Of a stretch of DNA of 64,000 nt, positions 1-64,000 are shown in pieces (positions within the stretch are counted from its first letter, which is position 1; each line of letters starts with the position of its first letter). The stretch is from the NCBI GenBank assembly GCA_017520845.1, contig JAFXEU010000005.1, forward strand, positions 12,660 to 76,659, read 5' to 3'. A program made the translations under genes and the position numbers. Source of the stretch: Kiritimatiellia bacterium (GTDB lineage: Bacteria; Verrucomicrobiota; Kiritimatiellia; RFP12; UBA1067). The notes beneath the pieces were generated by a model. It saw nothing but the letters and a program-made list of their open reading frames with translations, was not told the origin of the DNA and ran no database searches.

Positions 1-33
1 GAAAATCCCGAGGCTGACGCGAGGCTTAAACGC

Positions 34-2412
34 ATGACGTTCGTCACCGACGGACTCTTTCCGAAAACGGAACGTAAAAACGGTTCGTCTAACGGCTCCA
101 ACGGCAATGCGGCCAATCCCGGCGGGAGGATTTACGATCTTGCCGATGAAAAGACGCAGCCGTTCGACGTCAAACGTCTTTCGGACGTGAAATTCAACGC
201 AAGCGCATTGTCCGAGACCCTTCTGACTCAGAATCATACGGGTGACGCCAAAAACGATTGGATGAAACTTTTGAGCGTAATCGGTTGCGTGTCTCTTTAC
301 GATTATCTCGACGCGGATAAGGCGCCGCTTTCAATCGCGTTGCCTACCGTGGAACGCTTCCCCATGATTTGCGGAATTCAACCCGATATCCGCGATGTCA
401 AAATCGGAATCGAGAAAACCGTTACGCCCGAAGGCGATGAGACTTCCTCCGACTTTCCAGGGGCCGAGGCCGCTGCCGACGGAACAAGAACGGTTGAGGT
501 GACATTGCGTTATATGCTTAAAAGGGATCTTTTTCAGCAGGGCATGGATTCAAGTTCTGTTCGTGTACTTACCGTTTTCCCGTTTGCACGTAAAGACGAT
601 AACGACGGAAAGTTCGAACTCGACGGACGGATGTCCCTGTTTTTCTCATCTGAGGAAATGGGATTAAGAACCGGTGACGGCGCAAAGAACGGAGGGGATC
701 TTATTCATCTTGAAAAGGAGATCGCCGAATCGGACATCGACAAGGAAAAAGGTCTTATGAACATCAGGTTCGAAATTCCTTCTTCATCCGAACTTAAACC
801 GTCAGGAAGCATCAGCACGGAGATCGAAGCCGTTAAAAAGGTCGACATTCCCGTCGGTCAGCAAGCAAGGAATATATCTTCCGCGTTCTCGGAAGAAGGC
901 AATGAATTGCTTAAAGTCGTTTATCGCTGGCAGCAAACTTCCCGTAAAGACCCGCAGAGCGGAATTGTAACATGGGAGCCTTCTTTAGAAACCGTAATGC
1001 GGCGGAAAGATCCGAACGATATTCAATTGGCGGCGACGGCGTTCCCCGCTTTGAAGTCCGACGGATCGAAAGATTCCGATTTTGACGCCGGAAATCTGAA
1101 AAATCTGGTGATGGGCGGAAAAGAACTCTACCTCAACAGCGCCTTTTGGTTCCGTGTTAAACAGGCGGACGGAGACAAGAAGGTGGTTGACATGGTGCCC
1201 GCGTGCGTGGAAGATGATAATATTCAAAACGGCGTGAACGCTTCCGGCGCACTGGCAGGTTTGGGGCCGAGGGTTCTTGGCGGCTCGCCGTTTCCGCTGC
1301 TTAAGTTCAAAACGGGCATCACTCTTACTTTTTCGATAGAGGAGCTTGAGAAAATGGCTAAGGACGGCGAAGGCGGCAAAGAGCTGACATTTGCGCCGAG
1401 AGCCGCCATTGTCGCGGACCCCCGATATAATTATGCGCCGGAAGAATGGTTCGGTGTCGACCAGGCGCTCAGCGAGGACGTTTGGGTTCAGAACAACAGG
1501 GCGAAAGACAGAGGCAACGGTCGTGACGGCGATATTTTTATGTCGACGAGCGATTCCGGTTATCTGCAAAGCATATACGAATTGGCGTTTCTTCCCCGTC
1601 TGACGGATTTAAGTCTCAACGGTCAAAGTACGCCCAAGAATTTTGTCGCGGATTTCAACCGTAAGGATCTGCCCGCTTCGTTCGAGGAGACGCGGAACAA
1701 CGCTCTTGCATGGCGCACCTACGATCCTTTCAGGTACGACAAAGAGGCTTTCAAGGATCTTCCGTTCGTCAACGAGGGCAGCGGCTTCAAGGTGAATCCG
1801 TATTCCGATTCCGTTAACGTAATGATGGCGGTTTTTGCCAACACTCCCCTCGGATGGACTCAGGCTTCCACCAACAAGATCGAAGGGATGAAGGTCGACT
1901 ATACGAGTCTCGACATGGAGGAGTTTAATAAAAAGTACGCTTTCAACGCGTATTCCACCGACAAGAGCGCGGTTATTCCGTGGGAGGTTCTGGAGAAGGT
2001 CGCCGAGAATATGATCGCCGCGGTCAAGAGTTCCAACCAGGGCGGCCAATCCAAAGATTGGGAAGACGTATTCCTGGAAGATTTGGGGTGGGACAATACC
2101 GATGAGAACAGATTTCTCGGCGTGGAAAATACGGAAAACTCCAATGTTAAACTGTGGGGTGTCGACAAGAAATTCCTTTACGGCTTTTGGAAGGACTGCT
2201 TCGCCGTCAAGCAGCAGCTGTTCCTCGTGTTTGTCCGAGCGGAGCCGACCATGATGGGCAGCGGCGCTTCAGGTCACGCTCCGCCGCAGTTGGGCGGAAA
2301 GGCCGTCGCTCTCGTCTGGCGCGATCCTACGCCTTCACAGTCCGCAACTGGAGATTCCAGGAGAGCGGTTCCGCATAAGACGAGAGTTCTCTTTTACAGG
2401 CAGTTTGAATAA
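34..2412 (+). CDS. Large hypothetical protein (>=792 aa), possibly 5'-truncated by the window edge
   Basis: Long ORF with composition matching its neighbours. The frame is open from nt 1 with no stop before the ATG at 34, so the true start may lie upstream. I recognise no catalytic or binding motif. It directly precedes a pseudopilin-like gene. Confidence 0.6.
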   Translation: MTFVTDGLFPKTERKNGSSNGSNGNAANPGGRIYDLADEKTQPFDVKRLSDVKFNASALSETLLTQNHTGDAKNDWMKLLSVIGCVSLYDYLDADKAPLSIALPTVERFPMICGIQPDIRDVKIGIEKTVTPEGDETSSDFPGAEAAADGTRTVEVTLRYMLKRDLFQQGMDSSSVRVLTVFPFARKDDNDGKFELDGRMSLFFSSEEMGLRTGDGAKNGGDLIHLEKEIAESDIDKEKGLMNIRFEIPSSSELKPSGSISTEIEAVKKVDIPVGQQARNISSAFSEEGNELLKVVYRWQQTSRKDPQSGIVTWEPSLETVMRRKDPNDIQLAATAFPALKSDGSKDSDFDAGNLKNLVMGGKELYLNSAFWFRVKQADGDKKVVDMVPACVEDDNIQNGVNASGALAGLGPRVLGGSPFPLLKFKTGITLTFSIEELEKMAKDGEGGKELTFAPRAAIVADPRYNYAPEEWFGVDQALSEDVWVQNNRAKDRGNGRDGDIFMSTSDSGYLQSIYELAFLPRLTDLSLNGQSTPKNFVADFNRKDLPASFEETRNNALAWRTYDPFRYDKEAFKDLPFVNEGSGFKVNPYSDSVNVMMAVFANTPLGWTQASTNKIEGMKVDYTSLDMEEFNKKYAFNAYSTDKSAVIPWEVLEKVAENMIAAVKSSNQGGQSKDWEDVFLEDLGWDNTDENRFLGVENTENSNVKLWGVDKKFLYGFWKDCFAVKQQLFLVFVRAEPTMMGSGASGHAPPQLGGKAVALVWRDPTPSQSATGDSRRAVPHKTRVLFYRQFE

Positions 2413-2435
2413 ACTTTATCGATAGAAAGGTCGTT

Positions 2436-3338
2436 ATGAAAAAGGGGTTTACTTTAGTTGAGATTCTGGTCGTCATCGGCATCATCGGGCTTATTATGGC
2501 CTCGCTTATTTATTTCTTCGGCAGCACCGAGTCCGCACGCTCGGCCGAGTGTCTCGTCAATATGAAGAATCTCGCCAATGCCGTTCAGGACGCGAGAGCC
2601 TCGACGGGATCGGTCATGCGCTATCCGCTTGCAGGATCGCAGGAGGGCCGCAAAACGAATTACGGAGAGCGAGACAACTTTGTCGAATATCCCGGGTGGA
2701 TCAGCTGGAATTCCCAGGGTGCATACAGAACAAAGCCCCGTGAACACATTTCGAGTTCCTCGTGGCTGACGTCCGCTTATTGCCAGGACGAAGAAACGCG
2801 CGAGTATTGCATTACAAACGGAGCGCTTTACAGGTATGTCAAGAATTACAAGACTTACCTCTGTCCGGGACACGTTAAAAAAATGCCGAACGACCAGCGT
2901 CCGGCGTGGAGTTACGTGATGAACGGCCGTTTCGGATACGATCATTCCGAGGGTGCTTATGAAACGGCTCCGTCCGATGATCATCCCGGCCTTGATATCG
3001 ATTCCGAGGCGTCTAGGCTGGCCCATAAGACGCTTCTTTTCGCCGAACTTCAGTGGGAGGATTATACTGAAAACAAACCTGATTTTTCTGCCGGTACCGG
3101 TTTCAGGAACGACTGTACGCTTCAGTACAACGATGAAGACGGCGGCGAAATGATCGGTTTCAACCACAAGGACGGCAAGGACATCGTAGCTCATATCGTA
3201 TTTGCCGACGGGCATGTCGATAAAATCGTTTATCCGAAGAAGGGGCTAAGCGCCAACGAGCTGAAGAAGTTGACCGAGTTCCTCTGCACCGGTACGGATT
3301 ATGAAATCCGCGACGGCTCCGTCAAAGAGATTGATTAA
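2436..3338 (+). CDS. Prepilin-type N-terminal cleavage/methylation domain protein (type II secretion pseudopilin-like, DUF1559/H-X9-DG-like C-terminus)
   Basis: The N-terminus MKKGFTLVEILVVIGIIGLIMA is a classic prepilin leader plus hydrophobic helix (G|FTLVE). It is followed by ECLVNMKNLANAVQ and the C-terminal HIVFADGHVDKI motif typical of the PVC pseudopilin family. An RBS-like GAAAGG lies upstream. Confidence 0.85.
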   Translation: MKKGFTLVEILVVIGIIGLIMASLIYFFGSTESARSAECLVNMKNLANAVQDARASTGSVMRYPLAGSQEGRKTNYGERDNFVEYPGWISWNSQGAYRTKPREHISSSSWLTSAYCQDEETREYCITNGALYRYVKNYKTYLCPGHVKKMPNDQRPAWSYVMNGRFGYDHSEGAYETAPSDDHPGLDIDSEASRLAHKTLLFAELQWEDYTENKPDFSAGTGFRNDCTLQYNDEDGGEMIGFNHKDGKDIVAHIVFADGHVDKIVYPKKGLSANELKKLTEFLCTGTDYEIRDGSVKEID

Positions 3339-3938
3339 ATGATTTCAATCGCGATAATCGACGATCATCCCATGGTCCGCGAGGGCCTTGAGGCGATGCT
3401 CATGAGCGACGGCGCGTTTGACGTCGTTGCTCTTGCCGCGAACGGAGCCGAGGCGCTTGAAGTTCTTCCCAAGTCGTCGGTCGATGTCGTTTTGAGCGAT
3501 GTCAGGATGCCGCGGATGGACGGGTTCGCGATGCTGGAGCATTTAAGAAAACTTATGCCCGGCGTAAAGGTCGTGTTTCTCGCCGGTATGCCGCTGAAGG
3601 AAGAAGAAGCCCGCGCGAGAAGGGACGGCGCCGCAGGATATCTGCCCAAGGATGTCGATCAGGACAGGCTTTCAACGGTCATAAAGGCGATCGCCTCCGG
3701 TGAAGAGTCGTTCGCGACAGAACAGTTTCAGTCCGCGCCATCGCTTCTGACCGTGCGTGAGATGGACGTTTTAAGGCTCCTCGCCCAAGGCAATCAACGA
3801 GATCAGATCGCCGCGCGTCTCGGCATCGGGGCCGAATCGGTCAAGACCCATCTTAAGGGCATTATGACGAAGCTTAATTGTCCGAACGCAACGTCGGCGG
3901 TCGGACGGGCGTATGAGCTCGGCATTTTGCGGGCTTAA
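3339..3938 (+). CDS. Response regulator, NarL/FixJ family (REC + LuxR-type HTH)
   Basis: REC motifs are present: IIDDHPM, VVLSDVRMPRMDG (phospho-acceptor Asp) and YLPKD. The C-terminal LuxR HTH reads LTVREMDVLRLLAQGNQRDQIAARLGIGAESVKTHLKGIMTKL. The ATG abuts the upstream stop (TAAATG). Confidence 0.9.
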   Translation: MISIAIIDDHPMVREGLEAMLMSDGAFDVVALAANGAEALEVLPKSSVDVVLSDVRMPRMDGFAMLEHLRKLMPGVKVVFLAGMPLKEEEARARRDGAAGYLPKDVDQDRLSTVIKAIASGEESFATEQFQSAPSLLTVREMDVLRLLAQGNQRDQIAARLGIGAESVKTHLKGIMTKLNCPNATSAVGRAYELGILRA

Positions 3939-3944
3939 ATATTA

Positions 3945-3974
3945 TTGAAATTGATTCGCAGTAAATGATATAAT
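3945..3974 (+). promoter_or_regulatory. Candidate sigma70-type promoter (TTGAAA-18 nt-TGaTATAAT) for a leaderless small ORF
   Basis: TTGAAA at 3945-3950, TG at 3966-3967, TATAAT at 3969-3974. The ATG at 3981 is only 6 nt past the -10 and no SD is present. Confidence 0.5.
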
Positions 3975-3980
3975 TATCTT

Positions 3981-4220
3981 ATGAAAATAAAGAAGCAAAT
4001 GACAGTAAAAGCGCCCGGGGGCAACGCCTCGGGCGGGGCTACGATTGCCGACCGCTTTAAAATCGAGCCGGCGGCCAACAAGAGCAGCTCGGGCGGCGCG
4101 AGTTCCACCGCCGCTAAAGTCGCGTTCTTTGCGGGTTTTCTCGCTCTTTGCGCTGTCGGCGGCCTTGCGTGGTTCGCATATCAGCACGCAGAATTTTTCA
4201 AGAGCGTAATGGATAAGTGA
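3981..4220 (+). CDS. Small hypothetical membrane protein (79 aa, one C-terminal TM helix)
   Basis: Gly/Ser/Ala-rich N-terminus followed by the hydrophobic helix VAFFAGFLALCAVGGLAWFAY. A promoter-like element lies directly upstream. Its stop overlaps a possible GTG (GTGA) at the nadC 5' end. Confidence 0.45.
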   Translation: MKIKKQMTVKAPGGNASGGATIADRFKIEPAANKSSSGGASSTAAKVAFFAGFLALCAVGGLAWFAYQHAEFFKSVMDK

Positions 4221-4231
4221 GGAGTCGGGGC

Positions 4232-5122
4232 GTGAAGGACGTAATGCTTTCTTCCCGCGCGAAGGCCGCCGTGCGTCTTGCGCTTGACGAGGATCTGGCC
4301 GACGCTGTCGGTTCGCGTAACGTGAAATGGTGCGATTCGACCAGCGAGGCGCTCGTCGACGCCGACGCGGTCGCGACCGGCGAAATCTACGCAAAGGGCA
4401 CCGGTTGCACCGTCGCGGGCGCAACCGTCGCGAGGGCGGTTCTTAAAGCGGTCGACCCTAAAATAAAAGTTACGATTTTAAAGCCTGACGGTTCTAAGGT
4501 TAAACCCGGCGAGCCGATTCTGATTTTCCGCGGCAAGGCCCGCTCGATTCTGGCGGCCGAGCGTACCGCTTTGAATTTCATGCAGCGTATGTGCGCGACG
4601 GCTACGCTGACTTCAAAGTTCGTCGACGCCGTAAAGCGTTACAAGACTCTTATTCTCGATACGCGAAAGACGACTCCCGGCCTGAGGGTGTTCGAAAAGT
4701 ATGCCGTTCTCTGCGGCGGCGGCACCAACCACCGCATGGGAATGTACGACCGCGTTCTCATGAAGGACAACCATCGCCGTCTTTGGCGCGACGGAAATGC
4801 CGACGAGCTCGACCAGGCCGTATTGGCCGCGCGCAGGAAGTTCCCTAAACTCGACGTCGAGGTCGAGGTCGAGAGTCTAAGGGAATGCGCGAGCGCTTTG
4901 AAGGCCAAGCCCGAATGGATCATGCTCGACAACATGAGCGTCGCCGACATGAAGAAGTGCGTTAAAATGTGCAGGGGCATTTCCAAAACCGAGGCCTCCG
5001 GCGGCATAACCCTTGAGCGCGCGAAAGAAATCGCCGCGACGGGCGTTACCGCGATTTCTCTCGGCTGTCTTACGCATTCTGCGGGGTCGGTCGACCTTTC
5101 GCTCGAATGGAGCGCCGTTTGA
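4232..5122 (+). CDS. nadC: Nicotinate-nucleotide pyrophosphorylase (carboxylating), quinolinate phosphoribosyltransferase
   Basis: Motifs AAERTALNFMQRMCATAT, LDTRKTTPGLRVFEKYAVLCGGGTNHRMGMYD and MLDNM. I chose the GTG at 4232 because GAGGAG at 4219-4224 sits 7 nt upstream. GTG 4217 and ATG 4244 are alternatives. Confidence 0.9.
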   Translation: MKDVMLSSRAKAAVRLALDEDLADAVGSRNVKWCDSTSEALVDADAVATGEIYAKGTGCTVAGATVARAVLKAVDPKIKVTILKPDGSKVKPGEPILIFRGKARSILAAERTALNFMQRMCATATLTSKFVDAVKRYKTLILDTRKTTPGLRVFEKYAVLCGGGTNHRMGMYDRVLMKDNHRRLWRDGNADELDQAVLAARRKFPKLDVEVEVESLRECASALKAKPEWIMLDNMSVADMKKCVKMCRGISKTEASGGITLERAKEIAATGVTAISLGCLTHSAGSVDLSLEWSAV

Positions 5123-5150
5123 AGCGCTGTTTAACCGAGGAGTGAAGAAA

Positions 5151-5888
5151 GTGCGCCTCGCTGTTGTAGACGTCGGCAATACCAGCACCGCGGCGGGGCT
5201 ATGGGTCGACGGTCGCGTGACGAACGTCGTTCATATCGACGGTCCGATCGAAGAGGCGTACGCGGCCGTCGAAAAAATAATCGCGCGAAGGGTCGACGCC
5301 GTCGCTTACGTTTCCGTCGTTCCGGATCGCGACGCGGGATGGAAAATATTCGCCGAAAAACTGGGACTTGAGTTTCGCCAGGTCGTCTGGAGAAAAGCGT
5401 TGAAGTTTATCGATATCGACTACCCTAAGCCGGACACCATCGGCGCTGACCGTATCGCGGATGCCGTCGGAGCCGTGACGCGGTACGGCGCGCCCGTGAT
5501 CGTTATGGATTTCGGAACGGCCTTCACGGCGGCGGCGGTTACCGGCGACAGAACATGGCGCGGAGGCGTTATCGCGCCCGGTTTCCCGCTGATGAGAGAT
5601 TATATGTTCGAGCGGACCGCGAAACTTCCGAGGATGAAACTGGGACGCGGGAAGGTTCCTAAAATCGGCCGTTCGACGGAGGAGGCGATGCGTTTCGGCG
5701 CTCTCGTCGGGTATCGCGGGATGGTGCGCGAAATAGCGATGGAGCTTAAGCGCAATTTCAGAGAGAACTTTAAACTCGTCGCCACGGGCGGGTTCGCAAA
5801 ATGGGTCCTTAAGGATTTAGACGTGCCTTTCACGATCGATTCAACATTAACATTATACGGAGCCGGGTTAATATGTGCGGGAGAATAA
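5151..5888 (+). CDS. coaX: Type III pantothenate kinase
   Basis: Motifs LAVVDVGNTS, IGADRIADAVGA, VIVMDFGTAFT and GGVIAPG. GTG 5151 is preceded by GAGGAG. The longer ORF from 5013 overlaps nadC and adds Arg-rich junk. Confidence 0.9.
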   Translation: MRLAVVDVGNTSTAAGLWVDGRVTNVVHIDGPIEEAYAAVEKIIARRVDAVAYVSVVPDRDAGWKIFAEKLGLEFRQVVWRKALKFIDIDYPKPDTIGADRIADAVGAVTRYGAPVIVMDFGTAFTAAAVTGDRTWRGGVIAPGFPLMRDYMFERTAKLPRMKLGRGKVPKIGRSTEEAMRFGALVGYRGMVREIAMELKRNFRENFKLVATGGFAKWVLKDLDVPFTIDSTLTLYGAGLICAGE

Positions 5889-6415
5889 AATCAGTTTTTA
5901 GAATTTTTACGGTTGTCGCCTTGATCTTTCTCTTAGGCGGAATTTCCGGGTGCGGGCCTTTTTGGGTCAATCCATGGATTACGGTTAAAGAGAGCGCTCT
6001 TAACTGGGCTGAGATACATTATTACAACACCAACAAGGAGCCGATTTTAAGAACGTCGGTTTACTTGTCGGGGACCGGGCATGTTGAATTGAAGAAGGGT
6101 ACGAGCTCGCGTGTTTCCAACGATTTCGCCAAGAAGTTTGAAGAAGATACCTGGTCTGATTACAGAACGATGCGTATAAGTGTCGACCCGAAACACATTC
6201 AGGATATTTTTCAGAACCTTGTCAATCATGGCGTTCTTGACAAGGAGAAGTGGGGTAAGGGTTCGAAAAAGAAGGAGTTTAAGCGATTTATCGCTGTAAA
6301 GTGCAATATTTCCAACAATACGTATTCTGAAAACGTAAATATTTTCGAGGTCGATCCGGACCTTGCTGAAATATTGCTGGATGTCATAAGACAATTTGAC
6401 AATCCCACTTTATAA
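5873..6415 (+). CDS. Hypothetical lipoprotein
   Basis: Signal peptide with lipobox (LLGGISG|C). No other motif recognised. Noticeably lower GC than neighbours. Overlaps the coaX 3' end by 16 nt. Confidence 0.6.
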   Translation: MCGRIKSVFRIFTVVALIFLLGGISGCGPFWVNPWITVKESALNWAEIHYYNTNKEPILRTSVYLSGTGHVELKKGTSSRVSNDFAKKFEEDTWSDYRTMRISVDPKHIQDIFQNLVNHGVLDKEKWGKGSKKKEFKRFIAVKCNISNNTYSENVNIFEVDPDLAEILLDVIRQFDNPTL

Positions 6416-6428
6416 ACTGAAATGATTT

Positions 6429-6437
6429 TGGTATAAT
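6429..6437 (+). promoter_or_regulatory. Extended -10 promoter element TGGTATAAT upstream of efp
   Basis: Exact TGGTATAAT 44 nt upstream of the efp ATG. The SD AGGAG at 6471-6475 follows. Confidence 0.5.
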
Positions 6438-6480
6438 ATTCTCAAATTTTGTAAACCAATTAAAAAAATAGGAGTAACAA

Positions 6481-7056
6481 ATGGGCGAGGTTTTCGGTGC
6501 AGGTGATTTGCACAAGGGCGTTAAGCTTTTGATCGACGGCGAACCGTGGGAAATTACGGAATTCGATTTCGCCAAACCCGGCAAAGGGCAGGCTATCTAC
6601 AACTGCAAGTTGCGCAATATGATGACCGGCGGCGGTATGACGAAGAGCTATCGCAGCGGCGACAAGTTTGAAAAGCCTGAGCTTATTCAGATGTCCGTTA
6701 CGTATTCCTACGATGACGGAACGGCGTTTGTTTTCACTGACGACAATTTCGAAGAAATCCGCGTCAGCTACGATGTTATGGGCGACAAGAAGTATTTCCT
6801 TATGGACGAGATGGAAGTTAAGGCCCTCTTCTTCAACGAGAAGGTTATCGGCATAGATCTTCCCCAGCTCGTCGAGCGTAAGGTTATTAAGGTTGAGCCC
6901 GGCGTAAAGGGCAACACCGCTTCCGGCAAGGTTACCAAGCCTGCGACCGTCGAGGGTGGTTACGTCTGCGCCGTTCCGCTCTTCATTAACGAAGGCGACG
7001 TCATCCGCATCAATACTGAGACGGGTGATTATAACGACCGTACGTCCACTAAGTGA
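6481..7056 (+). CDS. efp: Translation elongation factor P
   Basis: GDLHKGVKLLIDGEPWEITEFDFAKPGKGQAIYNCKLRNMMTG matches the EF-P N-terminal KOW-like domain, including the KPGKG loop. Confidence 0.95.
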   Translation: MGEVFGAGDLHKGVKLLIDGEPWEITEFDFAKPGKGQAIYNCKLRNMMTGGGMTKSYRSGDKFEKPELIQMSVTYSYDDGTAFVFTDDNFEEIRVSYDVMGDKKYFLMDEMEVKALFFNEKVIGIDLPQLVERKVIKVEPGVKGNTASGKVTKPATVEGGYVCAVPLFINEGDVIRINTETGDYNDRTSTK

Positions 7057-7098
7057 CTTACATTTATTAACTTAACTTAAAAATAAAGGAAATAAAAA

Positions 7099-7665
7099 AT
7101 GAAGCTTCAGTCAATTATAGCTCTCGTTGCCGTTTCTCTCGCGGTGCTCGCTTCCGGTTGCCGCTACAACAAGGCCAGAACCTCCGGCGGCGCCGGGGAA
7201 GGCGAAGGCGTCAATGCCGGTCAGATCGACATTAACTCCCAGGTTGACGAAAATGCCATCGAAGGCGGCAGCCTTGACGATCTCTCCAAAAAGAGCTTCA
7301 AGGATCGCGGTTATACGCTTTGCACCGATGTCGTTTTCCAGCCCGTATACTTCGCTTTCGACGCCGCCACCATCAAGCCTGACGAACTCGGCAAGATCGA
7401 GGCCGTCGCCAAGCACCTCGCCGACAATCCCGACCGTGTCGTAACGATCGAGGGTAACTGCGACGAGCGCGGCTCCAACGAGTACAACATCCCGCTCGGC
7501 GAGAACCGTGCGATTATGGTCGCCAACTACCTCGGCCAGAACGGCATTTCCTCCGATCGTATCGAAACCGTCAGCCGCGGCGAGACGAATCCCGCCGTCG
7601 CCGGCAGCGGTGAAGAGGCCTGGTCCAAGAACCGCCGTGGCGAATTCATCATCTGGAAGAAGTAA
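7099..7665 (+). CDS. pal: Peptidoglycan-associated lipoprotein (OmpA-family, Pal-like)
   Basis: Lipobox LASG|C. The OmpA-like domain reads VYFAFDAATIKPDE...TIEGNCDERGSNEYNIPLGENRA...NRRGEFII. Confidence 0.85.
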   Translation: MKLQSIIALVAVSLAVLASGCRYNKARTSGGAGEGEGVNAGQIDINSQVDENAIEGGSLDDLSKKSFKDRGYTLCTDVVFQPVYFAFDAATIKPDELGKIEAVAKHLADNPDRVVTIEGNCDERGSNEYNIPLGENRAIMVANYLGQNGISSDRIETVSRGETNPAVAGSGEEAWSKNRRGEFIIWKK

Positions 7666-7689
7666 TTCTTCCGGATGACTGTCGGATAG

Positions 7690-8136
7690 ATGTTCGCATT
7701 TATATTTGACAACGTCAGTTTCGGCGAGTGGACTCTCCTTATCGTCGTGTTTCTGATAGTTATGGGTCCGCGCAAAATACCCCAAACTGCGCGGACTCTT
7801 GGCAATTATTACTCTAAACTTCGAAGAGCGGCTGATGCCTTCAAACGCCAGTTGATGGATTTGGAGACTGAATTCAACAAAGCCGCGACAGAAGCAGAGT
7901 CCGAGGTTAAAGAGGTTGAGAATGCCTTTGCCAGCGAAGGTGACGAGTCTGACGTGATTCCGCCTTCGGACGCGTATTACCCGTCTGAAGCCAATTCTGA
8001 GGGAGAATCCGTTTCTGACGCTTCCTCGAACGGGGATGATTCTTCCGATCCCGCTCAGGACGGTGATATTGCAAAAGCTTCAGCGGAACCTGAAAAAGAT
8101 TCCGGGTTGAATACTGATTCCGTTGCCCGGGCCTGA
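7690..8136 (+). CDS. tatA: Twin-arginine translocase TatA/TatB-family protein with a long acidic tail
   Basis: FGEWTLLIVVFLIVMGPRKIPQTARTLG is a TatA-type TM helix, hinge and amphipathic helix. The C-terminal ~80 aa are Asp/Glu/Ser-rich. Confidence 0.8.
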   Translation: MFAFIFDNVSFGEWTLLIVVFLIVMGPRKIPQTARTLGNYYSKLRRAADAFKRQLMDLETEFNKAATEAESEVKEVENAFASEGDESDVIPPSDAYYPSEANSEGESVSDASSNGDDSSDPAQDGDIAKASAEPEKDSGLNTDSVARA

Positions 8137-8141
8137 TTGAT

Positions 8142-8900
8142 ATGGCTATATCCCGCATAAAAAATCTAGACGAACGAAACGACCCCCCGAGGCCGCTCAT
8201 GGAGCATCTTTTCGCTCTGAGAGATATGCTTATTTTTGCGGCGATTTCCTGGGTTCTGTGCGTTATCGTCGCAGGATGCTTCGCCAATTATATCTCCGAC
8301 TGGATTAAGTCTCCCGATGCGGTCCAAGGGCGTCTTCTTCAAATTAAGTCTCCGGCCGACGGTGTGTATCTCTTGATTGAAATCGCGTTTTGGGCCGGAA
8401 CCGCATTGAGCTTTCCGTTTCTCGTTTATTCCGTTTTGCGGTTCGTTTTCCCAGCGCTTACCAGACGCGAGAAATATTTTATTCTTTCCGTTTTGTGCGT
8501 CGGGACGCTTCTGTTCGTAGCTGGCGTATTTCTTGCCTACACGCAGACAGTGCCGTCCATGCTTTCCCTTTTTGATACGGTTAACGGATGGATGAACATC
8601 GATTCCTCCCAGTATTTCGCCAATGAATACGTTACATTGATATTGAAGGTTCTTTTCGCTTTCGGTATCGTGTTTCAGGTTCCCCTTATAATTTTTATGC
8701 TCGGATGGTTCGGCCTTGTGTCCAGCCGGGCTTTGCGCGAAAAGCGCCGTATCGCGATTGTTCTTGCTTTTGTTCTTTCGATGTTTTTAACGCCTCCAGA
8801 CGCCATAAGCCAGATTATAATGGCCGTTCCGTTGTGTCTTCTTTATGAATTGGCTTCGTGGGCGGTTTGGATCAAGGAAAAATACTCATCTAAGGAATGA
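8142..8900 (+). CDS. tatC: Twin-arginine translocase subunit TatC
   Basis: Six predicted TM segments. Motifs MEHLFALRD, FVFPALTRREK and FLTPPDAISQIIMAVPLCLLYE. Confidence 0.9.
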   Translation: MAISRIKNLDERNDPPRPLMEHLFALRDMLIFAAISWVLCVIVAGCFANYISDWIKSPDAVQGRLLQIKSPADGVYLLIEIAFWAGTALSFPFLVYSVLRFVFPALTRREKYFILSVLCVGTLLFVAGVFLAYTQTVPSMLSLFDTVNGWMNIDSSQYFANEYVTLILKVLFAFGIVFQVPLIIFMLGWFGLVSSRALREKRRIAIVLAFVLSMFLTPPDAISQIIMAVPLCLLYELASWAVWIKEKYSSKE

Positions 8901-9931
8901 TTATGACTGAAATGCCGGATTACCAGATAGGAAAGACGGTTTTCGGAGACAAGTCCGCCATAGAGGCGGCGTACAACCGTTTTCGTTCTCAGAAGATTGA
9001 TGAAGTTCGTCTCGCTTCCGATAAGACTTCTCTTTTCCCGCTTAAAAGAAGGGGGCTTGCGGGCGAGGCCTCGGTTTCGGGAGTAGGAACTTTCGAAGGC
9101 AGCGCGAAGCAGACGATCACTTTCGCTCCAAGTTCGAAGCCGGGTTGGTGGATCCGCCGCATGGATCAGCCGGAACAGCTTGATACCAAGGTCGACATCG
9201 CCAATCTCTGGACGAGCGCTCAGAATCTCGTTTTGCGCTCCGGCTCTCCCCATAATTATCTCAGGATGGTCGAGCATATTATCGCGCTTAAACTCGGTAT
9301 CGGCATTGATAACGTGGTTCTTAAGGTCAACAGCGGCGATCCGCCGCTCTTCGATCAGTCGTCGCTTCCGCTTATCAAGGCGATGGACCACGCTAAAATC
9401 GTCGAAACCGAGGAGGACGCGACTTTCGTCACGGTTAAGGAGCCTGTCGCGTTCGGCGGCAAGCGCGGCGATTTTCTTCTGTTCCTTCCCGCCGAAAACG
9501 GCGAGCGCAACCTGCGCATCGACTGCGCGATTTCCTGGAACACCGTGATCGGCGAACAGCGCGTTCTTTTCGACGCGACCGACGAGACGTTCCGCTATGC
9601 GGCTTTGGCTCGTACCAACGCGACACACCGCCAGTATATTCTCGCTAAAACGATAGGCAAGCTTTTCGCCGCCACGCGCAACTGGGGATACAACAAAAGG
9701 AATATCCTTATCCACGGGCCGAAAAAGTTTTACACGGAGCCGCGTTTCCCCGTCGGCGATAAATTTCTCGAACCCGTCTGGCACCGCGCGACGCTCGATC
9801 TTATGGCGGCGCTCGCGCTTACGGGTGAACACCGTTTCGTCGGTACGGTAGTCAGCTACCGCGCCGGTCACACTCTCGACTGCGACGCTGTCCGCGCGCT
9901 TTACCGTAACGATCTTTTATGCCAAATTTAA
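8897..9931 (+). CDS. lpxC: UDP-3-O-acyl-N-acetylglucosamine deacetylase homologue (divergent LpxC)
   Basis: GVGTFEGSAKQTITFAP, MVEHIIALKLGIGIDNVVLKV, PPLFDQSS, WHRATLDL and RAGH align by eye to the E. coli LpxC blocks GVGLHTGKKVTLTL, TVEHLNAALAGLGIDN, PIMDGSA, HKMLDAIGD and KSGH. ATGA overlap with the tatC stop. Confidence 0.65.
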   Translation: MIMTEMPDYQIGKTVFGDKSAIEAAYNRFRSQKIDEVRLASDKTSLFPLKRRGLAGEASVSGVGTFEGSAKQTITFAPSSKPGWWIRRMDQPEQLDTKVDIANLWTSAQNLVLRSGSPHNYLRMVEHIIALKLGIGIDNVVLKVNSGDPPLFDQSSLPLIKAMDHAKIVETEEDATFVTVKEPVAFGGKRGDFLLFLPAENGERNLRIDCAISWNTVIGEQRVLFDATDETFRYAALARTNATHRQYILAKTIGKLFAATRNWGYNKRNILIHGPKKFYTEPRFPVGDKFLEPVWHRATLDLMAALALTGEHRFVGTVVSYRAGHTLDCDAVRALYRNDLLCQI

Positions 9932-10704
9932 AGTTAGTCCGTCCGCTCGTCGTTTTTGATATCGAATCTACCGGAGTTTCGCCGCGCAAAGACCGCATAA
10001 TCGAGCTTGCGGCCATAAAGCTCATGCCTGACGGCGAGGAGATTTCGAAATGCTGGCTTATGAATCCCAGCGTTCCGATTCCCCCGGAGACGACGGCGAT
10101 TCACGGCATCAGCGATGAAATCGTAAAAGACTGTCCTACGTTCGCGGATAAGGCCGAAGAGATTTTCGAGTTTTTCCGCGGGTGCGATCTTTCGGGTTTC
10201 AACGCCGACCGCTTCGACATCCCTTGTCTTGAGGAGGAGTTCGCGCGCGTCGGAATGGCGTTCGCGCCGTCGGCCAGAAAGCATGTCGACGTTCAGCGCA
10301 TTTATCATAAGAAGGAGCCCCGCGATCTTTCGGCGGCGGTGAGATTCTATCTCGGGCGCAACCACGACGGGGCCCACGGAGCCGAGGCCGACACGCGCGC
10401 GACGCTCGAGGTCCTCAAAGCCCAGATGGCTAAATATTCCGATCTTCCCTCGACCGTCGACGAGATGGACGAATACCTCGTTCCCCACGATCCGATGAAC
10501 GCCGACAGAGCGGGGACTCTCCGCTGGAAAGACGGTGAGCTTACGATAAACTTCGGCAAGAAGAAAGGCGAGAGCCTTAAGAAACTCCTTTTGAACGAGC
10601 CCAATTATCTGAAGTGGATTTTGAAGGGCGACTTCGATACCGAAGTTAGAATGATCATCAAGGATCTTCTCGACAACGGGCGTCTGCCGCCTGCCCCGCA
10701 ATGA
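9919..10704 (+). CDS. DEDDh 3'-5' exonuclease (DNA polymerase III epsilon-like)
   Basis: Exo motifs VVFDIESTG (I), GFNADRFDIPCL (II) and HGAEADTRATLEVL (III, DEDDh type). Confidence 0.85.
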   Translation: MPNLKLVRPLVVFDIESTGVSPRKDRIIELAAIKLMPDGEEISKCWLMNPSVPIPPETTAIHGISDEIVKDCPTFADKAEEIFEFFRGCDLSGFNADRFDIPCLEEEFARVGMAFAPSARKHVDVQRIYHKKEPRDLSAAVRFYLGRNHDGAHGAEADTRATLEVLKAQMAKYSDLPSTVDEMDEYLVPHDPMNADRAGTLRWKDGELTINFGKKKGESLKKLLLNEPNYLKWILKGDFDTEVRMIIKDLLDNGRLPPAPQ

Positions 10705-13094
10705 ACTTCAGGGAGTTTTTAAACGGCTCGGGAATCGTTTTCGCCGATGGAGCGATGGGGACGTCGCTTCAGACGGCGGGGCTTAAACCGGGCGAAATTC
10801 CTGAAACGTGGAGCGTTAAAAAGCCGGATGTAATCAGGTCGGTCCATGCCGCCTATTTCGATGCGGGATCCGATTTCGTTCTCGCGAACACGTTCGGCGC
10901 GAACAGGGCCAAATATCACGGCGATGAGAAGCTCGAGGACGTCGTTTCCGCGTCGATCGCTCTCGCCCGCGAAGCGTCGCGCGGCGCGCGCGGCAGATTC
11001 GTCGCGCTTGATGTCGGGCCTACGGGGAAACTTCTAAAACCTTCTGGCGATTTTGAATTCGACCGCGCGTACGACGCATTTGCGGAACTGGTGACTCTCG
11101 GAGCGTCCGCCGGTGCGGATCTGATCGCGATTGAAACGATGGGCGACGCATACGAACTTAAGGCCGCCGTCCTCGCCGCGAAAGAAAATTCGTCTCTTCC
11201 CGTTCTCGCTACCGTTGCTCTCGGCGAAGACGGTAAACTTCTGACGGGAGCCGATGTCGAAACCGTCGCGGCGATTCTTGAAGGCTTGCGCGTCGACGCT
11301 GTCGGGCTCAACTGCGGGCTCGGGCCGGATCTGATGCTCCCGTACGTCGAGCGCCTCGCCGCCGCGACGGCTCTCCCGATTTTCGTAAAGCCGAACGCGG
11401 GACTTCCCAAGCTTGTTGACGGAGAGACCCGCTTTCTCGTTACGCCAGACGATTTCGCCGCGAACGTCGTTAAGCTCGTCCGCGCCGGAGCGCGGATCGT
11501 CGGCGGGTGCTGCGGCACTACGAGCGAGCATATAGCCGCCGTTAAAGCGGCGCTCGCGAATGAAATGATTCCTCCGCGACCGGCCGCCGAAAAACGCGTT
11601 GTCGTTTCTTCCGGCGTACGTTCCGTTGAGATTCCGTTCGATGATTCGATCGTTATCGGCGAGCGCATAAACCCGACGGGTAAAAAGAAACTCCGCGAAG
11701 CGTACAAAACGGGTGATACGGCCTACATTCTCCGCGAGGCCGTATCTCAGGTTGACGCGGGATCCCACATTCTCGATGTTAACGCCGGCGTTCCGGGGAT
11801 AGATGAGGCCGCTGCGCTCGAAGCGACGGTCGAGGCGATACAAGGCGTTGTCGATATTCCTCTTCAGATCGACACCGCCGATCCCCTCGCCATGGAAAGG
11901 GCGATGCGCCGCTACAACGGCAAGTGTCTCGTCAATTCCGTCAACGGCAAGAACGAGGTGATGGAGAAAGTGTTTCCCCTTGTCGCGAAATACGGCGGTG
12001 TCGTCGTCGCGCTTACGCTCGATGAAAACGGTATCCCCGCGACCGCCGAGGGGCGCGTCGAGATCGCCCGCAGAATTATCGCCAAAGGCGCCGAGTACGG
12101 TCTTACGAAAGACGATTTCATCGTTGATGTTCTCTGTCTCGCCGTGAGCGCCGACAATACGAGCGCGAACGTGATCTTAAAGGCGATGAAATCGGTCCGC
12201 GACGAACTGGGCGTGAGAACGGCGCTCGGAGTTTCCAATATTTCGTTCGGACTTCCCTCGAGAACGGACATTAACGCCGCTTTCTATACGCTTGCGCTCA
12301 ATGCGGGGCTTTCCGCCGCGATAATAAATCCGCTTTCGGTTCCGATGGTTTCGGCCTATCGCGCGTGGAGGGCGCTTACGGGGCGCGACGGCGACTGCTC
12401 CGGGTGGATTTCGTTTTCCGAGAGTCTCGAGAGCTGTGGAGTTTCCAAATCCGCGGCGCCTGCAGAAGAGAAGTCGCTCAAAGTTTTAATTGAAAAGGGA
12501 CTGCGGGAGGATGCCGCCGAAGCGGCGAGACGTCTTGTCGAGAAGGGGTTAAATCCGCTTGAAATAATAAACTCCGAGATTGTCCCTGCGCTTGAGAAGG
12601 TAGGCGCTCTCTTTGAAAGCGGGAAGTATTTTTTGCCGCAGCTTCTGATGGCGGCGGATTCCGCGTCGGCGGCGTTCGAGTATTTGCGCGCGGAGCTTGC
12701 GAAATCTGGTGCCGAAGGCGAGAAAAAAGGGCCTATCGTCATCGCGACCGTAAAAGGCGACATTCACGATATCGGAAAAAACATCGTCCGCTCGCTTCTT
12801 GAAAATTACGGTTTTAACGTAATCGATCTCGGGCGCGACGTCTCGCCGGAGACGATCGTCGAAGCGGCGCTTGAATGCGGCTGCCGTTTAGTCGGGCTTT
12901 CGGCTCTGATGACGACCACCGTCGGCTTTATGGCGGAGACGATCGCGGCGCTTAAGGCGGCGGATCCTGCGATAAAGACGTTCGTGGGCGGAGCCGTTTT
13001 AACGGAGGATTACGCCAAGGAGATCGGGGCAACGTGGTACGCCAAAGACGCGATGGCTTCGGTACGTATTGCGGAAGCGTTTTTCAAAAACTAA
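10701..13094 (+). CDS. metH: Cobalamin-dependent methionine synthase, short form without the AdoMet reactivation domain
   Basis: Hcy-binding domain (GGCCGTTSEHI), pterin-binding domain, B12 cap and B12-binding DxHxxG (GDIHDIGKNIV). At 797 aa it ends after the B12 domain. ATGA overlap with the upstream gene. Confidence 0.9.
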   Translation: MNFREFLNGSGIVFADGAMGTSLQTAGLKPGEIPETWSVKKPDVIRSVHAAYFDAGSDFVLANTFGANRAKYHGDEKLEDVVSASIALAREASRGARGRFVALDVGPTGKLLKPSGDFEFDRAYDAFAELVTLGASAGADLIAIETMGDAYELKAAVLAAKENSSLPVLATVALGEDGKLLTGADVETVAAILEGLRVDAVGLNCGLGPDLMLPYVERLAAATALPIFVKPNAGLPKLVDGETRFLVTPDDFAANVVKLVRAGARIVGGCCGTTSEHIAAVKAALANEMIPPRPAAEKRVVVSSGVRSVEIPFDDSIVIGERINPTGKKKLREAYKTGDTAYILREAVSQVDAGSHILDVNAGVPGIDEAAALEATVEAIQGVVDIPLQIDTADPLAMERAMRRYNGKCLVNSVNGKNEVMEKVFPLVAKYGGVVVALTLDENGIPATAEGRVEIARRIIAKGAEYGLTKDDFIVDVLCLAVSADNTSANVILKAMKSVRDELGVRTALGVSNISFGLPSRTDINAAFYTLALNAGLSAAIINPLSVPMVSAYRAWRALTGRDGDCSGWISFSESLESCGVSKSAAPAEEKSLKVLIEKGLREDAAEAARRLVEKGLNPLEIINSEIVPALEKVGALFESGKYFLPQLLMAADSASAAFEYLRAELAKSGAEGEKKGPIVIATVKGDIHDIGKNIVRSLLENYGFNVIDLGRDVSPETIVEAALECGCRLVGLSALMTTTVGFMAETIAALKAADPAIKTFVGGAVLTEDYAKEIGATWYAKDAMASVRIAEAFFKN

Positions 13095-13738
13095 CTTTCG
13101 GTTTTTATTTTTCCGTTTGATGTTTTTCCGAAGAGGAATCCGATTCCTGAAAGAACGACCACGGCGGCGAAAGCGGGAACGAACGAGTCGTTGGCGCGCC
13201 CAAAATGGCCGATGACGGCGTATACGGCGGAAATGACCGCGTTGCCGACGGAGAGCCAGACAACGCACTTCGCGAAGTTATAGCGCCTTAGACCCGCGTA
13301 TACGCACGAGCATTCCGCCAGAACAGGCACGGGGCGGAGAATAAAAAGCATAAAAGGCCCGGATTTCGCGTTCGATTTGAGCGACTTCTCGTTGTCGGAT
13401 ATCAATCTGCGAGCCAGCGAAGATGCGGTAGATCCGATAAAGAACCCTATGACGCCGCTGACGCTCATCGCGGCGAATGAAACGATAAAGCCGAGAACGG
13501 GGCCGAGAAACGCGCCGCACATCGCGCTTAAAAGACATGATGGAACCGGCAGGAAAATGTCAGAGGCTAAAACGGCGAAGAGTATCGCGGCGAGAGCGAA
13601 AGTGCTGCCGCCGTTTTCGCTGATGAGAACATTTATCCGATTGTTGACGCTTTCCTCGAAGATAAAAAATGGGATGAGGACGATCGTTATGAGGATCGCC
13701 CATATAGCCATGGATTTAAAATTTTTAGCGTTATTCAT
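13091..13738 (-). CDS. TVP38/TMEM64 (VTT/DedA-like) family membrane protein
   Basis: Multi-TM protein with FLPVPSCLLSAMCGAFLG and RPVPVLAECSCVYAGLRRYNF, which resemble the VTT-domain re-entrant loop motifs. It is the only minus-strand gene. Its stop codon overlaps the metH stop (CTAA). Confidence 0.65.
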   Translation of the reverse strand: MNNAKNFKSMAIWAILITIVLIPFFIFEESVNNRINVLISENGGSTFALAAILFAVLASDIFLPVPSCLLSAMCGAFLGPVLGFIVSFAAMSVSGVIGFFIGSTASSLARRLISDNEKSLKSNAKSGPFMLFILRPVPVLAECSCVYAGLRRYNFAKCVVWLSVGNAVISAVYAVIGHFGRANDSFVPAFAAVVVLSGIGFLFGKTSNGKIKTES

Positions 13739-13808
13739 TTATGTTGAATCCGATGCAGGCAAGTATATCATAAATTTAAACGGCCACGATGGTTAACGGG
13801 TTCAAAAT

Positions 13809-14486
13809 ATGATAAAATCACATTCGATGACACTTAAAGAAATATCTGAGGTAGATAAACTTCTGAAGAAGGAGTTCCTGGCGCATTCCGCTCCGATAAT
13901 CGAACTTATCAAGGCTCAAACGGACGATCCGTTCTGCGTTCTGGTGGGGACGATACTTTCGTCCCGGACGAAAGACGCGTGCACGACAGGCGCGGTGAAG
14001 CGTCTTTTCGCGACGGCGCAGAACGGGATGTTCAAGCCGTCCGATCTTGAGCGCTTGTCCGAAAAGGAAATTGAAAAGCTAATTTATCCCGTCGGCTTTT
14101 ACCATGTGAAAGCGAAACATCTGAAGGCTCTTCCCGCCGCTTTAAAAGCGAAGTTCGCGGGGAAAGTTCCGGATACGGTGGAAGAGCTTTGCGAACTTCC
14201 GGGCGTCGGGCGGAAAACTGCTAATTTGACCGTGGCGGTGGGATTTGGTCTTCCCGCAATCTGCGTCGATGTGCATGTCCACAGAATCTGCAACAATCTG
14301 AGGATCGTCGAGACGAAAACTCCGCTTGAAACCGAGATGAAACTGCGTGAAGTCCTTCCGGTAGAATATTGGAAAACCTGGAACAGCCACCTCGTTTCGT
14401 TCGGACAGACGCGATGCGATCCGGTAAGACCGAAATGCGACGGCTGTCCGATCAGGAAGTTCTGTCGATCGCCGAAGAAAAAATAA
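13809..14486 (+). CDS. nth: Endonuclease III (DNA glycosylase/AP lyase)
   Basis: HhH-GPD motif LPGVGRKTANLTV...D and a C-terminal [4Fe-4S] cluster loop, CDPVRPKCDGCPIRKFC. The alternative start ATG 13827 would be leaderless behind TGATAAAAT (13810-13818). Confidence 0.9.
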   Translation: MIKSHSMTLKEISEVDKLLKKEFLAHSAPIIELIKAQTDDPFCVLVGTILSSRTKDACTTGAVKRLFATAQNGMFKPSDLERLSEKEIEKLIYPVGFYHVKAKHLKALPAALKAKFAGKVPDTVEELCELPGVGRKTANLTVAVGFGLPAICVDVHVHRICNNLRIVETKTPLETEMKLREVLPVEYWKTWNSHLVSFGQTRCDPVRPKCDGCPIRKFCRSPKKK

Positions 14487-14508
14487 AGCCCATTTTGGGC
14501 CGTAAAAG

Positions 14509-14517
14509 TGGTATACT
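14509..14517 (+). promoter_or_regulatory. Extended -10 element TGGTATACT upstream of the amidohydrolase gene
   Basis: Exact TGGTATACT. The ATG at 14528 is 10 nt past the hexamer and no SD is present. Confidence 0.45.
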
Positions 14518-14527
14518 GTTCACCCAA

Positions 14528-15349
14528 ATGATTATCGACGTACATTCACATAATTTTCCTCCGCAAATCGCCGCACGCGCGCTTTCCGCCCTCGTCCACC
14601 GCACAGGCGACACTCTTCAGCCGTCTGCCGACGGAACATTGTACAATCAGCTCGATCACATGGAAAAAGCGGGCGTAGACCGCGCCGTCATGTGTCCTGT
14701 GGCGACGAAGCCTGCTCAGCACGGCGTTATACTCCGTACGGCGATTGCGATCCGCGACGGCGAACTTGGCGAAAGGGCCAGTCGCATGATCGTGCCGTTC
14801 GCGTCTTTACATCCGGCGGACGAGGATGCGACGGCGCATCTCGAGGAAATCGCCGCCGCAGGGATTCGCGGCATAAAAATCCATCCGTATTATCAGGAGT
14901 TTTCGCTTTCCGATCCTTCCGTATGGCCCATCTTCCGCGTTGCGGCTTCGCTTGGGCTGGTCGTTCAATGCCATTGCGGATATGATATCGGGTATCCAGG
15001 GCGCTACGACGCCTGCGGACCTAAGGATATCGCGGCTTTTCTGAGAAATGTTCCGGGGGTGAAATTCATCGCCGCGCATCTCGGCGGCTGTTCCGGATTC
15101 GCTCCGCATGCGACGGACGAGATTATGGATCTCGGATGCTGGGCCGACACAAGCGCTCTCGCCCGCAACTGGTCGCGAGACGAGGAGATGAGGTTGTGCC
15201 GTTCCTGGCCGACCGAGAGACTTTTGTACGGCACCGATTTTCCGTGGGTTTCCTACGAGGAGTCTTTAAGGTGGGTCAAGTCGATGCGCGACGAGAAGGA
15301 CTGGTTCCGCGTTCTCGGCGAAAACGCCCGCGAACTTCTGGGCCTTTGA
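14528..15349 (+). CDS. Metal-dependent amidohydrolase (TIM-barrel fold)
   Basis: MIIDVHSHNFPP (HxH metal site), later FIAAHLGG and GTDFPW. The longer ORF from 14369 overlaps nth and has no support. Confidence 0.8.
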   Translation: MIIDVHSHNFPPQIAARALSALVHRTGDTLQPSADGTLYNQLDHMEKAGVDRAVMCPVATKPAQHGVILRTAIAIRDGELGERASRMIVPFASLHPADEDATAHLEEIAAAGIRGIKIHPYYQEFSLSDPSVWPIFRVAASLGLVVQCHCGYDIGYPGRYDACGPKDIAAFLRNVPGVKFIAAHLGGCSGFAPHATDEIMDLGCWADTSALARNWSRDEEMRLCRSWPTERLLYGTDFPWVSYEESLRWVKSMRDEKDWFRVLGENARELLGL

Positions 15350-15367
15350 TCTAAATCAAAATTGCCG

Positions 15368-15396
15368 TTGAAACTTCGAAAATAATATGGTATACT
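15368..15396 (+). promoter_or_regulatory. Promoter of the tRNA-Gly/Leu/Ser operon (TTGAAA-17 nt-TATACT with TGg extension)
   Basis: TTGAAA at 15368-15373 and TGGTATACT at 15388-15396. The first tRNA starts 21 nt downstream. Confidence 0.65.
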
Positions 15397-15417
15397 ATTC
15401 ACCAATCATTTGCCAAA

Positions 15418-15491
15418 GCGGGCGTAGCTCAATGGCAGAGCTCCAGCCTTCCAAGCTGGCTACGAGGGTTCGATTCCCTTCGCCCGCTCCA
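15418..15491 (+). tRNA. tRNA-Gly (anticodon TCC)
   Basis: Cloverleaf folded by eye: acceptor GCGGGCG/CGCCCGC, anticodon stem CCAGC/GCTGG with loop CTTCCAA, T-loop TTCGATT, encoded CCA. Confidence 0.9.
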
Positions 15492-15504
15492 TAAGGCAGG
15501 GGAT

Positions 15505-15590
15505 GCCAGAGTGGCGTAATGGCAGCCGCAGCAGACTCAAAATCTGCCGTACGTGAGTACGTGAGGGTTCGAGTCCCTCCTCTGGCACCA
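15505..15590 (+). tRNA. tRNA-Leu (anticodon CAA)
   Basis: Acceptor GCCAGAG/CTCTGGC, anticodon stem GCAGA/TCTGC with loop CTCAAAA, long variable arm, T-loop TTCGAGT, encoded CCA. Confidence 0.9.
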
Positions 15591-15615
15591 ATGTTCGAGC
15601 AAGTGATCTGAGACT

Positions 15616-15705
<90 letters not shown>

Positions 15706-15740
15706 CTTACTCCTGATATGAGGTAAGGATTTTTCATTTT
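15706..15740 (+). terminator. Weak candidate intrinsic terminator after the tRNA operon
   Basis: Short imperfect hairpin CTTACT...GGTAAG followed by GATTTTTCATTTT. The stem is only about 6 bp. Confidence 0.3.
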
Positions 15741-15756
15741 ATGGGACATCAGTGAA

Positions 15757-17676
15757 ATGGGTAAGGGTATTACAGAATCAACTGTTGAAGAGATAAAATC
15801 CCGCATCGATCTCGCGGATCTGATCTCCTCTTACGGAATAGCCGTTAAGCATGCGGGATCCAGCCTTAAGGCGTGCTGTCCGTTTCACAACGAAAAGACT
15901 CCGAGTTTCCAGATCAACAACTCCAAGGGCTTTTATCATTGTTTCGGCTGCGGCGAATCGGGCGATGCCATAAAGTTTGTCCAGAAAATGGAAGGAAGTA
16001 CCTTCGTAGAGGCCGTTAAGTCTCTGGCTTCCCGCTGCGGCGTTGAAATTGTCGAGTCGGTCGATCCCGAACACGGCAAGCGCAAGCGCCTCTATGCTCT
16101 GATGGCGGAGCTGGCCCAATTTTACCATCGCTGTCTGATGAAGATGCGCGAAGCAGGTCCCGCCCGCGAATATCTCGTAAAGCGCAGACTTGATGAGAAG
16201 GCTCAGGAAGATTTTATAATCGGCTACGCTCCGAACGGTATGTCCGCGATGGTGAAGTGGGCCGAGAAATACGGCTACAGTCTGGAGGAACTTGAGTCGG
16301 CCGGCGTCATAAAACCTCCGCGCGACGCCAGGGATTCGGGATATCACCGCTTCGGTTCACGCCTTATGTTCACGATATGCGACAAGCAGGGCCGCGTCGT
16401 CGCTTTTTCAGGCCGACAGCTCGTCGCAAACAGGAATTCCGGGAAATACGTAAATTCTCCCGAGACCGCGATTTTCAAAAAGGCGAACGTTCTTTTCGGA
16501 TTTGATAAGGCTTCCGGTTTTATCGCGCGCTCGCCGCGCCGCGAGGTGATTCTTTGCGAGGGTCAGATCGATGTCATAAGGCTTCACATCTGCGGGTTTA
16601 AGAACGCGGTCGCCTCACAGGGTACGGCGTTCACCGACGAGCACGCCAAGATGATAAAGCGAGTCGCCGACTGCGCCGTTCTGATGTATGATGACGACGC
16701 CGCCGGGCGAAAGGCGGCGATCGCGACCGCGCGAAAGCTTCTCGCGATGGAGATGCCTGTGAGAGTCGTAAGTCTCCCGGACGGAGCGGATCCGGATTCT
16801 TTCCTCATAGAGAACGGACCGGAAGCGCTTCAAGCTCTCATCGACAAGGCCCGTTCAATCATTGATTTCCAGTTTGAGACCGAAAAGTCAAAAGAAGAGG
16901 GCTCCACGTCTCTTGATGCGCTCAACCGCATTTCCAAGTCTCTTCTTGCGACGATCGCCTCGTGTCCGTCGGCGATTCTGCAGGCCGGAATGGTTGACGA
17001 GGCCGCAAGAAAACTCTCACTCCCCGTCGTCGCGCTTTCCGAAGAGCTGACGAAGACGGTTGCCGCCGCGAAAACGGCGCCTCTTCCGCGCGCTCCTGAG
17101 CCGATGGACGTCGAGAGCGAAATTGATTTTGACGGTTTTTCGGAATCCGGGGACGAACCCGTTCCGGATGAAACTCAATTTGAGGATGTCGCCGCCGCCG
17201 ATCGTCATTCTCCATCGATAACGGAATTCGCGTTTATGGAGTTTCTGATGGCGCGTGAATATGACGCCGACGTTGAAAAGGGCGTGTCGGAATTTCTCTC
17301 CGGAGATGTCTTCGCTTCCGATTTCGCCAGACGTTTCGTCGATACCTGGCGCGACGAGGTCGTAAAGGGCGAAGATCTTTTCGCGATTTTCGCGGAAAAT
17401 CTCTCTTCCTACGAACGCGAATGGTTTGATAAAATATATCTCGGGGCCGGAAAGACCGAGGCGAGCGCGATGACGGCGGAAGATATTCTCCGCGACTTTG
17501 TCCGCAAGTTCTGGGTAGACCGGCTTAAGCGCGAGCGGAATTCCATTCCGTCTTCCTCGGGTCTCGAGGGCGATATGAAGCGGATGAAGCTTTCGATGGA
17601 CATAAAACGCCTTTCAAGCGCCGCATGGACCGATGTCGCGGCGCTGATCGGCGATTTGAAAAAAGGAGAAAAATAA
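15757..17676 (+). CDS. dnaG: DNA primase
   Basis: Zinc-ribbon CCPFHNEKTPSFQINNSKGFYHCFGCGESGD, RNAP-like domain, and TOPRIM motifs (ILCEGQIDVI, YDDDAAG). Confidence 0.95.
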   Translation: MGKGITESTVEEIKSRIDLADLISSYGIAVKHAGSSLKACCPFHNEKTPSFQINNSKGFYHCFGCGESGDAIKFVQKMEGSTFVEAVKSLASRCGVEIVESVDPEHGKRKRLYALMAELAQFYHRCLMKMREAGPAREYLVKRRLDEKAQEDFIIGYAPNGMSAMVKWAEKYGYSLEELESAGVIKPPRDARDSGYHRFGSRLMFTICDKQGRVVAFSGRQLVANRNSGKYVNSPETAIFKKANVLFGFDKASGFIARSPRREVILCEGQIDVIRLHICGFKNAVASQGTAFTDEHAKMIKRVADCAVLMYDDDAAGRKAAIATARKLLAMEMPVRVVSLPDGADPDSFLIENGPEALQALIDKARSIIDFQFETEKSKEEGSTSLDALNRISKSLLATIASCPSAILQAGMVDEAARKLSLPVVALSEELTKTVAAAKTAPLPRAPEPMDVESEIDFDGFSESGDEPVPDETQFEDVAAADRHSPSITEFAFMEFLMAREYDADVEKGVSEFLSGDVFASDFARRFVDTWRDEVVKGEDLFAIFAENLSSYEREWFDKIYLGAGKTEASAMTAEDILRDFVRKFWVDRLKRERNSIPSSSGLEGDMKRMKLSMDIKRLSSAAWTDVAALIGDLKKGEK

Positions 17677-17677
17677 A

Positions 17678-18640
17678 ATGGACATTAAAGAAGCGACAGC
17701 CTCGATAGCTTCAAAAAAAGAGATGGTATCTAGAATCCGCGACGAGGTTTCCCGCGTCATAGTCGGTCAGGAGAAACTTATCGACCGTCTTCTTCTCGCG
17801 CTTGTGACCGACGGGCATATTCTTCTTGAGGGTGTCCCAGGCCTTGCGAAGACGCTTTCGTGCAATACTCTCGCCAAGGCGCTCGGACTTGACTTTAAGC
17901 GTATATCTTTTACTCCGGATCTTCTTCCCGCCGATGTCGTCGGCACGATGGTTTATTCGCCGAAGACCGGTGAATTTACTCCGAAAAAGGGTCCGGTCTT
18001 CACGAATCTTCTTCTTGCCGACGAAATCAACCGCGCTCCCGCGAAAGTCCAGTCCGCTCTTCTTGAGGCGATGCAGGAGCGTCAGGTGACGATCGGCGAC
18101 GAGACCTATCCGCTTGCTAAACCTTTTCTCGTGCTTGCGACCCAGAACCCGATCGAGCAGGAAGGTACTTATCCGCTTCCCGAAGCCCAGGTCGACCGTT
18201 TCATGTTCAAGTGTCTCGTCGAGCCGCCCACGATGGCCGATGAGCGCCGCATTATGCAGCGTTTCGCCGAATCATCCGAGAAGCCCGAGGCTAAAACGGT
18301 CGTTACGGGCGAAGAGATAGCCTCTCTGCGCGAGGCGCTGTCGATCGTGTACTGTGACGAGAAGGTCGGTGATTATATTCTTTCGATAGTATTCAAGACG
18401 CGCGAACCGAACGTTTTCATCCAGAACGGCGCCAGTCCCCGCGCGACTCTCGCGTTGAATCTCGCCGCCCGCGGCAACGCGCTTTTAAAGGGCCGCGCGT
18501 ACGCGACGCCTCAGGACGTCAAGGAAGTCGTTTACGATGTTTTGAGGCATCGTATACTTCTTACCTACGAGGCCGAGGCGGAGGGTATTACGGCCGACAA
18601 GATCATCGACCGGATTCTCAACGAAGTGCCTGTTCCCTGA
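17678..18640 (+). CDS. moxR: MoxR-family AAA+ ATPase
   Basis: Walker A-like LLEGVPGLAKT, Walker B LLADEINRA, then ATQNPIEQEGTYPLPEAQVDRF, which is typical of MoxR. Confidence 0.9.
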   Translation: MDIKEATASIASKKEMVSRIRDEVSRVIVGQEKLIDRLLLALVTDGHILLEGVPGLAKTLSCNTLAKALGLDFKRISFTPDLLPADVVGTMVYSPKTGEFTPKKGPVFTNLLLADEINRAPAKVQSALLEAMQERQVTIGDETYPLAKPFLVLATQNPIEQEGTYPLPEAQVDRFMFKCLVEPPTMADERRIMQRFAESSEKPEAKTVVTGEEIASLREALSIVYCDEKVGDYILSIVFKTREPNVFIQNGASPRATLALNLAARGNALLKGRAYATPQDVKEVVYDVLRHRILLTYEAEAEGITADKIIDRILNEVPVP

Positions 18641-18641
18641 T

Positions 18642-19547
18642 ATGGCGCTTGACGTAAAAGAACTGATGGCCAAGGTGGGGAGGATCCGCTTCCTCACCGA
18701 CAGACTCATCGATGATGAGCTGAGCGGCAATTATCATTCGATGTTCAAGGGGCAGGGGGTTGAATTTGATGAAGTGCGCCCCTACGAACCGGGAGACGAC
18801 GTACGTTCCATCGACTGGAACGTTACCGCGAGAACGGGTCAGCCGTATATAAAACGCTACAAGGAAGAGCGGGAACTCACGATATTTTTTCTGGTCGACG
18901 TTTCGGGCTCTTTGAGTTACGGCAGCCGCGGAAGGTCCAAGGCGGATCTGGCCGCCGAGGTTTCGGCGCTTTTGGCGCTCACCGCGATCCGCAATCAGGA
19001 TAAGGTCGGGCTTGTGCTTTTTTCCGACAGGATTTTAAAATACGTCCCTCCGCGGAAAGGGCGCGACAGCGTCATGCGTCTGGCGCGCGAGGTTCTGGCG
19101 GCGGGCGACGGAGCGCAGGGCGGTACGGATATGGTTGAGGCGCTTAAGTTCTTCAACGGTATCCGCAAACGCCGCGCGGTGGTTTTTCTGGTAAGCGATT
19201 TTATCCTTCCTTCATCCTGCCCGCGCGATGAATTCGAGAAGATCGTCCGCGCTACCGCGGGTCGCCACGACATGATTTCCATCTGCGTTTCCGATCCGGC
19301 GGAAACGGAAATGCCCGACGTCGGATTGGTTGAGCTTGAAGATCCCGAAACGGGCGAGATAACGATAGCCGATACGTCCAGCGCCTCCGTGAGAAAGTCG
19401 TTTTCGGATGCGGCCGCCAGGGAGAAATCGGATATCGAGCGATTATTCGTAAAATCGGCGGTCGATTCCATTTCGCTTTCCACCGATAAGCCTTATATCG
19501 ACGAGGTGAGAAAGCTGTTCAGGCGTCGCGCCTATAAGAGGAGATGA
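18642..19547 (+). CDS. DUF58 family protein (VWA-like, MoxR partner)
   Basis: FDEVRPYEPGDDVRSIDWNVTARTG is the DUF58 signature. It is followed by a VWA-like DVSGS motif and sits immediately after moxR. Confidence 0.85.
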   Translation: MALDVKELMAKVGRIRFLTDRLIDDELSGNYHSMFKGQGVEFDEVRPYEPGDDVRSIDWNVTARTGQPYIKRYKEERELTIFFLVDVSGSLSYGSRGRSKADLAAEVSALLALTAIRNQDKVGLVLFSDRILKYVPPRKGRDSVMRLAREVLAAGDGAQGGTDMVEALKFFNGIRKRRAVVFLVSDFILPSSCPRDEFEKIVRATAGRHDMISICVSDPAETEMPDVGLVELEDPETGEITIADTSSASVRKSFSDAAAREKSDIERLFVKSAVDSISLSTDKPYIDEVRKLFRRRAYKRR

Positions 19548-20449
19548 CGATGTTTAACTCTCTTGTTCTTGCGGCATCGCTTTTTACGATTTCCAACAAC
19601 GGCGTCGACGTCACGCTTTCCTCCGAATGCGATGTCATCGATCCCGCTAAAAGCGTGTTCGTCGATCTGAAAATAGTCTCTCCCGGCGACGTCGAGGTCG
19701 TAGAGCCTGATTTGTCAGTGAGGGCCCGCGGCTTTTCCTCCGTCGAAAACGTCGCAGACGAGCCGTATGTAAACGATGAAGGCCGGCGAGTTGTCCGTTC
19801 GCAGTGGCGACTCGTTCCCGAGCCTTGCGCGAAGGAGTATAAGATCGCCCCGTTTGCGGTTAAAACAAAGTCCGGGTCTTCTTTCGTCGCAGGCCCCGTG
19901 TATTTTAAAAATCCCCCCGCCCGCGCCGACGTTTCCGGGGAGATGCGGATTAATCCTCAGAAAGACCCGCCGCCGTTCAGCTGGAAGCTTGTCGGATGGT
20001 ATGCGCTCATCGCTTTAGGTCTTCTCGCGGCCGTTGCGCTTGCGTGGCTTCTGATCCGATATGTCTTAAGGCGGGTTAAAGAGCATAAAATGACTCCTGT
20101 CGAAAGGGCATGGGTCGAGCTTGAAAGACTTATTAAACGTAATCTGCCCCAGGCGGGAAAATTCAAGGATTTTTATGTCGAACTTACTTTGGTTGTCAGG
20201 CGCTATATTCAACGCAAGCACGGTCTTAAAGCTCCGCATCTGACGACCGAGGAGTTTTTTGCCGAGGTTGAGAAGGTGCCGTCTTTTCCTAAAAACGCGA
20301 TTCCCGGTCTTATGGAGTTTCTCAACGCCGCCGACATGATTAAGTTTGCGGGGGTAAAGGCTACTCTTGAGTTGGCCGATGAGGCCGCCGAATCCGCGAG
20401 GGTGTACATTGTTTCCGACGAGTCTTTGACGAAGGGAGGAGGAAAATGA
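19544..20449 (+). CDS. Bat-operon membrane protein (BatD-like N-terminal domain + TM + DUF4381-like C-terminus)
   Basis: Single central TM helix WYALIALGLLAAVALAWLLI. The C-terminal helical region (AWVELERL...FYVELTLVVRRYIQRK...TTEEF) resembles DUF4381. ATGA overlaps on both sides. Confidence 0.55.
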   Translation: MTMFNSLVLAASLFTISNNGVDVTLSSECDVIDPAKSVFVDLKIVSPGDVEVVEPDLSVRARGFSSVENVADEPYVNDEGRRVVRSQWRLVPEPCAKEYKIAPFAVKTKSGSSFVAGPVYFKNPPARADVSGEMRINPQKDPPPFSWKLVGWYALIALGLLAAVALAWLLIRYVLRRVKEHKMTPVERAWVELERLIKRNLPQAGKFKDFYVELTLVVRRYIQRKHGLKAPHLTTEEFFAEVEKVPSFPKNAIPGLMEFLNAADMIKFAGVKATLELADEAAESARVYIVSDESLTKGGGK

Positions 20450-21450
20450 CTTTCGCATATCCGTATGCGTTTCTTCTCGCTCTCCCGCTCGCTTTCGCCG
20501 CGTGGAGGATGATGCGCCGCTCGCGCGGCAGAGGGGTCCGGTTTTCCGCCGTTTCCAGAGTGAGCGTGAAGTCGTCCGGATGGCGCGTCATAGCCGCGAA
20601 GGTTGCGCCTTATGTCGCGGTTTTAGGGCTTGCGCTTCTTGTAGTCGCGGCGGCGCGTCCGAGAGAGCCTTTCGGGAAAAGCGGCAGAAGTGTCGAGTCT
20701 ATCGCGATCGCGATGGTTGTCGACGTGTCCGGCTCGATGCGTGCGCCCGATATGAGTTCCAGGTATTCCAGAGAGGTCACCCGATTGGATGTCGTTAAAA
20801 AGGCTTTTGCGGAATTTGTAAAAAAGCGTCCCGACGATCTGATATCGCTCGTCACTTTCGGGACATACGCCTCGGCGCGTACGCCGCTGACATCAGACCA
20901 TGAAACGCTTCTCAATGTGTTGAAGGGCGTTGAAATTCCAAGAGGCAGCGACGAGGCTGAGACGGCGATCGGCGATGGACTTTCAGTCGCGCTTTTGAGG
21001 CTTAAGGACGCGAAGATGAAATCGAAAATCGTGATTCTTCTTTCCGACGGCGTAAGCAATATCGGCTCGGCACAGGGCGGCGTCGATCCGGAAACGGCGG
21101 CGGCGGCGGCGAAAAAGATGGGGATTAAGGTATATACGATAGGTGTCGGCGCCAACTCCAGAGCGGCTATGGATCCTTTCGGTTTCGGTATGATGATGGG
21201 CGGGACCCGTTTCGACGAACGTCAGCTTAAGAATATCGCCGCGACAACCTCGGGGATGTATTTTTCCGTAAATGATCAGACCGGGCTTGAACGGGCCATG
21301 AAGGATATCGACGAGCTTGAAACCACAAAAGTTGAAGTCGAGGAATGGACGCGGTGGGTTGAATATTTCCCCACGCTTCTCGCGCTCGGCGTTTCGCTGA
21401 CGGTTTTGGCGTCTCTCCTTTCGATGCTTGCCGTGCGCCGCATGTGGTAA
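20446..21450 (+). CDS. batA: VWA domain protein, BatA-like
   Basis: BatA-type N-terminus (FAYPYAFLLALPLAFAAW), MIDAS DVSGSM, a VWA fold with LLSDGVSN, and a C-terminal TM anchor. Confidence 0.85.
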   Translation: MTFAYPYAFLLALPLAFAAWRMMRRSRGRGVRFSAVSRVSVKSSGWRVIAAKVAPYVAVLGLALLVVAAARPREPFGKSGRSVESIAIAMVVDVSGSMRAPDMSSRYSREVTRLDVVKKAFAEFVKKRPDDLISLVTFGTYASARTPLTSDHETLLNVLKGVEIPRGSDEAETAIGDGLSVALLRLKDAKMKSKIVILLSDGVSNIGSAQGGVDPETAAAAAKKMGIKVYTIGVGANSRAAMDPFGFGMMMGGTRFDERQLKNIAATTSGMYFSVNDQTGLERAMKDIDELETTKVEVEEWTRWVEYFPTLLALGVSLTVLASLLSMLAVRRMW

Positions 21451-21737
21451 TCCGCCTGAATTTTGAGCGAGAACAATATTTATGAGGCGGTAGAAATAAA
21501 GAAGAATTTACGTGGCTCCATGAAATGTCTCGGAATTTTGATTTTTTGTTAAGATATCCTTTGGGTAAAGAACTTGGGATTTGATTTTTGAGGGTCATTA
21601 TTGATAAAATTTTTTGTTATGGGTCACTATCTAGATGAAATGAAATATGCATTGCGAACCTGATTAGGAGATAGCAAGCCAAGTCGGTTTGCCTTAATTG
21701 ATTTCTGTAATGCGTGATTCAAAAACGGAGCAGTATT

Positions 21738-24700
21738 ATGCGCAGCATAGTTCGAGGGGTTGTCGCTTTGGTCGCGGCATTTTGCATCATTAATGCGGTT
21801 AAAGCCGCGCCGACGATAGTCAGCCCGGCTGACTACTCAGCTGTAGCGACATTAACACCTACAATGAAGGGGTATATATATGCTTCTGATTTTTTAAATA
21901 CTACTTCGCCGTATTTTAATGTTGCTAGTACTGATGAAAGTCCGAATGAAAGACGCGATGGGTATTTAAATGAGTATTTTTATAGGAACTCTGTTCCAGT
22001 GACTTTGTCGTGGTCGGGAACTACAGGTATATGCACAATTAAGGTGTGGCGTACTAAAAAAGATTCAGAATCTAAGCCGAGTTTTTCAACAACGACATCG
22101 GGATCGTCAATTCAATTTTATAATCCTGAAATTGGCAGGAACTATACTTGGAAGGTAATAGATTCGAGCGGTAATTCCGCTACTGGTCATTTCTACACAG
22201 AATCTACCGCTCCTCGTATTATTCGAGGTCGTAGAGACGATCAGACTGAAGGAGCTGATTGCTCAAATGGTCGTGATATTGGCGGATGGCGTACAAGCGA
22301 TGGTACGAAAGTCGTTAAACAAGGTTTGATTTATAGATCGCAGCAGCTTGAGTGGTGTTCTGCAGGGGGTGGCGACGGTATATATGAGACGCTTTCAATG
22401 CTTTACGATACTTTAGGCATCAGACTTGATCTTGATCTTCGTACTATAACAAATGTAAAGTATTTTGAGGATTGGAAGGCTGCTTGGAATGATAATAAAC
22501 CGTTTGATGATTATTTGAAAAAGTCAGGTGTCGGTCCTAATGTTGTTCGCTTTGTCATTGAAAACGAAACTCTTGGCTTAGGACCTTCATCTAACCCTCG
22601 TAAAATAGACGGTAAGTCAGGAATAAAGTTTCCTGATCATAAGTATTTCGTTGAATCAATGAGTACTTCCGATAAAATTGATGGAACAACTACAAAATAT
22701 ACACAAACTGCCGATCAAAACAAAATTGCTGTTTGGGTTGCGTTCAATAGACTTTATCAGTCGGTTGTTGTGGATAAAGAGCCTGCGATTTTCCATTGCT
22801 CTCATGGTAAAGATAGAACCGGTACTTTAGCATTGGTGCTTCATGGTCTATTAGGTGTGTCCGTAGATGATGCTAAAAGAGATTACGCAACCGCCTGGTT
22901 CTGTAACCAGGATACAACAATGACATTTTCTAGTATTAACAGCTTGATTACAAGTTTAAAGGGGTATGATTCCGGGAATAATTTCCAAAAGGGTTGCGAG
23001 GCTTATTTGAAAGAGTGTGCAACGAAAGCAAGCGATTCTTCCGGCGCTACAAAGATTGCCGCTTTTAAAACTGCAATGCTTGAAGACATCGAAGCGTCAG
23101 ACGGAGATGAGGTCGCGCCTGAGCCTGAAGAAGATACATTTACCTATAAAAATTATTATTGGCGTCGTTATGCTGGAGGTGGAACTTGGTCTTCGGGTAC
23201 GGGATATTGGTATAAAGATCCCTCGGATGATGCCAAAAAATATGCAGGAGGGGATTATCCTGATTCTTATGATGTCTGTGCATATCTTATGCCTACAAAA
23301 TCTTTGCCATATGCAACTCCCGCTGCCGGTAAATATAAATTAGGAAAATTAATTATTGATGCTAATGGCGTTTCGGGTGATGATCATATTGCTACATCTA
23401 CTTTGCAGCCCTATTTTTCTAATGAAGGACATTCTGTAAGTGATCGTTCCATTATTGAACTTAGAAGTGGAGTTTGCGAATTTGAAAATATGGATATTTA
23501 CCTTACTGTGTGGGGTAAAACCAAATATGATAGTGCAAGTTCCAGAACTTCCGTTTTTAACGGAACGGCATCTGTCGATGTTTGGGCCAATGCGACTTTG
23601 AGAGTATCTGATTTTATATCAGTAAGTGCTTCTAAAACTTATTTAAAATTCCCTTCTGATAATTGTGCAAATGCACGTTTTGAGGCTTTTGAACATGGTG
23701 ATACGGATTATCCTTACAACAGTATAGGCTGGTTTACAGGCGGATTGGTCGGCACCAAGCAATATATCAAGGTTCAAGGCGCATATCCTCTTAAATTTTC
23801 TGCTTCAGGCAAGACGAGCGGTGTAGCAGGTTCGCTTGGTCTTGAGTTTGAATTGGGTGCTAATAATAAAACTACGACAGCAGCGATGCTTCAAGTTACG
23901 GGGTCATTAAATATAAATGCTGGATCAACAATTACTGTTAATGCTGGCGGTAAGGGCGCTGGTACATATAAGTTAGTTTCAGCAGGAACGCTGAATGATT
24001 ATGCGAATCTTGATTTACGATCTAATTATACTGTTACAAATTGTAAATCCGGGTATTATGGTACTATTGTAAAATCAGGAAACAATATTAATTTGACAAT
24101 CCAAGAAGGAACGCCTCCCGCTGAAGACGAAGGTCTAATTGATATAGAGAGTGATGGCGATTGGGGGTATCGCCTAAATATTGGTAATGAGATTGTTCTC
24201 GCTTTTACCAATCATACAAAATCGGTTAATTGGCAAGTTCCCTCGAAGCTCGAGAATGTTCAGTTCCTCGTAGTCGGCGGCGGCGGTGGTGGCGGCGCCG
24301 ACTCTAATAACGGTAATACTCATGCTGGTGCCGGCGGCGGTGGCGGCGGCGTTGTTACGGGATTGGTAGACTTCGCCGAAAACTCCGTTGTTACTATTAC
24401 TGTTGGTGCGGGTGGTAATGGAGGTGTCCGCGCCACCCAAGGCGGTACAAACAATAAGTATGGTGCCGCTTTCTCGGGCGAGGCCAGTTCTATTAATGTT
24501 GACGGAGCCGAGTATGTATGGGCTGCCGGCGGCGGCGGTGATAATGGCGCTGATGTATCGACAAATGCATCAAAGACCAAGGGTAATGTCGGTAATGACG
24601 GAGGGTCAAGCGCAGGTTCTCGCCCAGGTCAGACCGGCCGTGGAGCTGTTATTGCGCCTCGTGTCGCTTCGGTATCAGATATAAAGTATGCCGATACGTC

Positions 24701-27700
24701 GTTTGGTCGTCAGGGCGGTGCCGGTTATTATGTTACATCTGCGGATGGTTCGAATACATTTTACGGCTATTTCTCCGCGGCGGGCGGCGGCGGCGGCGCT
24801 ACGCAGGACGGTGGATCCGCGGTTGATTATACGAATGCGGGTAATGGCGGCGAAGGTTTGATGTCTTCGATTACCGGTCAAGCTGTTGTTTATGGTTCCG
24901 GCGGCGGTGGTGCTACTTTGAACGGCACCAACGGCGGTAAGGGCGGCACGGGTGCCGGCGACGGCAATACGGCAGACGTCGTCAATGGTACTGCCAGTAT
25001 GGATGCGCTCCCGAATCAGGGCGGCGGCGGCGGCGGCAGTGCGCGCGCTATAAACACGAACAGCAGCGGCGTAGGTGTCGGCGGTAACGGCGGCTCGGGT
25101 ATTGTTGTTTTGCGCTATGTCGATCCTGATTATTCGGATTCTCTGATCAATCCTACCGAGTATGGTGCAGCAGATTCTGCGGCATCGACTTATACGTGGA
25201 TTGGGTATACGGGACCTTGGATGTATACGACCAATTGGGCGGCTACAGCAAGCGGAACATACGGAGTTCCCAATAACGGAACTTACGCGACGGCGGACTT
25301 CCCCGCGACGCTCGCGAATGCGTTTACTTGTACGCTTAACCAGAATGTTTCGGTCAATAAGGCTGAATTTAATTCGCCTAATATGACATTCGTTTTGGAT
25401 AATGCGCTTTTAACCCTTAAAGGTAAGGTCGATAGCTATGCAGCGTGCGACTTCGGTGATGGTGAAAACGATAATTCCACCATTGAATTGAGAGGCGCTA
25501 ACGCTGGAATTGTTTCAGACACTAAAGAAGTTCGTCTCAATTTTGGCTATCGCCATGATGAAGCGACTCCGACTGGAACTGTAACCGTTCGCTTCGTTGT
25601 TCCTGAAACCGGTTGGGAGAGCGATGCGAGACTTAAAGCGACCGGTACAGATTCTAAGGTTGTTTTTTATGCCAACTCTAAGCTCGAGATTGATGCGACG
25701 GCTCTTGGTGTTCCGGCCGAAGGTACGACAAAAACCGTTTATCTCGCTTCGGGTACGGGAGATGATGGCGTTTATGTTTTATCTGGCGAAACTAATATCG
25801 TTTGCGCGGCAGGCGCCAAGGGCTCTATAAAGATTGAAAACAAGAAGCTCGTTCTTACGGTTGAGCCCGATCCCGAGGGAACACAGCCGCCGCCGGTGGG
25901 CGATTGGAGCGAAATACCCTCGCTTTCGACGAATATTTTCAATGCCGGCACGTCGATAACCGTATTCAACGGCATGTGCGAGAATAGAATGGTTACGGCT
26001 AACTACACGGCTGCCGACATTGCCGCGCTCAAGCCCGGAACTTATACCTTCCGCGCGACGGCGAGCGCGGATGGTGCCGAAAGTCTCGTTTACGAGATCG
26101 ACTTCTGGGTGCTCCCCGCCGATTTCAGCGCGGAGAATACGATCGTCTGCTACGGCGATTCGATCACTTACGGTGCAGGGGCTGTTAAAATTACAGTTGA
26201 CGGGCGTGAAAACTATTTTGAAGGGCGTATGAAGGGCCAGACGATTGAAGGTAATTATCCTTATTATCTCGCGGGCATGATCAACAGTAAGTACAATGTT
26301 ATCAATCAAGGTACGCCCCAGCAGTGGAGCGATACGATTCTCGCCTGGGTGGGCGGAGTTGATACGGTTTCGCGTCTGCCTGTTACGCTGCCGCAAGGGG
26401 GCGGCGATGTTTGGGCTCCTACAAACATTGTCTTTACGACCGATAATCCGTATGGTCCAGAGGGCGGCTTGCATTATGTGCGTACAATCGACTATCCGCC
26501 CTACACGTCTAACGGAGACAGAAATAAAAACCATCCTCTCAATTACTTCGCCGGTCTTGCAACGACTATGTATCCGGCGTTCGAGGCGTATCCAGAGCCG
26601 TCGGGTATAAACGGTTCGATGACGGGTTGGTTCGGCAATAAGCGTGTACGTATTCATGGCGTTAAGGACGCTAATTTATACTTTAGCGGTGATAATCCTA
26701 ATGGTGTATATTGTACAGATCATAGATGGCAACGCGTCAGTACAGAAGGTAACCAGACGATCATTCCCGCCGGAACTCCGTTTGTTCCCGATACGGCGAT
26801 CGTGTATAAGGATGCGATTTCGGTAATCTATACCGGTACGAACGACGAGATGGGTAAAGAAACATATAATAACAATAAAGATCCTGATATCGATCACACG
26901 ACATACATAAATATGATCGCCGATACGGTAGCCAAGATTCCGTCGGGCCGTTATGTCGTCGTATCGACGCTTTCGATAAATCAACGCTCCGACGAGAGCG
27001 AGGCCGCATTCGCGGAGAAGTTCGGTGAGCATCACCTCAACCTTCATAAGATGATGGAGCGTTACGGCGTCTTGGTCGCGAACAAGCTCGGCATTACCGG
27101 TGTTAAGACCTGGGACGCTCTTGACGGCAGCGGTCTTATGAATACCGGCGACTCAGTTCATCCGAACGAGAAGGGCTATCAGGTTATCGCCTATTTCCTC
27201 AAACAGAAGCTTATTGATCTTGAATACATCGAAGGCGAGCGTGATGATGATATCGTATTCGGCGATGGTAATACGGATGATCCGGGCGAAGATACACCTC
27301 CTGTCGAGAGTGCTGTTGTCACAAACGCGATGCCTGAAGCTTCGTGGGGTTATACCGTCAGCGGTCTCGGTGATAACCGCAATGAAGTCGCCGTTGTCTT
27401 TACTAATGAAAACGCGAATATGACTTGGACCGTTCCTCAGAACCTCAAGAATGTCCAGTTCCTCGTTGTCGGTGGTGGCGGCGGCGGCGGTGCGGTTAAC
27501 GGCGACACGCGCACGGCAGGTGCCGGTGGCGGCGGTGGCGGCGTTGTTACCGGCTTGGTAGCCTCTATAGAAAAGGATTCGACTATAACTATTAATGTAG
27601 GTAAAGGCGGTGTAGCGGGCCAAAAGGGTGTAGCAGGGAACGGTAATAATTGGGCGGCTGCGAGTGGTGGAGATAGTATCATAACTTATGGCGATAAACT

Positions 27701-28835
27701 TACGGTAACAGCGTACGGCGGCGGTGGCGATGATGGTGCTTCCAGCGCGACGGCTGCTGTAGGTAACGCTGGTAAGACGGGTGGTTCTAGCGCTGGTTCT
27801 CGCCCTGGGTGTGATACAGAAACGCAACCTAAGGCGAAAGATAGTTGTGTTGTCTCTGGAGATGGATTGATAATCTGTTCGGAAGTGTTCGGTAACGCCG
27901 GTGGTGCAGGCGCTAATGTAGTAGGTCCGTCTGAGCAATATTGGGCGGCTGGTGGTGGCGGCGGCGCTACTGAAGCTGGGTTCGCGGCTACTTCGTGGAT
28001 AGACTGGGATGATTTTAATACTACGCCTGTAGGTAAAGGTATTCACGGCGGTGATGGTGGCGCCGGCTTAATAAGTGATATTACAGGCGAGACATTAGTT
28101 TATGGCTCGGGCGGCGGCGGCGGCTCAGGCGGCGCAAATGAATTGTTAGGCGGTAATGGCGGTATAGGCGCAGGCTCGGGTAAAACCGCCGCGACAACTG
28201 CGACATCTACAGCTTCGATAAATGCATTAGCTAACCAAGGCGGCGGCGGTGGCGGCGGTTATAATGAGGGCGGCTCCGGCGGCTCGGGCATCGTGGTTTT
28301 CCGTTATACCGTCGCGCCTCAATCGCCGTCGGTTGACGGTACGGATTATGCTGCCGACGAGGTGTTCGATCACGCCAAGGTTTTAAAGCCCGTCAAGTAT
28401 CCCGGCAATCCTGAAGTTACGACCAACACGGTTGACGGCGTTGAGGTTATTACCGTTACATTCGGCGGTCTCTCCGACGAAGTTCCTTCGTGCTATAATG
28501 TCACCAAGGTTGCTGACGATAACGGTTATCAGATTGTTCTTGCGATCAAGGACGAGTTCAAAAATCCCGTTATCGCCAACTCTGCGGATAACGCGACTCA
28601 CGCGATCTGGGTCGAGAACGGCAAGGTTAAGATTCATCTTGAGGGAACTCACAATAAGCTTCATTACTCGCTTATGACGTCGACATCGCTTGAGGCGGGC
28701 GTATTTTGGACGACGGCGAACGGCAAATGGTCCGACAACGCCAACTTCGAGTTCGGCGACGGCGACAAAAAGCTTGACGACGTTCGCTTCTTCAAGGTGG
28801 GAGAAGTCTCCGACGAGCCGATCGTAACAGAATAA
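21738..28835 (+). CDS. Giant exported multidomain protein (2365 aa): signal peptide, CX5R phosphatase domain, beta-rich spacers, two glycine-rich modules, SGNH hydrolase domain
   Basis: ATG 21738 lies 7 nt after GGAG (21727-21730). The signal peptide is MRSIVRGVVALVAAFCIINAVKA|AP. The ORF is uninterrupted for 7.1 kb and is followed by a strong terminator. Sub-features give the domain motifs. The ORF-track start (GTG 21714) is an alternative. Confidence 0.85.
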   Translation: MRSIVRGVVALVAAFCIINAVKAAPTIVSPADYSAVATLTPTMKGYIYASDFLNTTSPYFNVASTDESPNERRDGYLNEYFYRNSVPVTLSWSGTTGICTIKVWRTKKDSESKPSFSTTTSGSSIQFYNPEIGRNYTWKVIDSSGNSATGHFYTESTAPRIIRGRRDDQTEGADCSNGRDIGGWRTSDGTKVVKQGLIYRSQQLEWCSAGGGDGIYETLSMLYDTLGIRLDLDLRTITNVKYFEDWKAAWNDNKPFDDYLKKSGVGPNVVRFVIENETLGLGPSSNPRKIDGKSGIKFPDHKYFVESMSTSDKIDGTTTKYTQTADQNKIAVWVAFNRLYQSVVVDKEPAIFHCSHGKDRTGTLALVLHGLLGVSVDDAKRDYATAWFCNQDTTMTFSSINSLITSLKGYDSGNNFQKGCEAYLKECATKASDSSGATKIAAFKTAMLEDIEASDGDEVAPEPEEDTFTYKNYYWRRYAGGGTWSSGTGYWYKDPSDDAKKYAGGDYPDSYDVCAYLMPTKSLPYATPAAGKYKLGKLIIDANGVSGDDHIATSTLQPYFSNEGHSVSDRSIIELRSGVCEFENMDIYLTVWGKTKYDSASSRTSVFNGTASVDVWANATLRVSDFISVSASKTYLKFPSDNCANARFEAFEHGDTDYPYNSIGWFTGGLVGTKQYIKVQGAYPLKFSASGKTSGVAGSLGLEFELGANNKTTTAAMLQVTGSLNINAGSTITVNAGGKGAGTYKLVSAGTLNDYANLDLRSNYTVTNCKSGYYGTIVKSGNNINLTIQEGTPPAEDEGLIDIESDGDWGYRLNIGNEIVLAFTNHTKSVNWQVPSKLENVQFLVVGGGGGGGADSNNGNTHAGAGGGGGGVVTGLVDFAENSVVTITVGAGGNGGVRATQGGTNNKYGAAFSGEASSINVDGAEYVWAAGGGGDNGADVSTNASKTKGNVGNDGGSSAGSRPGQTGRGAVIAPRVASVSDIKYADTSFGRQGGAGYYVTSADGSNTFYGYFSAAGGGGGATQDGGSAVDYTNAGNGGEGLMSSITGQAVVYGSGGGGATLNGTNGGKGGTGAGDGNTADVVNGTASMDALPNQGGGGGGSARAINTNSSGVGVGGNGGSGIVVLRYVDPDYSDSLINPTEYGAADSAASTYTWIGYTGPWMYTTNWAATASGTYGVPNNGTYATADFPATLANAFTCTLNQNVSVNKAEFNSPNMTFVLDNALLTLKGKVDSYAACDFGDGENDNSTIELRGANAGIVSDTKEVRLNFGYRHDEATPTGTVTVRFVVPETGWESDARLKATGTDSKVVFYANSKLEIDATALGVPAEGTTKTVYLASGTGDDGVYVLSGETNIVCAAGAKGSIKIENKKLVLTVEPDPEGTQPPPVGDWSEIPSLSTNIFNAGTSITVFNGMCENRMVTANYTAADIAALKPGTYTFRATASADGAESLVYEIDFWVLPADFSAENTIVCYGDSITYGAGAVKITVDGRENYFEGRMKGQTIEGNYPYYLAGMINSKYNVINQGTPQQWSDTILAWVGGVDTVSRLPVTLPQGGGDVWAPTNIVFTTDNPYGPEGGLHYVRTIDYPPYTSNGDRNKNHPLNYFAGLATTMYPAFEAYPEPSGINGSMTGWFGNKRVRIHGVKDANLYFSGDNPNGVYCTDHRWQRVSTEGNQTIIPAGTPFVPDTAIVYKDAISVIYTGTNDEMGKETYNNNKDPDIDHTTYINMIADTVAKIPSGRYVVVSTLSINQRSDESEAAFAEKFGEHHLNLHKMMERYGVLVANKLGITGVKTWDALDGSGLMNTGDSVHPNEKGYQVIAYFLKQKLIDLEYIEGERDDDIVFGDGNTDDPGEDTPPVESAVVTNAMPEASWGYTVSGLGDNRNEVAVVFTNENANMTWTVPQNLKNVQFLVVGGGGGGGAVNGDTRTAGAGGGGGGVVTGLVASIEKDSTITINVGKGGVAGQKGVAGNGNNWAAASGGDSIITYGDKLTVTAYGGGGDDGASSATAAVGNAGKTGGSSAGSRPGCDTETQPKAKDSCVVSGDGLIICSEVFGNAGGAGANVVGPSEQYWAAGGGGGATEAGFAATSWIDWDDFNTTPVGKGIHGGDGGAGLISDITGETLVYGSGGGGGSGGANELLGGNGGIGAGSGKTAATTATSTASINALANQGGGGGGGYNEGGSGGSGIVVFRYTVAPQSPSVDGTDYAADEVFDHAKVLKPVKYPGNPEVTTNTVDGVEVITVTFGGLSDEVPSCYNVTKVADDNGYQIVLAIKDEFKNPVIANSADNATHAIWVENGKVKIHLEGTHNKLHYSLMTSTSLEAGVFWTTANGKWSDNANFEFGDGDKKLDDVRFFKVGEVSDEPIVTE
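22206..23093 (+). other. Protein-tyrosine-phosphatase-family domain (Y_phosphatase3-like) within the giant protein
   Basis: NGRDIGGW...GLIYRSQQL followed by the P-loop FHCSHGKDRTGTLALVL (HCX5R, with the Cys codon at 22797-22799). Confidence 0.75.
24159..25121 (+). repeat. Glycine-rich module, copy 1 (~320 aa) of an intragenic duplication
   Basis: WGYRLNIGNEIVLAFTNHTKSVNWQVPSKLENVQFLVVGGGGGGGA...AGAGGGGGGVVTGLV...GSSAGSRPG...VVYGSGGGG...ALPNQGGGGGG...GGNGGSGIVVLRYV. Confidence 0.85.
26136..27218 (+). other. SGNH/GDSL hydrolase domain within the giant protein
   Basis: Block I IVCYGDSITYG (Ser codon at 26160-26162), block III VIYTGTNDE, block V GDSVHPNEKGYQVIA (DxxH). The spacing between blocks I and III is unusually long at ~225 aa. 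Confidence 0.75.
27342..28310 (+). repeat. Glycine-rich module, copy 2 of the intragenic duplication
   Basis: WGYTVSGLGDNRNEVAVVFTNENANMTWTVPQNLKNVQFLVVGGGGGGGA...AGAGGGGGGVVTGLV...GSSAGSRPG...LVYGSGGGG...ALANQGGGGGG...GGSGGSGIVVFRYT. The motif order is the same as in copy 1. Confidence 0.85.
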
Positions 28836-28860
28836 GAAAGATATTAAACTGCTAAAAAAG

Positions 28861-28895
28861 ACGAGCTTCCTAAAAAGGGGGGCTCGTTTTTTTTT
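28861..28895 (+). terminator. Rho-independent terminator of the giant gene
   Basis: 10-bp stem ACGAGCTTCC/GGGGGCTCGT (with two G-U pairs), 7-nt loop, followed by T9. Confidence 0.85.
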
Positions 28896-29007
28896 AGTGC
28901 TTCAACGTCCTTTTAGACAGTTGTAGTCTTGTGCCGTTTGCCAGAGTAAACGAAGATGAAATTACGTTTTGCTGAAATTTCGTAGATCGGAACGGACTAT
29001 GGGTGAA

Positions 29008-29036
29008 TTGCGGAGGTTGGGTGCGTTTGGTATACT
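29008..29036 (+). promoter_or_regulatory. Promoter of htpX (TTGCGG-17 nt-TATACT with TGg extension), near-leaderless
   Basis: TGGTATACT at 29028-29036. The ATG at 29046 is 9 nt past the hexamer and no SD is present. Confidence 0.55.
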
Positions 29037-29045
29037 ATTCCAATC

Positions 29046-29924
29046 ATGAAAAGAGTATTATTGTTTTTACTTACAAACATCGCGGTGATGATCACACTCG
29101 GTATCGTCGCGAATATCGCCTGTGCATTTCTCGGAACGACCGTTGCCGAATTGATAGGTCCGGAATGGGCGTATCTGGCCATTTTCGCTTTCGTATACGG
29201 TATGTTCGGCGCTTTTATCTCGCTTCTCATGTCGAAGCCTATGGCCAAGTTCGCCTGCGGAGCGAAGGTCATAGACGGATCGGAAGGAGCGGCCGAGCGC
29301 TGGCTGGTCGATACGGTCGCCGATCTCGCCCGCCGCGCCAACATAAAGACGCCGGAGGTCGCCATTTACGAGGGTGCCGCCAACGCATTCGCGACCGGCG
29401 CTTTTAAGAACAGCGCTCTCGTCGCCGTTTCGACGGATATCATGCGCCAGATGACGAAGGAGGAACTTCGCGCCGTTCTCGGCCATGAAATCAGCCACGT
29501 CGCCAACGGCGATATGGTTACGCTTACGCTTGTGCAGGGCGTTCTCAACGCGTTCGTCATCTTCTTCTCGCGTATGCTCGCGAAAGTTCTTTCGTCGAAC
29601 GGCGAGAACCGCCGCTCTTCAAACGGCACTTATTTTCTTTTAGTGATCGTCTTCGATATAGTTCTCGGCCTTTTGGCGTCTCTTATCGTCTTTGCGTATT
29701 CCCGCCGCCGCGAATACGCCGCCGACGCAGGATCGGCTAAACTTCTGGGTACACCGTCGTCGATGATCGCGGCGCTTAAGCGTCTCGGAAATCTTCAGCC
29801 TGGGACTCTGCCCGATTCGCTTAAAGCCATGGGAATCGCCGAAGGAAAACGCACGTCGATTTTTTCGACCCATCCTTCGCTCGACGATCGTATCGCGGCG
29901 CTCAATAAATTTTATATAAGTTAA
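29046..29924 (+). CDS. htpX: Zinc metalloprotease HtpX (M48 family)
   Basis: Four TM segments, HEISHVANGDM (HExxH) and a downstream EYAAD glutamate motif. Confidence 0.9.
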   Translation: MKRVLLFLLTNIAVMITLGIVANIACAFLGTTVAELIGPEWAYLAIFAFVYGMFGAFISLLMSKPMAKFACGAKVIDGSEGAAERWLVDTVADLARRANIKTPEVAIYEGAANAFATGAFKNSALVAVSTDIMRQMTKEELRAVLGHEISHVANGDMVTLTLVQGVLNAFVIFFSRMLAKVLSSNGENRRSSNGTYFLLVIVFDIVLGLLASLIVFAYSRRREYAADAGSAKLLGTPSSMIAALKRLGNLQPGTLPDSLKAMGIAEGKRTSIFSTHPSLDDRIAALNKFYIS

Positions 29925-29944
29925 AATTTTCTTTCTTTTTTAAA

Positions 29945-32194
29945 ATGAATTCGGAAATACTCGCAAGAATGGAGGGCGAAGTCGGTGCTTCGTCCCGCCA
30001 GATTTCAGCCGTTGAAAAACTTCTCGGTGAAGGCAATACCGTTCCGTTCATCGCGCGTTATCGAAAGGAAATGCACGGAAATCTCGATGAGGTCGCCATC
30101 GGCAAGATTCAGGAGCGTCTGACGTATTATACGGAACTTGAGTCCCGCAAAGAGACGATTCTTAAATCCATTGCCGATCAGGAAAAACTTACTCCAGAGC
30201 TCGAGAAAAAGATTCGTGAATGTTATCAAAAGTCGGCTCTTGAAGACCTCTATCAGCCTTATAAGCCTAAGCGCCGTACACGCGCCCAAGTCGCTAAGGA
30301 GAAGGGCTTTGGACCTCTCGCGGAATCGATATGGAGCGGCGACGAGGCGGCGGCTCTCGCGGCGTCGGATGAGGAGCTTCAGTTCGCGAGAGACATTATC
30401 GCAGAGCGCGTCGCCGATATGGCCAACGTGCGCGGCTATATCCGTCAGCTTTTCGCGACTAAGTCGACCGTTAAGAGCGAGGTCGCCTCGCCGAAACCGA
30501 CGGAGCCTACGAAGTTCGAGCAGTATTACGAATTTTCGGAGTCGATCTCAACGATCCCTTCGCATCGCTATCTGGCCATTCGCCGCGGTCAAAAGGAGGG
30601 TGTACTTTGGGTTAAGCTTGAGCTCGATAAGGAGCTCGCGCTCGAGGGGATAATGGATTTAGTTTTAAAGGAGACGAGTGGGGTTTCGCCGCGCGGCGTT
30701 TGCGAGCGCCAGATTACGCTCGCCGCGGAAGACGCGTATAAGAGACTTCTGGCTCCGTCCTGCGAGGTCGATGTGACAGTCGACAAAAAGATGGAGGCCG
30801 ATCGCGCGGCGGTCGAGGTTTTCGCCGAGAATCTCCGTCATCTTCTTCTTGCCGCGCCTTTGGGCGAGAAGGCGGTTTTAGCGATTGACCCCGGCATCCG
30901 TACGGGCTGCAAGGTCGCGATGATGGATTCTACCGGCAAGTATCTCGGCAAGACCGTGATTTATCCCCAGCAGAATCCCCAGGAAGCCGCTAAAGCGATC
31001 GCGATGATCGTCAACAGGTATCGCCCCGAGGCCGTCGCCGTCGGCAACGGAACGGCCGGTCGCGAAACCGAGACGTTCGTCCGCCAGACTTTAAAGAAGC
31101 TGCACGATCAGCATCCAGAAATTCCTACTCCCATGGTCGTGAGCGTCAGCGAGTCGGGCGCGTCGGTTTATTCTGCGAGCGAGATCGCGCGCAAGGAATT
31201 CCCAGATCTCGATCTTACCGTCAGAGGAGCGATTTCGATCGGTCGCAGACTCCAGGATCCTCTCGCCGAACTCGTCAAGATCGACCCCAAGGCGATCGGC
31301 GTCGGTCAGTATCAGCACGATGTCCATCAGCCGCTTTTAGGTTCGAAGCTCGACGAAGTCGTCGTTAGTTGCGTGAACGGCGTCGGTGTTGAGCTTAATA
31401 CGGCTTCAGCCCCGCTTCTGGAGCGTGTTTCGGGCGTTGGTGCGTCGCTCGCCAAGGCGATCGTAGAGTGGCGTAATGAGAACGGTAAGTTCACGAGCCG
31501 TGAAGATTTAAAGAAGGTTAAGGGGCTCGGCGCAAAAGCGTTCGAGCAGTGCGCGGGATTCCTGAGAATCCGCGGGGCGAAGAATCCGCTCGATTCGTCG
31601 GCGGTCCACCCCGAAAGATATGAACTCGTCAACAGGATGGCGCTCGATATGGGCGTAGGGCTCGGCGAACTCGTCGGCAATCAGTCCTTAGCCTCGAAGA
31701 TCAATATCCGTAATTACATTACTAATGATGTCGGTGAACTTACTTTAAAGGATATCGTTTCGGAACTGGCAAAGCCTGGGCGCGATCCGCGCGCCGTTTT
31801 CGAGCCGCCTAAATTCCGCGACGATGTCACGAAAATCGAGGACGTCCGCGAGGGAATGAAGCTCGAGGGCGTTGTTACGAACGTGACGGCGTTCGGCGCG
31901 TTCGTCGATATCGGCGTTCATCAGGACGGGCTTATCCATCTTTCGGAACTGAGCGACAATTTCGTCACTGATCCCGCGAGCGTCGTAAAGGCCGGCGACA
32001 GGCTTAAGGTTACCGTAATCGGCGTCGATCTCGCGCGTCAGCGCATTTCGCTTTCGGCGAAGACGAATCCGACCGTCGGAGCATCTCCGGCCAAGGGCGG
32101 GACCGCGGTTTCGCGTGAACCTAGAAGGGCGCGTACCTCGTTCGCTCCTAGCTCAGGCTCGGGCTTTAGCTGCAACCCGTTCGCGAACTTGTAA
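29945..32194 (+). CDS. tex: Tex-like transcription accessory protein (YqgF/RuvC-like + HhH + S1 domains)
   Basis: N-terminal VPFIARYRKE, a YqgF-like LAIDPGIRTGCKVA, HhH repeats, and the C-terminal S1 domain GVVTNVTAFGAFVDIGVHQDGLIHLSEL. Confidence 0.9.
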   Translation: MNSEILARMEGEVGASSRQISAVEKLLGEGNTVPFIARYRKEMHGNLDEVAIGKIQERLTYYTELESRKETILKSIADQEKLTPELEKKIRECYQKSALEDLYQPYKPKRRTRAQVAKEKGFGPLAESIWSGDEAAALAASDEELQFARDIIAERVADMANVRGYIRQLFATKSTVKSEVASPKPTEPTKFEQYYEFSESISTIPSHRYLAIRRGQKEGVLWVKLELDKELALEGIMDLVLKETSGVSPRGVCERQITLAAEDAYKRLLAPSCEVDVTVDKKMEADRAAVEVFAENLRHLLLAAPLGEKAVLAIDPGIRTGCKVAMMDSTGKYLGKTVIYPQQNPQEAAKAIAMIVNRYRPEAVAVGNGTAGRETETFVRQTLKKLHDQHPEIPTPMVVSVSESGASVYSASEIARKEFPDLDLTVRGAISIGRRLQDPLAELVKIDPKAIGVGQYQHDVHQPLLGSKLDEVVVSCVNGVGVELNTASAPLLERVSGVGASLAKAIVEWRNENGKFTSREDLKKVKGLGAKAFEQCAGFLRIRGAKNPLDSSAVHPERYELVNRMALDMGVGLGELVGNQSLASKINIRNYITNDVGELTLKDIVSELAKPGRDPRAVFEPPKFRDDVTKIEDVREGMKLEGVVTNVTAFGAFVDIGVHQDGLIHLSELSDNFVTDPASVVKAGDRLKVTVIGVDLARQRISLSAKTNPTVGASPAKGGTAVSREPRRARTSFAPSSGSGFSCNPFANL

Positions 32195-32445
32195 AAGCTC
32201 ATTTTTGGTCATAGGTATTGCATTGGATGGGCTAAAAGTATACCTTAGCCACCAATAATGCCGCCAAGAAGCCCGCCGAGAAGGGCGCCCCCGAGAGTTA
32301 TCCAGGCGTTGTCATCATCGCAGTGATGGTGTTCTACACGGTGAATAGTGCGAACTGGAGCGTGATGCTTATTTTTCTGTTGCTTTTATCTTGCGCTTTA
32401 AATCCCCGGTTCGTAAACTTTGGTCACTTCTTTTTCACAATAATA

Positions 32446-32454
32446 TGGTATAAT
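32446..32454 (+). promoter_or_regulatory. Extended -10 element TGGTATAAT upstream of valS
   Basis: Exact TGGTATAAT 57 nt upstream of the valS ATG. Confidence 0.5.
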
Positions 32455-32511
32455 ATTCAAGATTTTCTCAAAAAGAGATTTTTTCAAAAACGATAAAGAA
32501 GTTCAAAGACA

Positions 32512-35214
32512 ATGATGGACAAGCATTACGACGCTAAGTCAGCCGAAGCAAAGTGGTATCCGCTTTGGGAGAAGAACGGTTATTTTCATCAGGAGCCTCG
32601 CGACGGCGAGAGCTATTCCGTAGTAATTCCGCCGCCGAACGTGACGGGTATTCTTCACATGGGTCATGCGCTTAACCAGACGATTCAGGATATTCTCGTC
32701 AGATGGCGCCGTATGCAGGGTAAGAATACGCTTTGGCTCCCCGGTACCGATCACGCCGGCATTGCGACTCAGAACGTCGTCGAGAAGGCGCTTCGCAAGG
32801 AGGGTAAGCGTCGTCAGGATCTCGGGCGCGAGGCTTTCGTCGAGCGTGTCTGGGAGTGGAAGAAGCAGTACGGCGGAACGATCGTTCATCAGCAGCGTAT
32901 GCTCGGCAATTCAACCGACTGGTCGCGCGAGCGCTTTACGCTCGACGAGGGTTGCTCGAAGGCTGTCGCGAAGGTCTTTACTCAGCTTTACAACGAGGGC
33001 CTCATCTACAAGGGCAACTACATCGTAAACTGGTGTCCCCGTTGCGGTACGGCTCTCGCGAATGACGAAGTCGAGCACGAGGCGAATCACGGCCACCTCT
33101 GGTATGTCCGCTATCCCGTCGCGGGCAGCGCCCTCGGCGCGAAGGGCGAGCTTAACAAGGACTATATCTGCGTTGCGACGACGCGTCCTGAAACGCTTCC
33201 CGGCGATACGGCGGTCGCGGTCAATCCGAAGGACGAGCGTTTCGCCGCGATTGTCGGCAAGAACGTCATTCTTCCTCTCACGGGCCGCGAGATTCCCGTT
33301 CTCGCCGACGATTATGTCGAGAAGGAGTTCGGTACCGGTATCGTTAAGATTACGCCCGCACATGATCCTAATGACTTCCTCGTAGGTAAGCGTCATGGTC
33401 TCGAAGAGATCAACATCATGACCGACGACGGCCACATGAACGAGCTCGCGGGCGCGAAGTATGTCGGCATGGACCGCTTTGAATGCCGTAAGGCGCTTGT
33501 TGCCGATCTCGAGGCTGAGGGCTATCTCGATCATATCGAAGATTACGACAATCAGGTCGGCCACTGCTACCGTTGTCATGAGGTCGTCGAGTCGCGTCTT
33601 TCGAAGCAGTGGTTCGTCAGGATGAAGCCGCTCGCCGAGCCCGCCATCGCGGCGGTCAAGTCGGGCGAGGTTAAGTTCGTTCCCGAGCGCTGGAGCAAGA
33701 TTTACTTCAACTGGATGGAGAACATTCAGGACTGGTGCATCTCGCGTCAGCTCTGGTGGGGGCATAGAATTCCTGCGTACACGCTTTGTGGGGAACGGGG
33801 AACGGGGAACGGGGAAGACGAGTTGGTGTTTGTTGCCGAGACCGCCGAGGAGGCGCTTGAGCAGGCGAAGGCCAAGACGGGCAACGCCGCTTTGACGCTC
33901 GCCGATCTCGAGCAGGATCCCGATGTTCTCGATACGTGGTTCAGCTCGTGGCTTTGGCCTTTCTCGACTCTCGGCTGGCCCGAGAAGACGCCCGATCTCG
34001 ATAAGTTCTATCCGACGAGCGATCTCGTAACCGCTCAGGATATCATTTTCTTCTGGGTTGCGCGCATGATGATGGCGGGCATTCACTTTATGGGTAAGCC
34101 TCCGTTTAAGAATATCGTCATTCACGGTATCGTTCGTGCGGCTGACGGCTCGAAGATGTCGAAGTCGAAGGGTAACTCGCTCGATCCGCTGGAGCTTATC
34201 GACGCGTATTCCGCCGACGCTCTCAGATTCTCTATCGCGCTCATTACTTCGCTTGATTGCGATACGAAGGTCAATAAGGAGAAGTTTGAAATCGGCCGCA
34301 ATTTCTGCACGAAGATCTGGAACGCCGCGCGCTTTATGGAGATGCAGGAGGCGAATATCGCTGAGCGCGTCTCGATGGCCGACATTAAGGATTTGACGAG
34401 CGATGAGAAGCACATTCTCTGGGCGACGGACATCGCTTGCAAGAAGCTCGGCGAAATTCTCGAGAACTACCGCATTCAGGACGGTGCGCTCGCGGTTTAC
34501 GATTTCTTCTGGACGCAAATCTGCGACTGGTATGTAGAGTATGCGAAGGACGCTCCCGATAAGGTTCGTGCGTTCGCCGTATTGCGCGACGTATTCTTTA
34601 AGGCGCTTAAGCTCCTTCATCCGTATATGCCGTTCATTACTGAAGAGGTCGCTCATCAGCTCGGCTATCTCAAGGACGGCGAGACTATTATGCTCGCGGA
34701 ATTCCCGAAGGGTTATTCTGACGAAGAGAAATCGGCATGGGGACTTAGCGAAGAGGTTTACGAATTCGTCAACGCCAAGCGCGAGGCGATTACGGCTCTT
34801 CGCGCGCTCCGCGCGGAGTACAAGGTTTCGCCTGCAGTTTTCGTTAAAGCGACGATCGCGACCGATGATAACCGCGCCGCGCTTGAAGTTGAGTCGCTTA
34901 AAAAGGCGATGCGCGCCGAGGCGATTGACTTTACGGCCGCTGGTGCAGATCTTCCGATGCCCTCAAAGCTTACGAAATTCGGTACGGTCTATCTTAGTCT
35001 CGACGGTCTCGTCGACAAGACCGCCGAATCGAAGCGCATCGCGGCTGAACTCGCCAAGCTCGCAGGCTTCATCAAGGCGTTCGAGGCCAAGCTTTCGAAC
35101 GAGAACTTTGTCGCTCATGCTCCCGAGGCCGTTGTCGCCGACGCCCGCAAGAAACTCGCCGACAACAAGGAGAAGGTCGCGCAGCTCGAAAAGCTCGCTA
35201 AGCTCTTCGCGTAA
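32512..35214 (+). CDS. valS: Valyl-tRNA synthetase
   Basis: HIGH motif PPPNVTGILHMGHAL, KMSKS motif GSKMSKSKGN, the CP1 editing domain (TTRPETLPGDTAVAVNP) and a C-terminal coiled coil. Confidence 0.95.
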   Translation: MMDKHYDAKSAEAKWYPLWEKNGYFHQEPRDGESYSVVIPPPNVTGILHMGHALNQTIQDILVRWRRMQGKNTLWLPGTDHAGIATQNVVEKALRKEGKRRQDLGREAFVERVWEWKKQYGGTIVHQQRMLGNSTDWSRERFTLDEGCSKAVAKVFTQLYNEGLIYKGNYIVNWCPRCGTALANDEVEHEANHGHLWYVRYPVAGSALGAKGELNKDYICVATTRPETLPGDTAVAVNPKDERFAAIVGKNVILPLTGREIPVLADDYVEKEFGTGIVKITPAHDPNDFLVGKRHGLEEINIMTDDGHMNELAGAKYVGMDRFECRKALVADLEAEGYLDHIEDYDNQVGHCYRCHEVVESRLSKQWFVRMKPLAEPAIAAVKSGEVKFVPERWSKIYFNWMENIQDWCISRQLWWGHRIPAYTLCGERGTGNGEDELVFVAETAEEALEQAKAKTGNAALTLADLEQDPDVLDTWFSSWLWPFSTLGWPEKTPDLDKFYPTSDLVTAQDIIFFWVARMMMAGIHFMGKPPFKNIVIHGIVRAADGSKMSKSKGNSLDPLELIDAYSADALRFSIALITSLDCDTKVNKEKFEIGRNFCTKIWNAARFMEMQEANIAERVSMADIKDLTSDEKHILWATDIACKKLGEILENYRIQDGALAVYDFFWTQICDWYVEYAKDAPDKVRAFAVLRDVFFKALKLLHPYMPFITEEVAHQLGYLKDGETIMLAEFPKGYSDEEKSAWGLSEEVYEFVNAKREAITALRALRAEYKVSPAVFVKATIATDDNRAALEVESLKKAMRAEAIDFTAAGADLPMPSKLTKFGTVYLSLDGLVDKTAESKRIAAELAKLAGFIKAFEAKLSNENFVAHAPEAVVADARKKLADNKEKVAQLEKLAKLFA
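33790..33817 (+). repeat. Heptanucleotide tandem repeat (GGGGAAC)x3 + GGGGAAG inside valS; a canonical G4-forming motif
   Basis: Read directly as ggggaacggggaacggggaacggggaag. It encodes GERGTGNGE in a variable loop after WWGHRIPAY. Confidence 0.9.
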
Positions 35215-35217
35215 AAA

Positions 35218-36285
35218 TTGAAAGCGCTCGTTCTCGGCTACGGTATAAGCGGTAAGGCCGCCGAAAAGACCCTTAAAGAAAAAGGGTATGAGGTTGATGT
35301 TGCCGAAGGGTATGATCTCGTTGTCGCGAGTCCCGCTATTGCAGTTAAGAGCGAGCTTCAGCTCGGTGTCGAGAAGCTTAAGTCGCGCGGCGTCAAGCTT
35401 CTCGCCGTTACCGGCTCGAAGGGTAAGTCGAGCGTCGTTAAGCTCGTTGCCGAGGCGCTTAATCTTTCTGGGCGTAAGGCCGTAGCGTGCGGCAATTACG
35501 GGCTCGCCGTATGCGATGTTGAAGATTGCGAATGGGCTGTAGTTGAGGTTAGTTCCTTTCAACTTGAGACGACGTCGCTTGCGCCGGGGACATTTGAAGC
35601 GGCGACAGTCTTAAATTATCAAGAAGATCATCTAGATCGTCACGGTTCTGTCGAGCTTTACCATTCGCTTAAAAGGCGTCTTCTCGAGATGGCCAAAATC
35701 GCCGTCGAGACCTGCGATGAGGCTAATGATGCGCCGCTTCTTGAAGGCTCGTATTTCGATAATTCGATTCTTCGGTCGAATGGATGCCGCGCTATAGCGC
35801 TTTTGCGGACGGCTGGGCTTAAAGACAGCGAGATCCGCGAGGCGTTTTTGAAGTTTGAGCCGCTTGCCCACAGAATGAACGAAATAGGCGTTTTTCGCGG
35901 GATTAAGTGCATTGATGACTCTAAAGCGACGTCGCTTGCGGCGATGGCGGCGGCGATTGAGATGGTTAAAGGCCCTGTTAGGCTTATCGCGGGAGGGAGA
36001 GCGAAGGGCGATAATCCAAAAATTATTAAAGAACTCTTGACGAAACGGGTCAAAAAAGTGTATCTTATAGGCGAATGCTCAAATGCGTTTTTTGAAGCAT
36101 GGTCTAAGGATGTAGATTGCGAAATCTGCGGCACTTTAGATAAAGCTGTTAAAAGTGCGTTTAAAGATGCGGAAAGCGGCGAAAACTTACTGTTATCGCC
36201 AGGGACCGCGAGCTATGATCAATTTAAAAACTACTCGGAGCGCGGCGAAAAATTCGCGTTTTGGGTGAAACAAGAAGGAAAATAA
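35218..36285 (+). CDS. murD: UDP-N-acetylmuramoylalanine--D-glutamate ligase, compact form
   Basis: VLGYGISGKAA (N-domain), AVTGSKGKSSV (P-loop), DDSKATS and SPGTASYDQFKNYSERG. It appears to start at TTG, 3 nt after the valS stop. At 355 aa it is shorter than the E. coli enzyme (~440 aa). Confidence 0.8.
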   Translation: MKALVLGYGISGKAAEKTLKEKGYEVDVAEGYDLVVASPAIAVKSELQLGVEKLKSRGVKLLAVTGSKGKSSVVKLVAEALNLSGRKAVACGNYGLAVCDVEDCEWAVVEVSSFQLETTSLAPGTFEAATVLNYQEDHLDRHGSVELYHSLKRRLLEMAKIAVETCDEANDAPLLEGSYFDNSILRSNGCRAIALLRTAGLKDSEIREAFLKFEPLAHRMNEIGVFRGIKCIDDSKATSLAAMAAAIEMVKGPVRLIAGGRAKGDNPKIIKELLTKRVKKVYLIGECSNAFFEAWSKDVDCEICGTLDKAVKSAFKDAESGENLLLSPGTASYDQFKNYSERGEKFAFWVKQEGK

Positions 36286-36289
36286 AAAA

Positions 36290-37309
36290 ATGAATAAACT
36301 CGGTTTGGTTCTCTCGCTCGCTGCCGTCGCGGCCGTTTCCGGATGTCTTGATCCTCAGTATAGGAGCAAGCGTACAACAACTCAGGAGCCTACGGTTGGT
36401 AAGCCTGCAGTTTCCTCCGAACCTGTTGAGCCTGTTACTCCCGTCGATGTTACGCCTGATCCTGCTCCGGCTGTGAATGTTGATGTTGTCGATACGCCTG
36501 CTCCTAAGCCTGTCGAGGTCAAGCCGGTTGTGAAGGAACCTGAGTTCACGACTTACATCATTCAGCGCGGCGATACTCTTTCCAAGATTTCCAAGCGTTA
36601 CAATATCAAGATCGACGCCATTAAGGCCAACAATCCCCAGATTAAGAATGACGTTATCCGTCTTGGTCAGAAGATCAAGCTTCCCGGAAAGGTAGATGTC
36701 GGTGAGCAGACAGTTCCTGCAGGGGCGTTCGCTTCAAATCAGACGAAAAGGCCTGCACCCGCTGCCGCTAGTAAGAAAGATCCTGCTCCTGCCAAGGCTT
36801 ATACGGGCGCCACCAAGGAGTATATCGTAAAGAACGGTGATACGCTCGGCGGTATTGCCATCGCCTCGGGTCTTACCGTTCGTCAGCTTAAGGAGTTGAA
36901 CGGCCTTTCTAAGGATATCATTCGCGTTGGCCAGAAGCTTAAAGTTCCCGCTTCCAAGGTTGAAAAGAAGGCTGCTCCCGTATTGACTAATCAGAAGGTT
37001 GCTGAAAAGAAAGTTGATACGGTAAAGCCGACTGAAGCTGCAGCAGATAAGCCTGTTGTCGCGGATGAAGCCGATAAGGAAGAGCCTGTTGCGGATACGC
37101 CCGCCGTTGAGCCTGTTCCCGCCCCTCAGCCTGCCGCAAAAACCGACGCTAAGTATGTCGACTATACCGTCCAGGATGGTGACGATCTTTTCGAAATCGC
37201 TCTTCGCGAGCATTTGACCGTTCCTGAACTCCGTGAAATCAACAATCTCGGTCCGGATGATAAGGTTGAACCGGGAATGGTTATTAAGATTCCCGCTCCC
37301 GCGCTCTAA
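36290..37309 (+). CDS. LysM-repeat lipoprotein (three LysM domains separated by Pro/Ala/Val-rich linkers)
   Basis: Lipobox AAVSG|C. LysM units are YIIQRGDTLSKISKRYNI...GQKIKLP, YIVKNGDTLGGIAIASGL...GQKLKVP and YTVQDGDDLFEIALREHL...GMVIKIP. Confidence 0.85.
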   Translation: MNKLGLVLSLAAVAAVSGCLDPQYRSKRTTTQEPTVGKPAVSSEPVEPVTPVDVTPDPAPAVNVDVVDTPAPKPVEVKPVVKEPEFTTYIIQRGDTLSKISKRYNIKIDAIKANNPQIKNDVIRLGQKIKLPGKVDVGEQTVPAGAFASNQTKRPAPAAASKKDPAPAKAYTGATKEYIVKNGDTLGGIAIASGLTVRQLKELNGLSKDIIRVGQKLKVPASKVEKKAAPVLTNQKVAEKKVDTVKPTEAAADKPVVADEADKEEPVADTPAVEPVPAPQPAAKTDAKYVDYTVQDGDDLFEIALREHLTVPELREINNLGPDDKVEPGMVIKIPAPAL

Positions 37310-37314
37310 GATAA

Positions 37315-38460
37315 GTGCGTAAGAGTGTTTTATATGCCTTGGGCCTGGTTGTCGCGTTGCTCGTGGCGCTGGGCCTGATTGTTCTTTTCAGCGCGAGTGA
37401 AATACGCGCGTCCTTGCGCTATCATGATTCTCTCTTCTTCGTGAAGAGACAGTGCGTGTTTATTTTTACGGGCCTGGTTATGGCGGTTGCGGTCGCGATG
37501 TTCGATTACCGCAACTGGAGGAATCACTGGGGGTTGACGGCGACATTGTTTGTCGGTGTCGTACTGGCCCTGTTGTTTGTCTTCTGCTACGATCCGATCA
37601 AGGGTTCCCAAAGATGGATACCTCTCGGGCCGATAAATTTTCAGCCTGCTGAATTCGCTAAGCTTACGACTATTCTTGCCGTCAGCGTATGGCTCGACCG
37701 CGTTGCGTCGCGGATTGAAACATTCCGTTACGGAGCCGCAATCCCCGTAGTTATAATAGCGTTCTTGGCCCTGCCTGTTTTCTTTCAGCCCGATTTCGGC
37801 TCTGTTATGGTTATCGGTACGGTCGGATTCATGCTGATGTTCGTTGCCGGCACCAGATTCTGGCACATGGCTCCTTTTTTCGGTCTGGGGCTTGCCTTGT
37901 TTGTCTGGAAGGTCGCCAATACGCCGAACCGTATGGCGCGTCTTTTTGCGTTTACCGGAATAACCGTCGAGGGCGGTGAAACGGCCGCGGCCAACGCCTC
38001 GCATCAAAGTGACATGTCGCTCGTCGCCATTAATCGAGGCGGGATTTTCGGCAAGGGGCTTTTACGTTCGATGCAGAAGCAGAATTATCTGCCCGAGGCG
38101 TGGACCGATTTTATTCTGGCGGTAGGAGCTGAGGAGATGGGGCTTATGTTCTCGCTCGCGGTCATCGTTTTGTTTCTGGTGTTTTTCTTTCTTTGTCTCC
38201 ATATAGCGCGTCACGCCGCGGATCGCTTCGGTCAGCTCCTCGTTATCGGTATGACGTTCGCCATATTCTTCCCCGCGATGTTCAATATCGGCGTTGTCTG
38301 CGGAGCGCTGCCGACGAAGGGTATGGCGCTTCCGTTTTTCAGTTACGGCGGAACGCATATCCTCGCATCGTTCTTCGCGCTCGGAATAATTTTTTCCGTC
38401 GGCGTTCATGCCGTGAAAGACAAGAAGCGCGCTTTTCTCCGCAAGATCGTGAAAAACTGA
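37315..38460 (+). CDS. ftsW: SEDS-family peptidoglycan glycosyltransferase (FtsW/RodA)
   Basis: About 10 TM segments. Motifs FQPAEFAKL, QPDFGS, LPEAWTDFILAVGAEEMG and PFFSYGGT. It sits downstream of murD. GTG start. Confidence 0.85.
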   Translation: MRKSVLYALGLVVALLVALGLIVLFSASEIRASLRYHDSLFFVKRQCVFIFTGLVMAVAVAMFDYRNWRNHWGLTATLFVGVVLALLFVFCYDPIKGSQRWIPLGPINFQPAEFAKLTTILAVSVWLDRVASRIETFRYGAAIPVVIIAFLALPVFFQPDFGSVMVIGTVGFMLMFVAGTRFWHMAPFFGLGLALFVWKVANTPNRMARLFAFTGITVEGGETAAANASHQSDMSLVAINRGGIFGKGLLRSMQKQNYLPEAWTDFILAVGAEEMGLMFSLAVIVLFLVFFFLCLHIARHAADRFGQLLVIGMTFAIFFPAMFNIGVVCGALPTKGMALPFFSYGGTHILASFFALGIIFSVGVHAVKDKKRAFLRKIVKN

Positions 38461-38464
38461 TTTT

Positions 38465-39781
38465 ATGAGCGGCTCTTCCCAAGAACATCCGTTGACGGTT
38501 TCGAGACTGACTCTCGAAATTAAAGGGCTTTTGGAAGGCCGGTTCTCTAAAATTTTCATTGAGGGTGAGATCAGCGGACTTAAGCGCTATCCGAGCGGCC
38601 ACGTCTACTTTACGCTTAAAGATGATGGCGCTCAGATTTCGGCGGTGATGTTTAAGTCTTATTTCGATCGTTGCCCTGTTCGTGACAGTCTAAAAGACGG
38701 AGCGAAAGTTTTACTTTTCGCTACAGCGACGGTTTACCCTCAGCGCGGCAATTATCAGCTCTCTGTTTTCGCGGCGAAGCTTGTCGGGGCCGGCGATTTG
38801 ATGCAGCGTTATCTGGAGCTTAAAGACCGTCTCCAAAAGGAAGGTCTTTTCGATTCCTCGAGAAAGCGCCCGCTGCCGTTTCTGCCGCGTCGCATCGGTA
38901 TTGTGACGAGTCCCGCCGGAGCGGTTATCCACGACATGTGCCGCGTCATGACGCGGAGGATGCCTAACGTCGAGATACGCCTTTTCCCCGCCAAGGTCCA
39001 GGGCGCCGATGCTCCCGCTTCATTGATTGCGGGCGTAAAATATTTCATCAATTCATCATCCGCCGATTTTAAGCCTGACGTGATTATCGTCGCGCGCGGC
39101 GGCGGCAGTTTTGAAGATCTGTTCTGCTTCAACGATGAGGGGCTTGTCCGCGCGATCGCGGCCTCTCCTGTTCCGGTCATCTCGGCGGTGGGTCACGAAA
39201 CCGATTACACGCTTTGCGATTTCGTCGCCGATGTCCGCGCGGGAACTCCTTCCATAGCCGCCGAAATCGCCGTCCCGGAGAAGAAAGAACTTCTCAAGCG
39301 CTTGACTGCCGCGCTTTCTTCGGTTACTTCGTCTTTGCGCGGCAAATACGAAAATCAGTCGCAGCGCGTCGATCATCTTTCCGACAGGCTGGCGTATTCA
39401 TTGCGCGAAAGGGTCGACTCCTGCGCGCGCAAGCTTCAGCGGTCCAGTTCATCGCTCGCGCTCCAGCTTGAATCGATGCGATCGAGATGCGCCGTGCATA
39501 TAAAGACCATCAGCGCGTGTTCCGGTTCGCTGTCCGCTTCGCTCAATCTCGCGGTAGAGCGCATGCGCGCTAGGCTCGATCGGTCCGCCGCCAAGCTTTC
39601 GGTTCTCTCTCCGTATTCAGTTTTGGATCGCGGTTATTCACTGACGACCGATTCGGCAGGAGCGATTATAAAAAGCGCCGACGCCGTCTCCGCCGGAGAC
39701 GAGATAGTCACGCGTTTCAAGACAGGTGAAATCAGGTCCGTGGTCAGAAGTCAGGGATTAGGGGATAGGAGTCAGGGGTAA
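38465..39781 (+). CDS. xseA: Exodeoxyribonuclease VII large subunit
   Basis: N-terminal OB fold (LTVSRLTLEIKGLLEG...EGEISGLKRYPSGHVYFTLKD), then GIVTSPAGAVIHD, VARGGGSFEDL and SAVGHETD. Confidence 0.9.
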   Translation: MSGSSQEHPLTVSRLTLEIKGLLEGRFSKIFIEGEISGLKRYPSGHVYFTLKDDGAQISAVMFKSYFDRCPVRDSLKDGAKVLLFATATVYPQRGNYQLSVFAAKLVGAGDLMQRYLELKDRLQKEGLFDSSRKRPLPFLPRRIGIVTSPAGAVIHDMCRVMTRRMPNVEIRLFPAKVQGADAPASLIAGVKYFINSSSADFKPDVIIVARGGGSFEDLFCFNDEGLVRAIAASPVPVISAVGHETDYTLCDFVADVRAGTPSIAAEIAVPEKKELLKRLTAALSSVTSSLRGKYENQSQRVDHLSDRLAYSLRERVDSCARKLQRSSSSLALQLESMRSRCAVHIKTISACSGSLSASLNLAVERMRARLDRSAAKLSVLSPYSVLDRGYSLTTDSAGAIIKSADAVSAGDEIVTRFKTGEIRSVVRSQGLGDRSQG

Positions 39782-39792
39782 GGAGTAGAACG

Positions 39793-40533
39793 GTGTATTA
39801 CATAAACAAAATCGTGGGATTTCTTATAAGCCCGTTGGGTATCGCGATTGCGCTCGCGCTCTTTGCGGCGGTATTCGCGAGGTTGAAACGTGGTCGCACC
39901 GCGAAGTGGATGTGGATTTCCGCCGCCGTGTGGCTGTGGCTCTGGATGACACCCCTGATGACTCTTTTGGTCGGAACGCCGCTTGAGAACGGTTTTCTGA
40001 CCGAAGGTAAAGTTCCCTCCGCGGAGAGTTATCCCGTTGCGGACGCAATCGTCCTTCTCGGCGGATCAATGGGCTCAAACGATGGATTGAGTTCATATGC
40101 CGAAATGTCCGCAAGTGCGGACAGAGTCTGGCAGGCGGCCAGACTGTGGAAGGCCGGCAAGGCTCCTAAAATAATCGCTACGGGCGACGGATCTCGCGAG
40201 AGTACGTTGGGGCTGCTGATCGAGTTCGGCGTTGACGGAAAGTGTGTGGAGTTTATTGATGCCCGCAATACCGAAGAGGAGGCGAAGGGGATTAAAGAAA
40301 AGAAGATTCTTCTGGTGACGAGCGCGTGGCATGCAAAGAGGGCGAGGATGATGTTTGAGAAGTATGCTCCAGGCGTTGAGGTTGTTTCATCGCCGGCGGA
40401 TTTTGAGATGAACATGATGGTTGGGAAAACGCAATGGTGGAAATATTTTGGTGTTGATCCGTATACGTTCCATCTCAATTCCGTCGCGTTTCACGAATGG
40501 GTCGGAATCGTCGGCTATGCGCTTTTTAGGTAA
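39793..40533 (+). CDS. DUF218 (YdcF/ElyC-like) family protein
   Basis: Two N-terminal TM helices, then AIVLLGGS, RVWQAARLWKAGKAPKIIATGD and LLVTSAWHAKRA. GTG start 7 nt after AAGGAG. Confidence 0.8.
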   Translation: MYYINKIVGFLISPLGIAIALALFAAVFARLKRGRTAKWMWISAAVWLWLWMTPLMTLLVGTPLENGFLTEGKVPSAESYPVADAIVLLGGSMGSNDGLSSYAEMSASADRVWQAARLWKAGKAPKIIATGDGSRESTLGLLIEFGVDGKCVEFIDARNTEEEAKGIKEKKILLVTSAWHAKRARMMFEKYAPGVEVVSSPADFEMNMMVGKTQWWKYFGVDPYTFHLNSVAFHEWVGIVGYALFR

Positions 40534-40554
40534 CTTTAGCAAGGAGGACCGAAT

Positions 40555-41433
40555 ATGAAAAAGGTAATGACATACGTTTTTGTATCATTGGCGGTCTTGA
40601 CGTCGGCCTTTAACGCCTACGGAAAAGATCCTGTCTCTGTCGTCGGGAATCGGCAGACGGCCTTAAAGGACGTTATCGCCTCTAAGTGCGATATTATCCG
40701 CACGGATAAATGGTACGGTTACAACCGGATAGTGTTTAAGTTTGAAGGTCATGAGGCGTGGATCGTCGAGCCGAGCTGTGAGCCTCGAGCCGATCGCGCG
40801 TGGACATGGACGATGCAGTGGGCGGATGCGTTTGTCGAGCGCACGGGAGTTTTGGAACTTCTTGGTAAAGGCTGGCATCATGTGACGATCGATACGTTCC
40901 GTCACCGCATGAACGAAGAAGGGCTTCGTGTCAGCAGGGCATATCAGAAATTTCTTGTCGGGGAGCTTGGCTTTAAAGCAAAGGTGAATCTTGTAGGCAT
41001 GAGCTGGGGCGGATTTTTCTCTACGCGGTACGCTTCGCGCTATCCCGACTGCGTTTCTAAAATTTATCTGGACGCGCCGCTTTTGGTGCTTGACCGTTTA
41101 AGAGGTCTGCCTGAGGCCGATACCGTTGAAAAGGCAGAGCGGATAATCGGACCGTGGGCGAGGATGGGAATTAAGTGCGGAGAGTGGAAGGATAATCCGG
41201 AGATGCCGGTCAATCTTGCGGGCAGACTCGCTAAAACCGGAATTCCGATCCTTCTTCTGTATGGCGGCGAGGATCAGACCGTGCCGCCGAAACTGAACAG
41301 CGAGGTTTTCATAGAAAGGTTCAAGGCCGCGGGCGGGAAAATCAACGTGAAAAGGCGGAATCTTTTCGGACACCATCCGCATGGTGAAGAGCGCGGGAGG
41401 ACGGAAGTGATAACGCGCTTTTTTGAGGATTAA
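40555..41433 (+). CDS. Secreted alpha/beta hydrolase
   Basis: Signal peptide, nucleophile elbow LVGMSWGG (GxSxG), LLYGGEDQTVPP (Asp) and a C-terminal GHHPH. SD AAGGAGG upstream. Confidence 0.7.
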   Translation: MKKVMTYVFVSLAVLTSAFNAYGKDPVSVVGNRQTALKDVIASKCDIIRTDKWYGYNRIVFKFEGHEAWIVEPSCEPRADRAWTWTMQWADAFVERTGVLELLGKGWHHVTIDTFRHRMNEEGLRVSRAYQKFLVGELGFKAKVNLVGMSWGGFFSTRYASRYPDCVSKIYLDAPLLVLDRLRGLPEADTVEKAERIIGPWARMGIKCGEWKDNPEMPVNLAGRLAKTGIPILLLYGGEDQTVPPKLNSEVFIERFKAAGGKINVKRRNLFGHHPHGEERGRTEVITRFFED

Positions 41434-41441
41434 ATTTAGTC

Positions 41442-41471
41442 TTGCCTAACTTGTGTGTACTATGAGATAAT
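41442..41471 (+). promoter_or_regulatory. Candidate promoter of the hydrogenase operon (TTGCCT-18 nt-TGaGATAAT)
   Basis: TTGCCT at 41442-41447 and TATGAGATAAT at 41461-41471. The same TATGAGATAMT word precedes the second tRNA operon. Confidence 0.5.
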
Positions 41472-41528
41472 ATAAATAGTTATTTCGTTATCGCTACTTT
41501 TTGATTTAATTAAAAAAGGACAATACCA

Positions 41529-42008
41529 ATGAGCAACAACCTCGAAACGATGACGCCTGAGCTCAGGGCGTTCGTCGAAGAATGGAAGGCAAAGCCGGGT
41601 AATCTTATCATGGTTTTGCATCGTGTACAGCAGACCTACGGGTATATTCCCCGCGAGATCGCCATTGAGACGAGTGAGATTCTCGGCGTTCCGCTCGCCA
41701 AGGTCTACGGCGTTATTACGTTCTATAACTTCTTCCGTCTTCAGAAGGCCGGCAAGTACAACATTCAGGTTTGTCTCGGTACCGCGTGCTATCTCCGCGG
41801 CGGCGACGATATCATCAAGGAATTCGAGCGTCAGCTCGGCGTCGGCGTGAACGCCACGACTTCCGACGGGCTTTTCTCGATCGAGGCCGTGCGCTGCATC
41901 GGCTGCTGCGGTCTCGCTCCCGCCGTCGTCATCAACGGCGAAGTTCACGGTAAGGTCGTCACCGGCGACGTTACGCGTATTCTCAACATTTACCGCGAGC
42001 GCGGCTAA
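41529..42008 (+). CDS. hndA: NuoE-like [2Fe-2S] subunit of a multimeric [FeFe]-hydrogenase (HndA/HydC)
   Basis: Thioredoxin-like [2Fe-2S] motifs CLGTACYLRGG and CIGCCGLAPAVVINGE. Confidence 0.85.
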   Translation: MSNNLETMTPELRAFVEEWKAKPGNLIMVLHRVQQTYGYIPREIAIETSEILGVPLAKVYGVITFYNFFRLQKAGKYNIQVCLGTACYLRGGDDIIKEFERQLGVGVNATTSDGLFSIEAVRCIGCCGLAPAVVINGEVHGKVVTGDVTRILNIYRERG

Positions 42009-42026
42009 GAAAAAAGGAGTTTCAAA

Positions 42027-42422
42027 ATGGCTAAACTTACTCTTGAAGATTTGCGCAAGATGCGCGAAGAGAAGCAGAAGGCGATGGATATGCGCGACAG
42101 CGCCAACAAGAACATCCAGGTCATCGTCGGCATGGGCACGTGCGGTATCGCCGCGGGCGCGAAGGACGCGTTCAGCGCTCTCATCGACGCGATCAACGAG
42201 AAGGGTCTCACCAACGTTCTCATCCGTCAGACGGGCTGCATGGGTCTTTGCCATTCCGAGCCCACGGTCGAGGTCATCATGCCCGAAATGCCCGCCATCA
42301 TCTACGGTAACGTCGATGCGGCGACGGCCAAGGAAATCGTTGAGAAGCACATCGTCGGCCATCAGCTGATCGACAACAAGATCTGCGACCGTCCTTCGAT
42401 CGACATCATCACCAACGGCTGA
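42027..42422 (+). CDS. hndB: Small thioredoxin-like [2Fe-2S] ferredoxin subunit (HndB-like)
   Basis: VIVGMGTCGIAAGA and QTGCMGLCHSEPTVEV. It lies between the NuoE-like and NuoF-like genes, as in hnd operons. Confidence 0.75.
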   Translation: MAKLTLEDLRKMREEKQKAMDMRDSANKNIQVIVGMGTCGIAAGAKDAFSALIDAINEKGLTNVLIRQTGCMGLCHSEPTVEVIMPEMPAIIYGNVDAATAKEIVEKHIVGHQLIDNKICDRPSIDIITNG

Positions 42423-42443
42423 AAGATCTAAGGAGCAAATATC

Positions 42444-44231
42444 ATGGCATTTGAATCATACGTATTGGTTTGCGGCGGCACCGCGTGCGTGTCGGGCGGC
42501 GGTGACAGCGTCGTCGAAACGTTCAAGAAGGAACTCGAGGCCGCCGGTCTCGCCGAGAAGGTTCAGGTAGTCGTTACCGGCTGTCTCGGTTTCTGCGAAC
42601 AGGGTCCGCTCGTCAAGATTCTTCCTCAGGGCACGTTCTACGTTCAGGTCAAGGCCGAGGACGTCAAGGAAATCGTCGCCGAGCACCTCATCAAGGGCCG
42701 CGTCGTTTCGCGCCTCTGCTACGATCCCGATCAGGCTAAGAAGCTCGTGGCCGATGCCAACATTCCTTTCTATCAGAAGCAGTACCGCGTCGTTTTGAGA
42801 AACTGCGGCGTCATCGATCCCGAGAAGATCGAGGATTACATCGCCCGCGACGGCTACAAGGCTCTCGAGAAGGTTCTCTTCGAGATGACGCCCGAGCAGG
42901 TCGTCGAAGAAATGCTCAAGTCGGGTCTCCGCGGCCGCGGCGGCGCGGGCTTCCCCACCGGCATGAAGTGGAAGTTCGCCCAGCAGCAGCCCAAGGGCCA
43001 GAAGTACATGGTCTGTAATGCCGACGAGGGCGACCCCGGCGCTTATATGGACCGCTCCACTTTGGAAGGCGATCCCCACTCCATCCTCGAAGCCATGACG
43101 ATCGCGGGCTTCGCGATCGGCGCTTCGAAGGGCTACATTTACATCCGCGCGGAATATCCGCTCGCCATTCAGCGTCTCGAGATCGCCATCAAGCAGGCCC
43201 GTGACCTCGGACTTTTGGGCGAGAAGATTCTCGGCAGCGACTTCGATTTCGACATCGAGCTCCGCTTCGGCGCCGGCGCGTTCGTCTGCGGCGAAGAGAC
43301 GGCTCTTCTCCAGTCGATCGAGGGTAACCGCGGCATGCCTAAGCCCCGTCCTCCGTTCCCGGCGGTCAAGGGTCTCTGGGGCCGTCCGACGGTCATCAAC
43401 AACGTCGAAACGCTCGCCAACATTCCCGTCATCATCAACAAGGGCGCCGAGTGGTTCAGCAAGATCGGCACCGAGACCTCGAAGGGTACAAAGGTCTTCG
43501 CTCTTACCGGTAAGGTCAACAACTCCGGCCTCATCGAAGTTCCCATGGGTACGACGCTCCGCGAAATCATCTTCGATATCGGCGGCGGCATCCGCGGCGG
43601 CCACGAGTTCAAGGCCGCTCAGACGGGCGGTCCTTCGGGCGGTATTATTCCTCCCCAGTTCCTCGACACTCCGATCGACTACGAAAACCTCGCGAAGATC
43701 GGCTCGATCATGGGTTCCGGCGGCTTGATCGTCATGGACGAGACCGACTGCGTGGTCGATATCGCCAAGTTCTACCTCGACTTCACGGTCGACGAGAGCT
43801 GCGGTAAGTGCTCGCCCTGCCGTATCGGCGGCCGCAAGCTTCTCAACTATCTCAACAAGATTACCGACGGCCGCGGCGTCGAAGACGACATCAAGCAGCT
43901 TGAGGCGATTTCCGACGCGATGTGCAAGGCTTCGCTCTGCGGTCTCGGTCAGACGGCGGCCAACCCCGTCAAGTCGACCTTGAGATACTTCATGGACGAA
44001 TACATGGCCCACATCAAGGACAAGAAGTGCCCCGCCGGCAAGTGCACGAAGCTCATCAGCTACGTCATCGAAGCCGAGAAGTGCAAGGGCTGCACGCTCT
44101 GCGCACGCAAGTGCCCCGTCAACGCCATTACCGGCACGGTCAAGAATCCCCACGTGATCGACCAGTCCAAGTGCATCAAGTGCGGTCAGTGCATCGCGAG
44201 CTGCAAGTTCGGCGCCATCTCGGTCAAGTAA
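42444..44231 (+). CDS. hndC: NuoF-like flavin/NAD(P)H-binding subunit of the [FeFe]-hydrogenase (HndC/HydB)
   Basis: N-terminal [2Fe-2S] ferredoxin fold, GLRGRGGAGFPTGMKW (FMN/NADH site), ESCGKCSPCRIG ([4Fe-4S]) and two C-terminal CxxCxxCxxxCP ferredoxin motifs. Confidence 0.9.
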   Translation: MAFESYVLVCGGTACVSGGGDSVVETFKKELEAAGLAEKVQVVVTGCLGFCEQGPLVKILPQGTFYVQVKAEDVKEIVAEHLIKGRVVSRLCYDPDQAKKLVADANIPFYQKQYRVVLRNCGVIDPEKIEDYIARDGYKALEKVLFEMTPEQVVEEMLKSGLRGRGGAGFPTGMKWKFAQQQPKGQKYMVCNADEGDPGAYMDRSTLEGDPHSILEAMTIAGFAIGASKGYIYIRAEYPLAIQRLEIAIKQARDLGLLGEKILGSDFDFDIELRFGAGAFVCGEETALLQSIEGNRGMPKPRPPFPAVKGLWGRPTVINNVETLANIPVIINKGAEWFSKIGTETSKGTKVFALTGKVNNSGLIEVPMGTTLREIIFDIGGGIRGGHEFKAAQTGGPSGGIIPPQFLDTPIDYENLAKIGSIMGSGGLIVMDETDCVVDIAKFYLDFTVDESCGKCSPCRIGGRKLLNYLNKITDGRGVEDDIKQLEAISDAMCKASLCGLGQTAANPVKSTLRYFMDEYMAHIKDKKCPAGKCTKLISYVIEAEKCKGCTLCARKCPVNAITGTVKNPHVIDQSKCIKCGQCIASCKFGAISVK

Positions 44232-44250
44232 CAGGAAAGGTCTTACAACA

Positions 44251-46050
44251 ATGTCTGAAGCTACAGAAATGATCAGCCTTGAAATCAACGGCCAGTCCGT
44301 TACGGTTGCCAAGGGCTCCACGATTCTCGCGGCTGCCAAGGCCGCCCACATCAAGATACCCACGCTCTGCTACCATCCCGATCTCAAGGCCGGTGCGAGC
44401 TGCGGTATCTGCGTCGTCCGTCAGCTCCTTCCGAGCCGCACCGAGCCCGGTAAGTTTGTGCCTTCTCCCAAGCTTCTTCGCGCCTGCTGCACCGAAGCGA
44501 CCGAGGGTATGAAGATTCTGACCCACGACCCCGATATCGTTCAGGTCCGCAAGACCGTTCTCGAGCTCATTCTCGCGAACCATCCTTCCGACTGCCTGCA
44601 GTGCCCCCGTTCGGGTTCCTGCGAGCTCCAGAACATCGCCGCCGATTTCGGCATCCGCGATATTCCGTTCCCGAAGGAGGTAATCCACCGCGATAACGAT
44701 ACCTCGACTCCTTCGCTCGTTCTCAATCCCGACAAGTGCATCAAGTGCGGCCGCTGCGCTGAAGTGTGCCAGCAGATGCAGAACGTCTGGGCTCTCGAGT
44801 TCATCGGCCGCGGCGAAAAGACCGTCATGGCTCCCGCAGCCGACGTTAAGCTCGCCGAGTCGCCCTGCATCAAGTGCGGTCAGTGCTCTGCCCACTGCCC
44901 CGTCGGCGCGATTTACGAGAACGACGAGACGGCTAAGGTCTGGGCGGCTCTCCGCGATCCCGCCAAGACCTGCATCGTCCAGATCGCTCCCGCCGTCCGC
45001 GTCGCTCTCGGCGAAGCTTTCGGCATGAAGCCCGGAGAGCTCACGACCGGTAAGATTTACGCGGCTCTCCGCATGCTCGGCTTTAACCAGGTGTTCGATA
45101 CGAACTTTTCCGCCGACGTCACGATCATGGAAGAGGGTACCGAGTTCATCAAGCGCTTCACCTCCGGCGGCAAGCTCCCGCTCATCACGAGCTGCTGCCC
45201 CGCGTGGACCGACTGGATGGAGAAGTACGCTCCCGACTTCACCGAGAACTTCTCGTCTGCGAAGTCTCCTCAGCAGATGCTCTCCGCTCTCGCGAAGACA
45301 TACTGGGCCGAGAAGAACAATGTCGCGTGCAACGATATCCACGTGACTTCCATCATGCCCTGCACGGCCAAGAAGTACGAGATCGCCCGCGACGAGCACA
45401 TGAAGTCCTGCGGTTGCCAGGATACCGATGTCGTCTTGACGACCCGCGAGCTCGCTCGTATGATCAAGGCCGCCGGTATCGACTTCCTGAGCCTTCCCGA
45501 ACAACCTGCCGACGATCTTCTCGGCGCTTACACGGGCGCCGGCACGATCTTCGGCGTAACGGGCGGCGTTATGGAAGCGGCTCTTCGTACGGCTTACTGC
45601 CTCATCACGAAGGAAGCTACACCTCCTTCGATCGACTTCAAGGAAGTCCGCGGTATGGAAGGCGTCAAGTCCGCCACGATCAAGATCGGTGACGCCGAGG
45701 TTAATGTCGCCATCGCTCACCAGATGGGCAATGTCGAGAAGGTCTTGAACCAGATCCGCGAAGACCTCAAGAACGGCGTCAAGCCGCGTTACGACTTCAT
45801 CGAAGTCATGGCTTGCCGCGGCGGTTGTATCGGCGGCGGCGGTCAGCCCTGCCTCGCGACCGACGAGGTTCGCGCCGCCCGCACGGCGGGTCTCTACACC
45901 GACGACGAGAAGGCTACGCTCCGCATGTCGCACCTCAACCCTGAGGTTCAGGCTCTCTACAAGGATTACCTCGGCGAGCCCGGCAGCGAGAAGGCCGAAG
46001 AGCTTCTCCATACCCACTATCACAAGCGCGAAGTCTACAAGTTCGACTGA
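44251..46050 (+). CDS. hndD: [FeFe]-hydrogenase catalytic subunit (HndD/HydA)
   Basis: N-terminal [2Fe-2S] plus His-ligated and 2x[4Fe-4S] domains. H-cluster motifs TSCCPAW, MPCTAKKYE and EVMACRGGCIGGGGQP. Confidence 0.92.
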   Translation: MSEATEMISLEINGQSVTVAKGSTILAAAKAAHIKIPTLCYHPDLKAGASCGICVVRQLLPSRTEPGKFVPSPKLLRACCTEATEGMKILTHDPDIVQVRKTVLELILANHPSDCLQCPRSGSCELQNIAADFGIRDIPFPKEVIHRDNDTSTPSLVLNPDKCIKCGRCAEVCQQMQNVWALEFIGRGEKTVMAPAADVKLAESPCIKCGQCSAHCPVGAIYENDETAKVWAALRDPAKTCIVQIAPAVRVALGEAFGMKPGELTTGKIYAALRMLGFNQVFDTNFSADVTIMEEGTEFIKRFTSGGKLPLITSCCPAWTDWMEKYAPDFTENFSSAKSPQQMLSALAKTYWAEKNNVACNDIHVTSIMPCTAKKYEIARDEHMKSCGCQDTDVVLTTRELARMIKAAGIDFLSLPEQPADDLLGAYTGAGTIFGVTGGVMEAALRTAYCLITKEATPPSIDFKEVRGMEGVKSATIKIGDAEVNVAIAHQMGNVEKVLNQIREDLKNGVKPRYDFIEVMACRGGCIGGGGQPCLATDEVRAARTAGLYTDDEKATLRMSHLNPEVQALYKDYLGEPGSEKAEELLHTHYHKREVYKFD

Positions 46051-46071
46051 TCGCCGTTGTGATAAACGGAC

Positions 46072-46116
46072 GAAAGGTTCCGCTCTACTGGGCGGAACCT
46101 TTCTTTTTTGTTTTTT
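46072..46116 (+). terminator. Rho-independent terminator of the hydrogenase operon
   Basis: 12-bp perfect stem GAAAGGTTCCGC/GCGGAACCTTTC, 8-nt loop, then TTTTTTGTTTTTT. Confidence 0.9.
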
Positions 46117-46129
46117 AGTAAATACCCGA

Positions 46130-46158
46130 TTGACAAAACCGACAAAATATGAGATACT
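46130..46158 (+). promoter_or_regulatory. Promoter of the tRNA-Leu/Glu operon (TTGACA-17 nt-GATACT with TGa extension)
   Basis: Consensus -35 TTGACA at 46130-46135, TG at 46150-46151 and GATACT at 46153-46158. The tRNA starts 12 nt downstream. Confidence 0.7.
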
Positions 46159-46170
46159 ATATCTCATGTA

Positions 46171-46255
46171 GCACCCGTGGTGAAATTGGCATACACGCCA
46201 GATTCAGGTTCTGGTGCCGCAAGGTGTGTGGGTTCAAATCCCACCGGGTGCACCA
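46171..46255 (+). tRNA. tRNA-Leu (anticodon CAG)
   Basis: Acceptor GCACCCG/CGGGTGC, anticodon stem CCAGA/TCTGG with loop TTCAGGT, long variable arm, T-loop TTCAAAT, encoded CCA. Confidence 0.9.
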
Positions 46256-46261
46256 AACTTT

Positions 46262-46336
46262 GGCCCCTTCGTCTATCGGCTAGGACATCTGGTTCTCATC
46301 CAGGAAAGAGGAGTTCGACTCTCCTAGGGGCTGCCA
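46262..46336 (+). tRNA. tRNA-Glu (anticodon CTC)
   Basis: GGCCCCTTCGTCTA... is a typical Glu 5' end. The anticodon loop is TTCTCAT, the T-loop is TTCGACT, and CCA is encoded. Confidence 0.88.
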
Positions 46337-46364
46337 ACCTATCAAACGAAAGTGCACTTGAGGA

Positions 46365-48248
46365 ATGCGGCCGGTGAAGAAGGCTTTAAGGATTTTTCTC
46401 AATTACTTCTTTAAGGCGATGTTATGTCTCTTCATCGTCTTAATTTTGTTTTTAGGCAGTTTGTTTTTCCGTGAGCAGAAATTACCCCGTTTTGTTCTAG
46501 CCTGGATCACGGAATCGTATTCGACAGATAATTTTACCGTCAACTGCGAGGCGGCTTATTTCAGTTTCCGTTACGGTTTACGTCTTCAATATATATCACT
46601 TGCAGATACGACACTTGAAGATTCATTCACAAGGCCGGTCGCATGCGCAAAAGACGTTCTTTATGATTTCCTGGATGACAAGCTCGTCATTCATAATCTC
46701 GAATATAAAAGGCTTCCGGACAGTTATTATTCGCCTTCAGATTCCGACGCTCCTCCCGCGCCGGTGGAGTTTGACATGCCGGATATAAAAAATCTCGAGG
46801 TTACTCTGATTTCACCCTCGATATTGGGGTTAGAGCCTGATAAAGTGTTTTTCAACGTAAAGACTTCTCCGGACGAAAAGAAGATTCTGATTGACAATGT
46901 CGAAGTTGTTCTTCCCGGGCAGGACTGCGATACGACAGTTAACGGAAATCTCATCTGCGATCTTGAAAGCCAGACCCTGCAGTCCAAAATGAGCGGAGCC
47001 GCCACGCAACGCCAGATAAGACCGCTTCTGGAAACGCTGGCTTTAGATTCTGTTCTGCCGTATATGGACGCCTTTACCGACATTACAAGGCCTGTCAAAG
47101 CGGAGTGTGAAATTACTGCCGATATGTTTACCGGCGATTTTTCCATGTTTCTTGATTTGGACGTTGAAAAAATGGGCAGATACAATTCCGTTCCGATGGC
47201 ATTTGCAGAAGGCGGCATAGAGTTTCATTCTAAAATTAATGACGACCATACGGCTATGGTCACAAAAGTTTCAGTAAACTCTTCCGAGGACTACGAGGGC
47301 AAATCTCTAACGGGTTGGCTGGCGGCAGATAATTTCAGCGGCAGGTTTAAAGTCAATTATGGTGTAAAAACCGGATTGAAAATCGAAGATTCGCTTAAAA
47401 TCGCAGATTTTATGGATCCGTCCATGCTGAGTTTCGTTCGTTTCGATTCTTCATCTTTCGTGACGGTCGACGGCTTTACGGGTACAACTTCCGAGAACAG
47501 CGATTTGAATAAGATACGTGGAGTTTTCGAGTCGGAGCAAGGTTCCATCGACGGTTTTAAGTTCGTGGATTTGACGGGAGGGTATTCGTTGAATGACGAC
47601 GTTATTGCGATCGACGCGGAGATGAAAGGTATCTGCGGCGGAAAGGTTAAATTGTCGACAACCGTATTCTGCGAAAAATTTGAAGAGGATAAGGCCCGTT
47701 TCAAGATAAAAGGGTCGTATCGAGACGGCTCGCTCAAAGAACTGGCCGATGCGCTTTCGTTCGATCTCGGAGAACGAAAGGGCGATGTCAGCATAGACCT
47801 CGACATATCGGGAGACTTTTCGACAAATATCTGGCAGACCGTAAACGGTAAAGGTAAAATAGAGGTCACTAACGGTCATCTTGCGAGGATGAAACTTTTT
47901 GCGGGTCTTACGGAGTCGCTGGCCGAGCGCGTGCCGGGCGTATCCTTTCTCGTAGATCAGACGCAGGCGTCGGCGGATGTCGTTTTTAAGAATGGCGTTT
48001 TAACCACTGAAAATCTTTATATCGACGGAGGAATGATATCGATTAAAGGCTGGGGGAGTTATGATATATCTCAGGACGATCTTGATTTTGTGATCCGCGT
48101 GCAATTTACCAGGGAGGAGTCGATCGCGGGGAAGATAGTGCATTATCTCACGTTGCCGTTCACAAAGCTTCTTCTCGAATTTAAGGTTTCAGGGCCGATA
48201 GACAATCCCAAATGGGAGAATATTCAAATCGTCGATAGGATTTTATAA
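46365..48248 (+). CDS. AsmA-like envelope protein (N-terminal TM anchor, long beta-rich body, AsmA-type C-terminal region)
   Basis: TM helix ALRIFLNYFFKAMLCLFIVLILFLGSLFF. The C-terminal segment ADVVFKNGVLTTENLYIDGGMISIKGWGSYDISQDDLDFVIRVQF resembles the AsmA-family C-terminus. The call rests on resemblance only. Confidence 0.5.
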   Translation: MRPVKKALRIFLNYFFKAMLCLFIVLILFLGSLFFREQKLPRFVLAWITESYSTDNFTVNCEAAYFSFRYGLRLQYISLADTTLEDSFTRPVACAKDVLYDFLDDKLVIHNLEYKRLPDSYYSPSDSDAPPAPVEFDMPDIKNLEVTLISPSILGLEPDKVFFNVKTSPDEKKILIDNVEVVLPGQDCDTTVNGNLICDLESQTLQSKMSGAATQRQIRPLLETLALDSVLPYMDAFTDITRPVKAECEITADMFTGDFSMFLDLDVEKMGRYNSVPMAFAEGGIEFHSKINDDHTAMVTKVSVNSSEDYEGKSLTGWLAADNFSGRFKVNYGVKTGLKIEDSLKIADFMDPSMLSFVRFDSSSFVTVDGFTGTTSENSDLNKIRGVFESEQGSIDGFKFVDLTGGYSLNDDVIAIDAEMKGICGGKVKLSTTVFCEKFEEDKARFKIKGSYRDGSLKELADALSFDLGERKGDVSIDLDISGDFSTNIWQTVNGKGKIEVTNGHLARMKLFAGLTESLAERVPGVSFLVDQTQASADVVFKNGVLTTENLYIDGGMISIKGWGSYDISQDDLDFVIRVQFTREESIAGKIVHYLTLPFTKLLLEFKVSGPIDNPKWENIQIVDRIL

Positions 48249-48251
48249 AAT

Positions 48252-49064
48252 ATGAATTTAACAAGTCCAAGTCAGGTAAAAGCGTGGTGTATCGAGAACG
48301 GGTTTCATCCCAACAAGGTGTTGGGACAGAATTTTCTTATCGACAGAAATGCGCTTTTAGGTATAGTCGACGCAGGATTGAAAGAGATCGTCGATTTAAA
48401 CGGAGCGAAGGTTCTGGAAGTCGGTCCGGGGCTCGGAGTTCTGACCGAGGAAATGCTTTCGCGCGGAGTTTCGGTAACGGCCGTGGAGAAGGATCCCGTT
48501 TTGGCTGCCCGTCTGAAGGAATCTTTGGGTTCTCCCGAAAAGCTTGACGTCGTCGCAGGCGACGCATTGAGGTATATTTCGGAGGGCGGCGCCGAAATTC
48601 AATATGACGCGATGGTTTCCAATCTGCCTTACCAGGCGGGGACCAGAATTCTGCTTGATCTCGTCATCGCCCGCCGTATTCCCTCGATGACGGTTCTTGT
48701 TCAGACGGAGGTAGCCGAGCGTCTCGCGGCGCCCGAAGGATCTAAAACGCGTTCCTTGTCGGGAGTCTGGGCGCAACTTGATTATGATGTTAAAATCTTG
48801 CGTAAGCTTCCTCCGAGTTGCTTCTGGCCCAGACCCCAGATATGTTCGAGTGTTGTCAAACTGGTGCGCCATGACAGAAATATCGCACTTTCTGCGGAAG
48901 AACGCAAACTTTTTCACAGTTTGACAAAAAGAGCATTCGAACATCGTCGCAAACAACTTGGCAGCATATTCAAAGATTTGATACAATCTACGGCAAGAGC
49001 AGAGGTGCTCTCTAACGAAGATTGGATAACTTTAGTGAAAGGACTGATAAATGAAAACGCCTGA
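48252..49064 (+). CDS. rsmA: 16S rRNA (adenine1518/1519-N6)-dimethyltransferase
   Basis: LGQNFLIDRN, VLEVGPGLGVLTEEM (SAM site) and VSNLPYQ. Confidence 0.92.
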   Translation: MNLTSPSQVKAWCIENGFHPNKVLGQNFLIDRNALLGIVDAGLKEIVDLNGAKVLEVGPGLGVLTEEMLSRGVSVTAVEKDPVLAARLKESLGSPEKLDVVAGDALRYISEGGAEIQYDAMVSNLPYQAGTRILLDLVIARRIPSMTVLVQTEVAERLAAPEGSKTRSLSGVWAQLDYDVKILRKLPPSCFWPRPQICSSVVKLVRHDRNIALSAEERKLFHSLTKRAFEHRRKQLGSIFKDLIQSTARAEVLSNEDWITLVKGLINENA

Positions 49065-50337
49065 AGAATTGCTTAAGGACAACGGTTTTGTTCTCGCCGA
49101 AGAGATAAACCGTCAGGCTATGCTCACTTCGCTTCTCTCCGAAATGGAGAAGGGCCTTAAGGGTGAAAAATCTTCATTGATGATGATCCCGACCTATGTC
49201 GGTGTCAACGGCAAGATTCCCGAGGGTGCGAAGGCTATCGTTCTCGACGCCGGCGGCACGAACTTCCGCGGCGGCATCGTAACCATTCCTCCGGCCGTCG
49301 AAGACAAATGCAATCAGCCCATGCCCGGAACGAAGGGCGAGGTTGACGTTGAATCTTTCTACAACGCTTTCGCCTCCGAGGTGAAGCGTCTCGACGGAAA
49401 GGCCACGGTCGAGAAGATCGGCTGGTGTTTCTCGTATCCTGCCGAGGCGACGAGCGATCTCGACGCGAGGCTAGTGCGCTGGACCAAGAACATCGAAGCT
49501 CCCGGAGTCGTAGGCCAGTATGTCGGCAAGGAGCTTCTCGCCCGCACGGGCGGCAAGTCGATCGCCGTCGTCAACGACACCGTCGCCACGCTTCTCGCCG
49601 CTAAGGCCACCGAGGGAGATAAGACGTATTCTTCGTATATCGGTTTCATTCTCGGTACCGGAACGAATACCGCGTACGTCGAGAAGAACAGGAACATCGT
49701 AAAGCTTCCCGACGCCGACCCCGAAGGTTCCATGATCATCAACGCCGAATCCGGTTCCTTCGACAAGGCTCCCGACAGCGTCTTCGACAAGGCCGTCGAC
49801 GCGAAGAGCGGAAATCCCGGCTTCGGACTTTTCGAGAAGAAGATCGCCGGCGCCTATCTCGGTCAGCTCGGGCTTGAGATCTACAAGGCCGCCGCCAGAG
49901 AGGGACTCTTCTCCGCCAAGGCCGCGTCGGCGATTCTCGGGCTCGGCTCTCTCGAGACCATGGATCTCGACAACTTCTGCGCCGCGTTCAAGAAGCCCGG
50001 CCGCGACAACGTTCTCGATACGATCTTCGCCGAGAGCGCCGACGCCGATGTCGCGCGCCGCCTCGGTATTCCCGTGTTCGAGCGCGCCGTCGTTCTCACG
50101 GCGATCCAGCTCGCCGCGTTCGTCATCAAGTCCGGCGAGGGAACGGACGCTTCCGCGCCCGTCGCGATCAACGCCGACGGTTCCACCTATTACAAGACGC
50201 GCGCCGTTCCGTTCGCCGACGATGTCCGCCGCGAACTCGACGAAATGCTTGTTAAGGATAGGAATATCCACTATACGATCACGCCTCAGGTCGATGACGC
50301 CCCCATGGTGGGCGCCGGCATCGCGGCTATGCTCTAA
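49051..50337 (+). CDS. Hexokinase-family sugar kinase (eukaryote-type hexokinase fold)
   Basis: VLDAGGTNFRGG (phosphate-1), GFILGTGTNTAYVE and INAESGSF. Overlaps the rsmA 3' end by 14 nt. Confidence 0.8.
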   Translation: MKTPEELLKDNGFVLAEEINRQAMLTSLLSEMEKGLKGEKSSLMMIPTYVGVNGKIPEGAKAIVLDAGGTNFRGGIVTIPPAVEDKCNQPMPGTKGEVDVESFYNAFASEVKRLDGKATVEKIGWCFSYPAEATSDLDARLVRWTKNIEAPGVVGQYVGKELLARTGGKSIAVVNDTVATLLAAKATEGDKTYSSYIGFILGTGTNTAYVEKNRNIVKLPDADPEGSMIINAESGSFDKAPDSVFDKAVDAKSGNPGFGLFEKKIAGAYLGQLGLEIYKAAAREGLFSAKAASAILGLGSLETMDLDNFCAAFKKPGRDNVLDTIFAESADADVARRLGIPVFERAVVLTAIQLAAFVIKSGEGTDASAPVAINADGSTYYKTRAVPFADDVRRELDEMLVKDRNIHYTITPQVDDAPMVGAGIAAML

Positions 50338-50351
50338 ACGGTCAACGATAC

Positions 50352-51236
50352 ATGAAAAAACTGATTTTCTGCGCCGTCGCGTCCGCGACGGCCGTCGCGG
50401 GAGCCGTAGAAATCGACGGTTACGCGGCGACTGTCGGCAACGTAACGATCCTAAAGAGCGACGTCCGCGATGAAATGCTTCGTCGCGGCGTCGCGGACGA
50501 GAGCCGTTACGTTGAATTCCGCAACAGACTCATTGAGCGCGAACTCATTCTGAAAGCCGCGGCGAACGCCAAGCTGACGATGCAGGACTGGGTCGTCGAG
50601 GATCGTATCCGTACGATCGTCGACGACTCGTTCGGCGGAGACCGCACGAAACTTGAAGCGATGCTGATCGAGCGGAAAATTTCCGAATCGGACTGGCGCA
50701 GAAAAATTAAAGAGGATATGGTCGTGGCGGCGATGCGCTGGACCGTGATCGACAAGAATCTGACGGCCTCTCCCGCAGAAATGCGCGAGGAATACGAAAA
50801 GAACTCCTCCCGCTATTCGGCGGGCGACAGGGTGAGCGTTTCCGTCATTCTTCTTTCGCCTGAGAACGCCGGCAGGAAAGCGGAGATAACGCGCCTTGTC
50901 AAGACGGTCGGATTCAATGAACTCGCTAAAAGATATTCATCGGATAAGCGAGCCAAGGAAGGCGGAGTTTACAGGGATATCGTTCCCGGCGACGAGTTCA
51001 GCGAGGTGGTCTGCGAAGAAATCGCCAAGACCCCCAAGGGCGCGATTTCGCAGTGGATTGAAATCGCCGGCTGGAATTTTCTTCTGCGTAAAGACGACGA
51101 GAAGAAATCGGCAAGGCGGCCTTTCGCCGACGCGTACGCGGATATCGAGGCGAACGTGAAAGCCGCGAAGGCGAAGCGCCTTTACGAGGAATGGATCGAA
51201 AGGCTTAAGGCGGAGACTTATATCAAGATACACTAA
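50352..51236 (+). CDS. Periplasmic SurA/PrsA-like peptidyl-prolyl isomerase (parvulin domain)
   Basis: Signal peptide, a SurA-N-like helical region, and the parvulin segment FNELAKRYSSDKRAKEGGVY...GAISQWIEIAGWNFLLRKDD. Confidence 0.7.
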   Translation: MKKLIFCAVASATAVAGAVEIDGYAATVGNVTILKSDVRDEMLRRGVADESRYVEFRNRLIERELILKAAANAKLTMQDWVVEDRIRTIVDDSFGGDRTKLEAMLIERKISESDWRRKIKEDMVVAAMRWTVIDKNLTASPAEMREEYEKNSSRYSAGDRVSVSVILLSPENAGRKAEITRLVKTVGFNELAKRYSSDKRAKEGGVYRDIVPGDEFSEVVCEEIAKTPKGAISQWIEIAGWNFLLRKDDEKKSARRPFADAYADIEANVKAAKAKRLYEEWIERLKAETYIKIH

Positions 51237-51255
51237 AAGATTGGATCATACAAAG

Positions 51256-52527
51256 ATGAGAACATTGCCGTTCACTAAAGAAAAACTTGAAGAGATTACG
51301 CGGAAGTGGCCTACGCCGTTTCATATCTACGACGCCGCCGCGATACGCCGCAACGCCGAGCGTCTTAAAAAGGCATTCGCCTGGAACGCCGGTTTCCGCG
51401 AGTATTTCGCGGTTAAGGCCGCTCCCAATCCGTATCTGATGAAGCTTTTGAAGGAGTTTGATTTCGGTTCCGACTGTTCGTCGATGGCCGAGCTTGAGCT
51501 TGCCGAGCGCGTCGGAAATACGGGCGAGGCGATAATGTTCACGTCCAACGACACTCCCGCCGAGGAATTCCGCCGCGCATGGGAGCTCGGCGCGATAATC
51601 AATTTCGACGATATAACCCACTGGGATTATTTTCTCTCCTCGTGCGACGGGTTTGAGAATTTCAATTCGGATCTTCCGAGGCGTGTTTTCTGCTGCCGCT
51701 ACAATCCCGGTCCTCTGAAGGGCGGGAACGCCATCATCGGAAAGCCCGAAGAGGCTAAGTACGGTTTTACACGTGAGCAGCTTTTCGACGGTTACGCGAA
51801 GATGAAGGCCGCGGGCGTTACGCGCTTCGGTCTTCATACGATGGTCGCCTCCAACGAACTCAACGCCGATTACATCATCGATACGGCTAAAATTCTTTTC
51901 GAGCTCGCCGGAGAAATTCACGAAAAGGTCGGAATAGATTTCGAATTCATCAACATCGGCGGCGGCATCGGCATCCCCTACAAGCCGGGCGACAAGGCGA
52001 TGAGCCTTGAAACCGTCGGCGACGGAATCAGACGCGCGTACGAAGAGCTCGTCGACGCGAAAGGGTTGAAGCCGATTAAGCTTTACATGGAATGCGGCCG
52101 CTCGATAACAGGTCCTTACGGTTATCTCGTCTCGCGCGTGCGCCACATAAAGAGCACTTACCGTCTTTACGCCGGTCTCGACGCGTGCATGTCGAATCTG
52201 ATGCGCCCGGCGCTCTACGGGGCGTACCATGAAATCGTCGTTCCCGGAAAGGAAAATTCCGACGTAACAAAGGTATATGACGTTACCGGGTCTCTTTGCG
52301 AAAACAACGACAAGTTCGCGATTCAGCGCGAGCTTCCCGTCCTGGAGCGCGGCGACATCGTCGTTCTCTGCGACGCGGGCGCCCACGGACACGCGATGGG
52401 CTTTCAGTACAACGGCAAGCTCCGCAGCGCAGAACTTCTTCTCGAGGAAGACGGCTCCGTCAGGGAGATCCGCCGCGCCGAAACGCTTGACGATTACTTC
52501 GCGACACTCGATTTCAGCGGTTTGTGA
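51256..52527 (+). CDS. lysA: PLP-dependent fold-III decarboxylase, most likely diaminopimelate decarboxylase
   Basis: YFAVKAAPN (PLP Lys), INIGGGIGIPY, TGSLCENNDKF and CDAGAHGHAMGFQYNG. TTG 51241 is an alternative start. Carboxynorspermidine decarboxylase cannot be excluded by eye. Confidence 0.7.
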   Translation: MRTLPFTKEKLEEITRKWPTPFHIYDAAAIRRNAERLKKAFAWNAGFREYFAVKAAPNPYLMKLLKEFDFGSDCSSMAELELAERVGNTGEAIMFTSNDTPAEEFRRAWELGAIINFDDITHWDYFLSSCDGFENFNSDLPRRVFCCRYNPGPLKGGNAIIGKPEEAKYGFTREQLFDGYAKMKAAGVTRFGLHTMVASNELNADYIIDTAKILFELAGEIHEKVGIDFEFINIGGGIGIPYKPGDKAMSLETVGDGIRRAYEELVDAKGLKPIKLYMECGRSITGPYGYLVSRVRHIKSTYRLYAGLDACMSNLMRPALYGAYHEIVVPGKENSDVTKVYDVTGSLCENNDKFAIQRELPVLERGDIVVLCDAGAHGHAMGFQYNGKLRSAELLLEEDGSVREIRRAETLDDYFATLDFSGL

Positions 52528-54746
52528 GCGCGGAACTTCTTTCCCCCGCCGGTGATTTTGATTCGGCCCTGGCTGCGTTCCGCGCGGGGGCCGATGCGGT
52601 TTACTGTTCGCTGGCCGAATTTTCGGCTCGGGCGTTCGCGAAAAATCTTTCGCGGGAGGAGCTTAAGAATCTCGTGCGCTATGCGCGAGCTGAAAGAAAG
52701 AAGGTATACGTCGCGTTCAATACGGTGATCGACGAGGGCGATCTAGAGCGCGCCGTTGAACAGCTTTCCGTTATAGCTTCGTGCAGACCTTCGGCGGTCA
52801 TCGTTCAGGACCTCGGCGTCGCGCGCATCGCGCGGAAGCATTTCCCCTCGCTCGAGCTTCACGCCTCGACCCAGCTCGTCGCCCATAATCTCGAGGGCGT
52901 TCTCGCGCTGGGCGAGCTTGGCTTTAAGCGCGTTGTTCTCGCGCGCGAGCTGTCGATCGCTGAAATTTCCTCCATCGCGAAGCGTTGCGGCGACATTGAA
53001 CTTGAATGTTTTATTCACGGTGCGCTGTGCTATTCCATTTCCGGTCTTTGTCTTTTTTCGGCGATGGAGAAGAACCGCAGCGGAAACCGCGGAAAGTGCG
53101 CTTACTGCTGCCGTTTGACCTATGAGTCCGAATCGGGCGGAAAGCCTCTCGCGTTTTCGATGAAGGATTTTCGACTGGGAGACGACGTCAAAAAGCTTGT
53201 CGACGCCTCGGTCGCCTCGCTCAAGATAGAAGGGCGCATGAAATCGCCTCTCTATGTCGCCGCCGCGACCGCTTATTACCGCGCGGTTCTCGACGGTGAC
53301 AGAACAAAGGCCCGGATCGCTCTTGAAAATCTCGAAACTGTTTTTTCCCGCCGCACGACCGACTTGTATTTCAACGGGCCGAACGGCGATGTGATCGATG
53401 ACACGAGTCTCGGGCATCTTGGCGCGTATGTCGGAAAACTCAAGCGGATTACCAAAGACCGCGACGGACGCAGTTGGCTCAGATTTCATACTTTGCGCGC
53501 GCTTGAGCGGCACGACGGGCTTCAGATACCCGCCCCCGGCGGCGGCAAGCCGCTCGGATTCGGCATAACCGAAATGCGTACCGCCATTTCCCGCAGCAAC
53601 CAGTTTGAGGTTCCCGCCGATTGTGATGTTGAAATTCTTCTTCCTGATGACGAGCGCGAAGAATTCAAGCCGCTCAGGTTCGTCAAGGCCGGCGCAAGCA
53701 TCTACTGTTCGATGTCCAACGAGGTGAAGCGTCTTCATCCTGTTCCCGGCTTCAGACCCGCCGATTATCCCGGATTCGTCGAGACCGATTTTAAAATCGA
53801 AATTTCGCCTCAGGAGATTTCCGTGGCCGCCGACGCCGAAGGCGTAATAGCGGAGGTGAAAATAAAAGGCGAATTCTCCAAGGCTAAAAATCCCGAGCGT
53901 ACGTACGAGGCGGTGGAGAAGGCGTTTTCAAAACTCGGCGGAACCGATTACCGTCTAGGAGCGTTGAGCGTCGTCGATCCCGACCGTCTCTTCGCGCCGA
54001 TAAGTTTTTTGAACGATTTAAGGCGTGATATCGTCGAGGAGCTTGATTATCTCCGCGAGAAGACCCGCCGGGCCGCTGTCGACGCCGCGCTAGAAGATGA
54101 ACAGCCCGACGCCGCGAATTTCGGAAGACCGCATCTTTCAAAAACGCTTAAAATCCGTATGGGGCAGAAAGTGCCTGCGGGAGAGTGGGATGAGATCGTC
54201 ATATCCGTAGGCGCGTCGGTTACGCCGGACGAATTGCGCGCGGCGTATCCTGATGTCCCCTCGCCGAGAATTGCGCTTCCCGTATTCACGTCTGAAACGG
54301 AGTATCAGAAGCTCCGTGTCGCGGTTAAGAGGTTTGTGCGTGAGGGTTTTGACAAATGGGAAGCGTCGGATCTTGCGACTTTGAAAACGTTGAAGTCTCT
54401 TGATGTTGCAGATATCACCGCCGATTGGACGCTTTACGCCTTTAATTCTTCCGCTCTTGCGGAGCTTAAGTCTCTAGGCGTGACGCGCTTTGTTGCGAGC
54501 CCGGAGAACGGCAGCGAGAATTTAACGTATCTTGCGGAAAGCGGTTATCCGATAGAGTTTCTCGCGCAACAGTCAACGCCGCTTTTTATTTCCCTTACGC
54601 CGCCTGCGGCTTTGCCGTCGAAGGAAAGCGGTTTTGTTTCGTTCAAGAGCGACTCTCTTTGGATTACAACGCGTCGCCTGCCGCGCGTATTCAATCCGCC
54701 CCGCGGGACGATAACCCGTATCGATTTAAGTTGGAGCAAAGAATGA
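52524..54746 (+). CDS. Peptidase U32 family protein (long form with a C-terminal extension)
   Basis: ELLSPAGDFDSALAAFRAGADAVY, VYVAFNT, the conserved Cys-rich segment GALCYSISGLCLFS...GKCAYCCR, and LKIEGRMKSP. GTGA overlap with the lysA stop. Confidence 0.85.
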   Translation: MSAELLSPAGDFDSALAAFRAGADAVYCSLAEFSARAFAKNLSREELKNLVRYARAERKKVYVAFNTVIDEGDLERAVEQLSVIASCRPSAVIVQDLGVARIARKHFPSLELHASTQLVAHNLEGVLALGELGFKRVVLARELSIAEISSIAKRCGDIELECFIHGALCYSISGLCLFSAMEKNRSGNRGKCAYCCRLTYESESGGKPLAFSMKDFRLGDDVKKLVDASVASLKIEGRMKSPLYVAAATAYYRAVLDGDRTKARIALENLETVFSRRTTDLYFNGPNGDVIDDTSLGHLGAYVGKLKRITKDRDGRSWLRFHTLRALERHDGLQIPAPGGGKPLGFGITEMRTAISRSNQFEVPADCDVEILLPDDEREEFKPLRFVKAGASIYCSMSNEVKRLHPVPGFRPADYPGFVETDFKIEISPQEISVAADAEGVIAEVKIKGEFSKAKNPERTYEAVEKAFSKLGGTDYRLGALSVVDPDRLFAPISFLNDLRRDIVEELDYLREKTRRAAVDAALEDEQPDAANFGRPHLSKTLKIRMGQKVPAGEWDEIVISVGASVTPDELRAAYPDVPSPRIALPVFTSETEYQKLRVAVKRFVREGFDKWEASDLATLKTLKSLDVADITADWTLYAFNSSALAELKSLGVTRFVASPENGSENLTYLAESGYPIEFLAQQSTPLFISLTPPAALPSKESGFVSFKSDSLWITTRRLPRVFNPPRGTITRIDLSWSKE

Positions 54747-56422
54747 TAAAACGGACATTGAAAATATTGGCGAAGGTAGCATGGTTTATTCCCGCATTTC
54801 TTCTTTGGGCTTGTTATCCGCCGATCGGTGAGAGAACTGATGTCTTTTTTGCAATTGCGCCTCTTATTTGGTTTGCCCGGAATCGCGCCCCTGGAGAAAG
54901 TTTTAAACTTTGGTTCTGGAACGGATTTATTTTCTGGTTTGGGACTCTCGCGTGGATGCCTGCAATTGTAAAAAACGGTGGACCATGGCCGCTTGTTGTT
55001 ATGGGCTGGGGCGGTCTTGCCGCGTATTGTGCGTTGTATTTCGGTCTCTTTGGTTATCTTTCTTCTCGCATCTGGCGAAGGGCAGAGGGAGCCTACTGGA
55101 AGCGTCTTGCGGCGATTTTCATTGCCGAGCCTGTTTTGTGGGCCGGACTTGAACTTGTCCGGTCTAATCTGATGGGAGGTTTCGCCTGGAATCATCTGGG
55201 TGTCGCCGCAGTAAAGTCCGGATTCGGAGCGGGGGCTTCGTTGGGTGGAGTTTACGTGTTGAGCATGATGATAGTGCTCGTAAATGGAACGGTTGCTTCC
55301 ATTGCCGAGCGTATTTTAACACCATGGTTGGCAGCTCGCAGAAAACAGCTGCAGCTCGGCGAACATATAATTGAATTGGATGCGAAGAAATCGGATGATA
55401 TAGAGAAGGAGGCCGGGTTTAATCTTCCCCGGTGGACGAGAAGTGTGGAGACGGTTCTACCGATGATTCTTGTTTTCTCTTTTCATTATTTAGGTAAATC
55501 GTATGTGCCCGAATATACGGCTGAAAACTCGCGGATTCTTTCCGTTGGGTTGATTCAACGGAATTTTCCCTGTGTATTTAAGGCTGCTGATGAGGAGCCG
55601 TGGAAAATTTACGAAAATCTTTTTTCGTGTTTCTCTGGTAAAACTCCCGATTTGATTGTATTGCCCGAAAGCGCTTTTGCGGAATTCAACCTGATTGGTT
55701 CGTGGCAATGTGAAGAATGGGCCCGTTGGATGTTGAAACGCTCAAGGGCGAAAGGGGTGATCGGCGGCGGCGGGCGCAAAACCGGCACGCAGATGTATAA
55801 TTCCGCAGCTCTTTATCAATTCGATTCAACCTGTCGCGACAAGGTCTCGCTTCAGGTTTACGACAAGGTTCATCTTGTTCCATTTGGCGAATATATTCCC
55901 GGGGATGAACTGATTCCCGCTTTGAAGAAATTTGCTCCCGTCGGCAGTTGTTCGCGGGGCGAGCCTAAATTGCTGGACTTCAACGGTTTTAAGCTAGGCG
56001 TCGCGATATGTTTTGAAGATACGGATTCTCAGCTTATCAGAAAATTTGCGGACATGGGGGCCGATGCGCTTATATTCATAACCAACGACAGCTGGTTCTA
56101 CGGTTCCGAAGAAACGGAGCAGCACGCGTGGCAGGCTGTCGCGAGAGCCGTGGAGACGGGTCTGCCCGTCATCCGTGTAGGCAATTCCGGCGTTTCAGGC
56201 GTCATTTATCCGGACGGCACGAGTCATTGGCTTGAAGGAGATAAAAAGGGCGAATTGCTTATTGATGAGGCGGGGTGCGGATATGCAAAGGTCATGCTGC
56301 CGAAAAAGGATTCCAAATCCAAGACGCCTTACACGCGATTCGGAGACATTCCGCTGACCGTTCTGTTTGCATTGGTTTTATCCCCGATATTTTTGAGATT
56401 TTCTTTTCATCGTAAAAAATAA
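54743..56422 (+). CDS. lnt: Apolipoprotein N-acyltransferase
   Basis: N-terminal polytopic membrane domain. The CN-hydrolase domain has LPESAF (Glu), YDKVHLVPFGEYIP (Lys), VAICFED (Cys) and ITNDSWF. ATG 54743 forms an ATGA overlap with the U32 stop. The longer ORF from 54659 overlaps the U32 gene. Confidence 0.88.
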   Translation: MIKRTLKILAKVAWFIPAFLLWACYPPIGERTDVFFAIAPLIWFARNRAPGESFKLWFWNGFIFWFGTLAWMPAIVKNGGPWPLVVMGWGGLAAYCALYFGLFGYLSSRIWRRAEGAYWKRLAAIFIAEPVLWAGLELVRSNLMGGFAWNHLGVAAVKSGFGAGASLGGVYVLSMMIVLVNGTVASIAERILTPWLAARRKQLQLGEHIIELDAKKSDDIEKEAGFNLPRWTRSVETVLPMILVFSFHYLGKSYVPEYTAENSRILSVGLIQRNFPCVFKAADEEPWKIYENLFSCFSGKTPDLIVLPESAFAEFNLIGSWQCEEWARWMLKRSRAKGVIGGGGRKTGTQMYNSAALYQFDSTCRDKVSLQVYDKVHLVPFGEYIPGDELIPALKKFAPVGSCSRGEPKLLDFNGFKLGVAICFEDTDSQLIRKFADMGADALIFITNDSWFYGSEETEQHAWQAVARAVETGLPVIRVGNSGVSGVIYPDGTSHWLEGDKKGELLIDEAGCGYAKVMLPKKDSKSKTPYTRFGDIPLTVLFALVLSPIFLRFSFHRKK

Positions 56423-56429
56423 ACTTTTT

Positions 56430-56438
56430 TGGTATAAT
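56430..56438 (+). promoter_or_regulatory. Extended -10 element TGGTATAAT directly upstream of the RNase R-like gene (leaderless geometry)
   Basis: Exact TGGTATAAT. The ATG at 56447 is 8 nt past the hexamer and no SD is present. Confidence 0.5.
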
Positions 56439-56446
56439 TTTTTACG

Positions 56447-58000
56447 ATGAAAAATCATGAAGGTCAGGTAATATTTCCACCCCCGGGTAAAACGCCGCGT
56501 GAAGACACGGCGGCGGTCATGAAGTTTTATAAGCTTCCGGCGTCGTTCCCGCGGGAGGTTCTCGAAGAGGCTAAAAAAGTTTCGCAGCGTCTGGAGAAGC
56601 CGGGCAGGCGTCTCGATCTGCGAAAAAAGTTCATTTTCACCTGCGACCCCGTGACGGCCCGCGATTACGACGATGCGATTTCTCTGGAGACCGATCGCGA
56701 CGGCAATACAGTACTCGGCGTTCATATCGCCGATGTGTCGCATTTTGTTCTTCCCGGAAGCGCGATAGACCGCGAGGCCAGAAAGCGCTCCACGAGCGTC
56801 TACTTCGCCGACAGAGTGGTTCCGATGCTTCCGGACGAACTTTGCAACGGCGTCTGTTCGCTCGTTCCGAATGAAGACAGACTTGCCTTTTCCGTTTTCA
56901 TGACCTTCGACAAGACGGGCGCGATGATAAAGCGTTCGTTCGCGAAGTCCGTCATCCGCTCGAAAGCCCGCTTTACCTATGAGCAGGTGATGCGCGTCAT
57001 TTCGTCGGGCGATAAGTCTAAAGATAAAAGTGTAAGCGCCCAGGCCCGGAAAACGATTCTCGCCGTGAATTCTCTGGCTTCTGTTCTCAGAGCGAAACGT
57101 TTTGCGGTCGGGGCTCTTGATATTGAAATTCCAGAAGCTGAGATTATTCTTGACGATAACGGCGAAATGACAGGGATCGTTTCGCGCCCCTATGATGAAT
57201 CGCATCAGATGATCGAGGAGTGCATGGTCGCGGCGAACGAGGCGGTGGCGACGGAACTTTGGACGAAGGGGATAAAAATTCTCGCGCGTCTTCATGAGCC
57301 GCCGGACGAAGAAAAACTTCTGATGCTTCGCGCGGATATGCGCTCCTTAGGCGTCAAGATGGGCAATATAGCGAATCAAAAGGTTTTTGCCCAGTTTCTT
57401 AAGACGATAAAGTCGAATCCTCTTTATCCGACGTTGTCGGTAATGGTTTTAAGGTCGATGAAAAGGGCTCTTTACGATTCGACCCAAATCGGTCATTTCG
57501 GGCTTGCGAAAAAATTCTACGCCCACTTCACTTCGCCGATTCGCCGCTATCCCGATTTGACGCTTCACCGTCAGCTTGCGGCGTATCTCGACGGTAAGGA
57601 TGCGCGCGTTCCGCCGAAGACTCTCGCAAAATGGGCCGAATGGGCGAGCGAGGCGGAGGAGATCGCCGCGGAGGCCGAGCGCGGGCTTTTGGAGATCAAG
57701 AAGTACAGACTTCTGGAGGATCAGCTTTCGGGCCGCAGAACGATGGAATATGACGCGGTAGTCTCGAAATGCACCCCGTTCGGGTGCTTTGTCGAGATTC
57801 CCGAGATTTCGGTTTCCGGGCTTGTGCATGTTTCGCTACTGTCCAACCGGTTCGTCGAATTCAACGAGTCCGATCATTCGCTTTCCGCGCCGGGAGGCCA
57901 ACGCTGGCGCATAGGTCAGAAGATGAGGGTATACGTGGTCAAGGTCGATTTCAGACAGCGTCGGATAGATTTCGCGCCCGTCAGAACAGGGAGAAGGTAA
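56447..58000 (+). CDS. rnr: RNase II/R-family 3'-5' exoribonuclease lacking the N-terminal cold-shock domains
   Basis: RNB motifs CDPVTARDYDDAISLE, GVHIADVSHFV, SVYFADRVVPMLP and HFGLA...YAHFTSPIRRYPDL. The C-terminal S1 domain is EYDAVVSKCTPFGCFVEI. It is only 517 aa. Confidence 0.85.
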   Translation: MKNHEGQVIFPPPGKTPREDTAAVMKFYKLPASFPREVLEEAKKVSQRLEKPGRRLDLRKKFIFTCDPVTARDYDDAISLETDRDGNTVLGVHIADVSHFVLPGSAIDREARKRSTSVYFADRVVPMLPDELCNGVCSLVPNEDRLAFSVFMTFDKTGAMIKRSFAKSVIRSKARFTYEQVMRVISSGDKSKDKSVSAQARKTILAVNSLASVLRAKRFAVGALDIEIPEAEIILDDNGEMTGIVSRPYDESHQMIEECMVAANEAVATELWTKGIKILARLHEPPDEEKLLMLRADMRSLGVKMGNIANQKVFAQFLKTIKSNPLYPTLSVMVLRSMKRALYDSTQIGHFGLAKKFYAHFTSPIRRYPDLTLHRQLAAYLDGKDARVPPKTLAKWAEWASEAEEIAAEAERGLLEIKKYRLLEDQLSGRRTMEYDAVVSKCTPFGCFVEIPEISVSGLVHVSLLSNRFVEFNESDHSLSAPGGQRWRIGQKMRVYVVKVDFRQRRIDFAPVRTGRR

Positions 58001-58001
58001 A

Positions 58002-59114
58002 ATGGAACTGTCATTGTTGATTAACAAGTTCAATATCAAAGGTCGTCTCGTTTCGCTTCGTCCGTTCGGCAACGGCAATATCAACGATACGTATTTAGCC
58101 ATATACCGCAATACGTTTACGGAGACTCAGGTTATTCTGCAGCGCGTCAACCGCAACGTCTTCCCCGAGCCGGAAATCGTCATGTCCAACATGCACGAAA
58201 TCACGAAGCACTGTCACGAGAAACTTGAGGACGACGCCGACAAGGGGCGCGATGATCGCGTCTGGCAGATGCCCCGGATCATCAAGGCCAAGGATTCGAA
58301 GGATTACGTCCGCGACGACAACGGCGAGGTATGGCGCGTGATTACGCGTATAATGTCCGCAAAGGCTTTCGATGTAGCCCAGGGCCCCGAGCACGCGATG
58401 GAATGCGGAGCGGCGCTCGGCCACTTCCACTATCTCATAAGCGATATGGACCCGGGACTTATCAAGGATCCTCTGCCGGGTTTTCATATCGCGAGCGGAT
58501 ATCTCTCGAAATACGACGAGACGCTTGACAACACTACAGCCAAGGAGCTTTTGCATTCTTCCATGGAGGCGCGGCGTCTTGAAAAGTTCATTTCAGAACG
58601 CCGCGATCTTGCGCTCTGTCTCGAAAAGGCGGAGAAGAGCGGCGAACTTAAAAAGCGCATGTTCCACGGCGACCCAAAGGTCAACAACATCATGATAGAC
58701 GACGTTACCGGCAAGGGTACGGCGATGATTGATCTCGATACGGTCTCTCCCGGCCTTATCCATGTCGATTTCGGCGATGCGCTCAGATCGATCTGCAATC
58801 CTGCCGGAGAAGAGGAGGGGGATCTTGCGAAAGTCGTTTTCGACGAGGATCTCTGCACGGCTTTCTGTAAGGGGTATATGCGCGAGGCCGGGTCGTTTCT
58901 CACGGCGGCCGACCGTGAATATCTTTTCGATTCGATAAGGCTTCTGCCGTTTGAGCTGGGGCTCAGGTTTTTCCAGGATTATCTCGCGGGGAACGTCTAT
59001 TTCAAGACGCGTCAGCCCGAGCAGAATCTTAACCGCGCACGCGTCCAGTTCCGCCTGTGCGAATCCATCGAGGCGCGCGAGCGTTCCATTCGCAGCGTCT
59101 TGAACAGATTGTAA
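58002..59114 (+). CDS. Aminoglycoside-phosphotransferase-fold kinase (possibly a sugar/N-acetylhexosamine kinase)
   Basis: FGNGNINDTY (nucleotide loop), catalytic loop HGDPKVNNIMID (HxDxxxxN) and IDLDTV (DxD). The substrate is not assignable by eye. Confidence 0.7.
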   Translation: MELSLLINKFNIKGRLVSLRPFGNGNINDTYLAIYRNTFTETQVILQRVNRNVFPEPEIVMSNMHEITKHCHEKLEDDADKGRDDRVWQMPRIIKAKDSKDYVRDDNGEVWRVITRIMSAKAFDVAQGPEHAMECGAALGHFHYLISDMDPGLIKDPLPGFHIASGYLSKYDETLDNTTAKELLHSSMEARRLEKFISERRDLALCLEKAEKSGELKKRMFHGDPKVNNIMIDDVTGKGTAMIDLDTVSPGLIHVDFGDALRSICNPAGEEEGDLAKVVFDEDLCTAFCKGYMREAGSFLTAADREYLFDSIRLLPFELGLRFFQDYLAGNVYFKTRQPEQNLNRARVQFRLCESIEARERSIRSVLNRL

Positions 59115-59166
59115 CGCGCTTTAAAGGGCGTGTCGCCCGAAATCGTCACTTCAACAGGAAAAATCC

Positions 59167-59982
59167 ATGAAGGCATTTAAATTTCTTACATTGACTCTTT
59201 TGGCTTTTGTCTCTTACCGGGGCGCCGCAGGCGAATGGATCGAAGAGTTCAACGGAAAAAGTCTTGATGAATCGAAGTGGTGCGATTGGGTCTGGTCGTT
59301 TCAGGGCAGACGAGCGGGATTTCTTTTCGCGCGCGATAACGTGGCCGTTTCCAACGGGTGTCTCAATCTGACGGCGCGTCTTATGCGAGAGGACGAGAAA
59401 ACCGTCGAGAATCTCCGTCGCGGTTTTACAACGTATGCGACAAGCCTTGTGCGTTCACAAGAGAAGTTCCGTTACGGATATTTCGAGTGCCGGGCGAAGA
59501 CTATGAATTCGAAAGTCTGCAACGCGTTCTGGCTTTACGATCCGCTGTCCGACAAGCCCGAGAAAAAATTCCGCATAGGCGATTATTCCGAGGAGATCGA
59601 TATTTTCGAGATTTTCGGGTCCCTCAAAGACTGGTACGGTACCGTCCACTGCCTTAAGACTCCGTATCTTGAAGGGATCGTGTACGCCGGGGTCGAGAAA
59701 CTACCGAACAAATCGAAGAAGATCGCGCTTGATTTCGATCCGTCGGCTGATTTTCACGTTTACGGATTTTTATGGAGCGAAAAAGAACTCGTATGGTATA
59801 TTGACGGCAAAGAGGTTTTCAGACGCGGGAACGACCGTTTCCACCGTCCGCTTCACGTGACGTTCGACTGTGAGATCATGTATTCATGGGTCGGAGAGCC
59901 CGAGAAGGGGGGCTTGCCTCAGGTTTTCTCGATAGACCGGTTTAAATACAGGCCTTTAACCGAAAACGCCAAGGACTTGTAG
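59167..59982 (+). CDS. Secreted glycoside hydrolase family 16
   Basis: Signal peptide, GH16 catalytic motif EEIDIFE (ExDxxE) and a beta-jelly-roll-type sequence (YGYFECRAK, FHVYGFLWSEKELVWYIDG). Confidence 0.85.
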   Translation: MKAFKFLTLTLLAFVSYRGAAGEWIEEFNGKSLDESKWCDWVWSFQGRRAGFLFARDNVAVSNGCLNLTARLMREDEKTVENLRRGFTTYATSLVRSQEKFRYGYFECRAKTMNSKVCNAFWLYDPLSDKPEKKFRIGDYSEEIDIFEIFGSLKDWYGTVHCLKTPYLEGIVYAGVEKLPNKSKKIALDFDPSADFHVYGFLWSEKELVWYIDGKEVFRRGNDRFHRPLHVTFDCEIMYSWVGEPEKGGLPQVFSIDRFKYRPLTENAKDL

Positions 59983-60016
59983 GCGGAAAATCGCGCAAGA
60001 CATTCTGCCGCTTTTT

Positions 60017-60025
60017 TGGTATAAT
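60017..60025 (+). promoter_or_regulatory. Extended -10 element TGGTATAAT upstream of the long GreA-like gene
   Basis: Exact TGGTATAAT preceded by a T-tract. The SD AAGGAG at 60044-60049 follows. Confidence 0.5.
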
Positions 60026-60055
60026 TTTTGGACTTTAAATTTCAAGGAGATGAAA

Positions 60056-62071
60056 ATGAACGTTACTGAAACGTTGGTAAAAGAATTAAACGAATGCGCG
60101 GAGAAGCGCGATTTCGAGCGTGCCTTCAAGCTCGTGCGCGACAACAGGGCTGATCTTGAAAAGAGCGTCACCCCCGAAGGAATTAAAGATTTTTTGAAGA
60201 AGACGACTACAGACCGTCTTCTTCTTTCGTTTATCGACGGCGCGAATTTCGGCGCGGCGCCCCTCGACAAGATACTGGTCGTTCTCGAGAAGCTTCTGAG
60301 CTTCCAGGTCGGAGCGCTCGTTCTTAATGACACGTGGGGCTTAGGCACGGTTAAACGTCTCGATTACTTTTACCGCAAGATTACCGTCGACTTCAAGACG
60401 AAGCGCGGTCACCAGTTCTCCTACGACGCCGCCGTCGATATGCTCGAAGTGCCGTCCGAGAATCATGTGCTCGTCATGCGTCAGGCCGATCCCGCCGCGT
60501 TCGAGGCGATGCTTAAGGACAAGCCGGCCGATTTCGTGAAGGCCGTCCTCAAGAGTTACGGCGATATGCCCGTCACCAAGCTTGAGACGATTTGCGTCAA
60601 CAACGGCTTCGTTAAGTCCGTCAACTGGAAGAAGTTCTGGGAGACCGTCCGCGCCGAGCTCCGCAAGGATCAGCTCGTCGAGATCCCCGTCAAGCGTACC
60701 GACCCGATCCGTCTCAAGGCTTCGGTCGAGAATTACGGTGACGTCTGGCTTACGGCGTTCAGCCACGAGACCGACCCTAAGCTTATTCTCGCATCGGTTC
60801 GCGAGTTCGTCTCGCAGGGTAAGTTCAAGGATGCTGACGACGCGACAAAGGCTAAAATCAACGAGCGTCTCGCGTTCGCCGTTACGGCTGCGCGCAAGGT
60901 CGACGACGCCCTCTACGCCCGTCTCGCGGTTACGGTTACCGATCTCGGTTTTACGAATCCTCCGCTCGCCGACATGCTTGAATATCTCCGCGAACGCAAG
61001 CGTTACGTCAAGGCGGCCGCCGAGCTTCCGGCCCGCGAGGTCGGCGCCATGATCAGGCTTCTCGCTACGGACGACGAGAACAGGCTTAAGCTTTACAGGT
61101 CGCTCGATGAATTCTGCTTCACCGCCGTTACGGAGGTTGTTTCGCTTTTCGGCGCCGAGAGCGCGTGCCGCGAGACGATCGGCGAGTTTATGCGCCGTCC
61201 TAAAGCTCCCGCGACGCTTACTACGCTCATCGTCGGCAAATACGAGATGTTCAAGGACTGGACCGAGCTTCCTCAGCTCGTCACGATCCTTACCCATGCC
61301 ATCGCGCTCGGCGAAGGCCGCCAGAGCGGCGAGATTCTCAAGATGCAGAACATGGTCCGCCGCCTCTTTGCCGACGTAAAGTGGCTCGAGAAGGTTCTCT
61401 CCTGGCTCGATGAGGCCTCGAGGGTCGTGTTCTTCGAGCGCTTCCAGGCTTCCATCGCCTGGGATCATTCGACCCACCATACGATCGTCGTCAGAATGTC
61501 GCGCATCGCTCCCGAACTCGCCTCGCGCATCGTCAAGGTCGAGAAGAAGAAGGAGTACGGCCGCTTCACCAGCTACCGCAGCTTCGCGATCAGAAAAGCG
61601 GAATACCTCAAGCTTATCAACGAGGATATGCCCGCCAACGTCAAGCGCATCGAGTTCGCCAAGAGCTACGGCGATCTGAGCGAAAACGCCGAGTACCAGT
61701 ACGCCAAGGACGAGCAGCGCGCTCTCATGCAGAAGCAGTCGCTCATGCAGGCCGATCTCGAAGTCGTCAAGCCGTGGGACTTCTCCGACGCCACGACCGA
61801 CGAGGTGATGCCCGGAGTTACCGTTGTCATATCCACTCCTGACGGCGAGCGCACGTATCATATTCTCGGCGAATGGGACAACGACGTCGAAATGGGAATC
61901 CTTTCATCCAAGGCTAAGCTCGCCGAGAATATGCTCGGCAAGAAGGCCGGTGAACAGTTCGAGCTTCCCGGTTTCGACGGCGCCGCGGTTTTCGCGATGA
62001 TCGTCAGAATCGAGCCTCTGAACGAGACGATCCGCGAGTGGATAAAACTTCCCTCCGGAATGCAAATATGA
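60056..62071 (+). CDS. greA: GreA/GreB-family transcript cleavage factor with a ~520-aa N-terminal extension
   Basis: The C-terminal ~150 aa carry the GreA coiled-coil tip YGDLSENAEYQYAKDEQ and the globular domain (VMPGVTVVISTPDGERTYHILG...ILSSKAKLAENMLGKKAGEQFELPG). I recognise nothing in the preceding 520 aa. I preferred ATG 60056 (6 nt after the SD) over ATG 60050. Confidence 0.8.
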   Translation: MNVTETLVKELNECAEKRDFERAFKLVRDNRADLEKSVTPEGIKDFLKKTTTDRLLLSFIDGANFGAAPLDKILVVLEKLLSFQVGALVLNDTWGLGTVKRLDYFYRKITVDFKTKRGHQFSYDAAVDMLEVPSENHVLVMRQADPAAFEAMLKDKPADFVKAVLKSYGDMPVTKLETICVNNGFVKSVNWKKFWETVRAELRKDQLVEIPVKRTDPIRLKASVENYGDVWLTAFSHETDPKLILASVREFVSQGKFKDADDATKAKINERLAFAVTAARKVDDALYARLAVTVTDLGFTNPPLADMLEYLRERKRYVKAAAELPAREVGAMIRLLATDDENRLKLYRSLDEFCFTAVTEVVSLFGAESACRETIGEFMRRPKAPATLTTLIVGKYEMFKDWTELPQLVTILTHAIALGEGRQSGEILKMQNMVRRLFADVKWLEKVLSWLDEASRVVFFERFQASIAWDHSTHHTIVVRMSRIAPELASRIVKVEKKKEYGRFTSYRSFAIRKAEYLKLINEDMPANVKRIEFAKSYGDLSENAEYQYAKDEQRALMQKQSLMQADLEVVKPWDFSDATTDEVMPGVTVVISTPDGERTYHILGEWDNDVEMGILSSKAKLAENMLGKKAGEQFELPGFDGAAVFAMIVRIEPLNETIREWIKLPSGMQI

Positions 62072-62119
62072 TATAATCTCCCGCGTTGCGAGTTCGCGCA
62101 TTGAGAAGGAGGTACCATT

Positions 62120-62860
62120 ATGGGATTTACGATCAAGTCAATAGAGTCTAAAAAGACGAAAAAGCCGGCGGCGGCGAAGAAGTCTGCCCCTAAAACGGAC
62201 GCAAAGAAAACTGCTCCCGCCAAGAAGCCCGCGAGCGAGAAGCCCGCCGCGAAGGTCCAGGAGGCTCCCGCGGTCAAGGCCGAAGTCAAGCGCGTTCCTC
62301 CGCGCATCGTGAGAAAGGCTCCGGTTATCGCTAAAGCTCCTCCGAAGCCTATCGTTCTTACGGATACTTCGAAGGCTGTCGCGTTTGCGATGTCCATCGC
62401 TCAGGAAATGAAGCGGTCGGCCCGCAACGAGGACCAGACCCGCCGCGAAAATGAAATCCGTCTTTCCCGCAGACCTACGACCCGCGCTCAGGGTAAGAAA
62501 ACGGTTAAGTTCCCCGCGGCCGATCTCAAGGATTTCCGCAAGCGCCTTCTTGAAGCCCGCGAAGCGGCTCTTCAAGGCGCGGATGCGATGAAGGCGACCG
62601 GATTCAACGAGTCCGGCGATCACGAGGCGGACGGCGGCGACGGCACCAATCAGACATTGAGGCTTCAGGCTCTCGGTCAGATGGGCAACATCAACCGCAC
62701 AATCCAGCAGATCGAGGAGGCTCTTCACCGTATCGAAGACGGAACGTACGGCGTCTGCACCGTTTGCGGTCAGTTGATCCGTAAGCCTAGACTTCTCAAT
62801 CAGCCGTTCGTTCTGACGTGCATGGAATGTCAGAGTGAAATGGAGCGTCAGCGCGGTTAA
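62120..62860 (+). CDS. DksA/TraR-family C4 zinc-finger protein with a Lys/Ala/Pro-rich histone-H1-like N-terminal tail
   Basis: C-terminal CTVCGQLI...LTCMECQ (C4 finger) preceded by a coiled-coil region. The N-terminal ~90 aa read KKTKKPAAAKKSAPKTDAKKTAPAKKPASEKPAAKV... A strong SD, AAGGAGG, lies 7 nt upstream. Confidence 0.8.
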   Translation: MGFTIKSIESKKTKKPAAAKKSAPKTDAKKTAPAKKPASEKPAAKVQEAPAVKAEVKRVPPRIVRKAPVIAKAPPKPIVLTDTSKAVAFAMSIAQEMKRSARNEDQTRRENEIRLSRRPTTRAQGKKTVKFPAADLKDFRKRLLEAREAALQGADAMKATGFNESGDHEADGGDGTNQTLRLQALGQMGNINRTIQQIEEALHRIEDGTYGVCTVCGQLIRKPRLLNQPFVLTCMECQSEMERQRG

Positions 62861-62862
62861 CG

Positions 62863-63363
62863 ATGTACGCTTTCAAGCTGATCGTCGCGGCGCTGCATCT
62901 GCTGATCATTGACGCCTTGACCAAAGAGATGGCGATTCATTATCTTTGGAAGAGCGGCGTCGAGACCGTCTCGGTGATCCCCGGCTTCTTCAATTTGACG
63001 TATGTCGAGAACCGGGGATGCGCTTGGGGGATGTTTCAAGGTCAGGTATGGCCGCTTGCGGTCTTCGCGATTCTGGTGATGGCGCTTCTGGTCTGGCGCC
63101 GCAAGGACTTTTTTATTCTGGAAGGGCCTTCGTGGTGCGTAAAGACCAGTGTTGTCGCCGAGACGTTTCTTTATGTGGGAATCGTCGGGAATCTGATCGA
63201 CCGGCTCTGGCGCGGGTATGTTGTAGATTTTCTCGATTTTCATTGGGGCGAGGCGTATCATTTCCCCTGCTTCAACGTTGCGGATATTTTAATAACGTGC
63301 TCTGCGTTTCTTTTGATTTTCCTTTCTTTCAAGGCCCCCAGGCCCGAGAAAAATGCTGAATGA
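62863..63363 (+). CDS. lspA: Lipoprotein signal peptidase (signal peptidase II)
   Basis: FNLTYVENRGCAWGMF and VDFLDFHW...FNVADILI contain the two catalytic Asp boxes. Four TM segments. Confidence 0.9.
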   Translation: MYAFKLIVAALHLLIIDALTKEMAIHYLWKSGVETVSVIPGFFNLTYVENRGCAWGMFQGQVWPLAVFAILVMALLVWRRKDFFILEGPSWCVKTSVVAETFLYVGIVGNLIDRLWRGYVVDFLDFHWGEAYHFPCFNVADILITCSAFLLIFLSFKAPRPEKNAE

Positions 63364-64000
63364 CAGAGCGCGACGCATATATTCTTGCGGGGCCTACCGC
63401 GAGCGGTAAAAGTGCGATCGCCGCATCTCTCGCGCGTGAAATGGGCGCGAGAATTTTAAGCGCCGATTCGATGCTCGTCTATAAAGGCATGGATATCGGT
63501 ACGGCGAAGCCGCCTCGGGCCGAGATCGAAGAGTTTGGAATGGGCGGCGTGGATGTTGTGACTCCGGCCGAAGAGTTTTCTTCCGGCGCGTGGCTCAGAG
63601 CCGCGGCGAAGTGGATCAGAACGGTTCCGGAAGACGTGCCCGTCGTTATCGTCGGCGGTACGGGGCTTTATTTTTCAGCGCTTTTGCGCGGATTGGACGG
63701 AGAATGGAAAAATCCGCCGCCTGAATATCCCGTAATCAGGATCGACCGCGCCGTTGTGCGAAAGCGCATCGCGGACAGGCTTGACGATATGTTCATGGCC
63801 GGGCTGGAAGACGAAAAGCGAACTCTTCACGAGCGCTATCCCGTCTGGTCGAAAACCGCCTCTCTCGCCATCGGCTACCGCGAGGGAGACGATCGTGATA
63901 AGATCTTTATCCGCACATGTCAGCTGGCGAAACGTCAGGATACGTGGTTCCGCCATCAGTCGACTCCGCTTTACGTCGATCCGACCGTCGACGCCGTACG
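63360..64000 (+). CDS. miaA: tRNA dimethylallyltransferase, 3'-truncated by the window edge
   Basis: My own translation from ATG 63360 (ATGA overlap with the lspA stop) gives MTERDAYILAGPTASGKSAIA...ILSADSMLVYKGMDIGTAKP...VIVGGTGLYFSALLRGL. The frame stays open to nt 64000. This ORF is absent from the supplied ORF track because it has no stop in the window. Confidence 0.88.
   Translation, partial: MTERDAYILAGPTASGKSAIAASLAREMGARILSADSMLVYKGMDIGTAKPPRAEIEEFGMGGVDVVTPAEEFSSGAWLRAAAKWIRTVPEDVPVVIVGGTGLYFSALLRGLDGEWKNPPPEYPVIRIDRAVVRKRIADRLDDMFMAGLEDEKRTLHERYPVWSKTASLAIGYREGDDRDKIFIRTCQLAKRQDTWFRHQSTPLYVDPTVDAV

Follow-up and report, generated by a model that had tools for sequence, protein, structure and literature searches.

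A single gene in the analysed window (i.e., the whole stretch of 64,000 nucleotides) encodes a 2,365-aa protein that belongs to a multi-copy family without a characterised member. With confidence only slightly better than even, we consider its product to be a Sec-exported, probably surface-displayed modular adhesin-enzyme fibre, belonging to a Kiritimatiellae bacterium of the ruminant gut, that strips decorations from a glycan or envelope polymer and is diversified by cassette recombination. In such a fibre, attachment to the cell would fall to the conserved C-terminal beta domain; stalk segments, beta-helical in type at least for spacer 1, would set the modules apart, and the two glycine-rich modules, which resemble phage tail-fibre tips, would bind a surface ligand via their hypervariable loops. 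The N-terminal MptpB-type phosphatase, as a broad-specificity phosphomonoesterase, and the SGNH domain, as an O-acyl (acetyl) esterase, would remove decorations from the bound polymer, which may be a glycan or a cell-envelope polymer and may stem from microbes, the diet or the host. Paralogues and strains would exchange modules by homologous recombination, and this exchange would keep altering the head, the binding tips and the enzymes displayed by a given locus. The features of the gene and its leader are collected in Table 1.

Table 1 Features of the gene and its leader, in order along the window (nt; aa numbering is that of the 2,365-aa protein)
Feature	Position	Strand	Basis or remark
Promoter-like site: -35 TTGATT, 18-nt spacer, extended -10 TGATAAAAT (21602-21610)	21581..21610	+	Consensus scan
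Conserved leader and signal-peptide block, ~195 nt, common to paralogues	21638..21833	+	3' edge is the cassette breakpoint
5'-UTR hairpin	21663..21698	+	Covariation in paralogue leaders, RNAalifold, covariance model
Shine-Dalgarno (SD) GGAG	21727..21730	+	Read from sequence; invariant in paralogue leaders
CDS, 2,365 aa plus stop codon	21738..28835	+	ATG start; collinear full-length homologues P0001-P0004, P0006
Sec-type signal peptide, aa 1-23, cleavage predicted between VKA and AP	21738..21806	+	Sequence features
N-terminal beta-rich domain, aa 33-165	21834..22232	+	Ig/FN3-like in the first-pass annotation; ahead of the PTP domain in every case
MptpB-type atypical lipid phosphatase (ALP) domain, aa 166-460	22233..23117	+	P-loop HCSHGKDRTG, aa 353-362
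Spacer 1, aa 461-800, all-beta	23118..24137	+	AF2 model
Glycine-rich module 1, aa 801-1130	24138..25127	+	PF21722; full-length homology to module 2
Spacer 2, aa 1131-1385	25128..25892	+	Weak profile similarity to spacer 1
Small beta-rich domain, aa 1386-1462	25893..26123	+	Accompanies the SGNH cassette in relatives
SGNH/GDSL esterase cassette, aa 1463-1835	26124..27242	+	Invariant GDS, GxND, DxxH; PDB GDSL matches
Glycine-rich module 2, aa 1860-2192	27315..28313	+	PF21722; AF2 model
C-terminal domain, aa 2193-2365, all-beta	28314..28832	+	Recurrent family terminus
Intrinsic terminator: A-run, GACGAGC...GCTCGTT stem, T9 run	28854..28896	+	Read from sequence; scan detected part

At least 70 relatives of the protein were recovered (a family of at least 73 giant proteins combining a tyrosine-phosphatase-family (PTP) domain with Gly_rich_2), almost all of them from ruminant-gut Kiritimatiellae MAGs, and genomes carry multiple copies (at least seven loci in MAG RGIG9427 and at least four in T1900045565), some in tandem. 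The first-pass annotation knew of no characterised protein with such an architecture; literature searches (PF21722/Gly_rich_2; 8DHI; giant, surface or phosphatase proteins of Kiritimatiellae) returned nothing relevant and agree with it, but the protein is not a one-off, as it belongs to the family of at least 73. Signal peptide and Ig+PTP pair come first in every member and the C-terminal domain last in most complete ones, the PTP domain being the family's one constant enzymatic module; rumen Firmicutes, too, have secreted proteins with Ig+PTP pairs. Alternative cassettes in the paralogues comprise a SASA esterase (PF03629), GH39 (PF01229) and further SGNH types.

Sequence comparison indicates that the family is strongly mosaic, with modules swapped between copies and strains. 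The identity matrices of the modules are mutually incongruent, e.g., spacer 2 is 87-98% identical in proteins whose PTP domains are only 35-43% identical, and at least seven paralogues have PTP domains 35-45% identical to one another. Three different N-terminal cassettes are found at one syntenic locus, where the Ig+phosphatase parts of related strains cannot be aligned. The breakpoint of this cassette lies just after the signal peptide, within 21832-21838 in three alleles (alignments to L002 and L009 end at 21832 and 21838, respectively), and a strain pair is 94-100% identical except for a divergent SGNH patch (76-89% at the nucleotide level). No part is replaced faster than the PTP cassette. 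GC3 varies from 0.24 to 0.69 along the gene, which also speaks for recombination. The first-pass annotation could not see the mosaicism of the cassettes, the replacement of alleles at this locus or the leader RNA hairpin described below.

Multigene families of recombining surface proteins, like the mosaic tail-fibre genes of phages, offer a comparison. The window family shares with both its many paralogues per genome, phylogenies that disagree from module to module and an exchanged cassette bordered by a conserved 5' block; unlike them, the window locus is without silent donors, invertase sites or inverted repeats. Between 21600 and 28900 no inverted repeats were found, and the only direct repeats are runs of GGN codons and the two homologous modules, 3.19 kb apart. 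Neither silent cassettes nor other family fragments occur in the 64-kb window, and there was no sign of programmed exchange (silent cassettes, invertase or recombinase sites) at the locus. The exchange observed is one between strains and paralogues over evolutionary time, a programmed mechanism being unsupported at this locus.

The SGNH esterase named in the first-pass annotation is upheld by its catalytic motifs and by PDB matches, with a Pfam score of its own that is borderline (PF00657, 22.9 bits, just under the cut-off of 23.6). G1473-D-S1475, G1700-T-N1702-D1703 and D1805-S-V-H1808 are invariant among eight sequences (down to 33% identity), block II probably lies in YNVINQG, and the profile of the cassette matches GDSL proteins of the PDB (best E 6.9e-6). 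All four catalytic blocks thus appear to be present, and esterase activity is predicted. An exhaustive representative search with the cassette profile gave 1,500 library relatives, in which Gly_rich_2, Y_phosphatase3 and CE4 deacetylase domains co-occur; P0080 (35.1 bits) and P0096 (37.6 bits) pass PF13472 (cut-off 32.9) over the matched stretch, and P0001 is 85% identical to the window protein in the cassette. As in SGNH/GDSL carbohydrate esterases, blocks I, III and V (GDS, GxND, DxxH) are invariant, and relatives are fused to CE4 deacetylases; unlike those enzymes, the window protein has an insertion of ~160 aa between blocks II and III, a sub-threshold Pfam score and no close relative with a known substrate. 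The small beta-rich domain ahead of the cassette, a second putative Ig/FN3-like segment, has no match by sequence. A link to glycans comes from the SASA and GH39 cassettes of the paralogues and from the CE4 polysaccharide deacetylases that adjoin SGNH relatives.

The glycine-rich modules are indeed duplicated, as noted earlier, being homologous over ~328 aa (aa 801-1129 versus 1865-2191), but the 'poly-Gly' modules are a catalogued domain with a phage-tip/ALK fold: two stretches match Pfam Gly_rich_2 (PF21722, 115.9 bits versus a cut-off of 24.3). Foldseek searches with an AF2 model of module 2 (pLDDT 78.5) retrieved the Bxb1 tail tip (9d93, E 1.6e-7), the Pam3 fibre (7ypx, 5.1e-5) and the ALK glycine-rich domain (7lir, 7nx3, 7nx4, 7ls0; E 2.6-5.9e-4), together with 236 matches at E<=1e-3 among the BFVD viral models. 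The modelled fold is of the phage tail-fibre/tail-tip receptor-binding and ALK glycine-rich type, and the modules may well bind ligands. In an alignment of 121 family modules, Gly reaches a share of 80% or more in 60 of the 333 columns; entropy is 0.2 bits in Gly columns versus 2.2 bits elsewhere, and the variable stretches are rich in indels. A comparable arrangement is seen in phage Pam3, where receptor recognition is attributed to a pair of glycine-rich and TNF-like domains whose Gly stem is conserved and whose tip is hypervariable (PMC9608196).

Pam3 gp24, Salmonella phage S16 gp38 and the Bxb1 tail-tip protein have receptor-binding domains with a TNF-like plus glycine-rich (polyglycine-II) fold; the modules resemble them in Gly_rich_2, in the structural matches of the AF2 model (9d93, 7ypx) and in conserved glycine motifs that alternate with hypervariable loops. 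Unlike phage fibres, the window protein has no N-terminal baseplate-docking helix, adjacent chaperone gene or prophage context, and the modules of its family are internal, repeated (1-6 per protein) and fused to enzymes. The extracellular glycine-rich ligand-binding domain of animal ALK/LTK is also similar (Foldseek matches, GGGGGG-type motifs), but to a lesser degree than the phage proteins, and the bacterial protein lacks the kinase or EGF context. PHROGs profiles gave matches to the phage family phrog_2295 (E 8e-45, aa 1414-2197) and to phrog_863 ('tail fiber assembly'). A tblastn search of the Ig2-SGNH-Gly2 region against GenBank phages gave no match and an IMG/VR pattern scan with the SGNH alignment gave no relatives, so the phage link holds only at the level of fold and profile. 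A phage tail fibre protein was ruled out by the housekeeping neighbours, the signal peptide and PTP N-terminus and the lack of a match in GenBank phages or IMG/VR.

These modules, which share their fold with phage receptor-binding tips and match both PHROGs profiles, could also serve an inter-microbial weapon or attachment device, i.e., recognise the envelopes of other bacteria that the enzymes then damage or remodel, be it for antagonism, for predation or as part of life as an epibiont. Cassette turnover would then reflect an arms race with the target bacteria, in keeping with the hypervariable tips and the mosaic family, and the CE4 deacetylases of relatives would also fit. We regard this as unlikely, given that the gene and its immediate neighbourhood lack toxin domains, immunity genes and a dedicated secretion system, that the GH39 and SASA cassettes of the family resemble glycan-foraging enzymes, and that neither GenBank phages nor IMG/VR hold a close phage relative. 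The toxin-like effector suggested in the first-pass annotation is likewise unsupported, no toxin, immunity or secretion-system gene being present in or next to the gene.

The phosphatase was annotated at first as a tyrosine-phosphatase-family domain, and profile-HMM searches bear this out (Pfam Y_phosphatase3, PF13350, aa 174-386, 83 bits versus a cut-off of 22.2). Against the PDB, the domain matches 8dhi (E 8.6e-20) and MptpB (1ywf, E 3.7e-5). R179, D180, D233, R235, H353 and C354, as well as G357, K358, D359, R360 and G362, are invariant among 12 diverse relatives. The ALP signature HCXXGKDR[TA]G, with its conserved Lys and Asp (PMC3091653), is complete in the window protein (HCSHGKDRTG), and the classical PTP motifs WPD and KNRY are absent from the translation of aa 166-460. 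By domain identity, the phosphatase is an MptpB-type ALP with predicted activity. With M. tuberculosis MptpB, Lmo1800 and the soil enzyme Pho16B it shares the complete P-loop, the catalytic Asp and the substrate-binding Lys, and with MptpB and Pho16B also a secretion signal. Known ALPs have a single domain and a length of about 250-350 aa, whereas here the ALP sits at the head of a multi-module protein of 2,365 aa, behind a fixed beta-rich domain; indels abound in the stretch from its DLR motif to the P-loop, and alleles exchange it as a cassette. The preceding domain has a conserved W92 and conserved motifs GRNYTW and GHF, and gave no Pfam or PDB match by sequence.

A precedent for the phosphatase of the proposed fibre is a secreted ALP from soil, a phosphomonoesterase with promiscuous specificity that accepts phytate as well (PMC6409689). 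With a complete ALP signature and this phytase precedent, the window protein might also simply scavenge phosphate, acting as a phytase-like or organophosphate phosphatase on phosphate-rich feed residues to which the other modules would tether it. The constancy of the PTP domain in the family and the Ig+PTP pairs in secreted rumen Firmicutes proteins speak for such an exoenzyme. We find it more improbable still than the inter-microbial device, as it leaves unexplained why a protein carries 1-6 binding modules and additional esterase/glycosidase cassettes, and why there are at least seven paralogues with such dissimilar PTP domains (only 35-45% identical), and the rapid replacement of the PTP cassette would be odd for a housekeeping scavenger.

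MptpB and Listeria Lmo1800 are PI phosphatases of pathogens (PMC3091653), and this shared P-loop family, along with the protein ligands bound by the animal ALK-type glycine-rich domain, might suggest an MptpB-like effector that docks on host, protozoal or fungal cells and dephosphorylates their phosphoinositides or phosphoproteins. This we consider highly improbable: ALPs find their substrates inside host cells, the window protein has only a Sec signal and no delivery system into the eukaryotic cytosol, and the organisms are uncultured gut commensals represented by MAGs only.

The gene itself is intact. Its unbroken + strand ORF extends from 21714 to 28835, and the uninterrupted 7.1-kb ORF of the first-pass annotation was recovered in full, as were its monocistronic layout, its own SD and its strong terminator (hairpin and T-run). 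An in-frame GTG at 21714 was ruled out as a start; the ATG was preferred because conservation, the SD sequence and the N-termini of the family agree on it. The flanking genes (DnaG, MoxR/Bat, HtpX, Tex, ValRS) are housekeeping genes, none of them phage, and no glycan-utilisation or transport genes occur among the gene's neighbours. Collinear proteins of 2,348-2,374 aa occur in the same synteny on independent contigs of several samples, so the gene is not an assembly chimera, a possibility for which the first-pass annotation had asked for a check. Taken as a whole, the observation made there is confirmed and its interpretation partly supported. An artefact or relic (chimera, pseudogene or prophage structural gene), to which the very heterogeneous GC3 along the gene (0.24 to 0.69) and the phage-like modules might lend some colour, is already largely refuted and has a negligible chance of being correct, in view of the intact ORF with start, SD and terminator, the syntenic full-length homologues, the conserved catalytic residues and flanks free of phage genes.

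Returning to the adhesin-enzyme fibre, the putative stalk begins with what was first described as a beta-rich spacer. Beta-rich it is, but not a mere spacer: the AF2 model (pLDDT 88, pTM 0.88) consists of strands only, and the module recurs in family members, sometimes in two or three copies. Foldseek gave no significant match (best E 0.077), yet ranks 1-18 of 50, and most of the remainder, are beta-helix adhesins, tailspikes and lyases, with Hap, pertactin and Ag43 among these top-ranked, non-significant neighbours. As the domain is confidently modelled as all-beta and its leading weak matches are beta-helix proteins, it reads as a beta-helix-type stalk, at non-significant Foldseek scores. 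Spacer 2 is probably a second stalk segment, its aa 1290-1377 weakly resembling the C-terminal part of spacer 1 (profile, i-E 7.5e-4), from which a similar fold may be supposed. The protein is comparable to beta-helix adhesins (Hap, pertactin, Ag43; PfbA) in its all-beta spacer 1, to which these are the nearest if weak neighbours, in its giant size and in its extracytoplasmic signal; unlike the autotransporter passengers Hap, pertactin and Ag43, it has no C-terminal translocator barrel.

Export would begin at a Sec signal peptide, on which the first-pass annotation and our reading of the sequence agree: the N-terminus, MRSIVRGVVALVAAFCIINAVKA followed by AP, shows Sec-type features and is predicted to be cleaved before AP. 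The signal peptide is conserved across the family, and the S29-P30 motif of the mature N-terminus is invariant. At the other end (...RFFKVGEVSDEPIVTE), the model shows the last 170 aa folded into small beta-sandwich units made of strands only, with weak FN3-like Foldseek matches (IFNAR1, E 0.044), and a domain of this type terminates most complete family members, where it may act as an anchor. Searches of Pfam, NCBIfam and the translation found no autotransporter barrel, T9SS CTD, PEP-CTERM, LPXTG or lipobox. A type V autotransporter was ruled out by the lack of a C-terminal beta-barrel match in Pfam or NCBIfam, and T9SS, PEP-CTERM and lipoprotein sorting were rejected for want of a motif or match. 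As no outer-membrane translocation or anchoring signal is recognisable, surface retention is a guess; passage beyond the inner membrane, the orientation of the fibre, its ligands and its substrates are likewise presumed. Also counting against the fibre proposal are that ALPs characterised so far act on phosphoinositides and phosphoproteins, not glycans (PMC3091653), that the housekeeping neighbours give no tie to foraging, that the beta-helix matches of spacer 1 are non-significant and that the SGNH domain scores just below its Pfam cut-off.

Upstream of the gene, the leader and signal-peptide block is ~90% identical at the nucleotide level to that of the L004 paralogue, and the flanks give no alignment. 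Of 14 paralogue leaders, 11 have a TG(A/C)TAAAAT motif at the corresponding place, and the site found by the consensus scan may act as a promoter. The leader hairpin consists of a lower stem (21663-21668/21693-21698), a bulge (21669-21673), an upper stem (21674-21680/21686-21692) and a loop (21681-21685). Its upper stem is 98% paired across 14 leaders (29-49% in slid controls), with compensatory changes in four of its seven pairs, and the lower stem was added by RNAalifold. The covariance model of the hairpin has one match in the window (72 bits) and also matches independent metagenome copies; an Rfam scan matched no family in the leader, and only tRNAs in the whole 64-kb window.

A more speculative extension, which we entertain as possible though doubtful, is that the family forms a surface-variation system in a gut commensal from the PVC superphylum, with the conserved block of promoter, hairpin and signal peptide being both a regulatory unit and a 5' recombination anchor. 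Phosphatase heads, phage-derived tips and glycan-esterase cassettes may be shuffled behind it among about ten paralogues and between strains. If so, a population could continually vary its binding targets and the material it digests, or could escape from phages, IgA or grazers that recognise the fibre, and the leader hairpin would be a new family-specific cis-regulatory RNA.

Kiritimatiellae are abundant in the guts of ruminants and other herbivores, and the clade bearing this family is known here only from MAGs; the family provides a testable handle on how these bacteria attach to and process substrates. It places phage-type receptor-binding modules in cellular use, several per protein, beside an extracellular MptpB-type phosphatase, a class studied so far mainly as a virulence factor. 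Feed digestion lends practical interest to the enzyme domains (a phosphatase with possible phytase activity and an acetyl esterase), and the clean allelic replacement of cassettes, together with the conserved leader hairpin, offers a natural system for the diversification of a giant surface protein by recombination.

The giant coding sequence lies on the + strand in an ORF (21714..28835) that is free of stop codons throughout, as the first-pass annotation had stated, and translation likely starts at ATG 21738, eight bases 3' of a GGAG, to give a product of 2,365 aa. It is flanked by housekeeping genes, i.e., DnaG, MoxR and a DUF58/VWA/BatA set upstream, and an HtpX-like protease, Tex and ValRS downstream. 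Collinear homologues of 2,348-2,374 aa, in the same synteny, are found on independent contigs, and an assembly chimera, raised as a possible objection in that annotation, is thus ruled out. Owing to its own start and SD, a promoter-like site and a terminator, the gene is considered monocistronic, in agreement with the earlier proposal. Of 14 paralogue leaders, 11 have the extended -10 motif TG(A/C)TAAAAT in an equivalent position (window site 21581-21610), and its recurrence suggests a promoter common to the family. The window also contains two ordinary tRNA clusters, Gly(tcc)-Leu(caa)-Ser(gga) at 15418-15705 and Leu(cag)-Glu(ctc) at 46171-46336.

Transcriptional features of the giant gene and loci with the same leader hairpin
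Feature	Position	Strand	Remarks
Putative sigma-70-like promoter site upstream of the gene, extended -10 TGATAAAAT	21602-21610	+	putative
5'-UTR hairpin	21663-21698	+	conserved leader, covariation
Terminator	28854-28896	+	hairpin and T-run
Leader hairpin in related loci			L001-L005, L007-L011, L013, L015, L016, L019, L020, L085, L087, L089, L090

About 100 nt of the 5' leader are common to the paralogues. The upper stem of the leader hairpin is 98% paired across 14 leaders (slid controls 29-49%) with compensatory changes in four of seven pairs, RNAalifold adds a lower stem, and a U-rich stretch follows. A covariance model found a single copy in the window and, in the Kiritimatiellae loci, copies upstream of family genes only; independent copies were also recovered from metagenome contigs, and an Rfam search returned no family match. 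The hairpin may represent a new RNA element that regulates in cis or stabilises the transcript, with attenuation, mRNA stability and protein binding as possible modes of action. A variant without the bulge is seen in three related loci, as a second copy ca. 300 nt upstream of the regular hairpin in L008 (2614-2673) and L090 (1456-1515), and as the sole forward-strand match in L085 (484-545). Given a weak match on the reverse strand too, this variant may represent either a terminator working in both directions or a leader that was duplicated.

The protein begins with what looks like a Sec/SPase I signal (MRSIVRGVVALVAAFCIINAVKA, cleaved before AP), consistent with the cleavable signal predicted at first reading, and signal peptide and adjoining motif TIVSPADY are kept across the family. 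The tyrosine-phosphatase-family domain recognized earlier (aa 166-460) is borne out by Pfam Y_phosphatase3 (83 bits) and by a 12-sequence profile matching PDB entries 8dhi (E 8.6e-20) and M. tuberculosis PtpB (1ywf, E 3.7e-5). Its complete P-loop, HCSHGKDRTG, conforms to HCXXGKDR[TA]G, the defining signature of "atypical lipid phosphatases" (ALPs), in which Asp is catalytic and Lys binds the substrate (PMC3091653). Given that the P-loop residues, RDxGG and DxDLR are invariant among relatives with just 35-66% identity, the domain is very likely catalytically active. One ALP secreted by a soil organism hydrolyses phosphomonoesters promiscuously, phytate included (PMC6409689). The following spacer 1 (aa 461-800), described from the outset as beta-rich and ~340 aa long, is confidently predicted to be all-beta (pLDDT 88, pTM 0.88). 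Its model has no significant match among PDB structures; at non-significant scores, the best 18 of 50 matches listed and most of the others have a right-handed beta-helix (Hap, pertactin, Ag43, IgA1 protease, tailspikes, pectate lyases), and we take the predicted fold to be a stalk. For spacer 2 (aa 1131-1385), the profile similarity is weak and limited to the C-terminal part of spacer 1.

Both proposed glycine-rich modules (aa 801-1130 and 1860-2192) match Pfam Gly_rich_2 and are mutually homologous over ~328 aa. Modelled with AF2 (pLDDT 78.5), the region aa 1860-2365 resembles a tail-tip protein of mycobacteriophage Bxb1 (E 1.6e-7) and the fibre of cyanophage Pam3 (5e-5), as well as glycine-rich domains of ALK (2.6-5.9e-4). 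The model also has 236 matches among predicted viral proteins (best 3e-15), chiefly "glycine-rich domain-containing" proteins of tailed phages. Pam3 fibre glycine-rich domains, which are paired with a TNF-like sandwich, are assigned to receptor recognition and resemble S16 gp38 and ALK, carry a hypervariable tip on a conserved glycine stem (PMC9608196), and the same pattern recurs in 121 full-length glycine-rich modules of the family. The SGNH/GDSL domain assigned earlier (aa 1463-1835) has a borderline Pfam score of its own (22.9 vs 23.6 bits). GDS, GxND and DxxH are invariant among relatives down to 33% identity, and its profile matches PDB GDSL proteins and 1,500 library proteins. Some of the latter exceed Pfam SGNH thresholds in the part that matches, and some are fusions with Gly_rich_2, Y_phosphatase3 or CE4 polysaccharide deacetylase domains. 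A variable insertion of ~160 aa separates blocks II and III. The C-terminal domain (aa 2193-2365) is all-beta in the AF2 model with weak FN3-like matches, and a domain of this type is the usual terminus of complete family members. Two other segments, aa 33-165 and aa 1386-1462, are putative Ig-like domains.

A whole-protein search retrieved at least 73 related proteins, nearly all of 1,300-4,100 aa and mostly with phosphatase and Gly_rich_2 domains; the few that are named are "tyrosine-protein phosphatase" from Kiritimatiellae MAGs. Members carry one to six glycine-rich modules and differ in enzyme cassettes (SGNH types, SASA esterase, GH39). When one genome per GTDB species was scanned, the full N-terminal unit proved almost exclusive to MAGs of Kiritimatiellae from the guts of yak and other ruminants, the exception being a contig of 3 kb assigned to a Bacteroidales MAG (L014). 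One MAG has at least seven copies and others have tandem pairs, e.g., head-to-tail L005 and L008 on JAZOQU010000001.1, and L010 and L017 on JAZOQY010000036.1.

Module similarities within the family are mutually incongruent. The window protein shares 43% identity with homologue P0002 in the phosphatase but 90% and 94% in spacers 1 and 2, P0002 and P0004 share 97% in the phosphatase but 46-48% in spacer 1, and between the window protein and P0013 the values are 37% (phosphatase), 93% (spacer 2) and 91% (C-terminal domain). At the same chromosomal locus in related strains, L002/L003 are 97% nt identical to the window as far as 21832 and 93% identical again from 23124, and the intervening 1.29 kb, encoding the phosphatase and the putative Ig-like domain before it, is unalignable. 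L009 (1-3101, yak-rectum MAG RGIG9840) matches window 18737-21838 at 94.5% nt and then diverges; as the alignment stops exactly past the signal peptide, it represents a third N-terminal allele at one site. The locus thus has three distinct heads (window/L001, L002/L003, L009), each switching right after the signal peptide. Against a background of 94-98% nt to L001, the closest strain's locus, the first 2.4 kb of the gene are at 98.7-100% and the SGNH cassette (26254-27150) at 76-89%, which look like a recent shared cassette and patchwise replacement, respectively. GC3 is 0.24-0.33 across aa 33-800 (21834-24137, ~770 codons), 0.44-0.69 in the gene remainder and 0.62-0.70 in the genes alongside; L002 has an alternative cassette that is likewise low (0.31), and the cassette pool seems to have a composition of its own. 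A related-species paralogue at a different locus (housekeeping genes 79-85% nt) reaches ~90% nt in two blocks only, leader/signal peptide and spacer 2 through Gly2, the second glycine-rich module. A search for programmed variation found no inverted repeats at the gene, no recombinase genes at this locus, and no silent cassettes in the 64-kb window. Past Tex, L002/L003 (20657-27047) carry a strain-specific island of S24 peptidase, YgjP-like protein and type I restriction-modification genes (HsdR, HsdM), whereas in the window (32200-35214) and L001 Tex leads directly to ValRS.

Of the readings considered, the one with most support, slightly more likely than not, is that the protein is a surface-displayed adhesin-enzyme fibre. 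Exported by Sec and presumably passed across the outer membrane, it would be anchored by a C-terminal holdfast, with stalk segments within the fibre; phage-type binding tips would engage a polymer, from which the two hydrolases would remove phosphate and acyl groups, and recombination would diversify the family. A device for inter-microbial attachment or antagonism is an unlikely alternative, a tethered phosphate-scavenging phosphatase somewhat less likely still, and a host-directed effector improbable. An artefact is hardly credible.

None of the domains is of a new class, and giant modular surface proteins are likewise a familiar kind. In the literature we found no description of a combination of this architecture, several phage-type receptor-binding modules in one enzyme-bearing cellular protein, allelic head replacement and a family-specific leader hairpin, nor is any family member characterised, in agreement with the original remark that no characterised counterpart of the architecture is known. 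Remoter pairs of the phosphatase and the putative Ig-like domain occur in rumen Firmicutes. There, large proteins from MAGs of Ruminococcus, Erysipelotrichaceae and Bacilli (L022-L037 and others) combine the phosphatase with the latter half of the N-terminal beta-rich domain, at 25-37% identity. Given this recurrence, extracellular ALP-type phosphatases may be widespread in the rumen.

Follow-up and report, generated by a model that had tools for sequence, protein, structure and literature searches.

Two Gly_rich_2 domains in a giant, probably exported multidomain enzyme of a Kiritimatiellae bacterium

What are the two long glycine-rich segments that flank a hydrolase region in a giant gene of a Kiritimatiellia bacterium, and what could they contribute to the protein that carries them? 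The gene lies in the window, which is the whole stretch of 64,000 nucleotides that was analysed. A first-pass annotation had described the segments as an old intragenic duplication of a module with a discrete fold of unknown function. We find that the modules are ordinary new members of a catalogued folded domain family, of the kind that phages carry at tail-fibre tips. The best explanation as a whole, which we favour with moderate confidence, is that the locus encodes Gly_rich_2 recognition heads on a giant exported enzyme of an uncultured ruminant-gut Kiritimatiellae bacterium.

The giant protein and its parts

Both segments are in frame within one ORF (21714/21738..28835, + strand). The frame is open from a GTG at 21714; the start in orthologues corresponds to the ATG at codon 9 (MRSIVRG...), and the alignment with the orthologue P0041 begins at residue 9 of the ORF. 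A Pfam scan of the giant protein at E <= 0.1 returned only PF21722 (Gly_rich_2), PF13350, and PF00657. The features are listed below, with the evidence for each.

21738..28835, + strand: giant gene; product of 2365 aa, multidomain and, by inference, secreted (ORF list)
21738..21806, + strand: probable Sec signal peptide, MRSIVRGVVALVAAFCIINAVKA / APTIVSP (read from the sequence)
22257..22895, + strand: Y_phosphatase3 (PF13350), aa 182-394 (Pfam E = 4.2e-23)
24159..25121, + strand: module A, Gly_rich_2, aa 816-1136, 26.8% Gly (PF21722, AF2, Foldseek)
25122..26135, + strand: about 340 aa without a family match (Pfam scan, identity profile)
26136..27218, + strand: SGNH/GDSL-type hydrolase region between modules A and B (motifs, Lipase_GDSL score)
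27342..28310, + strand: module B, Gly_rich_2, aa 1877-2199, 27.2% Gly (PF21722, AF2, Foldseek)
27576..27707, + strand: allelic cassette in module B, aa 1955-1998 (six-allele alignment)
28311..28832, + strand: C-terminal region of about 174 aa, ending in ...RFFKVGEVSDEPIVTE, with no Pfam match

The putative signal peptide is identical in P0041 and nearly matches the N-termini of paralogues in the same genome. Judged from this N-terminal sequence, the protein is probably exported by the Sec system. The Y_phosphatase3 domain has an HCX5R loop, HCSHGKDRTG, at 22794-22823. The region at 25122..26135 is the best-conserved stretch among alleles, at 92-100% identity in five of the six full-length alleles (P0178-P0182) and at 86-98% in P0179. 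In the hydrolase region, the SGNH motifs are GDS at 26154 (GDSITYG, aa 1481) and DxxH at 27150-27164 (DSVHP, aa 1813). Its Lipase_GDSL score of 22.9 bits falls just under the cut-off of 23.6; the region and the N-terminus of the C85 paralogue share 68% identity, and orthologues of the giant protein have precomputed PF00657/PF13472 matches. Tails homologous to the C-terminal region occur in P0006, P0029, and C68.

Similarity, family, and predicted fold of the modules

The two segments are genuine diverged copies within one gene, as had been proposed, and they align from end to end. A global MAFFT alignment gave 158 identities in 299 aligned columns (53%), and composition-adjusted BLASTP gave 35% identity over 277 aa (E = 9e-14). 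Both copies contain, in the same order, all of the seven landmark motifs that the first-pass annotation had listed. A BLASTP search of the whole protein against itself printed no off-diagonal matches; the pairwise comparisons did show the similarity. The module boundaries drawn in the first-pass annotation are also good. They begin some 20 aa before the Pfam envelope and take in two N-terminal strands (WGY..., NEVAVVFTN), which are conserved, are modelled with high confidence, and in this subfamily are extra to the PF21722 envelope.

With about 27% Gly and runs of up to seven Gly, such segments might be taken for low-complexity disordered linkers whose resemblance is compositional, and the PDB gave no sequence match to either a single module or a profile of 34 sequences. 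The alignment scores contradict this reading. The Smith-Waterman score of the modules was 620, compared with 150 +/- 14.5 for 300 shuffles (z = 32), and with each Gly masked to X it was 135, compared with 28 +/- 4 in shuffles (z = 26.6). Because the masked score stays far above the shuffles, the similarity is not confined to Gly runs. Indeed, 86 of the 227 columns other than Gly-Gly columns are identical, and the pairwise alignment that had been suggested as a check thus found similarity in the flanking non-glycine positions rather than in trivial Gly runs alone. Together with the full-length Pfam match and the confident models of both copies described below, these results leave the linker explanation highly improbable.

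The PF21722 profile matched module A with 61.2 bits (profile positions 3-225 of 226) and module B with 74.8 bits (positions 4-225 of 226). Both matches run almost end to end and are well above the curated gathering threshold of 24.3 bits. The whole protein scored 115.9 bits in two stretches, and a whole-genome search gave 58.0 and 54.7 bits. The modules also match phrog_2295 and phrog_863 ('tail'), and an NCBIfam search gave no family for them. Two further families gave no match on the giant protein: ALK_LTK_GRD (Pfam scan, E <= 0.1) and the gp38 adhesin family PF05268, for which precomputed matches were limited to the relatives P0188 and P0218. PF21722 (PGAP 'glycine-rich domain-containing protein'; PHROG 2295) has a fold common to hundreds of predicted phage and giant-virus members. 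Unlike family members at fibre tips, the domains considered here sit within giant cellular enzymes, with two to seven per protein (at most five in this genome). Literature searches returned nothing relevant on PF21722 / Gly_rich_2 or on glycine-rich proteins of Kiritimatiellae, and the name search gave plant papers only.

Structure prediction, another check that had been proposed, gave confident AF2 models of both copies (module A, pLDDT 87.4 and pTM 0.90; module B, pLDDT 87.6 and pTM 0.89), each with 12-13 beta-strands. The models bear out the idea of a discrete fold as opposed to a linker; the fold is, however, a known one, that of PF21722. We consider the family membership and the fold class of the modules to be very nearly certain. 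In annotation, the proper label for such Gly-rich stretches is Gly_rich_2 domain and not low-complexity linker. The predicted structures place the modules in a class that combines a beta-sandwich with a polyglycine lattice ('TG-like'). Each copy would be a compact beta-sandwich with six projecting hairpin loops, and the 12 Gly motifs of these loops would be packed side by side as extended polyglycine-type strands. DSSP assigns the Gly motifs to neither helix nor strand at high pLDDT, which is compatible with polyglycine-II backbone angles in a lattice with a spacing of about 4.7-5 A and is not proof of them; the polyglycine-II geometry is a prediction.

Between the 12 conserved Gly motifs lie segments of variable sequence and length. 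Over 33 domain copies, the Gly motifs had a top-residue frequency of 0.82, the strands one of 0.54, and the segments between motifs one of 0.31. Gaps and indels fall in the inter-motif segments (gap fraction 0.21 over the 33 copies), and the low-pLDDT stretches of both AF2 models coincide with them. The variable segments comprise beta-strands as well as loop tips.

Foldseek matches in the PDB at E <= 1e-3 (19 and 22 for the two modules) were all to Bxb1 tail tip chain Q, to the Pam3 fibre gp24, or to ALK/LTK TG domains; the top matches of module A were 9d93_Q, 7ypx, and ALK/LTK. As the PDB sequence and profile searches found nothing, the link to solved structures is one of fold comparison only. 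A Rossmann-like reading of the 'beta-strand + GGGGGG' pattern was dropped, with no nucleotide-binding fold among the structural matches. Against BFVD, module B had 264 matches at E <= 1e-3, mostly to phage proteins named 'Glycine-rich domain-containing protein', and the highest TM was 0.71.

The best solved neighbour of both modules is tail-tip chain Q of mycobacteriophage Bxb1 (PDB 9D93; E = 1e-8 and 3e-8, TM 0.42-0.61, 22% identity), which, unlike the giant protein, is a virion protein of 230 aa. Its ligand is not defined in the literature examined. The chain is gp33, the 'tail wing brush', according to PMC13243192, in which gp33 and gp29 are described as PPII helical bundles. The cyanophage Pam3 fibre gp24 (PDB 7YPX, 7YFW) follows with E = 3e-6 and 6e-6 and TM 0.39-0.53. 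It has 12 Gly-rich motifs in six loops and a variable distal tip that has been proposed to bind the receptor (PMC9608196). The predicted modules share with it the beta-sandwich, the six loops with 12 Gly-rich motifs, the conserved stems, and the variable ends. In contrast to the modules, gp24 is a trimer, has an N-terminal helical shaft, and needs a chaperone, and it shows no sequence-level match to them. Its domain has about 250 aa, whereas the modules are about 320 aa long and internal to one long chain.

The TNF-like plus glycine-rich (TG) ligand-binding domains of ALK and LTK (PDB 7LIR, 7LS0, 7N00, 7NX1, 7NX3) matched both modules with E = 2e-5 to 1e-3. They likewise consist of a beta-sandwich with a lattice of polyglycine-II helices, and they bind a protein ligand. 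The TM values are only 0.24-0.31, ALK has 14 PGII helices compared with 12 motifs here, and the domain belongs to a metazoan receptor. With the T-even adhesin gp38 (Salmonella phage S16, 6F45, PF05268), the modules share the principle of a scaffold of Gly-motif PGII helices with hypervariable segments that set specificity. They are not members of that family, since PF05268 does not match and 6F45 is absent among the top 50 Foldseek matches; gp38 also differs in its base domain and in having 10 PGII helices.

Copies in the genome and among strains

The 2.74-Mb genome (a 116-contig draft) encodes 22 Gly_rich_2 domains in eleven proteins, which total about 16,600 aa or roughly 1.8% of the 2.74 Mb. 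Fusion partners of the domain in this genome include Y_phosphatase3, SGNH, and polysaccharide deacetylase, and the proteins have signal-peptide-like N-termini. The nearest structural and family matches being phage proteins, it could be asked whether the gene derives from a prophage tail fibre, by domestication or decay, with modules that are phage receptor-binding domains without a cellular role. Contig C116 of the same bin, 4 kb long, indeed has baseplate genes and a tail-fibre gene that ends in Gly_rich_2. Its domain is only distantly related (E = 6e-7), however, and the giant protein has a signal-peptide-like N-terminus and two enzyme domains. The gene neighbours are DUF4381-like, BatA/VWA, HtpX (M48), and Tex genes, which are housekeeping genes, with no phage genes among them. 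The locus is bounded by a MoxR/DUF58/BatA operon and htpX-tex, and this synteny recurs in other metagenomes and in several strains. About ten further cellular proteins of the genome have the same design. A prophage origin of this kind is thus very unlikely.

How the two copies came to lie in one gene was examined with a tree of the domains. Module B pairs with C68:3022-3867 (support 97/93), and module A groups with C68:4489-5331 and C85:43912-44736 (support 91/88). When A and B were forced to be sisters, the AU test rejected the arrangement (p = 0.0075). The term 'intragenic duplication' is therefore not upheld, as A and B are not each other's closest relatives. Because each module pairs with a module of the paralogue, the split between A and B predates the separation of the gene from the C68 paralogue. 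The two copies would have arisen by an old duplication before that separation, with both kept since, and domain shuffling may have brought A and B together. There were no recent tracts of gene conversion with in-genome paralogues; the best DNA match was 84% over 462 nt (C85).

The first reading of the pair as old and maintained has held up. At the DNA level, identity is high in the cores alone, as first noted: the best core has 71% over 174 nt, and the value for all aligned codons is 55%. The DNA word quoted from the core occurs exactly at 24255 and 27450. To judge from this restriction to the cores, the duplication is old. In a 116-contig draft with many paralogous copies, one might suspect that the second copy is a recent duplication, a slippage product, or an assembly artefact. 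The low DNA identity and the AU test both contradict this suspicion, as do independent assemblies of other samples, which carry the same two-module gene. Alleles at 95%, 80%, 80%, and 66% identity have both modules and are all 2348-2374 aa long. We give this explanation next to no credence.

A comparison of strains for copy-number variation, which the first-pass annotation had recommended, revealed none: the syntenic alleles from other metagenomes all have two modules. What varies is the sequence within the gene. The flanking genes of the alleles are mostly 97-100% identical in DNA. In one allele, the stretch from 21901 to 25200 is replaced, including the whole of module A. Two versions of the module B cassette (aa 1955-1998) occur in alleles that are nearly identical elsewhere, and the conserved motifs GAGGGGGGVVTG and YGGGGDDGA lie on either side of it; in 50-aa block 40, identity drops to 58-60% between blocks at 98-100%. 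The long GGY runs had been put forward as substrates for recombination or slippage. The recombination idea is in part borne out by these sharp cassettes, one of which lies between two Gly motifs. No slippage was found in the runs: no perfect run is longer than (GGC)6, and the alleles do not differ in the lengths of their Gly runs. Strains would thus diversify the protein by recombination that swaps whole domains or sub-domain cassettes, and not by copy number. For gp38, Trojet et al. reportedly proposed in 2011 that the conserved Gly motifs are recombination sites.

Possible roles of the modules

In the proposed mechanism, the modules would act as target-recognition heads, either adhesin-like or CBM-like, that tether the PTP-like phosphatase and the SGNH esterase to a given surface or polymer. 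Binding specificity would be set by the variable segments. We lean slightly towards this binding-head function. To our knowledge, no binding partner or activity has been described for cellular PF21722 proteins. Further points that weigh against this explanation are TM-scores of just 0.4-0.6 to solved structures, profile searches that matched no PDB chain, and variable segments that are not confined to loop tips.

As a counterpoint, a rigid Gly lattice could equally be a structural or oligomerising element. On that explanation, the modules would be either polyglycine-lattice spacers, rigid and resistant to proteases, or units that oligomerise in a TNF-like manner, and they would space and display the enzymes or bundle several giant proteins into a surface layer. 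The lattice-forming Gly motifs are the most conserved part of the domain, and family proteins typically have two or more copies, up to seven, as is expected of repeated structural units. Moreover, Pam3 gp24, which among solved neighbours ranks behind the Bxb1 chains only, must trimerise and does so through its TNF-like and helical parts. In every solved relative, however, the domain is the part that contacts the ligand or receptor, and a pure spacer is not expected to have hypervariable inter-motif segments or allelic cassette replacement at a syntenic locus. A purely structural role therefore seems rather unlikely to us.

If the modules are recognition heads, they would represent an unstudied class of binding modules on gut-bacterial phosphatases and carbohydrate esterases, and the cassette swapping between strains would mark them as surface determinants under diversifying pressure. 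A broader and more speculative proposal is that ruminant-gut Kiritimatiellae keep about 20 exchangeable heads of the phage-receptor-binding type on secreted enzymes, and that these giant surface-exposed proteins are diversified at fixed chromosomal loci by replacement of whole domains or of smaller cassettes flanked by the conserved Gly motifs. We regard this proposal as doubtful at present; if it holds, these cells would have their own version of the gp38 scheme, with changing targets or phage/host pressure as the driving force. In the literature, polyglycine-II helix bundles still count as rare, and only a handful have been solved; this one genome alone encodes 22 predicted bundles.

Architecture and setting of the window gene

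The window gene is a single long ORF on the + strand (21714..28835). Orthologues start at its ninth codon (ATG 21738). Both Gly-rich modules lie in frame, and the order of parts from the N terminus is as follows.

Domains of the encoded protein
1: signal-peptide-like N-terminus, as judged by reading the sequence
2: Y_phosphatase3 domain with an HCX5R loop (Pfam E = 4e-23)
3: stretch without family assignment between the phosphatase domain and module A
4: 24159-25121, + strand, aa 816-1136, module A (Gly_rich_2)
5: conserved stretch without family assignment between module A and the SGNH-type region
6: SGNH-type region with GDS and DxxH motifs (Pfam score slightly below the cut-off)
7: 27342-28310, + strand, aa 1877-2199, module B (Gly_rich_2)
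8: C-terminal ~174 aa without family assignment

Upstream lie a DUF4381-like gene and a BatA/VWA gene, and downstream lie htpX (M48) and tex. Phage genes are absent among these neighbours, which are of housekeeping type, and this contradicts a reading of the gene as a prophage remnant. The nearest relatives are Kiritimatiellae MAGs of the yak gut.

Relatedness, family and predicted fold of the modules

In a global alignment of the two modules, 158 of 299 aligned columns (53%) are identical, and all seven landmark motifs of the first-pass annotation occur in both copies in identical order. The similarity is not confined to Gly runs, because 86 of 227 non-Gly-Gly columns are identical and the Smith-Waterman score, 32 SD over shuffles (n=300), is still 26.6 SD over shuffles when every Gly is masked. 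The composition-adjusted BLASTP E value is 9e-14. In DNA, alignment is limited to the cores (71% over 174 nt), as had been noticed at first pass, and the core word quoted there occurs at 24255 and 27450; identity over aligned codons is 55%.

Both modules match Pfam PF21722 (Gly_rich_2, 'Glycine-rich domain') over profile positions 3-225/226, scoring 61 bits (A) and 75 bits (B) where the cut-off is 24.3. Two PHROG families match them as well, phrog_2295 (unknown function) and phrog_863 (category 'tail'), and NCBIfam has no model for either module. The domain family is already catalogued and its fold class already has solved representatives; what is left of interest is the role of cellular Gly_rich_2 copies and the way in which alleles at one fixed locus differ by replacement domain by domain.

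AlphaFold2 models, built from alignments of 34 and 32 homologues, reached pLDDT 87.6 and pTM 0.89 for module B and pLDDT 87.4 and pTM 0.90 for module A, with 12-13 beta-strands each. DSSP assigns the Gly motifs to neither helix nor strand in both models, yet they are modelled with high confidence. Each module is therefore predicted to be a discrete fold, as the first-pass annotation had supposed, and the alternative of a disordered linker is contradicted by these confident models and by the Gly-masked similarity. Foldseek searches of the PDB (E <= 1e-3) returned 22 matches for A and 19 for B, all of one structural class, made up of the proteins listed here.

Foldseek matches in the PDB
Mycobacteriophage Bxb1 tail tip, chains Qa and Qb: E = 1e-8 to 8e-8, TM 0.42-0.61
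Cyanophage Pam3 fibre gp24: E = 3e-6 to 3e-4
TNF-like/Gly-rich ligand-binding domains of ALK and LTK

Predicted viral structures gave 264 matches at E <= 1e-3, with TM up to 0.71, mostly phage, prasinovirus or halovirus 'Glycine-rich domain-containing protein' entries. Sequence and profile searches found no link between the modules and any PDB chain; a polyglycine-II geometry of the Gly motifs is suggested by fold similarity. Pam3 gp24 is a TNF-like sandwich with six loops and two Gly-rich motifs per loop; the motifs stack as a lattice, and the variable distal tip is the proposed receptor binder (PMC9608196). PPII helical bundles include Bxb1 gp33, Bxb1 gp29 and the Pam3 fibre (PMC13243192), and the few other natural examples include ALK, S16 gp38, Obg and the snow-flea antifreeze protein (PMC12227593).

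To describe the anatomy of the domain, 33 copies from in-genome paralogues and metagenomic homologues were aligned, and module B positions were classed as strand, Gly motif or other.

Conservation by class of position (first value, frequency of the top residue; second value, gap fraction; both averaged over the class)
12 Gly motifs: 0.82; 0.01
Strands: 0.54; 0.05
Inter-motif segments: 0.31; 0.21
Gly motifs 1-6 (module B positions): 44-50, 60-67, 87-93, 126-132, 144-152, 184-190
Gly motifs 7-12 (module B positions): 203-209, 237-242, 255-261, 270-280, 298-306, 310-316

The inter-motif segments hold most insertions and contain the low-pLDDT stretches of both models. Conserved Gly motifs with hypervariable segments are arranged in the same way in Pam3 gp24 and T-even gp38.

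Allelic replacement and proposed function

Whole-length metagenomic homologues (2344-2374 aa) are 95%, 80%, 80%, 67% and 66% identical to the window protein. Each has two Gly_rich_2 stretches, so that the copy-number variation among strains considered at first pass does not occur among them. Such two-module homologues in other metagenomes, together with the low DNA identity of A and B, contradict the view that the repeat is an artefact. Gly-run length is constant across alleles, and no perfect run exceeds (GGC)6; hence the suggestion of slippage in the GGY runs is not supported.

Two alleles, P0179 and P0041, share the MoxR-DUF58-x-BatA / gene locus with the window gene, with flanking DNA mostly 97-100% identical to the window; the P0179 contigs continue into htpX-tex, and the P0041 contig stops just past the gene. 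In P0041 (locus L034), 3.3 kb (21901-25200) have no BLASTN-level similarity to the window and protein identity is ~20-70%. This stretch spans the phosphatase domain, the middle region and the whole of module A, and identity climbs to 90-98% from ~aa 1144, a few codons past the last strand of module A. In P0179 (locus L032) only the phosphatase part is replaced (21901-23100, 1.2 kb), again without BLASTN-level similarity. The boundaries of the replacements directly follow the signal peptide or coincide with the ends of domains. GC content is 40.5% at 22001-24000, compared with 50-58% in the adjoining 2-kb windows and ~52% elsewhere, and this low-GC stretch coincides with the replaced 5' part. 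The homologues P0040 and P0202 have module A in common at 88-98% and are otherwise different proteins. Within module B, aa 1955-1998 form a cassette, bracketed by two conserved Gly motifs, of which two versions occur; the alleles concerned are 98-100% identical on both sides of it.

We propose that each module, a predicted beta-sandwich/polyglycine-lattice fold, acts as a recognition head. Its specificity would lie in the variable segments, and it would hold the phosphatase and esterase domains on a target. Less probable, but the strongest rival, is that the rigid lattice serves a structural or oligomerising purpose. The recognition head is the best-supported reading in our analysis, on indirect grounds: all solved relatives make contact with a receptor or ligand, the fusion partners of the domain are enzymes predicted to be exported, including carbohydrate esterase-type domains, and the variable segments and cassettes vary as determinants of specificity would.

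Copies in the genome and the phylum

Eleven ORFs of the draft genome (2.74 Mb) account for its 22 PF21722 matches; together they encode ~16,600 aa, with 1, 2 or 5 copies per protein. Four of the eleven proteins have the signal peptide and phosphatase N-terminus in common, and one has a polysaccharide deacetylase domain. The N-terminal region of the paralogue on contig C85 is 68% identical to the SGNH-containing aa 1401-1850 of the window protein. A maximum-likelihood tree of 20 domain copies places module B as the sister of C68:3022-3867 (support 97/93) and module A in a group with C68:4489-5331 and C85:43912-44736 (91/88). A topology constrained to unite A and B loses 18.6 log-likelihood units and is rejected by the AU test (p = 0.0075). 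The A/B split is therefore older than that between the window gene and the C68 paralogue, which has both module types in the same order. The duplication described at first pass is an old one that may or may not have been intragenic; A and B are not closest relatives. Recent gene-conversion tracts between the window gene and in-genome paralogues were not found, the best DNA match being 84% over 462 nt.

Any PF21722 match occurs in 7 of 121 genomes of the phylum sample, where draft assemblies may under-count repeats, and about 20 matches occur in only two, the window's genome and G007. The latter (same order, 4.0 Mb, 10 contigs) has 19 matches, the sole other comparable expansion. The distribution is patchy, with no match in most relatives, including 3 of 4 genomes of the same family. 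Of 14 well-known genomes used as controls, Methanosarcina acetivorans alone had a match.

A paralogue on contig C94 (G000:C94:2-9022, L024) has the same N-terminal phosphatase domain and extends past the contig end; its observed portion comprises at least 3007 aa and five Gly_rich_2 copies. The 2630-aa product of L029:1056-8945 (G000:C79:29195-37084) combines polysaccharide deacetylase PF01522 (E = 3e-15) with divergent-subtype Gly_rich_2 copies, and its gene lies immediately 3' of one for a 345-aa protein with a single Gly_rich_2 domain.

Contig C116 (4 kb, same bin; L031, G000:C116:1-4077) is a phage or prophage fragment with ORFs at 215-1375, 1371-1934 and 1937-3145. They encode a baseplate wedge (phrog_6, E = 2e-64), a baseplate/tail protein and a 403-aa tail fibre. 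Since the C-terminal half of this fibre is a divergent Gly_rich_2 domain, phage and cellular uses coexist in one assembly, the binning of C116 being putative. Precomputed Pfam data place PF05268 (phage gp38 adhesin) on P0188 and P0218, one of which appears to be the genome's own protein from contig C12; this match is weak, and our own search of that protein, run at E <= 0.001, did not recover it.

Small proteins of 340-380 aa (G000:C39:995-2089 and G000:C79:28140-29174, the latter L029:1-1035) consist of a signal peptide and a single Gly_rich_2 domain, with homologues P0008, P0013, P0016, P0018, P0019 and others. They end in a conserved tag, ...RYK(D/E)P(I/N)xxGFKVIVR-stop. The larger proteins, the window protein among them, have a terminal domain of ~170 aa that carries an RFFKV / RFYKA motif and then an acidic tail. 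The tag and the C-terminal domain may be lineage-specific sorting or anchoring signals.
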